Origin: Acidobacteriota bacterium
GTDB lineage: Bacteria > Acidobacteriota > Blastocatellia > UBA7656
Direction of reading: 5' to 3'
NCBI GenBank assembly: GCA_040755335.1
Contig: JBFMAU010000003.1
Span: 1 to 51,330 of the forward strand
Length of the DNA: 51,330 nucleotides
Shown here: positions 1 to 51,330 of the stretch, in pieces
Numbering within the stretch: the stretch's first letter is position 1
How the letters are laid out: every line of letters starts with the position of its first letter
The notes under the pieces: model-generated
Told to the model about the DNA's origin: nothing
Seen by the model: the letters and a program-made list of their open reading frames with translations, nothing else
The model's database searches: none
Program-made: the position numbers and the translations under genes

Positions 1-126
1 TGCTGTAAAGTGTTTATAATTTGATCGTTGAGGTTCATGGGAGGTGTAGTCCTTTCGAGAAATCATACTTCAAACGAAAAGTCTACCCTCCTTCCTCATT
101 TTTACCTACTTTCACTTCGCGCACCC
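1..126 (-). mobile_element. Probable end of an IS element, with a possible transposase N-terminus (MNLNDQIINTLQ..., ATG at 38) running off the left edge
   Basis: AT-rich 1-~120 joins abruptly to the middle of a PP2C domain. Minus-strand ATG at 38 has an AAAGGA RBS-like motif upstream and is open to the edge. Only 12 codons are visible, so the family cannot be assigned. Confidence 0.4.
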
Positions 127-750
127 GTGCGGGAAGTGGGCGGCGATTATTTCGACTTCATCGATTCGGTCACAGACCGTCTCGGAGTGATCATGGCTGA
201 CGTATCGGGCAAGGGCCTTGCGGCGGCGCTCATAATGGTCACGTTCCGCGCTTACATGCACGCGACGATAATAAACGAATTCGCTATGCGGGTCGTGATG
301 TCGCGCGTAAACAAGCTGCTTCATCACACGACGGACGGCGAGCGATTCATCACGACCTTTTATGGACTGATCGATCCTGAGACCCGCCGCCTGCTCTACA
401 TCATAGCCGGTCACAATCCCCCGCTTCTGCTGCGCGCCGACGGCACGCATCGATTGCTCGAATACCGCGGCTTTCCTCTGGGAGTGTTCGACAACTCGCA
501 CTATTCGGAATCGGTAGTCGACTTTCAATCGGGCGACATACTGGTTCTCTACACAGACGGAGTGACCGAAGCGAGGAACGAGAAGGACGAGAATTTCGGC
601 ATTGAAAGGCTCGAAGAGGAAGTGCGAAAGGCAAGCGACCGGGGGGCGCGCGAGATATGCGAGGCGGTGACTGGAGCCGTCCGCGAGTATTCCGCCGAAG
701 TGGGCGGCCCGGAAGACGATCTGACTATTTCGATAATCAAGGTGAAGTGA
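127..750 (+). pseudogene. PP2C/SpoIIE (RsbU-type) Ser/Thr phosphatase domain, 5'-truncated or interrupted
   Basis: Motifs EVGGDYFD, ADVSGKG, AGH, LYTDGVTE and EDD are present. The first ~33 aa of track ORF 28..750 look non-homologous, and no N-terminal sensor domain is present. Confidence 0.7.
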
Positions 751-751
751 T

Positions 752-1186
752 TCAGCCTTTGGGAGGCCACCATCCAACCCCAACCCAGAGTCGACGAGCG
801 GCAGTTATTTCCGGGCGATTGATTTGAAGAGCGATCACAGTAGCGCGCCCGCATGCAGTCAGCCCGATTATTTCAGTTCCATCTTCGCTCCATCTGAAAT
901 GCGCTTTCCATTTCTGCCGTCGCGGATTGAACAATCGAGTGCGCCTTCCAGTCATCGGGTCGTTTCCGTAAACCTGCGCACCTTTGTGTTGATTGCATGC
1001 GATGCAAGCCATCCACAAATTTTCTTCAACGGTCTTGCCGCCTCCGGATTCGGGAACTATATGATCGATGGTCAACTGATAGCCGGTGATGCGCTGATCG
1101 GTTCGGCAATAGCCGCAGCGATAGCCTGCCGCGCGAGCCACGCGCTCACGCAGGCGAGGCGGTACGCGAGACTTGCCGGAAGTCAT
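752..1186 (-). CDS. HNH endonuclease (zinc-binding), putative toxin
   Basis: CGYC...IDHIVP..GG....NL..AC..CN.HK motif. Start MTSGKS at 1186 overlaps the upstream stop (ATGA). Confidence 0.85.
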   Translation of the reverse strand: MTSGKSRVPPRLRERVARAAGYRCGYCRTDQRITGYQLTIDHIVPESGGGKTVEENLWMACIACNQHKGAQVYGNDPMTGRRTRLFNPRRQKWKAHFRWSEDGTEIIGLTACGRATVIALQINRPEITAARRLWVGVGWWPPKG

Positions 1187-1599
1187 GGCTTGAGTTCTGC
1201 GAGCGCAGGGACTGGATGACCGCGTTGTTTGAGAAGAAGGTATGCGTAAGCTCGGCAAAGAGTCAGGCGGTCAGCCTCTTTGCTCAATGCGGTCAGAGAT
1301 TCCCGCTCGCGTCCGTTGAGTCCTTCGGCCTGATTTTTTCGTAGCAGATAATTCAAGCGACGCTGCTGAGTGGATGACAGGCGCGCTTTCGCCGTCTCCA
1401 ATAATTCTTCATCGCTGAAAGTCTCCATTTTTTCAAGCTCCGCGCGATACTCCGGCGGAAATTCATCAAGCGACGGCATAGCAGATTTCAGAATGCTGAC
1501 AAGCATCTGCCTGACAGGTCGCTTCGTCGCCCGCGCAGCGCGCTTGACCTTATCGTAAATCTCTTCCGGCAATTCAACCGTCACGGCCTGTCGGCTCAT
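1183..1599 (-). CDS. Hypothetical protein, antitoxin-like (N-terminal ribbon-helix-helix-like segment)
   Basis: VTVELPEEIYDKVKRAA pattern. Translationally coupled to the HNH gene. ATG at 1599 has a GAGGTG RBS. Confidence 0.65.
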   Translation of the reverse strand: MSRQAVTVELPEEIYDKVKRAARATKRPVRQMLVSILKSAMPSLDEFPPEYRAELEKMETFSDEELLETAKARLSSTQQRRLNYLLRKNQAEGLNGRERESLTALSKEADRLTLCRAYAYLLLKQRGHPVPALAELKP

Positions 1600-1655
1600 C
1601 GTATTCACCTCGATAATTCTGGCTCGCATTATATCACTTCAACTCTTTCATGCTA

Positions 1656-3218
1656 TCACCTGCGTGAAGGCCCATTCTCTTCTATGTCTCGAATCCTCAG
1701 CACCGTAGTGTCCGAATCTTTGTAAACCGTTTCGAAATCGCCGCTGCGCTCGGCCACTTCTAGAAAAGCCGTGTGCTGATTATCCGTGAAAACATACTCG
1801 GCTCCGAATCGCTCGCGGATTATGGGAGCAGGGTTCTTCTCTTTGCCGAGCGTTATCCGCTCGTAGTGCTTCCACAACTCCGCGTCGCTGTCATAAAGAT
1901 AAGTCGGATCGAGTCCCGCCGCGTAAGCATTGTCCGGGCTGTAGTAGAAAAGCATGGGGAAATCATCCCAGTCCGTGTTGAATACCATCGCGCCCGTGGG
2001 CGTGTGCGCGCGCAGCCATTCGCCCGCGCCCTGATAACTGAAAGGGTCCTGCTCGCTTCGGACATCCTCGCGCGCCTGCAAAACGGTCGTCTCCATAGCC
2101 GCAATCGAAACGAGCAAAACGACAGAAGCCGCCACGGCAGCAAGCGTCCGGTCGAGTGATCGCGAAAAAGTAACTTTGCTCAATCTTTCAATCCGACCGT
2201 TGAAAGTGAAGGCCGCAAACACGACGGCGAACGGAGGCCAGTATTCGATGAAGCGGCGAGATTTCAGCGCCATCACCAGAAACATCGTCGCGAGCAGGAG
2301 AAAAAACAGCGGTCTCACATCTTCCGCTCGATTGCGCCAGTCGAACCCCGCGAGCGCGATGAAGAAAATCGCAAAGGCCAGCCCGCTGCTTCCAACCATC
2401 ACCCACGTGTCATAAGGGTACCACTCGACTCCCACCGAGACGGGATATTGCGAAGTCGTCTTCATCCAGAAATGATCCCAGAACAAAGTCACGTTTTTCG
2501 GAAAATACGGATTGAAGACCATCCCCGCTGCGACGCCTGCGAGCGAATAAGCAAAGGCTTTCAATTCCACTCTCCGCTCTGCGAGATAAACCGCCGCCGA
2601 GTGAGCCAGAGCGAAAGCGAGTATCAACGGAAATAAACTGTAGAGCCAAACGAAAGCGAATGAAAGCAGGGCAAGCAGCGCATGCTTTCTTTTAAGTATC
2701 AGGTACGCGCCCGCTCCGAGCATCGCAAGCGAGAGCGCGGGCGCGCGGGTCATCGCCATGCGATAAAGAAACGGCTCAGAGCTTGCCACCAGCGGCGCAA
2801 GCCACAGCCAAAGATAACTCACACGGTTCGACATGAGCAGAGCGAAGAGCGATGTCAAACCGAGGCTCGAAAAGAAGGCTGCGGCAAGCTTTGCGCCCGT
2901 TCGAAGATCGCCCAGCGTGAAAGGCGCAAGCAGCGCGTGAAAAAGATAATGATGATCTACATAATCGCGCTCATTGAGCGTGGTCAGCGGCAACGCTTTG
3001 AAGGCAGGCAATCGGGGGAAGGACTCTCTGAGCATAGCCGCCCAGCGAATGTGATAGAAGCCGTCGTTGTCGAGAATGGCCCGCCCGCCGAACTCGATGA
3101 AGATCATAACTGACAGTATAGCGACGAAGGCCGCAGCGACCTGAACCGGGGCGCGCGCGAGCCTGCGGCCAATGGGCGAGTCCGAACCGAGGGCCTGAAT
3201 TTGCCGGCCTGTCTCCAT
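1656..3218 (-). CDS. Polytopic membrane protein, probable GT-C fold glycosyltransferase
   Basis: Many TM helices, an acidic DNDGFYH motif after the first TM, and a C-terminal soluble domain. Confidence 0.6.
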   Translation of the reverse strand: METGRQIQALGSDSPIGRRLARAPVQVAAAFVAILSVMIFIEFGGRAILDNDGFYHIRWAAMLRESFPRLPAFKALPLTTLNERDYVDHHYLFHALLAPFTLGDLRTGAKLAAAFFSSLGLTSLFALLMSNRVSYLWLWLAPLVASSEPFLYRMAMTRAPALSLAMLGAGAYLILKRKHALLALLSFAFVWLYSLFPLILAFALAHSAAVYLAERRVELKAFAYSLAGVAAGMVFNPYFPKNVTLFWDHFWMKTTSQYPVSVGVEWYPYDTWVMVGSSGLAFAIFFIALAGFDWRNRAEDVRPLFFLLLATMFLVMALKSRRFIEYWPPFAVVFAAFTFNGRIERLSKVTFSRSLDRTLAAVAASVVLLVSIAAMETTVLQAREDVRSEQDPFSYQGAGEWLRAHTPTGAMVFNTDWDDFPMLFYYSPDNAYAAGLDPTYLYDSDAELWKHYERITLGKEKNPAPIIRERFGAEYVFTDNQHTAFLEVAERSGDFETVYKDSDTTVLRIRDIEENGPSRR

Positions 3219-3433
3219 CTGTGAAAGTCAGAGAACAATACCCCTCTCAGGCTTCCCCATCAACTCTAAAATCCTTTTGCCTTTCCGCGTGAATCTTCCC
3301 GCCTCTCGGTCTTCAACGTGGTTTCATTTTTAATTAACCCCTTGTCTTTTAGATTTTAACTCGCTTCAAGACATCTATCCCCCTTTATTTTTTCGCCTTG
3401 ATTAAAAATCTTCGATTTTAGAAGAAAATTTTC

Positions 3434-3462
3434 TTGACAATTAAATACTCAGATTTTATTAT
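3434..3462 (+). promoter_or_regulatory. Sigma70-type promoter of hsp20
   Basis: TTGACA (3434-3439), 17-bp spacer, TATTAT (3457-3462), with an AT-rich upstream region. Confidence 0.75.
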
Positions 3463-3519
3463 GCCTTCGTGCTACGAAACGACAAAAACGCAATCAACAA
3501 TCTCAAGGAGGTAAAAATT

Positions 3520-3993
3520 ATGGCGAAGACAGGAACGCAGATAGCCCCTGTGAGGGGATTTCGATCAATGCTCAACCGTGATCCTTTTCGAGAGCTTTTC
3601 GAGTTGCAGCGCGAATTCAACCGCTTTTTCGAGGGCGGCCCCAGGCAGGAGACGGCGCTCAATGCCTGGACGCCAGCCGTTGATGTTTACGAAGACGAGA
3701 ACGCTTTTCTCATCAAGGTCGAGCTTCCCGAAGTCAACCGCGAGGATGTCAAGGTGAATCTGGAAGACAATGTTTTGTCCATCAGCGGAGAGCGGCGATT
3801 CGAGAACGAAGAGCGGCGCGATGGCTATCACAGGGTCGAGCGCAGCTATGGTCAGTTTTATCGCTCGTTCACTCTCCCGCCCAATGTGCAGGCCGAACAG
3901 GTCAGCGCGCAGTACAAGGATGGCGTGCTGAGGTTGACTCTCCCCAAGAAAGAAGAAGCCAAGCCCAAGCAGATCGATGTGAAGATCGGTTAA
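3520..3993 (+). CDS. Hsp20/alpha-crystallin small heat-shock protein
   Basis: PAVDVYE, ERSYGQFYRSFTLP and YKDGVLRLTLPK motifs. AAGGAGG RBS before ATG 3520. Confidence 0.95.
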   Translation: MAKTGTQIAPVRGFRSMLNRDPFRELFELQREFNRFFEGGPRQETALNAWTPAVDVYEDENAFLIKVELPEVNREDVKVNLEDNVLSISGERRFENEERRDGYHRVERSYGQFYRSFTLPPNVQAEQVSAQYKDGVLRLTLPKKEEAKPKQIDVKIG

Positions 3994-4015
3994 ACGACTC
4001 CTTTCGATTCTTTCG

Positions 4016-4052
4016 GGCTGCGACCTTTGCGGGTTGCGGCCTTTTGTTTTTT
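4016..4052 (+). terminator. Intrinsic terminator after hsp20
   Basis: GGCTGCGACC/GGTTGCGGCC stem (with G-U pairs) followed by a T-tract. Confidence 0.7.
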
Positions 4053-4207
4053 CAGGGCTGTTGCCGCAGTCCTGGGGGCGCACGCTTCCAGCGTGCAAGG
4101 CTTACGCATTCGGGCAAGGATCGACTACTGAAGCCTAGCACGCAATCGGCGTGCGCTCCCAGGGTGGTCTACTTTTTCTGTTGTCAAGCGACTTTGCAAC
4201 AGCCCTG
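4053..4207. mobile_element. MITE/REP-like element, copy 1
   Basis: 12-bp terminal inverted repeats CAGGGCTGTTGC/GCAACAGCCCTG and internal palindromes (GCACGC..GCGTGC). Near-identical inverted copy at 32941-33077. Confidence 0.75.
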
Positions 4208-4282
4208 TTTGTTTTTTAGCCGCCCTTGACTTTCGCTCGCCGCGCATCGTATAACGCAGGGAACATTCGAGAGGACAATTAA

Positions 4283-4717
4283 ATGTGGGGACAAGACAAA
4301 ATGAAACTGGTGAAGACCGACAGCGGCGGCTCTGATTTCGGGTTGATAAGTCGGGGGATTGAAATCCTTGGCGAGATAACTTTCAACAATCAACTCAATG
4401 TTGAAGGAAAAGTCAAAGGCAAGCTTGCCAGCGAAAACGGCACCCTCAATGTAGGAGAAACAGGCATCATCGAAGCCGAGGTCGAAGTCGGAGTGTGCGT
4501 CATTCACGGAACGATCAACGGCGACCTCCGCGCCAAGACGAGAGTCGAAATCCGCAGGAGCGGAAAAGTCCATGGCGATGTCGTCACTCCCATTCTGCTC
4601 GTGGAAGAGGGAGCCGTCTTCAACGGCAACATCAAAATGGACAAACAGGAAGTCAGAAGGCTCGTCGAACACGCGCAGTCAGAAGACGAAGACCAGCGCA
4701 AATTCAAAAAAGCCTGA
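4283..4717 (+). CDS. Bactofilin (polymer-forming cytoskeletal protein)
   Basis: Beta-helical repeats G.I.F...L.VEG.V.G and VEEGAVFNG. Confidence 0.9.
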   Translation: MWGQDKMKLVKTDSGGSDFGLISRGIEILGEITFNNQLNVEGKVKGKLASENGTLNVGETGIIEAEVEVGVCVIHGTINGDLRAKTRVEIRRSGKVHGDVVTPILLVEEGAVFNGNIKMDKQEVRRLVEHAQSEDEDQRKFKKA

Positions 4718-4819
4718 CCGCGTAACCTTCCTCTGTTTTCAAACTGCAATTTCCGGAGGCCGCTTCTAGCGGCGCGCTCCTTCCTTGTGTCTGTTTAGCG
4801 GCGCGAATATATTCCAGCT

Positions 4820-5533
4820 ATGCAATCATTTCATCCTCGTAGCGTAAAAGATCGACTCATAGTCGCGCTCGATGTCGCTGACCGACTGAGCGCGCTTAGG
4901 CTCATCGAGCAGTTGCAAGGTCTCGCGGGCATGTTCAAAGTGGGGCTGGAACTCTACACCGCATGCGGCCCTGCGCTTGTGCGCGAAATCATAGAATCGG
5001 GCGGGAGAGTTTTTCTCGACCTGAAATTTCACGACATCCCCAATACTGTCGCAGGCGCGGCGCGATCAGCCGCCCGCCTCGGAGTTTCTCTGTTCAACCT
5101 CCACACTCTTGGCGGCGCGGAGATGATGCGCGCCGCCGCAGGCGCAATCTCGGAAATCAATCCGCGCCCTGCTCTGCTCGGAGTGACGGTGCTGACGAGC
5201 ATGAATAGAACCGATCTTTCTGAAATCGGCGTCGTCTCCGAGGTCGAAGAGGAAGTTTTGCGGCTCGCTGCTTTGGCCCGCGATTCAGGGCTTGATGGCG
5301 TGGTCGCTTCTCCGCGCGAGATTCGCGCCATACGCGAGCGAATCCCGGAGCCGTTCATAATTCTCACTCCGGGCATAAGGCCCATGTGGTCGGAAAGCGG
5401 GGACCAGAAGCGCATCTCAACACCGGCGGCAGCCATTCGCGACGGCGCGGATTTCATAGTCATAGGCCGCGCCATAACCTCAAGCGCGGATCCGCGCGCG
5501 GCAGCCGAGCGCGTACTCGAAGCGATGCAGTAA
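4820..5533 (+). CDS. pyrF: Orotidine-5'-phosphate decarboxylase
   Basis: LIVALD, FKVG, DLKFHDIPNT, TPGIR and VIGRAI motifs. Confidence 0.97.
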   Translation: MQSFHPRSVKDRLIVALDVADRLSALRLIEQLQGLAGMFKVGLELYTACGPALVREIIESGGRVFLDLKFHDIPNTVAGAARSAARLGVSLFNLHTLGGAEMMRAAAGAISEINPRPALLGVTVLTSMNRTDLSEIGVVSEVEEEVLRLAALARDSGLDGVVASPREIRAIRERIPEPFIILTPGIRPMWSESGDQKRISTPAAAIRDGADFIVIGRAITSSADPRAAAERVLEAMQ

Positions 5534-5539
5534 GCATTC

Positions 5540-5708
5540 GTCCGTTGTCCGTTGTCATTTGTCATTTGTTTATTCGGTCAATCGGTGAGGCAACCCGGAT
5601 GTCTGGCGGTTATTTTTCAGGCAGACTGGTTCTATGAAAGAGTCAACGATGAATCAAACTGATCACAAACAACTGACCACTGACAACGGACAACGGACAA
5701 CGGACAAT
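5540..5708. repeat. Heptamer tandem repeats in inverted orientation (CCGTTGT at ~5540-5568; ACAACGG at ~5672-5708)
   Basis: Seen directly. The second block falls inside the hydrolase N-terminus (LTTDNGQRTTDN). Confidence 0.75.
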
Positions 5709-6437
5709 AGACCGCTGCTCGTCAACATTCCCGGTCTCGACGGAACAGGCCAGTTGTTCTTCAAGCAGAGTCCCTATCTCGATGAAGGCTATCGCGTGGT
5801 GAGCATCCGTCTGCGCGATCACGGGCGATTCACTTATGAAGACCTCGCCGATGATGTCGCCGCAGTGATTCGCCAGCACGGAGAAGAGCGCGCTACCGTT
5901 ACGGCGGAATCTTTCGGCGGAGGCGTGGCGCTTACCTTCGCGCTCAGATATCCGCAGATGGTCGAACGCCTCGTCATAGTCAATTCCTTCCCGCGCTATC
6001 GCCAGCGCGCGAGGATCCGTCTCGGCGCGTGGCTTGCTGCCCGCATTCCCTTTTCGCTTGCATGGCCCGTGAGAAAATTCGCGTCTCTCGTAGGACTTTT
6101 CGTAGACCGCGTGCCTCCAGAGGATCGCCGTCGATTCTTCGAAGCCACGCGAACCATTGCGGGCGATGCATACGCGCGAAGGCTTCAGCTTATATCGGAA
6201 CTCGACATCGAAGACCGTCTGTCGGAGATAGCGGCGCCGACTCTTTTGATTGGCTGCAAAAAAGATTTGCTCGTCCGCTCTGTTAGCGAGGCTCACAGAA
6301 TGGCTGCGCGCATACCTCACGCGCAGGTGAAAATCTTTCACGACGCGGGCCACGCATGTCTTATGGGAGATAGAGTCCGACTTGCAGATGTGATGAGAGA
6401 ATGGATAGAAGATCAGGCTCACCTGAGCCGGGTCTGA
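5634..6437 (+). CDS. Alpha/beta hydrolase
   Basis: PGLDGTG, nucleophile elbow AESFGG, and a C-terminal AGH catalytic His. Confidence 0.88.
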   Translation: MKESTMNQTDHKQLTTDNGQRTTDNRPLLVNIPGLDGTGQLFFKQSPYLDEGYRVVSIRLRDHGRFTYEDLADDVAAVIRQHGEERATVTAESFGGGVALTFALRYPQMVERLVIVNSFPRYRQRARIRLGAWLAARIPFSLAWPVRKFASLVGLFVDRVPPEDRRRFFEATRTIAGDAYARRLQLISELDIEDRLSEIAAPTLLIGCKKDLLVRSVSEAHRMAARIPHAQVKIFHDAGHACLMGDRVRLADVMREWIEDQAHLSRV

Positions 6438-8314
6438 GCTTCGGCAGCGCGCTTCTCCCGCCTCATTTTTTTCCTGCCCTTTTTCCTCATGTCTTTTCTG
6501 ATATAAACGATGAAGCGTTCGACTCTGCGGAGGCGTTTGTATCGGCTGAGAAATTCCTGAAACTCAGGAAAGCTTTTCATCGCCAGTCGGCGGTTGAAAA
6601 CTCCAAGCTCGTCTATAAGGTATTTCGGCTGCGTCTGTTCGAGATCATCAAGCAATCGCTTGCGCGCATGCGCCATCGCTTCATCGTCGAGTATAGGGGC
6701 TATCTTGTCGTGGAAGTAATGAACATCTGCCGGGATGCCCGTGAGCGACTGTGTGCTTAAAAAACGCGACGCGGGTATCAGCCCCGACCAGTAATACACC
6801 TCAGGCCGATAGCCCCATACGAAGAGATAATCTTCAGGCCCGTTGATTCCCTTCTCTCGCGGGCCGCCTGCGCGAATCTCTTCCGCTCGATCCCCTGCCC
6901 CATCGGGCAGCCGCCTGACGAGAGCCGCTATCATTCGCTCCTCGCGCGATAATTTTTCGTGATACCAATCGACAGTCGTCTGACTCTTCTTTCCTCTTAT
7001 CCAATCGAGGGCAAGCTCTACAGTCCTTATGTGAAATCGAGCGAGAGTAAAAACGAATCCGATCATTAAAAACGCTATCGCCGAGCGACGAACCCTGAGA
7101 GCTATATCATCAGAACGCAATGCCTCGCGGATGATCCTGAGTCCCCGCGCTGCGATCAAACAAAGCGGAGGCAGTATCTGAAAAAAGTAATGTCCGTAAA
7201 ACCTGCCGCCCACGCACAGGCCCGCATAAGAAACCGCAAGCCATAAGAGCATCATTACATCACTCGCCTGCTCCGTCTCGCTCGTTTTGCGCCGACGGAT
7301 GACCCTGAAAGTGACGACCACGAGCGCGACAAGCAAGGTGCTATTGAGCGCGAAATAACCCGCCGTCTGCGAGAGCGCCGTCACGAGCATACTCGTCAGA
7401 GAAAAATATCCTGCATAGCGCGATCCCCACACCCAGACATCCGTCCAGTAATCCGAAAGCGAACCGCTCGCGGCTATGTAGATGAGAAACGGCAGCGATG
7501 CCATGATGAAACCGACGATTGCGAGCGTGAAGAGGTGAAGAGGTGAAGAGGTGAAGAGGTGAAGAGGTGTGGGAGTGTGTGGGTGTGGGAGTGTGGGAGT
7601 GAAGGAAGAAGTCTTATCGTTCCCATACTCACTTGCACCCATACTCCCACACTCCCTTACTCCCACACTCCCATACTCCGTCGCTTCGTTTTTCTGAAAG
7701 AAGCGCGCGGCGATCAGCAATGCCACGAAAAAAATCAGAGCAAAGATGGCTTTCGGATTTATTTGAGATGCTATCCCTGCAAGAGCGCCGCCTGACAGAG
7801 CAAGCCATCTTGATCGACTCGCTATTGTCTCCGCGCGGGAGCGGACGAAGAGAAAAGCGGCAGCCGCGTAGGGCAGCGCCATCAGAAAATCCGTGTTGAG
7901 TCCCTGCATGTGTCCCGTCGTGTAAGTCGTGCTGAATATCACGAAGCACGCGGCGGCTATCAGTCCCATCCTTCGGTCGTAGAGGAGCGAGCCGAATCTG
8001 TAAAGTGCTGCGCCGATGGCTACCGCATATAAAACCGTAAACAGGCGGATGACGATTATGTGCGCGCCGAACAGCTTGAACAGCGCGGCGTAGATGAGAG
8101 GCAACGCGGGCGGTTTGTCGAAATAGATTTCCCCGTAGAGCGCCTTGCCGCGAAGTATCTCTTCGGCTGCGGTGAACCACAATCCGTCGTCTTCGTAGAG
8201 ATTGCCCGAATAAAAAATGCGAAGCAGGAAACTGATCGAGAGAAGGGCGAGAAAAAAGCAGATGACCGTTTTGCGACTGATGATTGCTTGATCGGGATTG
8301 AATGTGAGTCGCAC
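6419..8314 (-). CDS. ArnT/PMT-like (GT-C) membrane glycosyltransferase, paralog A
   Basis: EDDG, YFDKPP and GGRFYGHYF motifs, multiple TMs, FVWG in the C-terminal domain. Confidence 0.8.
   Translation of the reverse strand: MRLTFNPDQAIISRKTVICFFLALLSISFLLRIFYSGNLYEDDGLWFTAAEEILRGKALYGEIYFDKPPALPLIYAALFKLFGAHIIVIRLFTVLYAVAIGAALYRFGSLLYDRRMGLIAAACFVIFSTTYTTGHMQGLNTDFLMALPYAAAAFLFVRSRAETIASRSRWLALSGGALAGIASQINPKAIFALIFFVALLIAARFFQKNEATEYGSVGVRECGSMGASEYGNDKTSSFTPTLPHPHTPTPLHLFTSSPLHLFTLAIVGFIMASLPFLIYIAASGSLSDYWTDVWVWGSRYAGYFSLTSMLVTALSQTAGYFALNSTLLVALVVVTFRVIRRRKTSETEQASDVMMLLWLAVSYAGLCVGGRFYGHYFFQILPPLCLIAARGLRIIREALRSDDIALRVRRSAIAFLMIGFVFTLARFHIRTVELALDWIRGKKSQTTVDWYHEKLSREERMIAALVRRLPDGAGDRAEEIRAGGPREKGINGPEDYLFVWGYRPEVYYWSGLIPASRFLSTQSLTGIPADVHYFHDKIAPILDDEAMAHARKRLLDDLEQTQPKYLIDELGVFNRRLAMKSFPEFQEFLSRYKRLRRVERFIVYIRKDMRKKGRKKMRREKRAAEAQTRLR
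7505..7692. repeat. ~188-bp block of 8-mer repeats (GTGAAGAG x5, GTGTGGGA, CCCACACT/CCCATACT), identical to 10281-10468
   Basis: Direct comparison, offset 2776 bp. Confidence 0.9.
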
Positions 8315-8318
8315 GGTT

Positions 8319-9185
8319 TCAGATAGCGTTTAGGGTGACGGGAACGAGCGCGGGTTCCAGATCAGCGTGTGCGCCGATGGCTGCGTCTAGTTCATCCGCA
8401 AGATTGCCTCTCGCAGAAGAGAGCGAATGAAAATCGAACAACTTTCGATCCATCAACTGAGACGGGCTGACGTTGGCCAGCGCTCGGAGCATCGAGTTTC
8501 GTAATTCGGGAATCTCGCTTTCGAGTTCCCGGATCAGACGTTTGACGCGCTTGCGTTTCAAATTTTCCTGCGAGCCGCAAAGATCGCACGGGATGATGGG
8601 ATAACTTTGAGTCTCGGCGAAAGCCGCTATGTCGCGCTCCCACGAGTAAGCCAGAGGGCGTATGACCATATTGCGCCCGTCGTCGCTCCGCAGCGCGGGC
8701 GGCATAGCTTTGAGCGAGCCTGTGAAGAAGAGATTGAGCAGAAAGGTTTCGAGTATATCGTCAGCGTGATGGCCCAAGGCGATCTTCGAGCATCCCTCTT
8801 CGACCGCCGTGTTGTAGAGTATGCCGCGACGCAGTCTCGAACAAAGCGCGCAGGTGGTCTTCCCATCAGGCACGATCGCTTTGACTATCGAGTAAGTATC
8901 CTGCTCGATTATTCGATACGGCACTCGGATCGAAGAGAGATAATGGGGCAAAACGTCGGCGGGAAATCCGGGTTGTTTCTGGTCGAGATTGACCGCGAGC
9001 AACTCAAATCGGACAGGCGCGCGGCGTTGAAGATCAAGAAGAAGCGCGAGCAGAGTGTAGCTGTCTTTGCCGCCGCTGAGGCAGACCATCACGCGGTCGC
9101 CGTCTTCTATCATACGGAAATCGCCGATCGCGCGCCCCGCGCCGCGCAGAAGTTTTTGTTTCAGTCTTTCGCTTCTCTCAATCAT
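8319..9185 (-). CDS. ttcA: tRNA 2-thiocytidine(32) synthetase
   Basis: PP-loop [23 protein letters not shown] and [10 protein letters not shown] motifs. Confidence 0.95.
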
Positions 9186-9236
9186 AAGGGAAGCCTGATA
9201 CTAGCACATCGAAATGAGCCGTTGCCACAGCCCTTT

Positions 9237-11120
9237 TCATGGCCGCTCTTTCCTGCGATATATCAGAAATCGTCCCGTTGTTCCCATCCTTTCATAATCC
9301 TTCATCAATTCCCGCGTCTCCTCGTAAGACTGAATCGACATCGCGCGATTGAAAAAGCCTATCTCATCTACGATGTACCGGGGTTGCGCGCGTCGAAGTT
9401 CATCGACAAGTTCTATTCGCGCGGCGCGAGTTAATTCCTCCTCGAATACCGGACGGCTACTTTTGTCGTGATGAACATCGGACGGCACGCCCGTCAGCGG
9501 TTGCGTGGTCAGAAATCGCGACGCCGGTATCAATCCCGACCAGTAATAAATCTCTGCCCGCGCGCCCCACACGAAAAGATAATCCGACGCGCTGCGCGCT
9601 CCCTCGCGCGGGCTGTCTGCGCGCATCGCTTCCCTTCCCTCTCTTTCCGCCGCCCCAAAACCTCCCGGCCATTCGCGAACCGCCGCCGCCACCATTAGCT
9701 CTTCCCGATTCAATATTTCGTGATACCAGTCCGCGTTCATCTCGCTCCTTGCGCCTCTCATCCAATCGAAGGCAAGCGTGACAGTTCGCGCATGAAAGAC
9801 AAGCGTAGTGATGATGAAACCCGTTGCAAGCGTAGCGATAGCGGCGCGGCGAATCGCTGGCCGCCACAACCGCATCGCGCTCAGGATTCCAAAAAATCCG
9901 ACCGCTCCTATCACACACAGCGCGGGAAGAATCTGAAAGAAGTAGTTGGAATAAAATCTCCCCCCGACGGCAAGCCCAGCATAAGACGCAACGAGCCACA
10001 AAAGCATCGTTGCAGTCGATTTCATCTCGCTGTCACGCATAATCTCAGCCGCTCCGTTTTTCTTCACACGTCGAACCCACGAGACGACGACGAAGATGAG
10101 CGCGAAGAAGAGAGTGTTATTGCGGACGAGGTATTTCAAAGTGAGATACGCGCCGCGAGTGAATATGTCCCACACAGAGCGATAGCCCGCATACCCTGTT
10201 CCCCACTGCCACACATAAAGCCAGTAAAAGGAAAGCGAGCCGTTTATGGCGAGATAGATCAGAAACGGAGCGGTGCCTGCGATGAAACCGACGATTGCGA
10301 GCGTGAAGAGGTGAAGAGGTGAAGAGGTGAAGAGGTGAAGAGGTGTGGGAGTGTGTGGGTGTGGGAGTGTGGGAGTGAAGGAAGAAGTCTTATCGTTCCC
10401 ATACTCACTTGCACCCATACTCCCACACTCCCTTACTCCCACACTCCCATACTCCGTCGCTTCGTTTTCCTGAAGGAAGCGCGCGGCGATCAGCAATGCC
10501 GCGAAAAAGATCAGAGCGAAGATGCCTTTCGGGTTCGTCTGAACTGCAAGGCCCGTCATCGCGCCGCCTGCGAATGCGAAAGTGCGGCTGCGGTCGAACA
10601 CGGCGCGAACGAAAAAATAAGCCCCGGCGGTGTAGGGCAAAAGCATCAGGAAATCCGTGTTGAGTCCTTGCACGTGACTGTTTACGGAAGTGGTGCTGAA
10701 GAAAGTGAACATCGCCGCCGCTATCAGCCCCGCGCGACGGTCGTAGAGCCGCTTGGCCAGAAGATAAATCACGAAGGAGATGGCTACGGAATAAAAAATC
10801 ATGAAGAGGCGAACGACTATGATCTTCGCGCTGAAAAGCCAGAACAAGCTGTAGTAAACGAGGGCGTCGACGGGAGGTTTATCCTGATAGACTTCTCTGT
10901 AGAGCGCCTTGCCTCGGAGCATCTCTTCGGCTACGGTGAATCGCAGTCCGTCGTCGTGAAAGAGATAGCTCGCGTAAGAGAGGCGAAGCAGGAAAGTGAG
11001 CGCAAGCAGCGCGGCGAAAAACAGCCCGGTGTTCGAGAGTAGCTTACGGTCTTCGCTCCGCGGCGCATCAGATATGCTTCGCAAGTCGATCATTACTGTG
11101 TCGGGAGCCGATACTAACAC
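9237..11120 (-). CDS. ArnT/PMT-like (GT-C) membrane glycosyltransferase, paralog B
   Basis: HDDG, YQDKPP and GGRFYSNYF motifs. Clear paralog of 6419..8314. Start uncertain (GTG 11120 or ATG 11093). Confidence 0.8.
   Translation of the reverse strand: MLVSAPDTVMIDLRSISDAPRSEDRKLLSNTGLFFAALLALTFLLRLSYASYLFHDDGLRFTVAEEMLRGKALYREVYQDKPPVDALVYYSLFWLFSAKIIVVRLFMIFYSVAISFVIYLLAKRLYDRRAGLIAAAMFTFFSTTSVNSHVQGLNTDFLMLLPYTAGAYFFVRAVFDRSRTFAFAGGAMTGLAVQTNPKGIFALIFFAALLIAARFLQENEATEYGSVGVRECGSMGASEYGNDKTSSFTPTLPHPHTPTPLHLFTSSPLHLFTLAIVGFIAGTAPFLIYLAINGSLSFYWLYVWQWGTGYAGYRSVWDIFTRGAYLTLKYLVRNNTLFFALIFVVVSWVRRVKKNGAAEIMRDSEMKSTATMLLWLVASYAGLAVGGRFYSNYFFQILPALCVIGAVGFFGILSAMRLWRPAIRRAAIATLATGFIITTLVFHARTVTLAFDWMRGARSEMNADWYHEILNREELMVAAAVREWPGGFGAAEREGREAMRADSPREGARSASDYLFVWGARAEIYYWSGLIPASRFLTTQPLTGVPSDVHHDKSSRPVFEEELTRAARIELVDELRRAQPRYIVDEIGFFNRAMSIQSYEETRELMKDYERMGTTGRFLIYRRKERP
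10281..10468. repeat. Second copy of the 188-bp 8-mer repeat block
   Basis: Identical to 7505-7692. Similarity decays over the next ~60 bp. Confidence 0.9.
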
Positions 11121-11355
11121 ACTCGCGGAGTCTTATGAAATGTCGAAGAACCGTCCGGGTGCGCGAGCATAGACAGGTGTGCTAAATTGTCAGATCGAAG
11201 AAATGCGCTGGCCGATCAAGCGACCGCAGGTGAAAAGCCTTCCCCGAAAATCGAAAGATAAGAGTGGCTCAATCCTGACAGATTGCGCGCCCTGAAAGTA
11301 TGAAATTCGAAGCCGTGCAAGCTCGTTCCGCCCGCTGTTTTTCCGAGGAGACGCG

Positions 11356-14300
11356 ATGAGCAGACCAAACCCATTTCAAACGTCCGCCCAACAGCGCGTC
11401 GTGCGCGTGTTCGTCTCCTCGACCTTTCGCGACATGCACGCGGAGCGGGAAGAACTGGTCAAGCGATTCTTTCCCTTGCTCCGCGATCTTTGCGAGTCGC
11501 GCGGCGTCGCCTTCACGGAAATCGATCTGCGCTGGGGCGTGACCGATGAACAGAAGGCCGAAGGCGAAGTCCTGCCCATCTGCCTCAACGAGATCAATAA
11601 TTGTCGCCCCTTCTTTATATGTCTGCTCGGCCAGCGTTACGGATGGATTCCTGATGAAATCCCGCAGGATCTGATCGATCAGGAACCGTGGCTCGCGCAA
11701 TACGGAGATCGCTCTGTCACCGAACTGGAGATACTTCACGGAGTTTTGAACGATCCCCGGATGGCTGACAACGCGCTATTTTATTTCCGCAGCCCTGCAT
11801 ACATCGCCTCTCTTCCCGCGGATCAGAGAAGAGATTTTCTCGAAGAGCCTTCGGCTGAGGAAATCGAGCAGTATGGTTTGAGAGAGGCGCGCGCTCGCGC
11901 CAAGGAACGAAGTCGAAAGCTCGCCGATCTCAAAGACCGCATTCGCGCAAGCGGCCTCCGAGTGAGAGAAGATTATCCCGACCCGCAGTCGCTCAGCGCG
12001 ATGGTCTTTCAGGATTTGCTCGACATCATCGACCGCCTTTACCCGGAAGGATCGCAGCCCGATCTATTCGAGCGCGAAGCTCAGGCTCAGGAATTTTTCA
12101 TCTCGGCGCAAAGCCGCGCTTACGTCGAGCGCGGCAAATATAACACTATGCTCGATGAGCGGGCTTCGAACGAGCATCCGCCGCTCGTCTTTGTGGGCGA
12201 GCCGGGATCAGGCAAGACGGCTCTGCTGGCCAACTGGGCGATGGAGTATCGCAAGGCTCACCGGCAGGACTTCCTGCTGATGCATTTCGTCGAGGCTTCG
12301 CCTATGAGCGCCAACTGGGTTTCGATGGTTATGCGATTCCTTCACGAGTTAAAGACAAGGTTCCGGATATCTGAAGCGATGCCGAATCAGATGGGCCGAG
12401 TGGGAACGACTTTTGCCGAGTGGCTGCGCAGGGCTTCTTCTGCGAGCCGCATCGTCATCGTCATCGATGGATTGAACAAGCTCGAAGACCTCTTCGGCTG
12501 GTCAAAGCTTTTCTGGCTCCCACAGGAATTTCCCGCCGGAGTCAGAGCCTTTCTTTCGACTACGCCCGCGCCCCTGCTCGAAGACCTCGATGCCAGCGGA
12601 TGCGAGATGAGGCGCGTCGAACCGCTCGATGTCGAAGAGCGCCGTCAGATCATAACCCGCTATCTGGCTCAATACAGAAAGTCTTTGAGCGCAGACAGAA
12701 TCAATCGCATAGCTCGCGCGTCGCAATCAGGCAATCCGCTGTTCCTCCGATCTCTGCTCGAAGAACTGCGCGTGTATGGCGATCATTTCACCATCGACGC
12801 GAGGATCGATCATTATCTGGCGGCTCGAACGACGGTCGAGTTGCACGAAAGGATTCTGGAGCGATACGAGCAGGACTATGAGCTTGAGCGCAAGGGGTTG
12901 GTGCGCGACGCGATGAGTTTGCTGTGGGCCGCGCGCAGAGGATTGTCCGAGCCTGAACTGCTCGACCTTCTCGGATCGGGGGGAGAGCCGCTGCCGCGAT
13001 TCCAGATGGCGCAGCTTTACTTCGCCGCCAGACATCTGCTGATGGCTCGCCGCGGACTGGTGACCTTCGGCTACGATCCTCTTCGACAAGCCGTCGCCAA
13101 CAGGTATCTGAGCGCGTGGCAGGATCAGAGAGAAGTTCATCTGAGGATCGCGGATTATTTCTCGCGCCGCGAACCAAACGAGCGCAGGACGGATGAACTT
13201 CAGTGGCAGTTATTCAAAGCGAAAGAGTGGGAGAGACTGGCTTCTCTGCTGGGCGATCTCTCTTTCCTCGCCGACGCAATGGAGACCGACGATCATCAGG
13301 TCAGGTTTTACTGGGCGGAGATAGAAGCGAACTCACTCCATCGCATGACGGATGTCTATAAAGCGATGATTGATGATCCTGCGCGATACAAGGCGGGAGT
13401 TTCTTCTCTGGCCAAACTGCTGCTCGACGCGGGTCATCTCGAAGAAACCCTCGCGATGCGTGAACACCTCATCGAGTTACATACTCGATCCGGCAACCGA
13501 AAGTCGCTGGCGGCTGAGACCGGCAACAAGGCTGCCGCCCTTATGCAGATGGGCGAGTTGGATGAAGCGATCCGATTGCTCAAAGAGCAGGAGAGACTGG
13601 CCCGCGAGGAGGGAGACAGGGAATCGCTTGCAGGCTCGCTCAATAACCAGACGATGGTTCTCTATCGTCAGGGCAGATTTGACGAGGCTCTGTCGCTGCT
13701 GGAAGAACAGGAGCAGCTTTGCCGCGATCTCGATGACGAGGAAAGGCTGGGGATGGCGCTCAATAATCACGCGGCGATACTCATAGGACTGAACGAGTGG
13801 GAAGGCGCGATGCAACTTCTCGAAGAGCGCGAGCTTATATGCCGCAAGTTCGGGGATAAGGACGGGCTTGCGCGGACGCTGGGAAATATGGCTGTGGTAG
13901 CGGTGGAGATAGACGATTTCGACAGAGCCATTGCGTTGCACGAAGAAGAAGAGCAGCTTTTCCGCGAACTCGGAGACAGGCCCGGACTGGCGCGAAGTCT
14001 GGGCAATCAGGCCAATCTTTTTTACAGGCAGGATGATCTGAAAAAAGCCCTCGCCCTGCGCCGCGAGGAAGTGCAACTGTTCAGAGAAATCGGCGACACT
14101 TATGGACTGGTTATCGCTTTAAGCAACCAGGCTCTCAACCTGATCGATATCGACAGAGGACGAGAGGCTCTCGCGGCAGCCGAAGAGGCTCGCCAACTGG
14201 TGGAGGCTTATGGTCTCGACTCGTTGAGAGAGCAAGCCGCATCGACTTTGGAGAAGGCGCAGGCCAAAAGCCGTGAGGCATCGATAAGAGAATCCCTTCC

Positions 14301-14439
14301 CGTGCCTCATCGCGGAGCCGACCCCGACCGCGCCGCGCAACTCAACCTTGAGTACCAGCAAAAGCTTGCTCGATGGAAGTCGCTGCCGTGGCACAAGCGG
14401 CTGAGGGAGAAAAAACCTGAGCCGCCGAGAGGAATCTGA
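11356..14439 (+). CDS. DUF4062 + NACHT/STAND NTPase + TPR protein (NPHP3/TEP1-like architecture)
   Basis: N-terminal VRVFVSSTFRDMHAERE and IDLRWG, Walker A GEPGSGKT, Walker B IVIVIDG, GNPLFL, and C-terminal ~40-aa TPR-like repeats. Confidence 0.85.
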   Translation: MSRPNPFQTSAQQRVVRVFVSSTFRDMHAEREELVKRFFPLLRDLCESRGVAFTEIDLRWGVTDEQKAEGEVLPICLNEINNCRPFFICLLGQRYGWIPDEIPQDLIDQEPWLAQYGDRSVTELEILHGVLNDPRMADNALFYFRSPAYIASLPADQRRDFLEEPSAEEIEQYGLREARARAKERSRKLADLKDRIRASGLRVREDYPDPQSLSAMVFQDLLDIIDRLYPEGSQPDLFEREAQAQEFFISAQSRAYVERGKYNTMLDERASNEHPPLVFVGEPGSGKTALLANWAMEYRKAHRQDFLLMHFVEASPMSANWVSMVMRFLHELKTRFRISEAMPNQMGRVGTTFAEWLRRASSASRIVIVIDGLNKLEDLFGWSKLFWLPQEFPAGVRAFLSTTPAPLLEDLDASGCEMRRVEPLDVEERRQIITRYLAQYRKSLSADRINRIARASQSGNPLFLRSLLEELRVYGDHFTIDARIDHYLAARTTVELHERILERYEQDYELERKGLVRDAMSLLWAARRGLSEPELLDLLGSGGEPLPRFQMAQLYFAARHLLMARRGLVTFGYDPLRQAVANRYLSAWQDQREVHLRIADYFSRREPNERRTDELQWQLFKAKEWERLASLLGDLSFLADAMETDDHQVRFYWAEIEANSLHRMTDVYKAMIDDPARYKAGVSSLAKLLLDAGHLEETLAMREHLIELHTRSGNRKSLAAETGNKAAALMQMGELDEAIRLLKEQERLAREEGDRESLAGSLNNQTMVLYRQGRFDEALSLLEEQEQLCRDLDDEERLGMALNNHAAILIGLNEWEGAMQLLEERELICRKFGDKDGLARTLGNMAVVAVEIDDFDRAIALHEEEEQLFRELGDRPGLARSLGNQANLFYRQDDLKKALALRREEVQLFREIGDTYGLVIALSNQALNLIDIDRGREALAAAEEARQLVEAYGLDSLREQAASTLEKAQAKSREASIRESLPVPHRGADPDRAAQLNLEYQQKLARWKSLPWHKRLREKKPEPPRGI

Positions 14440-14440
14440 A

Positions 14441-14662
14441 ATGCGCACGGTCAGAGTCGAGTGTTACGCAGGCAGCCGCGCTGATGAGCGACCGCGCCGC
14501 GTCGTCATCGATGGCCGCGAGCATACAGTCGCGAGGATATTGAACACATCGATAGAAGAATCAGCCGCGACGAAAGAGCGCATACGCCGCTATACGGTTT
14601 TGACTCAGGAAGGGATGAGATTGAAAATTATTCAGGCGGGCGATGAGTGGTTTCTTGAATAG
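14441..14662 (+). CDS. Small conserved hypothetical protein
   Basis: 73 aa, VECYAG.RADERPRR motif, starts 1 nt after the upstream stop. Confidence 0.65.
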   Translation: MRTVRVECYAGSRADERPRRVVIDGREHTVARILNTSIEESAATKERIRRYTVLTQEGMRLKIIQAGDEWFLE

Positions 14663-14663
14663 A

Positions 14664-14738
14664 ACGCGGATGAACACGGATCAGGCGGATTTACACCGAT
14701 CTGATATCCGTGGGTGTCGCATCCGTGTTTATCCGCGT
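14664..14738. repeat. Inverted repeat between convergent genes (REP-like or bidirectional terminator)
   Basis: ACGCGGATGAACACGGAT / ATCCGTGTTTATCCGCGT arms (17/18 match) built from ~9-mer CGGAT units. Confidence 0.7.
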
Positions 14739-14739
14739 C

Positions 14740-15828
14740 CTATTTCCGAAGCGCGGGAACCCATCCGTCTTCGAATCGCGTGCCGACTAAAAGATCGACC
14801 AGCAGGCCGTAGCTGAGGGTGCCTTCGCGGACGCGGTTGGCTTTCAGAAAGCGGTCATACATTTTCCACTGCGCGCTGCTGATGGTCGCGCTCAATCTTC
14901 GATTCACTCTTTCCGATATGGCTCGAATGTCTGCGATGACTGCATCCGAAGGGCGAGGCGGCTTGTCGTTTTCATCCGGCCACGGCGCGTGCTGATAGAG
15001 CGCAAGCCACCCCGAATAACGAAGGGCGGCGCTGCGGGATCGAATGCAGGCAATCGCGCCCACGAAGCTGGCTTCCGACTCGTTGGCATAGCCCGCGAGA
15101 TGCGCCCATTCGTGCGCGAGGGTGAAAGGCTTTTCGAAAAAGAGAGTTTCCCCATCGAGAATGACTTCGAGACCGAACGGATTGACCATTCCCGCTATGC
15201 CAGCCGATCCGAAATAAAAATCGAACAACGATGTTTTGGGCCGCGCCGCTGCGATGTTGCGCGCCTGTCCGAGCAGAGCGATTGTCTCGCCGAAAGACTG
15301 ATGCAATTCGCCGCGCCAGGTGGTTTCATCAGGCCACTCGACGGTGCGTGCTTGCGCGTATTCCACATCGACCCGTTCGACCGCGAGGCGTTTGAATTGT
15401 TTAAGCGCCTCTTCAGTGAGCCGCTGATTGTCGTAATCGAGTCTGGCAGCGAGCGGTTGTCTTTGATAATTGAAGCCCCACAGGAAAAGAAAGCCAAGAA
15501 AGATGATTGCGGCAAGCGTCAGAGTGTTGAAGGCGAGGCGACCCATCTCGCGCCATCTTTTTCCGCGAGCTTTTTTTATGCGAAGCGCCCACCACGCAGG
15601 GATCAAAATGATAAGCGCGATGATGAGAAGATCGCCGAACGCGAAGGGCAGCAGATTAGTCGCGGGAGTGATGACGGATTGCAGGCGCGAGTAAAATCCG
15701 TTTGTGTAAAAGCGTTCGATGAAGGAAACAGGAAAAGGAAAGAGCGCAAACAGGAGAGCCAGAGCGATCGCGGATATTTTTATCATCGCGCGAAGATTGA
15801 ATCTCTTGATTGCGAGAATACACTTCAT
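14740..15828 (-). CDS. DUF3810-like membrane protein with HExxH metallopeptidase motif
   Basis: FIERFY, WGFNY.R, NPF, AHEWAHLAG..ESEA motifs. Confidence 0.8.
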   Translation of the reverse strand: MKCILAIKRFNLRAMIKISAIALALLFALFPFPVSFIERFYTNGFYSRLQSVITPATNLLPFAFGDLLIIALIILIPAWWALRIKKARGKRWREMGRLAFNTLTLAAIIFLGFLFLWGFNYQRQPLAARLDYDNQRLTEEALKQFKRLAVERVDVEYAQARTVEWPDETTWRGELHQSFGETIALLGQARNIAAARPKTSLFDFYFGSAGIAGMVNPFGLEVILDGETLFFEKPFTLAHEWAHLAGYANESEASFVGAIACIRSRSAALRYSGWLALYQHAPWPDENDKPPRPSDAVIADIRAISERVNRRLSATISSAQWKMYDRFLKANRVREGTLSYGLLVDLLVGTRFEDGWVPALRK

Positions 15829-15852
15829 ATCGGCTCATACGGGTTTTCGTTC

Positions 15853-16076
15853 AGAGCGTGTTTTGAAATTGCCTTTTGCCGCGAAGCGGCGCGAAGAAGG
15901 TAGCCAGAGGTGAAACCTCTGGAACCGGCGGCATCACCCCTCTCCGCGTTGGAGACGCGGCAGACTGTGGCGCTCCTTCAGAGCGCGAAAACTTATTGCT
16001 CCAGACCAGACGTTACACGTCTGGCTACCCTCTCGTTGCGCCTTCGGCGCAAAGTCCGCATTTCAAAACACGCTCT
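15853..16076. mobile_element. MITE-like element (224 bp) with perfect 17-bp terminal inverted repeats
   Basis: AGAGCGTGTTTTGAAAT (15853-15869) / ATTTCAAAACACGCTCT (16060-16076). Internal hairpins CCAGAGGTGAAACCTCTGG and CCAGACGTTACACGTCTGG. Confidence 0.75.
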
Positions 16077-18412
16077 CAGACGAGCTGTTTCCTGACGCGG
16101 CTTCGCGGGCCGGATTTTTTCTTCCCCGTTTTTTTCTTTCGAGCAGTCGATTGCGCTGGCCTGGTTTTTCTCGACGACTTGCCGAGCTTGTCGACGATTT
16201 CTTCGACGATGCCGCGGACTTCAGGCGAGAGTTTTTCAATCAGCGCGTCATCATTCGTGAGCAGGTAATCGATAGCGCGTGCGAGTGGAAAGAGCGGTTC
16301 TTCCAGATCGGACTCCCTAATCAACTGCCGGACGAATTCTTGATGCCCGCTCTTTGCGGCTTTCCACAACAAGAAGAACAGTATTCCCGAGATCCCTTCT
16401 CCAATATGCTCTGAATATTTCCTTGCTGCATTCCAACTTTGTCTTGCCGTATTTTCCTCGCCTTTAGCAAGAGAAAAAGTGAATTTGTTGAAGTAGTTAC
16501 CGGCGAGATTGATCCAAGCTTTGCGTTTGTCGGGAAAGCCATCAAATGCCTTATCATAACTTGTGATCGCTTCTCCATATTCTTCCAACTTGTCGAGTGC
16601 AATACCGCGATTATACCAAGCTGCATGATATTCAGGTTTGATGTTTAACGCCCTGTCATAACTTGCAACTGCTTCTTGATACCTGCCCAATTGATCAAGC
16701 GCAACGCCGCGAGCATCTAGGGCTTCATAAAAGTCAGGTTTGTTTTCAATTGCACGGTCGTAACTTGCAATTGCTTCCTCTTGCCTGCCTAATTCGGCTA
16801 GTGCCTGTCCACGGAGAAACCACGCAGTATGCAAATCAGGATTGATTTGCAAAGCTTGGTCGGTTTGTTGAAGAACTTCATCAAATCGTCTTTTCTCAAA
16901 CGCCGATATAGTCAGATTGAGTATTGCAATCGATTCTTCCGTGCGCTTTAGTTTTGTGGTCATTGCCATGCCAATCGCATCAAGCGTTTCCTTCGAAAGA
17001 CCGGCCATCATCTCCAGCGTGAGGACTTCCTTATTCAACTTTTCAAAATCCCCGAGCATTAGATAGCTACAAACTACTCCGCTCATCGCCTCTGAGCGGT
17101 CGGAGAAATCAGGCATAGCCAAAGTCAGAAGGTAACGATGCTCAAGTGTATCTCGCGCCTCACGCATTCGACCTGCGCTCAGATACTCCCGGAAGCGAGC
17201 GTCCAGCCTTCCCGATTCCGTCCTCATCTCTTCCGCGCCGTAGTAGGACTTCATAAAATCGACCAGCCACTCCATCCGCTGGCGGGCGTCGCGCCCGAAT
17301 CGCATCTTGTACCAGATCGCGTAAAGCCGCTCGGACAAAACATAAAATGTGCTGCGCTGTCTCAGGTTCGCCGTCTGCACATAGCCAAGCTCCACGAGCC
17401 GCTTCAACTGCGCGCTTGCCTGATTCGCCGTCATCCTCGTCGCCTCGGCTACCTGAGTCGGAGTCACACCCTCGAACGTCCTGCTGCTTTCGCGGGCTAT
17501 GCAATCGAGTATCTTTCGTTGTTGAGGGGGCAGGCTTTCGGTCTTGTGTTTGTAGAAAGGAGTCGCCTCATCGAGCAGTTTCTCCAAACCGCGCTTCACG
17601 TCCGCAAGGTCTGACAACGCGACTACGCGATAGAGCATGATCGCGAGGCGAGGATTGCCGCCCGTGAAATATTCGAGCGCGCGCAATCGAGCCTTGTTCG
17701 CTTGAAGCTTTTCTTCGAAATCAGTCCTTCCATCCGCTTCCGCCCGCCGCCTCAGCAATTCCTGCATCTCTTCGAATTTCAGTCGCTCAAGGTCGTAAAT
17801 TTTGAAGAAGTTGTAAAGCGGCTGATCGTAAGCCCGCGCTTCGTGAAAGAAAGTCGTCGCGCCGCCGAGGAGCATCATCGTGCCGTCATTCATCAGCACC
17901 TCGCGCAGCCGCGCGTTATCGCGTTCGTCGTTGATCTGCTCAAGTATCAGGTCGAAGTTATCGACGAGCAGCAGCAATCGCCTGCCATGCTTTTTGCGCC
18001 AGTCCCTGATGACGGCAAGCGCCGCTTCCTGAAGGTCGTCATCGTCCCGGTACTCGCTCCTGATGGTTGCAATCTTATCGCGCAACTTCTCATCAGAAAT
18101 TTCCGTGGCCAGGTGATCGATGACCTCTATCCAAAAATCAGCGAGGTCATAAATCCCATAAGACTCTTCGGGAAATTTCACGCTCTGCCATTGCGCCGAG
18201 AGTCCCCTATCTCTGACGGCGAACTGCACCATCAGCAGCATAGTCGTTTTTCCCATGCCTCGCGGCGCGATGATGACGGCGTGCTGAACTCCCGCGCCAT
18301 CGGGCTGTCGCTCGATCAAAGACACCAGTTCATCGAGGAGATGCTGGCGAGCGACGAAAGTCGCTTTGACCTCTTCTTCGGACATCACATTGGGGTTGTA
18401 GAGAAGTTCCAT
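16076..18412 (-). CDS. P-loop ATPase (STAND-like) + winged HTH + TPR protein
   Basis: Walker A APRGMGKTT, Walker B LLLVDNF, TGGNPR, wHTH (TPTQVAE...LKRLVELGYV), TPRs (AIASYDRA, AWYNRG). ATG at 18412 (GTG at 18415). Confidence 0.85.
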   Translation of the reverse strand: MELLYNPNVMSEEEVKATFVARQHLLDELVSLIERQPDGAGVQHAVIIAPRGMGKTTMLLMVQFAVRDRGLSAQWQSVKFPEESYGIYDLADFWIEVIDHLATEISDEKLRDKIATIRSEYRDDDDLQEAALAVIRDWRKKHGRRLLLLVDNFDLILEQINDERDNARLREVLMNDGTMMLLGGATTFFHEARAYDQPLYNFFKIYDLERLKFEEMQELLRRRAEADGRTDFEEKLQANKARLRALEYFTGGNPRLAIMLYRVVALSDLADVKRGLEKLLDEATPFYKHKTESLPPQQRKILDCIARESSRTFEGVTPTQVAEATRMTANQASAQLKRLVELGYVQTANLRQRSTFYVLSERLYAIWYKMRFGRDARQRMEWLVDFMKSYYGAEEMRTESGRLDARFREYLSAGRMREARDTLEHRYLLTLAMPDFSDRSEAMSGVVCSYLMLGDFEKLNKEVLTLEMMAGLSKETLDAIGMAMTTKLKRTEESIAILNLTISAFEKRRFDEVLQQTDQALQINPDLHTAWFLRGQALAELGRQEEAIASYDRAIENKPDFYEALDARGVALDQLGRYQEAVASYDRALNIKPEYHAAWYNRGIALDKLEEYGEAITSYDKAFDGFPDKRKAWINLAGNYFNKFTFSLAKGEENTARQSWNAARKYSEHIGEGISGILFFLLWKAAKSGHQEFVRQLIRESDLEEPLFPLARAIDYLLTNDDALIEKLSPEVRGIVEEIVDKLGKSSRKTRPAQSTARKKKTGKKKSGPRSRVRKQLV

Positions 18413-18415
18413 CAC

Positions 18416-19627
18416 TCACTCCGTTGCTTCCATCCCGTAGTGCCTCAGCCACCAGTCGCGCAGCAAATTGCATGAAAATTCGTAACGCCGCAATTGTGAA
18501 TCGAAGCGTATGTAGAAATCGTTTTCAAGATTGGTCATAAGGCCGTTGAAGTTTTCTATGTCGGCTTCGCGTCCGACCTTCTCGCGATAAAACTGATAGC
18601 AGGCATCCATTGTGAGAGAGCCGACTGAAGCAAGCTCGCGCAGTATGCGTTTAGCCGCGCTCTCTTCGTTGGGCTGATAGTAATCGCGCAATCGCCCGTA
18701 GTAGTGATCGAAGTATGTCTTGCAATCCACGCCCAGCACTCTCTCGCGATATATCTGCTCGATCTTTTTCGGCGTCACAGGCTCGCCGTCCTGCGCGTGA
18801 GCTTTGGAGATTTCCGAAAAGAGTATCTGAATGAAGTAAGGAACCGGCGTGCCGATGAGGTTGAGTATCTTTCGCTTGCACGGCTGCGAGAGCAAAAACT
18901 TTTTCCCGTGATTGAGAGCGTCGAGGAACGAGGCAGCCGTCTTCATCGGGAAAGGATCGAGGCGCAACTGCTCGAAGTCGTTTATCGAAGATATCTCGCC
19001 GAGCCGGTTGAGGACGTGTCCGATTCCGATTGAACCGGCGATGAGGAATCGGACATTTCGCGCATCGGGCGCGACTCTGAGCGCCCGCAGCCATCGAAGC
19101 ATCGTCTTCGCTTCGTCGCGTCGATCTTCCAATCGGGCCATTCGGTCAATCATCATCGGGAACTCGTCGAGTATGAAAATGATCGTCTGCTCGCTCTCGC
19201 CTATTCGCCTGAAAAGCTCCTCGCCGCTTTCCTGCCATCGCTGACGTATTTCATTCCTGAGCTTGATCTTTGCGTTCAGCAATTCTATTTCTTCAATGTT
19301 GTCCCTGAAGCGAGACCAGATCGATTTCGGGAAATAGCTCAACTTCGATATCACCTTCGAGAATGCATCGTCCTTAGCAAGCTGTTCGATCAAACCTGTG
19401 ATCAATTCGGCAGGTTCAGTCATGTGTTCAAGGTCTGCATGAACAACTTTATAACCCCACTGCGGCGCATCGATGAGACGGTACATCACGCTCGTCTTTC
19501 CGAAACGACGCGGGGCTGCAAGTAACACATGCCCGACCTTGAGCTTTTCGGAAACAAGTTCTACGAAAGCATCGCGCCCATAAAAATCATCCCCTCTCAC
19601 CGGAGGGCCTACTCTGTTGACCAGCAT
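18416..19627 (-). CDS. P-loop ATPase (AAA/archaeal-ATPase-like, STAND-related)
   Basis: G.DFYGR, Walker A APRRFGKTS, Walker B IFILDEF, IAGS, PYFIQ, C-terminal LRDWW. GGAG RBS. Confidence 0.85.
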   Translation of the reverse strand: MLVNRVGPPVRGDDFYGRDAFVELVSEKLKVGHVLLAAPRRFGKTSVMYRLIDAPQWGYKVVHADLEHMTEPAELITGLIEQLAKDDAFSKVISKLSYFPKSIWSRFRDNIEEIELLNAKIKLRNEIRQRWQESGEELFRRIGESEQTIIFILDEFPMMIDRMARLEDRRDEAKTMLRWLRALRVAPDARNVRFLIAGSIGIGHVLNRLGEISSINDFEQLRLDPFPMKTAASFLDALNHGKKFLLSQPCKRKILNLIGTPVPYFIQILFSEISKAHAQDGEPVTPKKIEQIYRERVLGVDCKTYFDHYYGRLRDYYQPNEESAAKRILRELASVGSLTMDACYQFYREKVGREADIENFNGLMTNLENDFYIRFDSQLRRYEFSCNLLRDWWLRHYGMEATE

Positions 19628-19643
19628 TACTTCAATCTCCTTT

Positions 19644-19701
19644 TACAACAAATTCGTTGTACAACGAAACTGTTGTACAACGAATTTGTTGTATGAGTCA
19701 A
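19644..19701 (-). promoter_or_regulatory. Perfect 22-bp inverted repeat (putative operator) overlapping the promoter/leader of the ATPase pair
   Basis: TACAACAAATTCGTTGTACAAC-GAAACT-GTTGTACAACGAATTTGTTGTA (19644-19693). A minus-strand TTGACT -35-like hexamer lies at 19701-19696. Confidence 0.65.
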
Positions 19702-19766
19702 CAAGAAAATTTGGGATCATCGGGGAAAAAAGGTAAATGCTGTCAGGGCAAAGCTTAAAGGCAGGA

Positions 19767-21200
19767 TCAGGCAGGATTCAAATCCCCGACCGTGTGCAGT
19801 TTCATCGAAAGCGAAATCGTCAAGTCTTTCAACCTCCCGGCCATCACCACTACGTTTTCTCCTCTGCCTGCAAGACCTCGCTCCATCAATGCGCAGTCCG
19901 TGCGCGCAAGGAAATCTTCCGCGTCCGCGCTGCAATCCTTGAGCATGTACGGCTCGACGCCCCACGAGGCGGCTAACTGGCGATGTGTCCTCTCATTCGC
20001 AGTGAAGGCGACTATGCGCTGGGCGGGTCGGAGCGCAGCCGCGCGACGAGCTATCTGCCCGCTCTGAGTGATGACCACGATCACCGGGCTTCCGATTTCA
20101 TCCGCCGCATAAACAGCAGCCTCGGCTATCGCCCGCCCGAACGATCCCGAATGACTCCCCTTCATCGCTTCCCTCATCACCTCGCGCGCAGGCGCTCCCA
20201 TCTCTTCCGTAGCCCGTATGATCCTGTCCATCATCTCTACTGTCTCGACCGGAAATCGACCGACCGCAGTCTCGCCCGAAAGCATAACGGCGTCCGAGCC
20301 ATCAAGCACGGCGTTCGATACGTCTGAGGCTTCGGCTCTCGTAGGTCGCGGGTTTTCGATCATCGATTGAAGCATCTGCGTCGCAGTGATCGTCAGCTTT
20401 TGCGCAAGCAGAGCCTGGGACAGAATCTTTTTTTGAATCACAGGCACTAGCTCTGTCGAAGTTTCTACCGCAAGATCGCCCCGCGCGACCATAACTCCGT
20501 CCGCCGCGTCGAGTATGTTGGCGAAATCATCGACCGCTTCGGGCTTTTCTATTTTCGCTATGAGCCGCGCCGCGCCTCCCATTCGCTTTATCAAATCGCG
20601 CGCCTCAAGGCAGTCCTTCGCGCTGCGCACGAAAGATTGAGCCACGAGGTCTGCGCCTCGTTCGATTGCGAATTGCAAATCCTCGATATCTTTTTCGGTG
20701 ATCGATGGGATCGAGAGCCGCGCGCCGGGAAGATTTATCCCCTTGTGAGAGCCTAAAGGCCCGCCGTGAATGACGCGCGCCATCACTTCGTTCGCAGTCG
20801 TCCCAACGACCTGAAGTTCTATTTCGCCGTCGCTGATCAAAATACGGTCGCCTGGTCTGACTTCCTGTGAAAGCCGCGCGTAGCTTGATGAAAATCTGAG
20901 CGAGTCGCCTTCTATCTCTTCTGATGTGATGCGAACTTCCACGCCCGCTTCGAGCGCGGCGTCCGCGCGCATCTCGCCTGTGCGAATCTTTGGCCCTGAA
21001 AGATCGACCATGATGGCAACAGGTCGGTCGATCTCCGTCGAGATGCGGCGTATGCGATTGATGATTTCGCCGTGATGTTCGCGTCGCCCGTGAGACATAT
21101 TGATCCGGGCGACATCCATCCCGGCAAGCATCAAACGGCGCAACTGCTCATCGGACTGGGAAGCGGGGCCGATTGTGGCGACGATTTTCGCTCTTCGCAT
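19767..21200 (-). CDS. pyk: Pyruvate kinase
   Basis: KIVATIGP, RINMSHG, DLSGPKIR, AKIE, MVARGDL, ATQML.SM..NP.PTRAE motifs. Confidence 0.97.
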   Translation of the reverse strand: MRRAKIVATIGPASQSDEQLRRLMLAGMDVARINMSHGRREHHGEIINRIRRISTEIDRPVAIMVDLSGPKIRTGEMRADAALEAGVEVRITSEEIEGDSLRFSSSYARLSQEVRPGDRILISDGEIELQVVGTTANEVMARVIHGGPLGSHKGINLPGARLSIPSITEKDIEDLQFAIERGADLVAQSFVRSAKDCLEARDLIKRMGGAARLIAKIEKPEAVDDFANILDAADGVMVARGDLAVETSTELVPVIQKKILSQALLAQKLTITATQMLQSMIENPRPTRAEASDVSNAVLDGSDAVMLSGETAVGRFPVETVEMMDRIIRATEEMGAPAREVMREAMKGSHSGSFGRAIAEAAVYAADEIGSPVIVVITQSGQIARRAAALRPAQRIVAFTANERTHRQLAASWGVEPYMLKDCSADAEDFLARTDCALMERGLAGRGENVVVMAGRLKDLTISLSMKLHTVGDLNPA

Positions 21201-21201
21201 G

Positions 21202-23274
21202 TCATTTCCTGAGTCGAAACTCCTCCATTCGCGCAGGCATCGTGCCGGGATCGCGCCGCTCGTAATCGAACCGGGGCTGGCCGCACGATTCGCACAGCTT
21301 CAACTCGCGCATTTTTTGCAGATATTCCATGACAGCCGTCACCATCTGCGCATGGCTCCACGTCAGAGGCGAGACCGACAGCGGCGCGTCCGTGTAAGGA
21401 TTGACCTGCTCGGCAAGGACTCCCGAATCGAGCGCGTGAGCGGTGACCCACTCGATCAAACTCAATGCCTCTTTCAACTCTTCACTGCTTCGCGCTCTGG
21501 CGATGCGATACTGAGCCAGCCAAAGCGTGCAGATGAACCACGGATTGCCCGGCACGTTTTCCAGGTCGCGGCTCACCTGATGGTAGGTATCGTTTTCATA
21601 GCGAGCCAGCCCTCCCACCCCGGTCTTGACCCACAGCCTTTCCTCAATGGCTTTCATAGTCGATTCGACCATGGGATCTGCGACATCGAGGACCCCGAAA
21701 TACCATACGCCGAAGAGAGAGGCGTCTATCGTCGTGTCGTACTCAGGGTGAGAATCGGGCAGACCTTTTGCGACCTGCGGCTTCATCATTCGCGCGAAGC
21801 GGCCAAGTTCGGGGCGATAGAGATAGGTTATCAACCCCTGCTTGATTTCGTCGGCGGCTCGGATGTACTTATCCGCCAGATCGCGCTCGCCGAACAGATC
21901 GGCGAATCGAGCAGCCGCCTGAAGCCCCGCCCAAACGGTGGCGACCGTGAAGGTGTGAACGCCGTGCCGCTCTTCCCACAAGTCCCAACTCGGATGCGGC
22001 AATCCCGTGTCCTGATCGCGATAATCGACCAGGAAATTCGCCGCGCGCACGATCACCGAGTGATAAAAATCCGCGATGAATTCTATCTCCAGACGCTCGT
22101 TGTAGTACTTCCACAATCCCCAGAGTATGAGCGCCGTCTCGTCTTCCTGAATGGGGAGTTGCCGCTCGCCTCCCTTTATCCACGGATGCCACGAGCTTCC
22201 GGGCGTTCCGTCGGGCGTGTACTTGTGCAAAAAGAATCCGGCCCTGTTGATGAGGTCTTTCGTGAACGAGTAGAAGCGCCGCGTCAAGGCCGGAAAGCCC
22301 GCGATGTCCAAAGCGTAAGCCGTGAGCGCCCCGTCGCGCGGCCACATATATGAATAGGTGTCCCTATTGAAACTTTCGACATCGCCATCGTTTGCGGCCA
22401 GTATCGCTCCATTGTCATCGATGTTCGAGCGGATGATGAGCAGGCTGCGCTTGAACGCAGCGATCATTTTTTCCGGCATATCGCCGAAGTCCATCGCTCT
22501 CTTGTTGACCCATGCCTGCCAGTAATCGCGCGTGCGCCGCAGCATGACTTCAGGAGTTTTTTTGCGCACCACCTCGTTGGTCATTCGGACTTCGTGATGA
22601 GACTTGCCCGCGACTATCCAGTAAAACAAAGTCTGCTGTCCGCCTGGTTCAAGGCTCAATCTTATGCCGAGAGTCGAATCGACTGATCCCTGCGCGATTG
22701 AATTTCCCTGAAGCGATCCGTCTTCGGCATCGCGCCAGGTGCCTTCGGCTCCGTTGAAATCCTTGTTGCCCGTGGCCCATTGATCGAAGCCGTCGCGTCC
22801 CTGAGTCTGGCAGGTTATGAGGAAATATCGATTGCGCTTGTAGTGAATCAGGGCGTTCGTTGCAGGATCGAAATACGCGGTGTCGCCGATGTCGTTTTCC
22901 GATATTCGGAAATCGTGATGAAAGAAAATTCTCACCTCGCGAGGTTTGTCCGCAAGATCGCGCACGCGGAGGCGACGGAGGAAAACATTGCTGTGAAAAT
23001 CGACCGCGTCGTTTGATACTATCTCAAGCCCCAGCCTCTCGGAGCGAAGTCGGACATAAGTGACGAGAGTTTCTTTCAGGTACGAAGGCTCGCGCGTCCA
23101 GTCATCCGCAGAGACCCAGGAGAACTGGCCGTCTGCCCAAAGGCCGAATCGAAACGGCTGGCCTTCGCTTTGATTTTCGCGTCCGGGATGAGGGAAATAA
23201 AAATCGCGTATCTGATATCCGCTGTCGAAAGTGACCAGCAATATCCCGTTTCCTACTGGAATGTCTCTCGGCAT
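21202..23274 (-). CDS. Glycoside hydrolase family 15 (glucoamylase-like)
   Basis: YSYMWPRDG, IQEDET, DLWEER, LAEQ and PLTWSH motifs. Confidence 0.92.
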   Translation of the reverse strand: MPRDIPVGNGILLVTFDSGYQIRDFYFPHPGRENQSEGQPFRFGLWADGQFSWVSADDWTREPSYLKETLVTYVRLRSERLGLEIVSNDAVDFHSNVFLRRLRVRDLADKPREVRIFFHHDFRISENDIGDTAYFDPATNALIHYKRNRYFLITCQTQGRDGFDQWATGNKDFNGAEGTWRDAEDGSLQGNSIAQGSVDSTLGIRLSLEPGGQQTLFYWIVAGKSHHEVRMTNEVVRKKTPEVMLRRTRDYWQAWVNKRAMDFGDMPEKMIAAFKRSLLIIRSNIDDNGAILAANDGDVESFNRDTYSYMWPRDGALTAYALDIAGFPALTRRFYSFTKDLINRAGFFLHKYTPDGTPGSSWHPWIKGGERQLPIQEDETALILWGLWKYYNERLEIEFIADFYHSVIVRAANFLVDYRDQDTGLPHPSWDLWEERHGVHTFTVATVWAGLQAAARFADLFGERDLADKYIRAADEIKQGLITYLYRPELGRFARMMKPQVAKGLPDSHPEYDTTIDASLFGVWYFGVLDVADPMVESTMKAIEERLWVKTGVGGLARYENDTYHQVSRDLENVPGNPWFICTLWLAQYRIARARSSEELKEALSLIEWVTAHALDSGVLAEQVNPYTDAPLSVSPLTWSHAQMVTAVMEYLQKMRELKLCESCGQPRFDYERRDPGTMPARMEEFRLRK

Positions 23275-23283
23275 AGATCAAAG

Positions 23284-23892
23284 TTATGAGCCTGCAAGCG
23301 CGCGATTGATGGCGGCGTCAAGCTCTGTGGCGTGAGACGGATCATATCCCACAAAATGCGCGACGGCATGTCCCTTGCGATTGAAAACCAGGGTCTGCGG
23401 AATCGTAGTCTCCACGCGACCGAGATAAGAGACGAATATATCGTCGGTCGCAAGTCCCACGGTGTAGTTGATGCCGAACTGATCGATCATCTTTTGAATG
23501 TCTGCGGGCTGCGACCTTCCGCGATCATCTATGTGAAGCCCTATGACCTCGACTCCGCGCGACTGGCTCTCGCGGCTTATGCGCACGAGTTGAGGAATTT
23601 CTTCTCGACATGGAGGACACCACGTGGCCCAGAAATCAAGCACGACGACTTTGCCGCGAAACTCGGAAAGTCGTATCGCGCGTCCGTCTATAGTTTTGAT
23701 CTCGAAATCATCAGGCACGACTTTCTCGTCCGTCGCGGGCGTGCCGGGGAGAGCCACATTGACGTTGGTCTTTTCCTCGACTCCGCCTGTGATGAGTCTT
23801 ATGCCGATGGTGGCTATCAGGACGACGACGACGAAGGTCGCAATGATGCGACCGGGAGTCCACATCTTTTCGCTTGAGTTTTGCTCAGGCAT
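23284..23892 (-). CDS. TlpA/ResA-family membrane-anchored thiol-disulfide oxidoreductase
   Basis: N-terminal TM, DFWATWCPPC, cis-Pro motif IPQT. ATG 23892 with GGAGGG RBS preferred over 23934. Confidence 0.88.
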   Translation of the reverse strand: MPEQNSSEKMWTPGRIIATFVVVVLIATIGIRLITGGVEEKTNVNVALPGTPATDEKVVPDDFEIKTIDGRAIRLSEFRGKVVVLDFWATWCPPCREEIPQLVRISRESQSRGVEVIGLHIDDRGRSQPADIQKMIDQFGINYTVGLATDDIFVSYLGRVETTIPQTLVFNRKGHAVAHFVGYDPSHATELDAAINRALAGS

Positions 23893-24076
23893 CCGATCCC
23901 TCCGGTGATTCGATTCTCTGTTCGGCTGATTCATCTATGTCGGTCAGCGGAATGCTGACGGCGTAGCTTCCTGTAACCCAGTTGCCGAGGTCTATCATGC
24001 GGCAACGCTCTGAGCAAAACGGGCGATCAGGGTTATCTTTCCACGCGGTCGGCTTGCCGCACATAGGGCATTTCAT
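23885..24076 (-). CDS. yacG: DNA gyrase inhibitor YacG
   Basis: CPMC...RPFCSERC..IDLG.W motif. Confidence 0.92.
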   Translation of the reverse strand: MKCPMCGKPTAWKDNPDRPFCSERCRMIDLGNWVTGSYAVSIPLTDIDESAEQRIESPEGSDA

Positions 24077-24100
24077 CGCTCGTTCACCTCTTCGGAAAAG

Positions 24101-24175
24101 GTACAGTAGGCTGCCAGCCTGCTGATGCCTCGAATTTTTATGCTTTCAGGCGAACAGGCTGGCAGCCTGTTGTAC
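24101..24175. repeat. REP-like inverted pair
   Basis: GTACAGTAGGCTGCCAGCCTG ... CAGGCTGGCAGCCTGTTGTAC. Each arm is itself palindromic. Confidence 0.7.
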
Positions 24176-24278
24176 ATCCACGATTCCCATTGAAATCGAT
24201 TCAATGATACAACGAAAGAAGCGCGTTTTGCAGCGCGTGGCAGAGGGTCGCTCAAAGATGTTGTAATGGGATGTGGAG

Positions 24279-24785
24279 CTATTTGTTTTCGAGTTCGGAT
24301 ATTCTGGCTTCGTGTTGTTTGACAAGCTGCGCGATTTCGATGGCGAATCTGCGAGTTTCCTCTTCGCTTGAAACGAGCTTGCCTATGGCATCTCGAATTT
24401 CGGCGCGATCTGACTCCGCCTGCGCTTTAAGATCGCTGACCGAGTCAGCTAGCCCCCCGACCATTTCAGTCAACTGCGTCAGGTTTCTGGATGTCGTCCG
24501 CTCATTTCCCGTGATTACTTCAGTCAGTTTTATCAGGCTCTCCGAAGTCGTCTGCTCATGCGCTTCAACTGTACTGACCGAATCGGCCAGACTCGCTACG
24601 ACCTCCGTTAATTGACCAAGATATTCGTTCATTTTCTTCTGCGATTGAATGACTTCATCGATGGCAACATTCAACCGGTTTATATTTTCTCCCTGCCGAC
24701 TTACCGCCTCTTTCAACACGTCGATATCTGCGCTGAATTTGGCCTGCTGCTCAAGGATGAATTGCATGGTGTGTTCTATGTCCAT
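24279..24785 (-). CDS. Hypothetical coiled-coil protein with internal LTE(V/M)V..LADSV repeats
   Basis: Heptad pattern with repeated motifs. GGAGAAGG RBS-like motif. Confidence 0.7.
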   Translation of the reverse strand: MDIEHTMQFILEQQAKFSADIDVLKEAVSRQGENINRLNVAIDEVIQSQKKMNEYLGQLTEVVASLADSVSTVEAHEQTTSESLIKLTEVITGNERTTSRNLTQLTEMVGGLADSVSDLKAQAESDRAEIRDAIGKLVSSEEETRRFAIEIAQLVKQHEARISELENK

Positions 24786-24850
24786 AGCCTTCTCCTCATC
24801 AGCGAAAGAGTATCACAGGCCCGCCTGTCGGAAAACGGGCCTGTCAGTCT

Positions 24851-27295
24851 TCACTTCGCGGCGGGCAAGCCTTTCTTCAAATTGGCTTCGAAGAGGTTTA
24901 GTATCCGCTTGTACTCGTCGGCCCAGCTTGTCGGCTCGACGAAGCCGTGATTCTCGACCGGATAAATAGCCACCTCCCAGTTCTCCTTGCGAAGTTCTAT
25001 GAGTCGCTGCGCGAGTCGCACGGTGTCCTGAAAGTGAACATTCGTGTCGACCATCCCGTGACATATCAACAGCGCGCCTTTCAGCCCTTCGGCGAAATAA
25101 ATCGGCGATGATCGCTTGTAGGCTTCCCTGTCCGATTGAGGCACATTGAGAATGTTCGACGTGTATCCATGATTGTAGTGCGCCCAATCGGTCACGGGTC
25201 GAAGCGCGGCTCCTGCGGCGAAGACATCAGGTTGAGTGAACATCGCCATCAGAGTTATGAATCCGCCGTAGCTGCCGCCGTAGATTCCTATTCGCCTCGA
25301 ATCGACTCCGTGTTCACTGACGAGCCATCGCGCCGCATCGACCTGATCGTCAAGGTCACGCCCGCCCATGTGTCGATATATCGCAGTTCGCCAGTCTCTC
25401 CCATACCCGGCTGAAGCGCGATAATCGACATCCATCACCACGAAGCCTCGCTCCATCAGGAGGTGATGGAACATGTACTCGCGGAAATAACTCGACCACC
25501 AGCGATGCACGTTTTGCAGATAGCCCGCTCCGTGAACGAAGAGGACGGCAGGGCCGCCTCGACGGAAATTCTTAGGCTTGTAGAGTCGGGCAGGGACCAT
25601 CGCCCCATCGCGAGCCTTGAAGGTAACTATGGGCGGATCGATCCACGGGTAATTGAAAAACTCCGGCGCGGGAGACGCTGTGATTTTCGTCGCCTGCGCG
25701 TTTGCGCGGTTCTCCTGAACGTAAAGCTCAGGCGGGCGATTGCTGTAGGAATGAATCAGCGCCACCCATTTTTCATCAGGCGAAAGAAACGATTGATTGT
25801 TGCCCGCGCTTGAAGTGAGTTTCGCGCGCTCACCTCCATCGATTGACATCGAGTAGAGGTGACGCTCGCCGGGATGAACTTCGCTCGTCGTGATATAAAA
25901 TCGCTTCTTGTCTTCCGCAAGCCTAACAGTAGTGACTTCCCACTTGCCTGAAGTGAGTTGTCTGGGGTCGCCTCCTTCGTAAGCCACGGCGTAGAGATGA
26001 GAGTAGCCGTCGCGTTCGGACTGAAAATAGACGCGCTGATTATCACCAAGCCATCCCAGAGTGAATCCGCCAGGTCCGCCTATCCATGCGTCGTCGTGGT
26101 CTGAAAATATGATTCGCGTTTTTCCGGTCGCAACGTCAAGCGCCATGATCCAGCGATCCTTGTTGTCGGCGGAGCGAGCCATCAGGACGGCTTTCGCTCC
26201 GTCTTCAGACCAGACGGGTTGAAACAACTGCACTGCGCGTTGCGCCGGTTGCGCGGATTGCTGCTCGGCATCTTCGGGGTTGGTTTTTTCGCCTGCTTGT
26301 TTCTGACCGTGATCGACCCATTTAACATCGCCCGTCTGAGCATCGATTATGGCGAGCCGCGCTCGGCTCTGAGCATCGCCCACTTTAGTCCGCGAGCCTA
26401 TGTCTTCGGTGTAGGCGGATTCGGTGACATAGTTGGGAACGATGGTGTTTTTGGACGAGTCAGCAGGCTCGTTGATCGCGGCGATGATGTATGTTTCATC
26501 GGGCGAGAGTTGAAGGTTTGCGACCGCTTGTCGCCCGCTGAGGTTGAACGCCTTGCGCGGGTTTTCGCGCTTGCGGCGCTCTTCTTCCTCTTCGCGACGC
26601 TGGGCGCGACGTTTCACCGCGTCTATCAGTTCGCGCTCTTCTTTTTTGAGATACTCCTGGCTTTCGGTTCCGCGCTGCGGCCCTCGCGCGCTCGGCCCCG
26701 CAACGCCGCCCGAACGGATATCGGTTATCTGTTCGAGCCATCCCGTATCGAGCGAGAGGGCGAAGAGATTGTTTGCGCGCGTGAACGTGATGCGGCGCCC
26801 GTCGCGAGTGAAGCGCGCATTGGATTCTATGTCCGCGGTGCGCGTGACAGCGCGTCGCTTCTGCTGGGCGTGATCGTAGAGGAAGATATCGCCGTCGCTG
26901 GTGAAGAGAGTGAAGCGTTTATCTTTGGAAAGCTCGCCGAAAAGTGGAGGCGCGTTTTTAGCTTCTTCTTCGGTCAGCTTCCTGAGACCCGACCCGTCGC
27001 GATTGACCGCGTAGTTGTCAAAATCCTTGTCGCGCGGATCGCTCGTTTGTTTCCATTGAAAGTAGATTCGCTGATTATCCTGAGACCATCTTACGGCGCG
27101 CGGCTCATAGCCTGTGAGTTCCGACCCGCGCATTATGTTATCGATGGTGAGATTGAACCCTTGCTTTTCAACTGAATCGGTTTGACCGCCAGAAGTTTTG
27201 TTTTGGGAAAAGACAGGCGCGTGAAGGCCTGGGACCAGGATGAAAATTGCGAGAAACACACTTCCGGCCCTGCGCAACGCTTTGCGTCTGCTCAT
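24851..27295 (-). CDS. S9 family peptidase (dipeptidyl peptidase IV-like), exported
   Basis: Signal peptide, beta-propeller, GGSYGG nucleophile, DTNVH Asp, ENHG His. Confidence 0.93.
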   Translation of the reverse strand: MSRRKALRRAGSVFLAIFILVPGLHAPVFSQNKTSGGQTDSVEKQGFNLTIDNIMRGSELTGYEPRAVRWSQDNQRIYFQWKQTSDPRDKDFDNYAVNRDGSGLRKLTEEEAKNAPPLFGELSKDKRFTLFTSDGDIFLYDHAQQKRRAVTRTADIESNARFTRDGRRITFTRANNLFALSLDTGWLEQITDIRSGGVAGPSARGPQRGTESQEYLKKEERELIDAVKRRAQRREEEEERRKRENPRKAFNLSGRQAVANLQLSPDETYIIAAINEPADSSKNTIVPNYVTESAYTEDIGSRTKVGDAQSRARLAIIDAQTGDVKWVDHGQKQAGEKTNPEDAEQQSAQPAQRAVQLFQPVWSEDGAKAVLMARSADNKDRWIMALDVATGKTRIIFSDHDDAWIGGPGGFTLGWLGDNQRVYFQSERDGYSHLYAVAYEGGDPRQLTSGKWEVTTVRLAEDKKRFYITTSEVHPGERHLYSMSIDGGERAKLTSSAGNNQSFLSPDEKWVALIHSYSNRPPELYVQENRANAQATKITASPAPEFFNYPWIDPPIVTFKARDGAMVPARLYKPKNFRRGGPAVLFVHGAGYLQNVHRWWSSYFREYMFHHLLMERGFVVMDVDYRASAGYGRDWRTAIYRHMGGRDLDDQVDAARWLVSEHGVDSRRIGIYGGSYGGFITLMAMFTQPDVFAAGAALRPVTDWAHYNHGYTSNILNVPQSDREAYKRSSPIYFAEGLKGALLICHGMVDTNVHFQDTVRLAQRLIELRKENWEVAIYPVENHGFVEPTSWADEYKRILNLFEANLKKGLPAAK

Positions 27296-27345
27296 CGAAT
27301 CCTCCTCATTCCAGTTTGAAGTCCAGGCTATTCAGATTGCAGTCG

Positions 27346-28707
27346 TCAAACTCCCGGCATCGCCTTCTTGAGCGGCTTCAACAGTAGAAACAGAACTACG
27401 GCCATCACCAGCGCCATCGCGCCAAGCACAGCGAAGAAGGATGAGTGAAGCCAGCGATCCCAGTAAACCCCGATCATCGTAAGCTTGTTGCCGATGGCTG
27501 TAGCTACGAACCATCCTCCCATCATCAGCCCGCGCATTCTTATGGGAGCGACCTTCGAAACCAGCGACAGCCCCATGGGGGAAAGCATAAGTTCGCCCAG
27601 CGACACGACCGCATAAGAGCTTATGATCCATGCAGCCGATACTTTATATGAGTAGAAGTCGTTTCCTGTAAGAGTAGCTTCTCCGATTTTTGCGGCGATG
27701 TAGAGGACGAAGAAGGAAAGACCTGTGAGTGTCATTCCGATGGCCATCTTGGTGGGTGTAGAAGGTTCCTTGCCTCTTCTGTCGAGTTGCTTCCACATCC
27801 AGACCAGAGGAAAAGTGAGCGCAACGATCCAGAAAGGATTGATCGCATTCGATATGGTCCCGCTAACCTGCCAGTCAGTGTTTTCATCAGCCCAGTAAGT
27901 GAGCGTTGAGCCGTTCTGGTGAAAGACCATCCAGAAAACTATCACTATCAGGAAAATCACTATCAACGCGACTATGCGTTTCCACTCCGGCACTGCATCC
28001 ATCTCGTTGGCCGCATTGATCGCCTTCTGCGCCGACTCTGAGGTGCCAGTATGCGAGACTTGCGCGCCGTGTTTCGGGTCTTCCACGTAGCTCTTGAACC
28101 ACCAAAGCGTGCCAACTGAAATCAACATTCCGAATGCTGCTATGGCGAATGCGGGATGATAGCCGAATCGCGCCTTGACCACTTCCATCACCACAGGGCC
28201 AAGGAAGGCTCCTATGTTTATGCCCATGTAAAAGATGTTGTAAGCGCGGTCTTTGAGGTGACTGCCTTCCGGGTAAAGGTTCCCGACCATAGTCGAGACA
28301 TTGGGCTTGAAGAGACCGTTGCCTATGACCAGACAGGTCAACGCAGCATAGACTATGGGCAGAGACCTGAAGGAAAGAAGCAGGTGTCCGGCCATGAAGA
28401 AAACCCCGCCGATCATCACCGCCCTGCGATAGCCGATCTTTTTATCGGCAAGCCAGCCGCCCACAAGAGGGCTGGCGTAAACGAACATCAAGTAGTTTGC
28501 ATAAAGCGAGGTTGCATCTTCAGCTGACCAGCCGAATCCCTCGTCGGGATTTCTCATATAAAGCGTGAAGAGCGCCAGCATCGAGTAGAAGCTGAAACGC
28601 TCCCACATCTCAGTTGCAAATAATACATACAACCCTTTAGGGTGCTTTTCGGTTGCAGAGCCGCCCGTCCCGACGGCGACTTCGGTGGAGACAGTCTTCA
28701 TTGCCAT
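27346..28707 (-). CDS. POT/PTR family proton-dependent oligopeptide transporter
   Basis: EMWERFSFY, GGWLAD, GNGLFKPN and FYMGINIG motifs. Start at ATG 28707 with GAGG RBS. Confidence 0.93.
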   Translation of the reverse strand: MAMKTVSTEVAVGTGGSATEKHPKGLYVLFATEMWERFSFYSMLALFTLYMRNPDEGFGWSAEDATSLYANYLMFVYASPLVGGWLADKKIGYRRAVMIGGVFFMAGHLLLSFRSLPIVYAALTCLVIGNGLFKPNVSTMVGNLYPEGSHLKDRAYNIFYMGINIGAFLGPVVMEVVKARFGYHPAFAIAAFGMLISVGTLWWFKSYVEDPKHGAQVSHTGTSESAQKAINAANEMDAVPEWKRIVALIVIFLIVIVFWMVFHQNGSTLTYWADENTDWQVSGTISNAINPFWIVALTFPLVWMWKQLDRRGKEPSTPTKMAIGMTLTGLSFFVLYIAAKIGEATLTGNDFYSYKVSAAWIISSYAVVSLGELMLSPMGLSLVSKVAPIRMRGLMMGGWFVATAIGNKLTMIGVYWDRWLHSSFFAVLGAMALVMAVVLFLLLKPLKKAMPGV

Positions 28708-29229
28708 AGTCTGGTATACCTCTTCGTTTAATTGTGAGCGGGAAACGAAACAGATTCGGATCACCTGCATCCGCCGTAGATCATGTCCGTAACATCCTGT
28801 CGAAGAATGCTCTGCGAGGCAGATCAGGCAGAGAGATTCTATATGAGCATGGCACACAGCAGCAACTACTTTTACCTCAAGCGTCAATCAGACCCTCATC
28901 GCTTGTCGCACTTCGCACCTATCAGGTTCCGCCAAAACTCAGGCCACATCTTTTGATCTCGTTCACCTGCCTTCCAACTTTTATATCGAAAGCTCTGCTG
29001 TTTTCCTCCCACTTTTCATTCTCAAAATTCCCAATGGGAATCTTTGCCTTCGCCTAACAAATGCAATCGTGCAGGTTTGATATCGGCTTTGATTCCGATT
29101 CGGCTATTTCAAATTATTCATACATTTAGTCTGTAGAATGAGAGTGTCAGGCCGGGGCGCGAGGCGTAAAATGCGGGGCCGGAACAGATGTTTTGACCTT
29201 ATCGCCTCAAGGAACTAGAATCCCCGTCT

Positions 29230-30360
29230 ATGCAGATAATCGCTTTTATGCTTTCCGTCCTTTTGCTTCTTCAGTCCGGTCAGGACAGGCCCATTGCGGC
29301 AGAGCAAACGATCGAGCCGCCTGTTTCGACTTCGCGGCTTGCCCTGCCCTTCAAAAAAGCCTGGCAGTATCTCACAGACAGCGCATCGCCTTTCCCTCCC
29401 GCCGTCGATGATTCGAGAATATTCCTGCCTCTTGCGGGCGGGCAAATGCTTTGTCTCAATCGAGAGACGGGCGACCTCCTTTGGTCGAGCGAATTGGGAG
29501 GAATCATCAGCGCGCCTCCTGTCGCTGGTGAAAAAGCTCTCTTCGTAGCCGCGCGCAAACTCGGCGCGGACGGGGCGGATGCGGGCGCATCCCTTCGCGC
29601 TATGGATAAAGCGACGGGCCTGACTCTGTGGGCGCGCGATTACCCGCGTCCTTTCGCTTCGATGACGGTCGCAAAAGAAAGAATCTATGCGGGCTGTGAT
29701 GACGGCGCGCTCTATGCTCTCAGCCCCGTCGGAGAGGCGGTCTGGAAAGCTCAGACTCAGGATAGGGTGCGAGGGCTGCCGCTCGCAGTCGGGCAAACGG
29801 TTTATTTCGGAAGCGACGATGGGGCCTTGCGCGCAATCGAAGCGGAAAGCGGACGGGAAGCATGGAAGTTTCAAACGGGCGCGAAAATTTCCGGGCAGCC
29901 TGCAATCGATGACCGCTCGATTTACTTTGGGTCAGGCGATGGATTCGTGTATGCGATTGATCTCGCCACGCGAAAACTTCGCTGGCGCTCGCGCACGGGC
30001 GCAGCCATAGAAGCTGCGGTCGCGCTTGCGGGCAAGATGCTGATCGCCGCTTCGTTCGATAATTTCGTCTACGCGCTCTCCTGCAAGCGCGGGAATCGAA
30101 TATGGAAAAAAAGGCTCGAAGGTCGCATAGCCGCCGCCCCGATTGTCGAGGGAGATGCCACGCTCATCGCGCCTCTGCGCAGTGAGTATGCCGCCGTTTT
30201 GTTCAACCCTGACGGACGACCCGTCGGATTTTTTCGACTGGATAAGGGGATGGAGATCGTAGCCCGGCCAGTGCTTATGGGAGATATGCTCGCCGTTGCC
30301 ACCGACAAGGGGCTTGTGGTGGCAAGGCGAGCTTCAAAGGAGGCAACTGCGGTGAGGTAA
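29230..30360 (+). CDS. PQQ-like beta-propeller repeat protein (BamB-like), exported
   Basis: Signal peptide and repeated Y.GS.DG.LYA.D..TG...W units. Confidence 0.85.
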   Translation: MQIIAFMLSVLLLLQSGQDRPIAAEQTIEPPVSTSRLALPFKKAWQYLTDSASPFPPAVDDSRIFLPLAGGQMLCLNRETGDLLWSSELGGIISAPPVAGEKALFVAARKLGADGADAGASLRAMDKATGLTLWARDYPRPFASMTVAKERIYAGCDDGALYALSPVGEAVWKAQTQDRVRGLPLAVGQTVYFGSDDGALRAIEAESGREAWKFQTGAKISGQPAIDDRSIYFGSGDGFVYAIDLATRKLRWRSRTGAAIEAAVALAGKMLIAASFDNFVYALSCKRGNRIWKKRLEGRIAAAPIVEGDATLIAPLRSEYAAVLFNPDGRPVGFFRLDKGMEIVARPVLMGDMLAVATDKGLVVARRASKEATAVR

Positions 30361-30776
30361 GGGGCGATGGCTGTCACAGTGCCGAGTACACGCGCTGCGC
30401 GCTATGTCTCCCCCGGCACTGCGACGGGGGCATCGGATCGAAAAACGTGAGGGCTATTCCGATCAGGGGCATACATAAAGGGGCTGTTGGAGGCCAGCGG
30501 TACTGAAGGGGCGAACAAGAGGCTGAAGAAGCAAACTATAATTGCAAAAAACCTGCTGACTACTTCGGCTTCAACGCCTGCTTATATTACAATCTCCGTT
30601 CCATAAACCGCGCTCACGCGCCTCTTTCTCAGAGGTGGTTGATTCACAAGGTCTTATCTTCAGGTTCCGGTCAGATGACTTACAGGACGAAAAACCGCCC
30701 TCAGCCAGATTGCAGGAATCCGGTCGGGCGATATGATCTAATTTGACCGAAAGTGATATGAGATACGCAGCGCGAA

Positions 30777-31973
30777 TCAGCCCGCCAGGACGCGGCACAT
30801 GATCTCTATCCCAAGGGCGATTTTTTCAGGCGTTTCCTTCGAATAAGCGAGCCGCAGCGTATCGCCCCCGCTTCCGTCTACAAAGAAAGGGCGACCGGGG
30901 ACATACGCCACGCCTTCCTCAATAGCGCGAGGCAATGCATCCGTAGCATCGATTCCTTCAATTTGCATAAGGATGAAAAAGCCGCCAAGCGGACGAGTCC
31001 ACTTCGCTCCCCGTGGGGCGTGACGGTCGAGCGCATCGAGCATGGATTTGCAACGCAGATGGTAAAACTGGCGCATATAGGGGAGGCGATTTTCGATCAA
31101 CCCTGTTCGGGCGGCTTCGGCAACTATCGCCTGATCCAGCACGCTCGATGAAAGGTCGGCTCCTTCTTTGGCAAGCTCGCACCGGGCGGCAATCGGATCA
31201 GGCGCATACATCCACGCCGCTCTCAGCCCCGGCGCGAGGACTTTTGAAAAACTGCTGAGATAAATGACCCGTGAAGCGTCCATAGCCACGAGCGCATCAG
31301 GCCGCGCGCCGCCGTCGAAGTGCAATTCATAATAAGGATCGTCTTCGATGATCAGCAGGTCGTATTGTCGGGCGATAGCGATCAACTCCGCTCGCCGACT
31401 TTCTGAAAGAGTTACCCCGGATGGGTTCTGAAAATTGGGTATCGTGTAAATCAGCTTCACTCTCCGCCCTTCCGTTCGCAGACGGTCGAGGGTCTCGCGA
31501 AGATGCACGGTATCGATTCCCTCTTCATCCTGACGGACGCCAACCATCTCGGCCCCGGCGTTATGAAGCGCAATGATCCCGCCTATGTAACCGGGCAGCT
31601 CGACTATCGCCACATCCTTTGGATCGAGCAGCACGCGGGCCGCAAGGTCGAGTCCCTGCTGAGAACCTGTCGTAAGCTGCACGCCCGAAGGGGATGCTTC
31701 CCTCGCTCCGCGCGCGCGCATCGTTTCAGCCACATGTTCGACCAGAGACCGATTCCCCCGCGTCGGGCCATATTGCAAAGCCGTCGCGCCGCTTTCGCGA
31801 ATTACGCGAGCCGATATCTCAGCCAGTTCCTCAAGGGGAAATGTCTCGGCGCTTGGCGCTCCCGCCGCGAGCGAAATCACATTGCCGCGCGAAAGCAGCG
31901 CGGTGAGTTTACGAATATCGTTCGGCTTGAGCGACAGGCCGATCTTCGAGAGGCTGTCATTATAATCAATCAT
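30777..31973 (-). CDS. PLP-dependent class I aminotransferase (LysN/ARO8-like)
   Basis: LQYG, GSQQG, FQNPSG, IEDDPY and SFSKVLAPGLR motifs. Confidence 0.92.
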   Translation of the reverse strand: MIDYNDSLSKIGLSLKPNDIRKLTALLSRGNVISLAAGAPSAETFPLEELAEISARVIRESGATALQYGPTRGNRSLVEHVAETMRARGAREASPSGVQLTTGSQQGLDLAARVLLDPKDVAIVELPGYIGGIIALHNAGAEMVGVRQDEEGIDTVHLRETLDRLRTEGRRVKLIYTIPNFQNPSGVTLSESRRAELIAIARQYDLLIIEDDPYYELHFDGGARPDALVAMDASRVIYLSSFSKVLAPGLRAAWMYAPDPIAARCELAKEGADLSSSVLDQAIVAEAARTGLIENRLPYMRQFYHLRCKSMLDALDRHAPRGAKWTRPLGGFFILMQIEGIDATDALPRAIEEGVAYVPGRPFFVDGSGGDTLRLAYSKETPEKIALGIEIMCRVLAG

Positions 31974-31983
31974 TGGATTCTCG

Positions 31984-32493
31984 CTATTTCACATTGAACT
32001 CCAGATCGACCTGAAGGCTTGGTTGAGCCGGATCATTCGATTTTATCGTCACCGATTTGGTGTGCGGGCCGGGTGAGTTGCCTGTTTCGAGCTTGACCTT
32101 GATTGCGCCCGCCTTACCAGGCGGGAGGACTCGCGGGAAGTCCACAGCCGTGCATCCTCAGCTTGGAACGACCGATTCTATTTTCAAATCGGCCTTGCCC
32201 ATATTTTTAATCGCGATCGTTCGCACGATGCTTTTGCCCGCTCGCTGCTTCCCGAAATCTATTTTTCTGACCGGCACGAACAATTTCGGCTGAGGCCCCG
32301 TCGCCGCAGGCGCAGACGCAGGAGGAGCGGAAGCGACGACAGCGGAAGAGGTAGTGACAGGCGCGGGGGTATTATCAACCTGAGCCGCGGGCTGAGGCTT
32401 TTCGGCGGAGGATTCATCAGGCGCAGATGAACAACCGCTCATCAACGCAGAGGCGATGATCAAAACGCAAAACATCAGCAGTGCTTTTTTCAT
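31984..32493 (-). CDS. DUF1573-like Ig-fold lipoprotein with in-frame UGA at codon 112 (candidate selenoprotein, 169 aa)
   Basis: Lipobox LMSG-C21, Pro/Ala linker, IDFG...IKN.G.ADLKIESVVPS-(TGA 32160-32158)-GCTAVDFPRVLPPGKAGAIKVKLETG...KSVTIKSNDP...FNVK-TAG at 31984. Confidence 0.75.
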
Positions 32494-32529
32494 GGCCCGA
32501 ATAATTTACCACAAAAGCCGCCTGAGTCA

Positions 32530-32895
32530 TCAGCCCTCTTCGCTGGATACATCAAGCATTGCGACGGTCGCGCCCCAGCCTCCGGCTTCCATAGGCGCAT
32601 CAGTGAATGAAATGACGAACGGCGTGCGCGCGAGAATCGCCCGAACCATCTCTCTTTGAACGCATATCCCCTTGCCGTGAATTATTCGGACGTGTGAGAG
32701 ACGGCGACTGCGCGCCGATTGGAGAAAGTCTTCGACCACTGCTTTCACCTGACGGGGCGGTATCGAGTGCAGATCGATCACGTCCGTCAATTCGATCACT
32801 ACAGGATCGGGAAACGGGTTCATCAGATCGATGGATTCGTCCTCCTCGTCCTCTTCTTTCTGCGGGCGGCGAAAGAGTCTCAACAGATAATCCAT
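32530..32895 (-). CDS. Smr/MutS2 C-terminal domain protein
   Basis: IDLH, RIIHGKG and GGWGATV motifs. Start at ATG 32895. Confidence 0.9.
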   Translation of the reverse strand: MDYLLRLFRRPQKEEDEEDESIDLMNPFPDPVVIELTDVIDLHSIPPRQVKAVVEDFLQSARSRRLSHVRIIHGKGICVQREMVRAILARTPFVISFTDAPMEAGGWGATVAMLDVSSEEG

Positions 32896-32940
32896 GGCCA
32901 AAAGATTATTCGCCCGCGCTCGTCGCCTCAAGCCATGGAT

Positions 32941-33077
32941 AGGGCTGTTGCAAAGTCGCGTGACAACAGAAAAAGTAGACCACCCTGGGAGCGCACGCCG
33001 ATTGCGTGCTAGGCTTCATTAGTCGCTCCTTGCCCGAATGCGTAAGCCTTGCGCGCTGGAAGCGTGCGCCCCCAGGA
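32941..33077. mobile_element. MITE/REP-like element, copy 2 (inverted relative to 4053-4207; one end differs)
   Basis: Reverse complement matches ~4070-4206 with a few substitutions. Confidence 0.75.
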
Positions 33078-33167
33078 ACATGGACGGAAGCTTTGCTTGC
33101 CTGCTGTTTTGAAAACATGAATAATTGACTTTCGATTTTTGCGCGCAGGCAGATCATCCGCGTCTTT

Positions 33168-33959
33168 ATGATTTTATTTCGCCTCTCCTTTTTCATGACC
33201 TTCATACTGGCATTCGGCGGCGATCAGTCTTCGCAAACCCCGAAGGCGAGGCAGAACTATTTTGCCGTCGTAAAAGCCTCTCCTGAGAGGCAGGCAAAAG
33301 TTGAGCGCGAATGGAGACGCATGCTCGAAGCTTACAACGCTCCGCCATCGAAACCCGATCTTCATCCCATAACCTGCGCCCCGCGCTCGCTGGCCGAAGC
33401 GGCGGGCAAAATAGATATAATCTCGAAGCGAACGGAGCAGGACGGAGAATTGCGCTCGGCAGTCAAACAATTCATTGATCGCTGGCGAGACCTCCTCGGC
33501 GCAGACCCCGATTCGGTTTCGCTCATAAGCGTCACAGACGCGGGCGACGCTCGACGATTGATTTTCAAACAGGCCAATTATCCTTTTCCCGTCGCGGGCA
33601 ATTTCGGAGAGATGACTCTAGTCGTCAGCCCGGAGGGGCGACTGCTTCAACTTGAAGATCGTTTCATCCCGGTCGTCGAAACGCCCGTGCGACCGGAATA
33701 TCAAAGAGAGGACGCGCGAAAACGAGTGGCTGGCCGCTCATTCGCTTATCGCGACGCGGCAGGAAAAGAGCAGAGAGAGCAGATCGCCGAGGATCAAATC
33801 GCGGTCAAACAATTAGTCATTCTGCCAATAGAAAAAGGCGACCGTATTGAAGTCCGTCTGGCGTGGGAGATAATCGCGGGGGGCGCGCTTTCGTGGACTG
33901 TCTACATAGACGCCATCACGGGCGAAGAGTTGCAGGTGACGCAGAACTTTCAGACCTGA
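33168..33959 (+). CDS. Exported hypothetical protein with a PepSY/propeptide-like C-terminus
   Basis: Signal peptide, F.Q....PV (FTP-like), LAWEI...W.VYIDAITGE (PepSY-like). No catalytic domain. Confidence 0.65.
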   Translation: MILFRLSFFMTFILAFGGDQSSQTPKARQNYFAVVKASPERQAKVEREWRRMLEAYNAPPSKPDLHPITCAPRSLAEAAGKIDIISKRTEQDGELRSAVKQFIDRWRDLLGADPDSVSLISVTDAGDARRLIFKQANYPFPVAGNFGEMTLVVSPEGRLLQLEDRFIPVVETPVRPEYQREDARKRVAGRSFAYRDAAGKEQREQIAEDQIAVKQLVILPIEKGDRIEVRLAWEIIAGGALSWTVYIDAITGEELQVTQNFQT

Positions 33960-33997
33960 TATTTGAAATCTCAAATTTGAGATTTGAGATTTCAGAC
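33960..33997. repeat. Heptamer repeat hairpin (GAAATCT CAAATTT GAGATTT GAGATTT)
   Basis: Seen directly in the intergenic region. Confidence 0.6.
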
Positions 33998-34011
33998 TGG
34001 ATGCAAAAAAA

Positions 34012-36183
34012 ATGGAAACAGTAATAACACGGGACTCGGACGTAATAAGAGAATATCTGGACGTGATGGACGCTCGCGAGCAGAGCCTTTCGCCTTTCGC
34101 TCGTCTGGTCGCCACTATCAAACTCGCCCGCCTTCGCCGCGAGCTTGCCACTACCGCTATAGAAACGACTGAGGATGATCTGGCAGCGCTGCGCCGCAGA
34201 ATCGATGAGCGAACCAGTAGCTCTCTGCTGCGCAGGTTTCAGGCGAGACCTCTCGGCGCGCGGCTGTCGATTTTTCTCCTCATCCTGCTCGGCCAGCAGG
34301 CGGCGCTTCTTCTCATATTTTTCGCCACATGGCTTTTCGTGAAATTCGCTCCCGTAGATAAACGGTGGAATCCTGCGCTTCCAAACGAGCAGCCTGCCTT
34401 TCTCTACGTTTTTCTTTTCTTCTTCTTCTTCGCCACTCCGATGATGGCGCTGCTCGCAGTTTTCGGCGGCAGGTTCTTTCGCTCGTGGCGAGCGACCGCG
34501 CCTGCGACCGCGCTTCTGGTGTTGATGTCGGCAGCAGTCGCTTTCGTGGCCTTGCCGAGCGCGCAACTCGGCAAGGTCTTCAAATCGCTCGAGCAGGTCG
34601 TCAATCCCGCGCTTCGCACTTCATCGACGGATCAGTTCATCAGAAAGCGCGCGCTCGGAGGTATGGAATCCTATCGCCAGTGGATCGAAGCCAACTCGAT
34701 TCTCAAAGACGCGCGACTTCGCAGCGATTACGAAAGCTATTTGCGAACGGGGCCGGGTCGCTGGATCACTTCGCGCTTCGATTCGCAAACAGACGCGGCG
34801 TGGGTCACTTCGATGGATGTGATGGAAGAATATCTCGACCAGCATCAGGACGCAGAAGGATTTCGCCAATGGCTGAAATACTACTTCGACCGCAATCGCA
34901 TTTACTCCGAAGAGCGCATCGATCAGGAGATTTCTTCTATCACCGCCGACGCGCAGATGATAGGCGTCTGGCAGGTCGAACCCTTTCTGCGCGAGCGCGA
35001 CGAACGACTCTACCGCGCTCATTTCGGAACGGTCAGCCTGAGAATGAAACGCATCGCGCTGATAGGGCTTGGAGCTTTGCTGCTGCTGTTTCTCCTGGTT
35101 TGTCTCGTAAGGCTCGCTTTCGCGTCTACGAGAAGAAGGCGAGTCGCGCCTCCGATTGTAGAATCCGAGGAAACTCCAATAGCTCCCTCATCGCGCAACG
35201 ATTCATTTCCCGAACGACCGTACATCAAGACGATGCCTTTCTTCGACGCGCCTTTCGAAATACTCTCGCGCGTTCATAAATCGTTTCTTCGCATAGCGGT
35301 CTTCGCCATCGTTTTCGTCTTCCTGTTCTGGATAGCCGTCTACGGTTCTGCTCTGGCTTCGACGCCCGTAAATCCTCAGTCGCAACTCGCGCTGATGCGC
35401 AGCTACATTTTCTTCCTGTCGGATGACGAGGCGAAGCCTGCGGAGTCGACTGGCGACCCGCGCATCGCGGCGATGTCTGAAAAAATCGATGAAGGCGAGT
35501 ATCAGTACACAAAGAAGCTCAAGGCGCAGGATCAGACAATCGCCAGTCACATATCAGATATCGCGCAGCTCAAAACTTTTTCGATGCAGTTTCAGCAGAC
35601 CACTTCCACGCTTCCCACCCAGCTTGCCGAACTGAGTTCGCGCGCTTCGGCGGCGGAATCGCGCGTGGGCGAAGTGATGGGGCAGGTTTCGGGGGTCAAG
35701 CAGAAGGCCGACGCGCTCGAAGGCCAGCTTGCGTCGAAACTCGGACAGGTCGAAACCCGCACGGCGCGCGCCAGCGATCAGATAGGCAAAATCGAAGAGC
35801 AGGCTTCTCTGCTTGCGACCCGCACCGAAGCGCTCGAAAAAGAGCTTGACCGCCGCGCCCGCCAGATCGAAGCGCGAACGGAAGAGTTGGGCGAACGCAC
35901 TGCCGCGCTCAACGAACGCGAGGAGCGCATCGCCCGCTTTCAGCGCATAGCCTTCAGAGCCATACTTTCAGGCATCACATCTGATGTAGATGAGCTTGAC
36001 CGCCGCTCGGCAAGCGGGTCTTCGCGCGCCGAGGTTCAACTCCGTGGCGACGCGCTGGCGAAGCGAATCAGCGCGATGACGAAAGAGTTGAGCGAGATCA
36101 ACACCGATCAGGCGAAACAGTTCATCACGGAGCTTGATGAATTGAAGAAGAGACTGGATCAGATACTCGCTCGCGCGAAATAA
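34012..36183 (+). CDS. Membrane protein (~5 TMs) with a long C-terminal coiled coil
   Basis: Hydrophobic segments followed by a ~230-aa heptad region. Confidence 0.75.
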   Translation: METVITRDSDVIREYLDVMDAREQSLSPFARLVATIKLARLRRELATTAIETTEDDLAALRRRIDERTSSSLLRRFQARPLGARLSIFLLILLGQQAALLLIFFATWLFVKFAPVDKRWNPALPNEQPAFLYVFLFFFFFATPMMALLAVFGGRFFRSWRATAPATALLVLMSAAVAFVALPSAQLGKVFKSLEQVVNPALRTSSTDQFIRKRALGGMESYRQWIEANSILKDARLRSDYESYLRTGPGRWITSRFDSQTDAAWVTSMDVMEEYLDQHQDAEGFRQWLKYYFDRNRIYSEERIDQEISSITADAQMIGVWQVEPFLRERDERLYRAHFGTVSLRMKRIALIGLGALLLLFLLVCLVRLAFASTRRRRVAPPIVESEETPIAPSSRNDSFPERPYIKTMPFFDAPFEILSRVHKSFLRIAVFAIVFVFLFWIAVYGSALASTPVNPQSQLALMRSYIFFLSDDEAKPAESTGDPRIAAMSEKIDEGEYQYTKKLKAQDQTIASHISDIAQLKTFSMQFQQTTSTLPTQLAELSSRASAAESRVGEVMGQVSGVKQKADALEGQLASKLGQVETRTARASDQIGKIEEQASLLATRTEALEKELDRRARQIEARTEELGERTAALNEREERIARFQRIAFRAILSGITSDVDELDRRSASGSSRAEVQLRGDALAKRISAMTKELSEINTDQAKQFITELDELKKRLDQILARAK

Positions 36184-36188
36184 AATTT

Positions 36189-38588
36189 TCATCTCGCGAA
36201 TATGAACTCAGCCGACAGCGCGCCGTTCGGGTTTTTGACCTGAAGCCTGTCGCCGGGTTTGATCTTCTTGCCCGCCTTTTTGCAGATCAATCGGGTCGCG
36301 GGATTGGCGGGGTCGTTTGCGGTCTTTTGCTCGCGGCCATTGAGCAGAACGACTGCTCTGGCGTCGAATTTCTCGCCCTCGACGAAAAGTTTTTTGCCGC
36401 TCTTCGTTGCGCTGCGGATAGCGGGCGTCGCCAGCGGAGAGCGCAACTCCCACACACCGCGCCCGTAGGTTGCCGCGCGCACGAGCGAGCCGTCATCGAG
36501 CAGTTGGATATCTGTCACCGAAACGAAGGGCAATCCGCCGCCCAGCCTCGCCCAGCTTGCGCCCTGATCCGTAGACCAGAACAAACCGACATCTGTTCCG
36601 CAGTAGAGAACATTTGAATCGACAGGATCGACTCTGACTCTGAATTTGAAGAACTGCGGCAATCCGCTGTCGCGCTCTCCCCACGTCTCTCCTCCATTGG
36701 TCGTCTGGTAAACTCTCGGTCGAAGCGTTCCCTCTTCGGAGGCGAGAACGCAGGCATAAGCTCTCAGCGCGTCTTTGGGATCGATCTCAAGATCATAAGT
36801 GAGGTGACCGTTCGAAGCGTCCACCCATGTCGATCCTCCGTCGACGGATCGAAATACGGCCAGAGTGTTCGTCGCCATAAGCACCGCAGGGTTGCTCTTG
36901 GTGAGAGCGATGTCGGTGAGCGAAACGTCAGTTCGCCATTCGCTTCCATCAGTCGTCGTCACAGGCAGCGTGACCCATGAACTTCCTTCATCGGTCGTTT
37001 TGAAAACACGATAACTCGCCGAATAAAGAATCTTTGGGTCGCTCATGTCCATTTTCAGCAGCGTGCCGAACGGAGCAGATTCGATTGAGAAAGGCGGCGT
37101 TATAGTCATCCATTCGGGATTCGGATCGTCGCCGTTTCTCGCCCTGAAAACGAATCCGAATTGAAACGTAACGTATATCGTCGAAGGTCGGAGAGGATTG
37201 ATCGCGCAATCGAACCCATCGCCGCCAAACACATCGCTCCACGTCGTCGATGGCTCACGGCGCATGCTCGTTCCGTTGTCCTGCGAGCCTGCAAGCATAC
37301 GATCGGTGTTCGTCTGATCCAAAGCCATGGTGTAGAACTGGCGAGTGACAAGCCCATCGTTATGCGCAACGGTCGTGTCGCCGTTGTTCTGGCTGGACCA
37401 CAGTCCGCCGTCGTTGGCTATCCACAAAGTCGATCCGCGAAATTCCATATCGACTGCATCGACATGAATTCCGCCTTCGCCGAACGGAGGGCGATCCCAC
37501 GACGCGCCGCCATCAGTCGTCCGAACATAATCGACTCCTCCGGCGATGACTATATCCGGGTTGGAAGGAGAGACGGTCAGAGCGTTGTTTCGCTCGACCT
37601 GACTCTGGAGATAATTGCCGTGTCTGTCTGAAAGATCGACCCAGTTCTCTCCGCCGTCAGTGGTTTTGTATATGTGGGAAGAGGGGAAGCTTCCTGGACG
37701 CGAAATGCTCGTCGCAGCGTAAAGCACAGAAGGGTTCGATTCGCTCATTGCCAGAGACATGCGCCATGCATTGAGCGATTGAGAGGTCGTAAGTCCCTGC
37801 CCTTTCTCTTCCCACGTCCTTCCGCCGTCCGTAGATTTGATCACGGTCGAGCGATTCTGAAAATCAACGAAGTTGGTCGTCGCATAAATCGTCTGCAGGT
37901 TTGTCGGATGGCGACAGATGTCATAAACCGAGCCGAAGCGGGTGTTGATCCATGTCCGGCCTCCGTCTGTAGAGCGAAAGGCTCCGGTCTCCGCGCCTGC
38001 TAAAACTTCGTCTGCATTCGTCGGATGAACGCTTATGTGAAAAACTCTCGGACTGATCGCTGTGTCAGGAAGCGTCCAGCTTTGCCCCGCGTCGGTGGAT
38101 TTGATTATGCCCGCTCCGTTCGATCTGATTCCGGTTCCGAGATAAAGCGTATCGGGATTGGAAGGAGCTATGGCCAGCGCGCCGACTTCGAGAGAGGGGA
38201 GCGAGTCTGTGAGCGGAGTCCACGTCTTCCCACCATCATCTGCTTTCCATACTCCTCCGCCGTCCGCGCCGACATAAAGGATTTTCGAGTCGTGAGGATG
38301 AAAAACTATCTTATTGATCTTCCCCGCCACACGCGGCCCGATGGACATCCACCCGGAAGAGGCTCCCGGAGCCAGTTTCGAGGCTTCGTATTCTTCGCGC
38401 ATCAGGCGAAGGAGCGATTGAGGATCGAGACTCTGCTGCCACATTCGGCGCAATCGCCATAGGGGATTGAGCGAATCGTCCGCCTCAGGCAGCGATAAAT
38501 GCGACTGCCGCTTTGCGGGAAGCGCGGCCAGTATCAAAAACAAAGACGCAGTGAAGATGAGAAGGATTCGATTCTTCATCGCTGTCAC
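36189..38588 (-). CDS. Exported BNR/Asp-box (VPS10/GH74-like) beta-propeller protein with a small C-terminal Ig-like domain
   Basis: Many S.DGG.TW repeats, GSQDNG, GGDG, AATYGRG. C-terminal KKLFVEGEKFD...VKNPNG domain. Confidence 0.88.
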   Translation of the reverse strand: MTAMKNRILLIFTASLFLILAALPAKRQSHLSLPEADDSLNPLWRLRRMWQQSLDPQSLLRLMREEYEASKLAPGASSGWMSIGPRVAGKINKIVFHPHDSKILYVGADGGGVWKADDGGKTWTPLTDSLPSLEVGALAIAPSNPDTLYLGTGIRSNGAGIIKSTDAGQSWTLPDTAISPRVFHISVHPTNADEVLAGAETGAFRSTDGGRTWINTRFGSVYDICRHPTNLQTIYATTNFVDFQNRSTVIKSTDGGRTWEEKGQGLTTSQSLNAWRMSLAMSESNPSVLYAATSISRPGSFPSSHIYKTTDGGENWVDLSDRHGNYLQSQVERNNALTVSPSNPDIVIAGGVDYVRTTDGGASWDRPPFGEGGIHVDAVDMEFRGSTLWIANDGGLWSSQNNGDTTVAHNDGLVTRQFYTMALDQTNTDRMLAGSQDNGTSMRREPSTTWSDVFGGDGFDCAINPLRPSTIYVTFQFGFVFRARNGDDPNPEWMTITPPFSIESAPFGTLLKMDMSDPKILYSASYRVFKTTDEGSSWVTLPVTTTDGSEWRTDVSLTDIALTKSNPAVLMATNTLAVFRSVDGGSTWVDASNGHLTYDLEIDPKDALRAYACVLASEEGTLRPRVYQTTNGGETWGERDSGLPQFFKFRVRVDPVDSNVLYCGTDVGLFWSTDQGASWARLGGGLPFVSVTDIQLLDDGSLVRAATYGRGVWELRSPLATPAIRSATKSGKKLFVEGEKFDARAVVLLNGREQKTANDPANPATRLICKKAGKKIKPGDRLQVKNPNGALSAEFIFAR

Positions 38589-38608
38589 CTGAATCGCTGC
38601 GACTGCGA

Positions 38609-39079
38609 TTAGTTCTGATCTTTGAGGTTCGGCTCAAGCGAGCGCGTGGTCGATTCCGTGACGCTTACATATTCGGGCGCAGATTCTATCTCGGGCATCT
38701 GTCGCTCGGTGATGGCGGATTTTTCTTCTTCGACAGATTTGCGATTGAGAGAAAAATCCAGCACGCGCGATATCTGACGGATCAACAGAACCTCGATGCT
38801 AAAAGTCGTCGCCAGCATCAGAGCCGTCAGGAAGATGACCGCCCATATCGAGACATGCTCTTCGACGAGTTCCGAAGCCATCACGAATGTCGAGCCGAAT
38901 CCGAAAAACGAAACGAAGATAATCGTTATGGCGAGGTTGTCGAGCATCTTGCCCGGTCTGCCCGCTTTCTCTGATCGCTCCGCATTATCCGGCGCGACGA
39001 GTTTCGCTCCGCATCGCGGGCAGTACGTCAATCCCGACGCGCATGCGGCCCCGCATTTCGAGCAATGCATCGCTATCAC
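38609..39079 (-). CDS. Zinc-ribbon two-TM membrane protein
   Basis: CSKCG...YCPRCG, two TMs, C-terminal SVTE.TTR.L. Confidence 0.8.
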   Translation of the reverse strand: MIAMHCSKCGAACASGLTYCPRCGAKLVAPDNAERSEKAGRPGKMLDNLAITIIFVSFFGFGSTFVMASELVEEHVSIWAVIFLTALMLATTFSIEVLLIRQISRVLDFSLNRKSVEEEKSAITERQMPEIESAPEYVSVTESTTRSLEPNLKDQN

Positions 39080-39150
39080 CTCCTGGTTGCCATACGCCTC
39101 TTCGTCGAGTTGAGTTCGCAGCTATTGTGAGAGTACCGACGGCTTGCGGT

Positions 39151-40071
39151 CTATTCCAGTCGAAGGGAACCGACGAGTGAAAGTATGCTGTCGACTTGAT
39201 GGCGATTGCAATACTCCGAAAGGCCGTCGATTACTTTCATAGTCGCCTGCGGATCGTAGTAGTTGGCCGTGCCTATCTGCACTGAGGTCGCGCCCGCGAT
39301 GATGAATTCCAGCGCGTCGATAGCCGTTGCGATTCCGCCTATGCCTATGATCGGAATTTGAACGGCGCGCGCCGCTTCATAAACCATGCGCACGGCTATC
39401 GGGCGAATCGCTGGCCCCGACAATCCTCCCGTCCCGTAATTCAATCGCGGCCTTCGCGTGTTTATGTCTATCGCCATGCCTACGATGGTGTTTATGAGCG
39501 AGAGTGCGTCTGCTCCCGCATCGGCGATGGCGCGAGCAAGTTCGCTGATGTCTGTGACATTGGGAGAGAGTTTGACTATCAGAGGCCGCGTCGCAGCCTT
39601 GCGCGCTCGTTCGGTCAATCGCGCTGCTGCCGAGGGAGAATTGCCTATCACTATTCCGCCTTCTTTGACATTCGGACAGGAGATGTTCAACTCGTAAGCG
39701 GCGATATCCGATCCGTCGTTCAGAATTTCGATGGCTTCGATGTAATCGTCATCCGAATAGCCGAAGACGTTGGCGATGATGCGAGTGTCGTAAGCGCGAA
39801 GCAGCGGAAGTTTTTCTTCGATAAAAGCGCGAGCGCCGATGTTTTGAAGACCTATGGCGTTGAGCATCCCGCCGTGAGTTTCGACGATTCGCGCAGGCGG
39901 ATTTCCGGCAAGCGGGCGCGCCGAAAGTCCTTTGGTGCAGAATCCTCCCAGTCGGTTGAGATCGATCAAGCCAGCCATTTCAAGGCCGTAGCCGAACGTG
40001 CCTGAAGCGCCCAGCACGGGATTGTTGAAACAGATACCGGCTATTTCTACTGCAAGTCTAGGGTCGTGCAT
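39151..40071 (-). CDS. pyrD: Dihydroorotate dehydrogenase B, catalytic subunit
   Basis: ASGTFG, NAIGLQN, LNISCPN, KLSPN, INT and GGLSGPAI motifs. Confidence 0.96.
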
Positions 40072-40075
40072 AAAG

Positions 40076-40888
40076 TCAATGCGACATAGCCGCGACTTCC
40101 CATCTGATCACATCCGACGGAAAGATGGAACCGTCCGTGCAGACTCGTTTGTAAGAGCCGTAGGCAGAAGGCTCGCTCGTGTTGACTGCCACCACACAGC
40201 CGACGCAGACGCCGAAGCCGCACCCCATGGGCGCTTCGAGCGAAGCGAAACATTTCACTTCGCGGAGCCGACTGATTTCAGCCACGCGCTTCATCATAGC
40301 CCATGGGCCGCAGGTGTAAAGGACGGCAGGTCTCGTGTCTTCGGCAAGGTGACGCTCAAGCGGAGCGGTGACGAATCCGCGTTCGCCGAGGCTCCCATCG
40401 TCTGTGGTGATAGTAAGAGGAAGATCGAGATCGAGGAAATCCGAAAGCCCGCAGCCAAAGGCTGATCGCTTGTTTGCCGCGCCGAAAAAAATCTGCGCAT
40501 CGACGCGGAGTCGCTTCAACTGCTCGCCGAGCATCCATACAGAAGCCGAGCCTATGCCGCCTGCGACTACGACGGCGCGGGTGTTTGCTTCGACTGTCCA
40601 GTGATTGCCGAGAGGGAGAAGCGCATCGACTTTAGCGCCCGTGTCGAGAAGAGAGAGCATCTCGGTTCCGCGACCCATGACCTGATAGAGAAAACTCAAC
40701 TGATGAGTATTTTCCTGTCTGTAGACGGCCAGCGCGCGGCGAAGCAGCGGTTCATAAGAGCGATGCGCGCGAAGCATTGCGAACTGGCCCGGAAGGATTT
40801 GAAATTCATGGTCGAAGTTCAGTGTGAGAAGTCTGTAGCCCGGTGCTGGTTGGGTGTTGCGCTCGACTGTTGCGACAGTATCTATCAT
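40076..40888 (-). CDS. pyrK: Dihydroorotate dehydrogenase electron transfer subunit
   Basis: [29 protein letters not shown]...VC.DG [2Fe-2S] motif. Start at ATG 40888. Confidence 0.93.
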
Positions 40889-41170
40889 CAGGTCATCCAG
40901 ATTATCCCGACCCGGCCAGCGAGCGTCAATGCGGATTCCATAAGCTACCGGTGTTTGTCTTCTCTGCCTGCTGACTGCCACCCTTACCCCAAATCGTGCA
41001 GGCTCATCCGAAAGCAGGCGGCCCGCCGTCGGCGAGCAGTCTCGCGATTTCAAGGCAATCTGTTGTATTTCAACAATTAAACACCCGATTGATTTCCTCA
41101 ATCCAATGGCACGCCACTCGCCCTGATTGCCGACGTATTTTTTGATAAACGACTCAGGGGGAATTAAAAA

Positions 41171-41740
41171 ATGGCGACCAGCGCATTACCGATTCAGGAT
41201 GCCGTAGTGATGACAGCCCTTGCGGGCGATAGCATGAGCGGATTCGATGAGCTTTACCGCAAGCACTATCGCAGGGTTTATTCGATATGTCTCCGCATGA
41301 CGGGCAATATAGCCGAAGCCGAAGACCTCACGCAGGAAGTCTTCATACAACTCAATCGCAAGCTTTCTTCATTTCGCGGCGAATCGGCTTTCACTACCTG
41401 GCTCCATCGCCTCACGGTCAATCAGGTGCTTATGCATTTTCGCAAACGCTCGGTCAAATCGGAACTCACGACCGAAGACGGCGAGATGCCTGACTCAATC
41501 GATCCTGATACGATCAATCCCGAATCGATGCCAATAGTCGACCGAATAGCGTTGGAGATAGCCATAGCACAACTCCCTCCGGGTTACAGAACAGTATTCG
41601 TGCTTCACGACGTTGAAGGCTACGAACACGAAGAGATCGCCCGCATACTCGGATGCAGCGCAGGCACTTCGAAATCGCAACTGCACAAGGCTCGATTGAA
41701 ACTGCGCCGCCTGCTTCGTCAGCGAGCCAAAGCCGCTTGA
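41171..41740 (+). CDS. ECF RNA polymerase sigma factor (RpoE/SigW-like)
   Basis: [44 protein letters not shown] motifs. Confidence 0.93.
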
Positions 41741-41770
41741 CTGATCACTTCCTCCTAGGTGCCTCCCTCA

Positions 41771-41809
41771 AAGGCTGCAGGTCTTGCGACAGGCAGCCTT
41801 AAATTTTTC
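41771..41809 (+). terminator. Probable intrinsic terminator after the first ECF sigma
   Basis: AAGGCTGC...GCAGCCTT stem followed by AAATTTTT. Confidence 0.55.
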
Positions 41810-41893
41810 TTACAACTCGGTTTCCCGCGCGCAAAACTCTACCCTTCGCAACTCTCCATCTGTTAGCATGGGCTGGCTCTGAGGGTAGACAAG

Positions 41894-42505
41894 GTGGAGG
41901 CGGATCAAACCAGAACTGAAATGAATGACGACTTCGCTCGCCGCGAAGACCGCGAGCTTGTGGCCGCCTGTCTCGAAGGACAGCATCAGGCATGGGAAGC
42001 CCTCATCACCCGCTATCAACGTCTCATCTATTCCATCCCCATAAAAGCGAGGCTCTCTTCGGATGACTCAGCCGATATCTTTCAATCCGTCTGCCTCAAA
42101 CTGCTCGAAAACCTCTCCTCTCTGCGCGATCACGAAAAGATAGTCTCGTGGATAATCACCACCACTACCCGCGAATGCTGGAGAGTGTCGAATCGGCAGC
42201 GCCGCGACAACCCTTCGGACGGCCACCTTGATCAGGATAATTCGGATCGCTCGATGGAAATTCCTGACCGCGCGCCTCTGGCCGATGAGGAGTTGCACAA
42301 ACTTCAACAACAGCAGATAGTCCGCCAGTCGATTGCCGCCCTCCCCGAAAGATGCGCGGAATTGATTCGAATGCTCTTCTACGAGAAGGACGAACTGAGC
42401 TACTCGGATATAGCGCGCAGGATAAAAATCCCCGTTTCTTCCATTGGCCCGACGCGCGCCCGCTGCCTCGAAAAGCTCAAAAAAATTCTCGCCGACAAGC
42501 TCTAA
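41894..42505 (+). CDS. ECF sigma factor of the type found with TPR-CHAT loci
   Basis: AW.ALI.RY.RL, DIFQ, W..TT..RE and SIGPTRARCL.KL motifs. Start GTG 41894 or ATG 41921. Confidence 0.9.
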   Translation: MEADQTRTEMNDDFARREDRELVAACLEGQHQAWEALITRYQRLIYSIPIKARLSSDDSADIFQSVCLKLLENLSSLRDHEKIVSWIITTTTRECWRVSNRQRRDNPSDGHLDQDNSDRSMEIPDRAPLADEELHKLQQQQIVRQSIAALPERCAELIRMLFYEKDELSYSDIARRIKIPVSSIGPTRARCLEKLKKILADKL

Positions 42506-42576
42506 AGTATGTATTTTCCACCCTCTTTTCTTCTCTACCTGATTGTCCTCCCCTCGTGAGAGAAGGAGATTAGAGA

Positions 42577-45252
42577 ATGAAAAAAATAACGAGCATATTG
42601 ACAGCCACACTCCTGATTTGGGGACTGCTTTCGATACCGGTCGAAGCGGGCCAGTCGCGAGTCAAAGGCGCTATCAGATCAGTAGACCTCAATCGCGGAT
42701 TGGTCACTATAGCCAAACGCGGAGGCGAACCTGTTACCGTCAACGTCACAGACCGAACCGAAATAACCCGCAACGGTCAGCCTGCCCGTCTTCACGACCT
42801 GCAGGCCGGAGATAAAGCCACCGCTAAATATGATTCCCGCTCGCTCGCTGCTTCCCGGATAGATGCGCGCGGAGAAGAGCGCGCTCCTCTTTCCAGAGTC
42901 GACGGCACCTTCAGCGGAGTCGACGCGCAATCAAGCACCGTCGTCATAAGCCCTCTCGGCGAAGGCGAGCCTGTGAGACTAACGATCACATCCGCCACCG
43001 AGCTTATGCTCGACGGAAGAAGCGCATCGCTCGAAGAGATGGCTTCCGGGTTCGGAGTCGTCGCTCTCATGCGCGAAGGCTCGACCGAAGCCGTAACGGT
43101 GAGCGCGGAATCTCTCGCGGAAGTGCGCGGAGTCATTCGCGCCGTCAACGCGGAAGCTAAAACCGTCACTATCGATCCGTTGTCGGGCGAATCTCTCGTC
43201 ACGCTCAACGTAACAGAAGGCACTCTCATCGGTCTCAACGGAAGGCCCGCCGGTCTTGCGGATCTCGCAGCAGGCTATCACGCGCGAGCGAGCTTCGAGC
43301 CGGACAGCCACAACGCCCGAAGGATCGATGCCGCTTCCCTGCTCGAAATACTTGGCCACATCAGAGCGGTGAATGTAGAAAGAGCGACCGTCACAATCGC
43401 GCCTCTCTCGGATTCGCCCGCCGTCGAATTGCAGGTCGTCCATTCCACAGTGATAACGATCAACGGCGAAGCGGCTCCGCTTGATCGCCTGCAACCGGGC
43501 ATGTCGGCAAAAGCCATCTACAACCTCGCGTCTCTGGTTGCCGAAAAAATCGATGCGCGAACTGAAGGCTCTTCGGATTGCACAGCCGTCGCGACGGCGG
43601 GCGAAATCAAAGGCGTCGATGTGGAAGCCAAAACGCTCACCATAGACCCCGAAGGCGAAGGCGAGGAAGTAACGCTCAACATAACCGAGCGGACTGAAAT
43701 CACGCTCAACGGTCGTCCGGCGCGGCTCAACGAGTTGCTGCCCGGAATGAAAGTCGGCGCGCGGTTTTGCCGAGAAACTCTCAACGCTCTGGCCGTCGCC
43801 GCGCGCGACCGCGAAGAAGAATGCACGGTAGTCGGAGTCGAAGGCGCGATTGCGCGAGTCCATCTCGAAACCAGCACTCTGGTCATCGCGACAGCGAGCG
43901 GCGAGCTTGTGACTTTGAACGTCACTCCTCGGACTGAAATCAAGCTCAACGGCGAGGAAGCGAGGCTTGCGGATTTGCAACCCGGCATGAGAGTCGGGGC
44001 GCGAGTGTGCCGCGAGACTTTGGTTGCGCTCTCCATCGCTGCAACGAGTCAGGAGGATTGCACCGCGGTGGGCGTGAGCGGAGAAATCGAGCGCGTCGAC
44101 GTTGAAGGCCATCATCTGGTCATTGACCCGCAGGGCGAAGGCGAATCGCTTACGCTCAACATCACCGAGCGAACCGAAATCGCGCTCGATGGTCGTCCCG
44201 CCCGTCTCGCCGATCTGCAACCGGGGATGAAAGTGAGCGCGCGGTTCTGCCGCGAAACTCTCAACGCTCTGGCAGTCATCGCCACAAGCGAAGATGAATG
44301 TCACGCCGAAGGGGTTCAGGGAGAAATCTCGCGCATAGACACGGACGCAAAAATGATTGCGATAACTCCTCCGGGCAGCAGCGAAGCGGTGGTGTTGAAC
44401 GTGGTTGAGCGGACTGAAATCACTCTCGACGGACACCCGGCGCGGCTCGGTGATCTTCAGGTCGGAATGCGCGCGGCTGCGCGGTTCTGCCGCGACACGA
44501 AGACCGCGCTCGCAATCGCCGCGTTGAGCGGAGGCGGAGACTGCACCTTGGCGAGTGTCGAAGGCGTCATCGCCCGAGTCAATGTTGATGAGGGCAAACT
44601 CGCAATCGCCACGCCGAGCGGCGAACAGGTCACGCTCAACATCACCAATCGGACTGAGATCATTCTCGATGGTCGCCCTGCGCGACTCCATGAGTTGCAG
44701 CAGGGGATGAAGGCGGCTGCGCGCTTCTGCCGCGAGACTCAGGAGGCGCTCTCGGTCGTCGCGTCGAGCGGCGCGGGGGATTGCACTGCGGCGAGCGTCG
44801 AGGGCGAGATCGCGCGAGTCAGCCTCGAGGAAAGCAAACTCGTAATCGCTGTGGCGAGCGGCGAGCAGGTGACTTTGAACGTAACCGACAGGACGGAGAT
44901 AAAAGTCAACGATCAGGCGGCGCGCCTTTCTGATCTGCGACCGGGTATGCGAGCGGCTGCGCGGTTCTGCCGCGAAACTCTCAACGCTCTGGCCGTCGCC
45001 GCCACAACCTCCACTGCCGATTGCACGGTGGTGAGAGTCGAAGGCGCGATTGCGCGAGTCAATCTTGAAGGTCACACTGTCACGATCGCTGTGGCGAGCG
45101 GCGAGCAGGTGACTTTGAACATAACCGACAGGACTGAAATAAAGATCAACGGTCAGGCGGCGCGTCTCGAAGATTTGAGCGCAGGCATGAAGGTTGAAGC
45201 GAGGTTCTGCCGCGAAACCCTGAACGCTCTGGCGATTCAGGCGACAAGGTAG
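42577..45252 (+). CDS. Exported protein of 11 tandem ~80-aa OB-fold-like (DUF5666-like) repeats
   Basis: Signal peptide (VEA cleavage). Repeat G.I..V...VTLNIT.RTEI.L.G..ARL.DL.PGM. Repeats 5-11 each carry two Cys. Confidence 0.85.
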   Translation: MKKITSILTATLLIWGLLSIPVEAGQSRVKGAIRSVDLNRGLVTIAKRGGEPVTVNVTDRTEITRNGQPARLHDLQAGDKATAKYDSRSLAASRIDARGEERAPLSRVDGTFSGVDAQSSTVVISPLGEGEPVRLTITSATELMLDGRSASLEEMASGFGVVALMREGSTEAVTVSAESLAEVRGVIRAVNAEAKTVTIDPLSGESLVTLNVTEGTLIGLNGRPAGLADLAAGYHARASFEPDSHNARRIDAASLLEILGHIRAVNVERATVTIAPLSDSPAVELQVVHSTVITINGEAAPLDRLQPGMSAKAIYNLASLVAEKIDARTEGSSDCTAVATAGEIKGVDVEAKTLTIDPEGEGEEVTLNITERTEITLNGRPARLNELLPGMKVGARFCRETLNALAVAARDREEECTVVGVEGAIARVHLETSTLVIATASGELVTLNVTPRTEIKLNGEEARLADLQPGMRVGARVCRETLVALSIAATSQEDCTAVGVSGEIERVDVEGHHLVIDPQGEGESLTLNITERTEIALDGRPARLADLQPGMKVSARFCRETLNALAVIATSEDECHAEGVQGEISRIDTDAKMIAITPPGSSEAVVLNVVERTEITLDGHPARLGDLQVGMRAAARFCRDTKTALAIAALSGGGDCTLASVEGVIARVNVDEGKLAIATPSGEQVTLNITNRTEIILDGRPARLHELQQGMKAAARFCRETQEALSVVASSGAGDCTAASVEGEIARVSLEESKLVIAVASGEQVTLNVTDRTEIKVNDQAARLSDLRPGMRAAARFCRETLNALAVAATTSTADCTVVRVEGAIARVNLEGHTVTIAVASGEQVTLNITDRTEIKINGQAARLEDLSAGMKVEARFCRETLNALAIQATR

Positions 45253-45260
45253 GGTAAAAT

Positions 45261-45287
45261 GAAGGCGCGCGCTCGGCGCGCGCCTTC
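45261..45287 (+). other. Perfect 12-bp GC hairpin without U-tract
   Basis: GAAGGCGCGCGC-TCG-GCGCGCGCCTTC. Confidence 0.7.
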
Positions 45288-45324
45288 GAAGCAAGGCGCG
45301 ACTTGCGCCGAACAGGAGCTAAGA

Positions 45325-45945
45325 ATGAACTGCCCCGGATTTGAAAAACTCATCGATTGCCTCGACCATCAGACGACTGAAGCCGAGACTCACGCAGTCA
45401 AAGCGCATCTCGAAGAATGCGAGCAGTGCGCGGCTGTAGGCGCGTGGTACGAAAAAATCCGCGCGATTGCCGCAGCCGACGACACTCTGGAGCCGCCTTC
45501 GTGGGTTGCGCGCCGCGCCGTCCGTCTTTTTGAGACGCGACGCTCCTCAGGCATAAAAGCAAAACTCGGACGGCTGGTCGCCTCTCTTATATTCGATTCT
45601 CAGGCGCAACCGCAGGTCGCAGGGGTTCGTTCGACCGAGACGATGAATCGTCAGTTGCTCTATGAAGCGGACAACTACAGCATAGACGTGCAGATCAGTC
45701 TTTCGGACGAGCCGCGCGCAGGTCTTGTGGGACAGATTCTCCGCAAGGACGACGTGCAGTTCGAATCGGTCTCGCGCATCCCGCTCGATCTGATCCGCGA
45801 AGGCGAGACCATACGTTCGACCTTGACGAGCGAGACCGGGGAATTCAGCATCGGCGAAGTCGATTTCGGAGAGTACGATTTGAGGATCGATCTTCTGGAC
45901 GTGAGCATAACGGTCGCAGGTCTTCCCGTCGCGCAGTTGAACTGA
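45325..45945 (+). CDS. Soluble zinc-finger (zf-HC2) anti-sigma-like protein with a C-terminal beta-sandwich (carboxypeptidase-regulatory-like) domain
   Basis: HLEECEQC (HxxxCxxC), L.FDS......GVR, GQIL...SETGEFS....GEYDL. No TM. AGGAG RBS before ATG 45325. Confidence 0.82.
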   Translation: MNCPGFEKLIDCLDHQTTEAETHAVKAHLEECEQCAAVGAWYEKIRAIAAADDTLEPPSWVARRAVRLFETRRSSGIKAKLGRLVASLIFDSQAQPQVAGVRSTETMNRQLLYEADNYSIDVQISLSDEPRAGLVGQILRKDDVQFESVSRIPLDLIREGETIRSTLTSETGEFSIGEVDFGEYDLRIDLLDVSITVAGLPVAQLN

Positions 45946-46026
45946 CGGGCGAGAAATCAATTGAACGCGAGAACCGTAGCGCGAGTGTGCCTTGCGCTAC
46001 ATCGCTTTTTTGCAGGAGCCGCGTAA

Positions 46027-48873
46027 GTGAGCAGCGCACTGGCAGACAAACTGATGAGCGCCGAAGATGTCGAGGCATTCCTTCGCCAGCAGGGCGGGCG
46101 GATAGAATGGACGTTGATGGCCGAACTCAAGGCGGAAGTGGATCGCCTCGTAGGCTGCGATCTCAATGCGGCGGGGCGACTGGTCGAGCGAATGGAACAA
46201 CTGGCGGCGCTTACGAGCGAGCCGGTGTCTGAGGCTTTCGCCAAAGCCAGTCGCGGGCGCATGCTCGGTTACTCGGGCCATCACGCGCAGGCCAACGAGC
46301 TTTACGAGGATGCGGTAAGCGCGATGCGCGCGGCCAGACTCTCGCGCGAGGCGGCTTTTTTGCAAATACAGATGTTGACCGATCTCATACTTCTGGCGCG
46401 CTATGATGACGCGCTTCGCCTGTCGCGCTCTGTTCGGCGCGCGCTGAGGGGCGGAGACAAGGTTCAACTCGCTCAATTTGAAACCAACGTCGGCCATATT
46501 CACTACCGCCGGGACCGGTACAAAAAGGCGCTCGAACATTACGACCGGGCGCGCGAAATACTTTCCAAAGTCGGCGACGAATCCATGCGCGCGACCGTCG
46601 ATTTCGGTCGCTCGAACATATTCACCGACACGGATCGTCCCGATGAAGCCATGACGTTGCTCGACAGTGCCGCCCAGGCATGGGATCAAACAGGGCAGTC
46701 ATTGCACGCCGGGATAGCTCGCTTTCATAAAGCCTATATCCAATTCCTGAAAGGGAACTACAACGATGCGCTGACGGCCTACTACCAGACGCGCGATCAA
46801 CTGGCTCAACTCGGAAGCCTTCCGCTGGTGGCCTCCTGCAACCTTGAGATTGCCGAAATACTGCTCGCTCTCAATGCCTTCGATGACGCAGTTGAGAGCG
46901 CGGCGGCGGCTCACGCGAGTTTCTCCGAGCTTGGGATGATTTACGATTCGGCCAGGGCTGCGCTCATAGGAGCGATTGCAGCTATGGGAGCGCACAACTT
47001 CGAGCAGGCGCAAAACGGATTGACTGAAGCGCGGGCAGTGTTCGAGCAGACGGGCAACGCTACTTTCACCGCGCTCGTTGACAGTTATCTGGCGGAACTG
47101 GCGCTCAGAAGTAAAGACGGCGCTACGGCCCTGCAGCGCGGCGCAGCGGCCCTTCGCGTCTTCGCCCGACAAAAACTGCCGGTCAAATCCGCTTACTCCC
47201 GGCTCATAGTCGCGCGAGCGGCTTATGAAACCGGCGACCTGCCGCGGTCGGCGCGGATGGCGAGAGCCGCGTTGCGAGCGGTCGAAGGCTCATTCGCGTC
47301 AAGCCTCGTTTATCGGTGCCATCACCTGATCGGACACATAGAGCGGAGGCGCGGGCGGCGCGGGCGCGCTCTGGAAAACTTTCGCCGCGCAGCCGAAGTC
47401 ATCGAGCAGATGCGCGGCGGAATTATTTCGGATGAGTTCAAGGCGACTTTTCTGCGCGACAAGATGGAAGTCTACGAAGACGCCATCAGCGCCTGTCTCG
47501 ACGAAGGCAGCGAGGTTTTGATCGAAGAAGCTTTTCGTCTGGTCGAGTCGTCGAAGTCTCGCGCGCTCGCCGACCTCCTGGCGCGATATCTGCGCGATTC
47601 CATCCAATCGACACAACGAAGCCCGGAGGCTGAAACCAGAGCCAGACTCCTGAAGCTGATCGAAGACCTCAACTGGTACAACTCGCGCGCAGGGCTTGAA
47701 GACGACAAGGGCAATCAGCGCAACGCCACACTGGCCGACCGATACCGTCGGGAAGTTCGCCGCTGCGAAAAACAGATCGCCCAACTCTTCCGCCGCCTCG
47801 AAGCGGAAAGCTCGGCTTTCGCCGAAATCCATCAGATGCAGGCCGCCTCGGCCAGCGACCTGAAATCGGCTCTGGGAGCCGATGAGACGGCAATCGAATA
47901 CTTCATCACGGGGGATGAAATCTCTGCATTCGTCGCCACCGGCGAGCGAGTGCGGCTGGCCCGCCGAATCGCTTCCCGCCACGCGGTCGAAGCCGCGCTT
48001 GCGGCTTTCAGGTTTCAGATAGAAAAATTCAACTTCGGCTCCCGCTATGTCGATTCTTACCTCGGCCAGTTGAAGCGCGCGACGGATGATTATCTCGCAC
48101 GACTCAGCGAGATGGTTTTCGCGCCGCTCCGGGAGCTTATCGAAACCGAAAGCGTAGTGATCATACCGCACGGCGCTTTGCATTATGTCCCCTTTCACGC
48201 CCTGCGCGACGGCGGCGATTATCTCGTCGAGAGATTCGAGATTTCCTACGCGCCGAGCGCGGCGGTTCTCAAGCTCTGTCGCGCCCGACGCGGCAAAAGC
48301 CAATCGGGCGGAGGGCGCATGATAGCTTTGGGCGTGGATCATCGCGACACGCCGCACATCGCCGACGAGATACGCGAGATCGGATCGCTGTTTCCCGATT
48401 CCATCACCCTGATCGGAGAAGACGCGACGCGGGAGAATCTCTTTCGGTTCGCGCCCGAAGCTCGCTTTCTGCATCTCGCTTCGCACGGTTATTTTCGTCG
48501 CGACAATCCGATGTTTTCGTTTTTGAAGCTGGCCGACTCGCCCCTGAATTTTTACAGCCTCCTCGATCTGCGACTTCGCGCCGAGATGGTTACGCTTTCG
48601 GCCTGTCACACGGGCGTCAACATGGTTTTTCCGGGCGACGAACTGCACGGACTGATGCGCGGTTTTCTGTATGCGGGCGCTCCGTCGCTCGTGGCAAGTT
48701 TGTGGGCCGTGAGCGACACTTCGACTGCCGAGCTTATGCGCGAGATGTATCGCCTCATCAGTCAGGGCGAAAGCAAAAGGAGCGCGCTCAGGAAGGCGCA
48801 ACTGAAAATCAAGGACGATTATGGACACCCTTACTACTGGGCGCCGTTCGCGCTGATGGGCAATCCCATATAA
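46027..48873 (+). CDS. TPR-CHAT (caspase-like) protease
   Basis: N-terminal TPRs. CHAT motifs IIPHG.LH.VPF, LHLASHG (His), LSACHTG (Cys), SLW.V.D, HPYYWAPF. No signal peptide. Confidence 0.92.
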   Translation: MSSALADKLMSAEDVEAFLRQQGGRIEWTLMAELKAEVDRLVGCDLNAAGRLVERMEQLAALTSEPVSEAFAKASRGRMLGYSGHHAQANELYEDAVSAMRAARLSREAAFLQIQMLTDLILLARYDDALRLSRSVRRALRGGDKVQLAQFETNVGHIHYRRDRYKKALEHYDRAREILSKVGDESMRATVDFGRSNIFTDTDRPDEAMTLLDSAAQAWDQTGQSLHAGIARFHKAYIQFLKGNYNDALTAYYQTRDQLAQLGSLPLVASCNLEIAEILLALNAFDDAVESAAAAHASFSELGMIYDSARAALIGAIAAMGAHNFEQAQNGLTEARAVFEQTGNATFTALVDSYLAELALRSKDGATALQRGAAALRVFARQKLPVKSAYSRLIVARAAYETGDLPRSARMARAALRAVEGSFASSLVYRCHHLIGHIERRRGRRGRALENFRRAAEVIEQMRGGIISDEFKATFLRDKMEVYEDAISACLDEGSEVLIEEAFRLVESSKSRALADLLARYLRDSIQSTQRSPEAETRARLLKLIEDLNWYNSRAGLEDDKGNQRNATLADRYRREVRRCEKQIAQLFRRLEAESSAFAEIHQMQAASASDLKSALGADETAIEYFITGDEISAFVATGERVRLARRIASRHAVEAALAAFRFQIEKFNFGSRYVDSYLGQLKRATDDYLARLSEMVFAPLRELIETESVVIIPHGALHYVPFHALRDGGDYLVERFEISYAPSAAVLKLCRARRGKSQSGGGRMIALGVDHRDTPHIADEIREIGSLFPDSITLIGEDATRENLFRFAPEARFLHLASHGYFRRDNPMFSFLKLADSPLNFYSLLDLRLRAEMVTLSACHTGVNMVFPGDELHGLMRGFLYAGAPSLVASLWAVSDTSTAELMREMYRLISQGESKRSALRKAQLKIKDDYGHPYYWAPFALMGNPI

Positions 48874-48961
48874 GTCTTTCGGCACGCGCCTTGCGGCTTT
48901 ATGATCGAATGGGGATTTGAGTCTCAAAAAGAGGAGTTTTCACCCGAGTGAGGAAAAATAT

Positions 48962-51330
48962 ATGAAGCTGAAAAAAGCTTTTCTGATCGCGAGCCTGGCC
49001 GTCAGCCTTGCGGTTTCACTTCCCTCCGGCGCACAGAGTCAGGAGCAGCCGCGCCGGTTTCGCAAAGGCGAGGTAGTGGTGGAGATCGAGCCGGACGCTT
49101 CGATAGATGCCGTCAATGCGCGCATAGGCACGACGACGAAGCAGCGGCTCTACGGGACGAATTTTTACCTGCTCCGCACTCCAAAGGGGAAAAAGGAAGC
49201 CAAGTATCGCAAGCGGCTTGAGCGAGACCCCGATGTTTTGAGCGCGTCGCTCAACCCGACTGTGACCAACGTGGTCGCCTTCGCGCGAACGATCATAGGC
49301 TTCCCCGACGGCTATGCCTCGCCGGGAAAAACTCAGGCCGATTTTCGAGGGCAGCAGCAACTCTTCGATCTCCTTCAACTGACTCAGGCGCAGGCGCGAT
49401 CAAAAGGCAGGGGAGCGGTCGTCGCCATAATCGATACGGGCGTGGACTTCAATCATCAGGCGCTTCAACCTCGTCTGTGGATAGATGACCGACCCAAGGC
49501 TGACATCGCGGGCGACGGAATAGACAACGATGAAGACGGTTTGATCGATGATTTTCGCGGATGGGATTTCTACGATAATGACAACGATCCGAGCGAAGCG
49601 GGAGGAGACCCGAAAGAGTCAGTCGCAGGACACGGCACATTCATAGCCGGACTGATAGCTCTTGTGGCTCCCGAATGCCGCATAATGCCGATCCGCGCTT
49701 TTCCGCCCGATGGAGTGACCGACGAATTCAACATCGCTTCGGCCATAAAGTACGCAGCCGACAACGGGGCCAACATTATCAATCTCAGCTTCGGCTCGAA
49801 CATAGTTTCTCCGCTGCTTACGGACGCCATCAACTATGCCCGCGAGCGCGGGGCGGTGATGGTGGCGGCTTCGGGAAACGAAAATTCCGAAGCGCCTCAA
49901 TTCCCTTCTTCTTCGCCCGACGTGATGGGCGTGTCGGCCACTGATCTGACGGATCATCGTGCGCCGTTTTCAAACTTCGGCCCGCACATCGATATATCCG
50001 CTCCTGGAGTTCAACTCATCAGTTCCTACATAGGCGACAGCGGGACGGAGTACGCGATGTGGAGCGGGACATCTTTCGCCGCGCCGTTTGCGGTAGCCGA
50101 AGCCGCGCTCATTTATTCGCTCGATCCCGATCACCCCGATATCAGACGAGCGATAGAGGACACGGCCTTTCTCATCGATGACAAAAACCCCGGCTATCAG
50201 GGCCGACTCGGACGCGGGAGAGTAAACCTGCTTCGCGCGCTCGAATGCCTCAACACCGATTGCACCCGTCCCGTCCGCGATCTTCATGCCGAGGCTGCGC
50301 TCGTGCGCGCGCCGGGAGTGACCTACGGATCAGGACACGCGGAGATAAACATCTACGGATCGAAACAGGAATTCGAAGTCGAGGCCAGCGAACTCAACCC
50401 GCGCACCACTTATCGCCTCTCGGTCAACGGCGTACTTGTGGATCAGGCCAGGCAGTCGAACAACCTCGGCTATCTCAAGTTTTATTTTTCATCCGACTCG
50501 CCCGACTTCCCCGCATCAGGGATTCCCAATCCGGTCACGGGGATCAATCACATCGAGTTGCGAGAATTTAAGGACACGGCGAGCCGCATCCTCCTTACGG
50601 GCGACATCAGACAGATCAACACCACGACGCCGGTCAAAAAAGAAGCTCTTCTTTATCCGACGAGCGCGGCTGTCAGAAGCGGAGGGAAAGCGAAGATCGA
50701 AGTCACCAGCGAGCGCGAAACCTTCACGGTGGAAGCTGAAAAACTCAGCGCCGCGCAGTTTCATCAGGTCGTAGTCGATGGGGTGAATATCAGTCTGCCG
50801 ACCGATATCTCCACCGATGGGTACTTCAAACTGGTGCTGACGAGCGACGGATCGAACGGGCGAGTGCTTCCTCCCTCGCTTCGTCCCGCAGTAAACATTC
50901 GTCACGTCGAGATAAGAAATCTGTCGGGCGAGATCATTTTGCAGGGCGACTTCCGACCCGGCGGCATAGACGCTGACGATGGCGGAGGAGGCACCACTAC
51001 GGAGACTTCGAGAGAGGCGAGTTTCGTTCGCACGGGCGCGGACGCTGACGCCGAAGGCAAAGCGAAAACCAAAACGACGAGCGACGGGAAAGAAGGGTTC
51101 AGCGTGGAGTTGATCAACCTCGCGCCCGTCGCTGCCTACAGGATATTCGTCGACGGATCTCTGATGGGCAGCTTCACTGCTGACAGCGCGGGTCGCCTCA
51201 AGAGGGAATGGAGCAGCGAGACGGAATCGGGCAAGCTCCCGCTGCCCGCGCGACTTCGCCCCGTCACAAACATCCGCAGAGTCGAGATTCGAAACGCCTC
51301 GAATGTGTTGATACTGGTCGCAGAATTCGC
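48962..51330 (+). CDS. Exported S8 subtilisin-like serine protease with C-terminal tandem beta-domains; 3'-partial, not in the ORF track
   Basis: ATG 48962 (MKLKKAFLIASLAVSL..., signal peptide). Triad IIDTG (~49430), GHGT (~49630), GTSFAAP (~50070), oxyanion ASGN. Open to the window end. Confidence 0.9.
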   Translation, partial: MKLKKAFLIASLAVSLAVSLPSGAQSQEQPRRFRKGEVVVEIEPDASIDAVNARIGTTTKQRLYGTNFYLLRTPKGKKEAKYRKRLERDPDVLSASLNPTVTNVVAFARTIIGFPDGYASPGKTQADFRGQQQLFDLLQLTQAQARSKGRGAVVAIIDTGVDFNHQALQPRLWIDDRPKADIAGDGIDNDEDGLIDDFRGWDFYDNDNDPSEAGGDPKESVAGHGTFIAGLIALVAPECRIMPIRAFPPDGVTDEFNIASAIKYAADNGANIINLSFGSNIVSPLLTDAINYARERGAVMVAASGNENSEAPQFPSSSPDVMGVSATDLTDHRAPFSNFGPHIDISAPGVQLISSYIGDSGTEYAMWSGTSFAAPFAVAEAALIYSLDPDHPDIRRAIEDTAFLIDDKNPGYQGRLGRGRVNLLRALECLNTDCTRPVRDLHAEAALVRAPGVTYGSGHAEINIYGSKQEFEVEASELNPRTTYRLSVNGVLVDQARQSNNLGYLKFYFSSDSPDFPASGIPNPVTGINHIELREFKDTASRILLTGDIRQINTTTPVKKEALLYPTSAAVRSGGKAKIEVTSERETFTVEAEKLSAAQFHQVVVDGVNISLPTDISTDGYFKLVLTSDGSNGRVLPPSLRPAVNIRHVEIRNLSGEIILQGDFRPGGIDADDGGGGTTTETSREASFVRTGADADAEGKAKTKTTSDGKEGFSVELINLAPVAAYRIFVDGSLMGSFTADSAGRLKREWSSETESGKLPLPARLRPVTNIRRVEIRNASNVLILVAEF

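Follow-up and report, generated by a model that had tools for sequence, protein, structure and literature searches.

The in-frame UGA codon of a DUF1573 gene from an Acidobacteriota bacterium (UBA7656) is very probably decoded as selenocysteine (Sec), and the reading frame that it interrupts is accordingly taken here as that of a real selenoprotein gene. The gene lies on the minus strand of the window, by which is meant the whole analyzed stretch of 51,330 nucleotides (positions 1-51,330, forward strand, of contig JBFMAU010000003.1 in assembly GCA_040755335.1). The comprehensive statement, that a single gene specifies an exported DUF1573 lipoprotein in which UGA 112 is read as Sec by way of downstream RNA hairpins and supplies the first residue of a redox-active U-x-C motif, is, taken as a whole, very probably correct.

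The reading frame opens with an ATG at 32493-32491, meets the in-frame TGA at 32160-32158 (codon 112), runs on through a further 57 sense codons, GCTAVDFPRVLPPGK...LEFNVK, and closes with a TAG at 31986-31984. The complete coding sequence (31984-32493, minus strand), as read from the ORF listing and a translation with TGA as U, comprises 169 codons. The UGA (32158-32160, minus strand) is the predicted Sec codon and occupies position 1 of a U-G-C motif (residues 112-114), of which Cys114 is the TGC at 32154-32152. This arrangement of TGA, 57 further codons, and TAG just ahead of the next gene is the one that the original prediction had described, and sequence, open reading frames and translation all confirm it. 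The 169-residue read-through product is the sole product with a whole DUF1573 domain: neither the 111-residue stub that ends at the UGA nor the 53-residue downstream ORF contains the domain entire. What presents itself is best described as a single gene that is not truncated, whose product would consist of a signal peptide with a lipobox cysteine, a flexible Pro/Ala-rich linker and one DUF1573 domain.

A six-frame search of 60 related genomes yielded a match in every one of the 36 that belong to the same family. In the ortholog set, which comprises 30 loci with the window's own included, TGA stands at the same codon in 29 and TGC in one (L040), and the surrounding residues conform to P-[SG]-U-G-C-T-[AT]-V-[DN]-F-P-K-V-L. 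Two orthologs were added later, L163 with TGC and L164 with TGA, and the 36 same-family relatives then divide into 29 with TGA, two with TGC and five for which this query recovered no whole ortholog. The original prediction was to fall if all close orthologs carried TGC or TGT; only two of 31 carry TGC. Selection is evident on both sides of the conserved codon. Nei-Gojobori proportions, over all 435 ortholog pairs, are pN 0.30 and pS 0.68 for the 36 codons that precede the TGA, and pN 0.25 and pS 0.75 for codons 19-55 after it; the latter ratio places the frame past the TGA under purifying selection. Codons 1-18 after the TGA stand apart, with pN 0.10 and pS 0.375: synonymous change is halved relative to the upstream segment exactly where the codons also encode the hairpins described below, as would be the case for codons under the added constraint of an RNA structure. 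That a TGC or TGT Cys codon has here been turned into TGA by a nonsense mutation, leaving a pseudogene, or by a fault of assembly or sequencing has in its favor that Cys orthologs lie one base change away (L040 and L163, and the database proteins P0002 and P0003), but the presence of TGA in 29 of the 31 relatives' orthologs, in separate assemblies, the selection on the frame past it, and a covarying RNA structure found only with the TGA forms reduce this alternative, which had been attached to the prediction from the start, to negligible probability. Contigs derived from the public sequencing runs, all of them DNA runs, do not extend over 32158-32160, and speak neither for the TGA nor against it.

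The means of decoding UGA as Sec are present. The genome was binned from a metagenome (7.85 Mb in 808 contigs; completeness 98%, contamination 5.4%). ARAGORN finds one tRNA-Sec in it (RF01852 at 71.2 bits, above cutoff), and the curated cutoffs are likewise exceeded by SelA with 577.5 bits, SelB with 378.7 and SelD with 360.3. The search for Sec machinery that the original prediction proposed thus turned up all four components. The genome's SelD gene itself contains one TGA. The machinery genes lie on contigs other than that of the selenoprotein gene; SelA is above cutoff in all 61 of 61 relatives, the genomes of both Cys orthologs (G013 and G004) included, so that Sec use is a lineage trait and contamination is an unlikely source. 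Loss of the Sec trait was considered as the origin of the two Cys orthologs and rejected, as both genomes retain SelA.

Two adjacent hairpins follow the UGA. Hairpin 1 (32127-32143, minus strand; +15 to +31 after the UGA) has a 6-bp stem, GGACUU/GAGUCC, and a 5-nt loop; hairpin 2 (32108-32125, minus strand; +33 to +50) has a GC-rich stem of 7 bp that ends in a GGUA tetraloop (32118-32115). Both had been placed exactly by the original prediction, together with the G-first loop of the second. RNAalifold recovers hairpins 1 and 2 unaided from the 29 Sec orthologs; 97.3% of the cells of the 13-pair structure are paired, and double-sided changes occur at four pairs. At pair 47-60 of hairpin 2, for example, the orthologs have CG 13 times, GC 10 times and AU five times. 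The compensations couple base 2 of a Pro, Arg or Gln codon to base 3 of an Ala or Val codon, and the compensating changes consequently go beyond what constraint on the protein alone would impose. The covariation score of the Sec orthologs is 0.162 against 0.068 in shuffled alignments (none of 500 reaches it), with slid controls at or below 0.040; this shuffle control, like the one for the wider alignment and the Sec/Cys energy comparison given below, overstates significance because related sequences are not independent. The direction of the covariation and of the energy difference is nonetheless clear despite kinship.

Folding energy of the single sequence is of no help here, and was rejected as evidence: the 61 nt that follow the window's UGA fold at -24.2 kcal/mol (z -0.91), and 41 of 200 shuffled sequences are at least as stable. 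Since its own segment folds no better than shuffles, the case rests on comparison. Across genes, the comparison is informative: over the 45-nt segment, the 70 Sec forms average -18.1 kcal/mol and the 43 Cys forms, whose GC content is similar, -9.1 kcal/mol, figures to which the kinship of the sequences again applies. In the two in-family Cys orthologs, L040 and L163, the segment folds at -12.5 and -4.1 kcal/mol, and hairpin 1 is broken in both.

The same element recurs in paralogs. Relatives carry further TGA-bearing DUF1573 genes, of class 2 (about 360-390 aa, with U-G-C), class 2b (U-G-C-E-V, and U-A-C in L149) and class 3 (about 420 aa, with U and C adjacent and one extra codon before the 'PG'); the stems differ in sequence from class to class, but the two-hairpin layout is common to all. 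An alignment of 64 sequences from four paralog classes has a covariation score of 0.295 against 0.090 in shuffles (none of 500 reaches it, subject to the same lack of independence) and slid controls at or below 0.081, with double changes at six pairs in 90 cells. Pair 30-46 of hairpin 1 is GC in 30 sequences, CG in 24 and UA in seven; pairs 50-63 and 51-62 of hairpin 2 have 24 and 28 double changes. Class 3 is misaligned at hairpin 1 in this cross-class alignment and is counted there as unpaired. One motif is constant: each of the 70 Sec forms has CC[UC]GG[UGC], and the GGU at the top of hairpin 2 encodes the glycine of the 'PG' that is invariant in the domain. A covariance model (R1) built on the UGA plus hairpins finds three copies in the genome itself, namely this gene at 84.6 bits, a class 2 copy (C164) at 82.6 bits and a class 3 copy with U-C (C258) at 41 bits; it has between one and four matches per genome in 36 of 36 same-family genomes, counts that are upper bounds for Sec genes, as matches below about 45 bits include Cys paralogs. 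In the other families of the class, matches are found in four of five genomes of family f5 and the one genome of f7, and in none of those of f2 (0/5), f3 (0/1), f4 (0/5), f6 (0/4) and f8 (0/3). Of 151 genomes sampled evenly over the phylum, 10 have matches, the window's own among them; the three loci checked from families of this sample have an in-frame TGA in U-G-C together with hairpin 2, which is in this way also present in other Acidobacteriota families.

Its G-first loop, together with its being more widely conserved than hairpin 1, makes hairpin 2 the likely core of the Sec insertion element (SECIS), to which SelB would bind. Hairpin 1 would probably serve as a structured spacer between the UGA and hairpin 2. 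The original prediction had offered the two hairpins as two SECIS candidates; both are indeed conserved and covarying, but they are kept together and are not alternatives to one another. The element resembles other bacterial SECIS in lying inside the coding sequence directly past the UGA and in its GC-rich stem with a small, G-first apical loop, a conserved G of the apical loop having been described in those parts of the literature that treat the bacterial element. It differs in consisting of tandem conserved hairpins, in the position of its loop and in matching no Rfam model: the window as a whole has no match at Rfam gathering thresholds, and relaxation to E values up to 10 gives, within 32050-32200, mir-1013 and sR22 alone, both noise. 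The GGU loop begins 39 nt after the UGA here, versus 32 nt in the SelD gene of this genome, whose own UGA is followed by a GC stem with GGU on top; the UGA-to-loop range accepted by the bSECISearch model is reportedly shorter than 39 nt.

Decoding most likely follows the standard bacterial route, in which SelB carrying Sec-tRNA(Sec) would be recruited by mRNA structure past the UGA. The recruiting structure would be the pair of adjacent hairpins. SelB would bind at the GC stem and GGU(A/C) loop of hairpin 2, the likely core; hairpin 1 fills the gap between the UGA and hairpin 2 and probably sets the spacing. Structures 3' of a stop codon can stimulate read-through in general, and the hairpins might then promote insertion of Trp, Cys or Arg by near-cognate tRNAs; alternatively, the code might be reassigned. 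One database relative, P0010, does have W at this position, which may merely reflect the gene caller's code. These possibilities are nevertheless extremely unlikely. TGA is not reassigned and is still a stop in this lineage, as an ordinary TGA ends 19 of the 30 orthologs, 57-62 codons after the motif TGA. ARAGORN finds the tRNA-Sec to be the sole UGA-reading tRNA; the Sec machinery is in the genome, with SelA in all of the relatives; and SelD has a like GGU-topped stem after its own UGA. Moreover, the position aligns with Cys in homologs, in the classical Sec/Cys pattern that the original prediction had recognized in the placement of the TGA at the first Cys of the DUF1573 motif: U112 is opposite Cys in L040 and L163, in the database proteins P0002, P0003, P0006-P0009, P0012 and others, and in 41 loci of other phyla (a biased sample, as the pattern used to collect it required Cys codons). 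The 39 Acidobacteriota loci of the same pattern scan largely repeat genomes of the ortholog set and are not independent of it. Among the entries of a large collection of public proteins, those relatives that are full-length have Cys, with up to 75% identity, and differ in the residues that correspond to the 3' arm of hairpin 1 (K-S-I or K-S-L versus K-V-L). Sec forms, the window's own among them (P0004, 111 aa), are stored there as stubs of 107-111 residues that lack the domain.

The protein that would be made by insertion of Sec begins with a predicted signal peptide (32434-32493, minus strand; residues 1-20) and a lipobox, L-M-S-G-C, in which Cys21 (32433-32431) is the candidate site of lipidation. 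A regular expression for the lipobox matches 26 of the 30 orthologs; L048 (LMAGC) was missed by the filter and the other three are cut by contig ends, so that a lipobox is predicted, by regular expression only, in 27 of 27 orthologs with a whole N-terminus. Between lipid anchor and domain lies a low-complexity linker rich in Pro, Ala, Ser and Thr (32284-32430, minus strand); in the orthologs it has 44-104 residues, 76-93% of which are P, A, S, T, Q, N, G or E. The Ig-like beta-sandwich domain DUF1573 (PF07610; 32020-32268, minus strand; residues 76-158) spans the UGA and scores 66.9 bits against a cutoff of 26.1 (E 1.7e-18). An AF2 model of the domain (pLDDT 93.3, pTM 0.81) is a seven-strand sandwich with U-G-C at the junction of strands 38-45 and 49-53 in domain numbering. 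An exported, lipid-anchored selenoprotein, as originally proposed, is thus what TGA conservation, Cys pairs, machinery, covarying hairpins and lipobox jointly support, in each case at the level of sequence.

Insertion of Sec competes with termination in bacteria, and the 111-residue stub is the form that gene callers already store. The UGA might accordingly be, in the main, a selenium-dependent switch, with the stub of anchor plus linker, released under scarcity of selenium, as a functional or regulatory product in its own right. This is very unlikely: about 36 residues into the domain, within the beta-sandwich, the stub breaks off, and it cannot fold as a domain; selection past the UGA is as strong as before it, and close relatives with Cys in place of Sec make the full-length protein only.

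In the mature protein, Sec112 and Cys114 would lie outside the cytoplasm, at a loop-to-strand junction of the beta-sandwich, and we infer that they constitute its active site. Two residues in positions i and i+2 where a strand begins should face the same side and be able to close a selenenylsulfide. The notion that the U-x-C motif is a redox-active selenol/thiol center accommodates its variants without difficulty: CxC peptides have been reported to imitate protein disulfide isomerase, and an adjacent Cys-Sec pair is used by mammalian thioredoxin reductase, precedents that fit U-x-C and U-C alike. The main alternative is that the site binds a soft metal or metalloid (Cu(I), Hg, Cd, Zn) and that the protein serves outside the cytoplasm as a chaperone or scavenger of metals. 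It is the main rival because several of the UxxC selenoproteins that appear in published lists are related to metals (mercuric transport, cation ATPase, CobW-like, YHS). The predicted signal peptide and lipobox, which mark the protein as exported, would suit it too, as would the spacing from U to C, which varies among the classes (U-G-C, U-A-C and U-C), so that a fixed ring geometry is not required. Against it, genes for metal resistance or transport are absent from the immediate neighborhood, and no third ligand is evident, since the one His that is nearly invariant (90% of sequences) gives way to Lys in three of the 30 orthologs. Most prokaryotic selenoproteins are, moreover, redox proteins, according to a review (PMC9312934). 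Metal binding is on these grounds possible but rather unlikely, and a selenol/thiol redox center is the preferred assignment for Sec112/Cys114.

Foldseek matches identify the fold itself but point to no function. The best is 2qsv, a Porphyromonas gingivalis protein whose function is not known (E 8.4e-7, TMq 0.78); others are the PapD-like domain 2e6j of HYDIN (TMq 0.78) and VesB (4lk4, TMq 0.70). A sequence search of the PDB with the single domain, at E up to 10, gives no match, and a profile search gives weak matches alone, to Hydin and 2qsv (the latter at E 0.0014). The Ig domains of 2qsv, of HYDIN and other PapD-like/ASH proteins, and of VesB and VesC share the fold with the domain described here, but at 8-20% identity; by title none is a selenoprotein, and none has a function assigned to a CxC site.

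Selenoproteins with this domain are not without precedent, and the gene represents, in effect, a new subfamily of the known DUF1573/OS_HP2 selenoproteins and not a new kind. Passages of the original account present OS_HP2 as a new selenoprotein family of 2007 with two genes in Olavius symbionts (PMC1976440); a tabulated entry elsewhere assigns it to pfam07610 with a UxC motif, two Sec sequences and 354 Cys sequences (PMC2398784). By these two papers, the original members come from deltaproteobacterial worm symbionts and ocean metagenomes. The entries of two reviews (PMC9312934, PMC13188914) list a DUF1573 selenoprotein, PF07610, with the motif UGC. The present gene has PF07610 and, by its predicted Sec, the U-G-C of the listed family, and agrees with it also in having Sec at the first Cys, abundant Cys homologs and a function that is not known. 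NF041425 (OS_HP2 family (seleno)protein) is its best NCBIfam match, at 77.1 bits, but is below the curated cutoff of 100; short of it too are the other Blastocatellia classes, with 39.0-89.3 bits, and the Cys orthologs, with 73.4-74.5. For this reason the gene is filed under the broader designation of DUF1573 selenoprotein with UGC and not under NF041425, and it is by its score below that cutoff that the Blastocatellia lipoprotein subfamily differs from the OS_HP2 members. The original prediction had judged that an exported, lipid-anchored selenoprotein with a UxC motif would be unusual. The gene is less unusual than this suggests: apart from the listing of DUF1573 with UGC/UxC, a lipid-anchored bacterial selenoprotein is already curated as NF041057 (Rcas_1661 family thioredoxin-like (seleno)lipoprotein), and an exported seleno-lipoprotein is therefore not unprecedented. 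NF041057 has no real homology to the present protein (12.8 bits, E 0.064, cutoff 190) and is thioredoxin-like by name, whereas the domain here is an Ig-like sandwich. What is new is the Blastocatellia lipoprotein subfamily, and its two-hairpin SECIS with the GGU on the Gly codon of 'PG'. In the text of the papers that literature searches found on DUF1573/OS_HP2 selenoproteins and on selenoproteins and SECIS of Acidobacteria, no Acidobacteriota member, lipoprotein form or SECIS of this family is described; the corresponding text of the 2026 review contains no mention of Acidobacteri-, Blastocatell-, periplasm, signal peptide or secreted. The orthologs are mostly recorded as Blastocatellia (Acidobacteriota), a few records being otherwise assigned.

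That such a set of selenoproteins was missed in a widespread soil phylum is explained by the storage of its members as domainless stubs and by their scores below the NF041425 cutoff; the gap in annotation is correspondingly one that extends across a major phylum. DUF1573 is a large family without known function. By the evidence of the conserved TGA, UxC has replaced its CxC, and been retained, throughout one bacterial family and in several paralog classes, and it is this repeated upgrading that singles out CxC as the chemically active site of the domain. The predicted Sec at CxC consequently provides a concrete experimental starting place and a pointer to the active site. The two-hairpin element, for its part, is a clean example of a SECIS that is shaped by, and shapes, a conserved peptide motif; its covariation is clear and its GGU is tied to a Gly codon, and models of the bacterial SECIS might be broadened with its help. 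A more ambitious reading is tentative: soil Acidobacteriota, foremost one entire Blastocatellia family, might maintain a small set of exported Ig-fold selenoproteins (with U-G-C, U-A-C and U-C) under one bipartite SECIS built on the invariant Pro-Gly codons, as a previously undescribed extracytoplasmic selenol redox or metal system, and that SECIS, with its tandem hairpins and long spacing, might form a distinct class beyond the reach of Rfam and bSECISearch.

The genomic surroundings give no functional lead, neither neighbor (Smr or aminotransferase) pointing to redox or metal chemistry. A class I/II aminotransferase gene (30777-31973, minus strand; PF00155, 120 bits) starts 10 nt past the TAG and is probably co-transcribed with the selenoprotein gene; an aminotransferase gene lies 3' of the ortholog in many loci (e.g., L032-L034, L043, L045, L046, L053 and L054), so that synteny is kept. 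Consensus promoter and terminator scans of the neighborhood perform no better than chance. A conserved, extended -10-like motif, TGnTAAATT (32503-32512, minus strand), ends 9 nt 5' of the ATG and is not among the predictions of the consensus promoter scan of the locus; in 20 of 26 orthologs TAAATTA is located just 5' of the ATG taken as start, and elsewhere it is displaced by the choice of start codon. The motif might be a promoter, in which case the mRNA would be leaderless or nearly so. Upstream is a gene for an Smr-domain protein (32530-32931, minus strand; PF01713, 66.6 bits), and sequence similar to this neighbor is also found upstream of the ortholog L054.

The studied gene is not the only one of its kind in its own genome, a metagenome bin: two additional DUF1573-type genes each carry an in-frame TGA together with the same two-hairpin element. 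One belongs to class 2, encodes ~357 aa with the U-G-C motif, and lies on the plus strand of contig C164 of that genome, G000 (8556-9629; loci L022/L173). The other belongs to class 3, with Cys immediately after Sec, and lies on the minus strand of contig C258, around 8558-8641 (locus L174).

In the SelD gene of the same genome (G000, contig C94:875-1804, plus strand; locus L018), a TGA interrupts the reading frame close to the N-terminal end, and a GC stem with GGU at its top comes next. On these two features of the sequence, the organism's selenophosphate synthetase is therefore probably itself also a selenoprotein. The tRNA genes of the bin number 94, many of them duplicated. On contigs C439 and C634, ARAGORN places two tRNA-like genes, each 96 nt long and assigned an "anticodon" of four bases (ataa). 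A number of weak matches to the tRNA-Sec model are also grouped on these two contigs, a pattern that resembles an array of tRNAs or a segment that has been duplicated.

Upstream of the studied gene, an extended -10-like word, TGnTAAATTAT (window positions 32503-32512, minus strand), is a conserved feature 5' of the start among loci L027-L055. Of 26 orthologs, at least 20 have this word ending 6-9 nt from the ATG; in several, a TTGCAC-like word lies ~17 nt 5' of it. This arrangement suggests an mRNA that would be leaderless or nearly so. Adjoining the upstream Smr gene are two plus-strand ORFs, of 263 aa (33168-33959) and 723 aa (34012-36183), for which zero Pfam matches were found at E values up to 1e-5.

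Among relatives, a locus from a different Acidobacteriota family (L178, contig C41 of genome G063) holds Sec-form and Cys-form DUF1573 domain genes together; the CCCGCC-UGGUCA-GGUGGG hairpin is restricted to the Sec copy and is absent from the Cys copy. A class 2b variant (L149, contig C90 of genome G018) has U-A-C instead of U-G-C. One database relative, P0010, has Trp in place of Sec (S-P-S-W-G-C-T), which may reflect translation of TGA as Trp by a gene caller using a different code, or a genuine TGG. Four clear orthologs (L057, L064, L078 and L079; 64-80% identity over the best segment, with L057 at 80%) lie on contigs titled "uncultured Clostridia bacterium", and adjacent entries in the list are titled Blastocatellia; the Clostridia titles are probably mislabels by the submitters.
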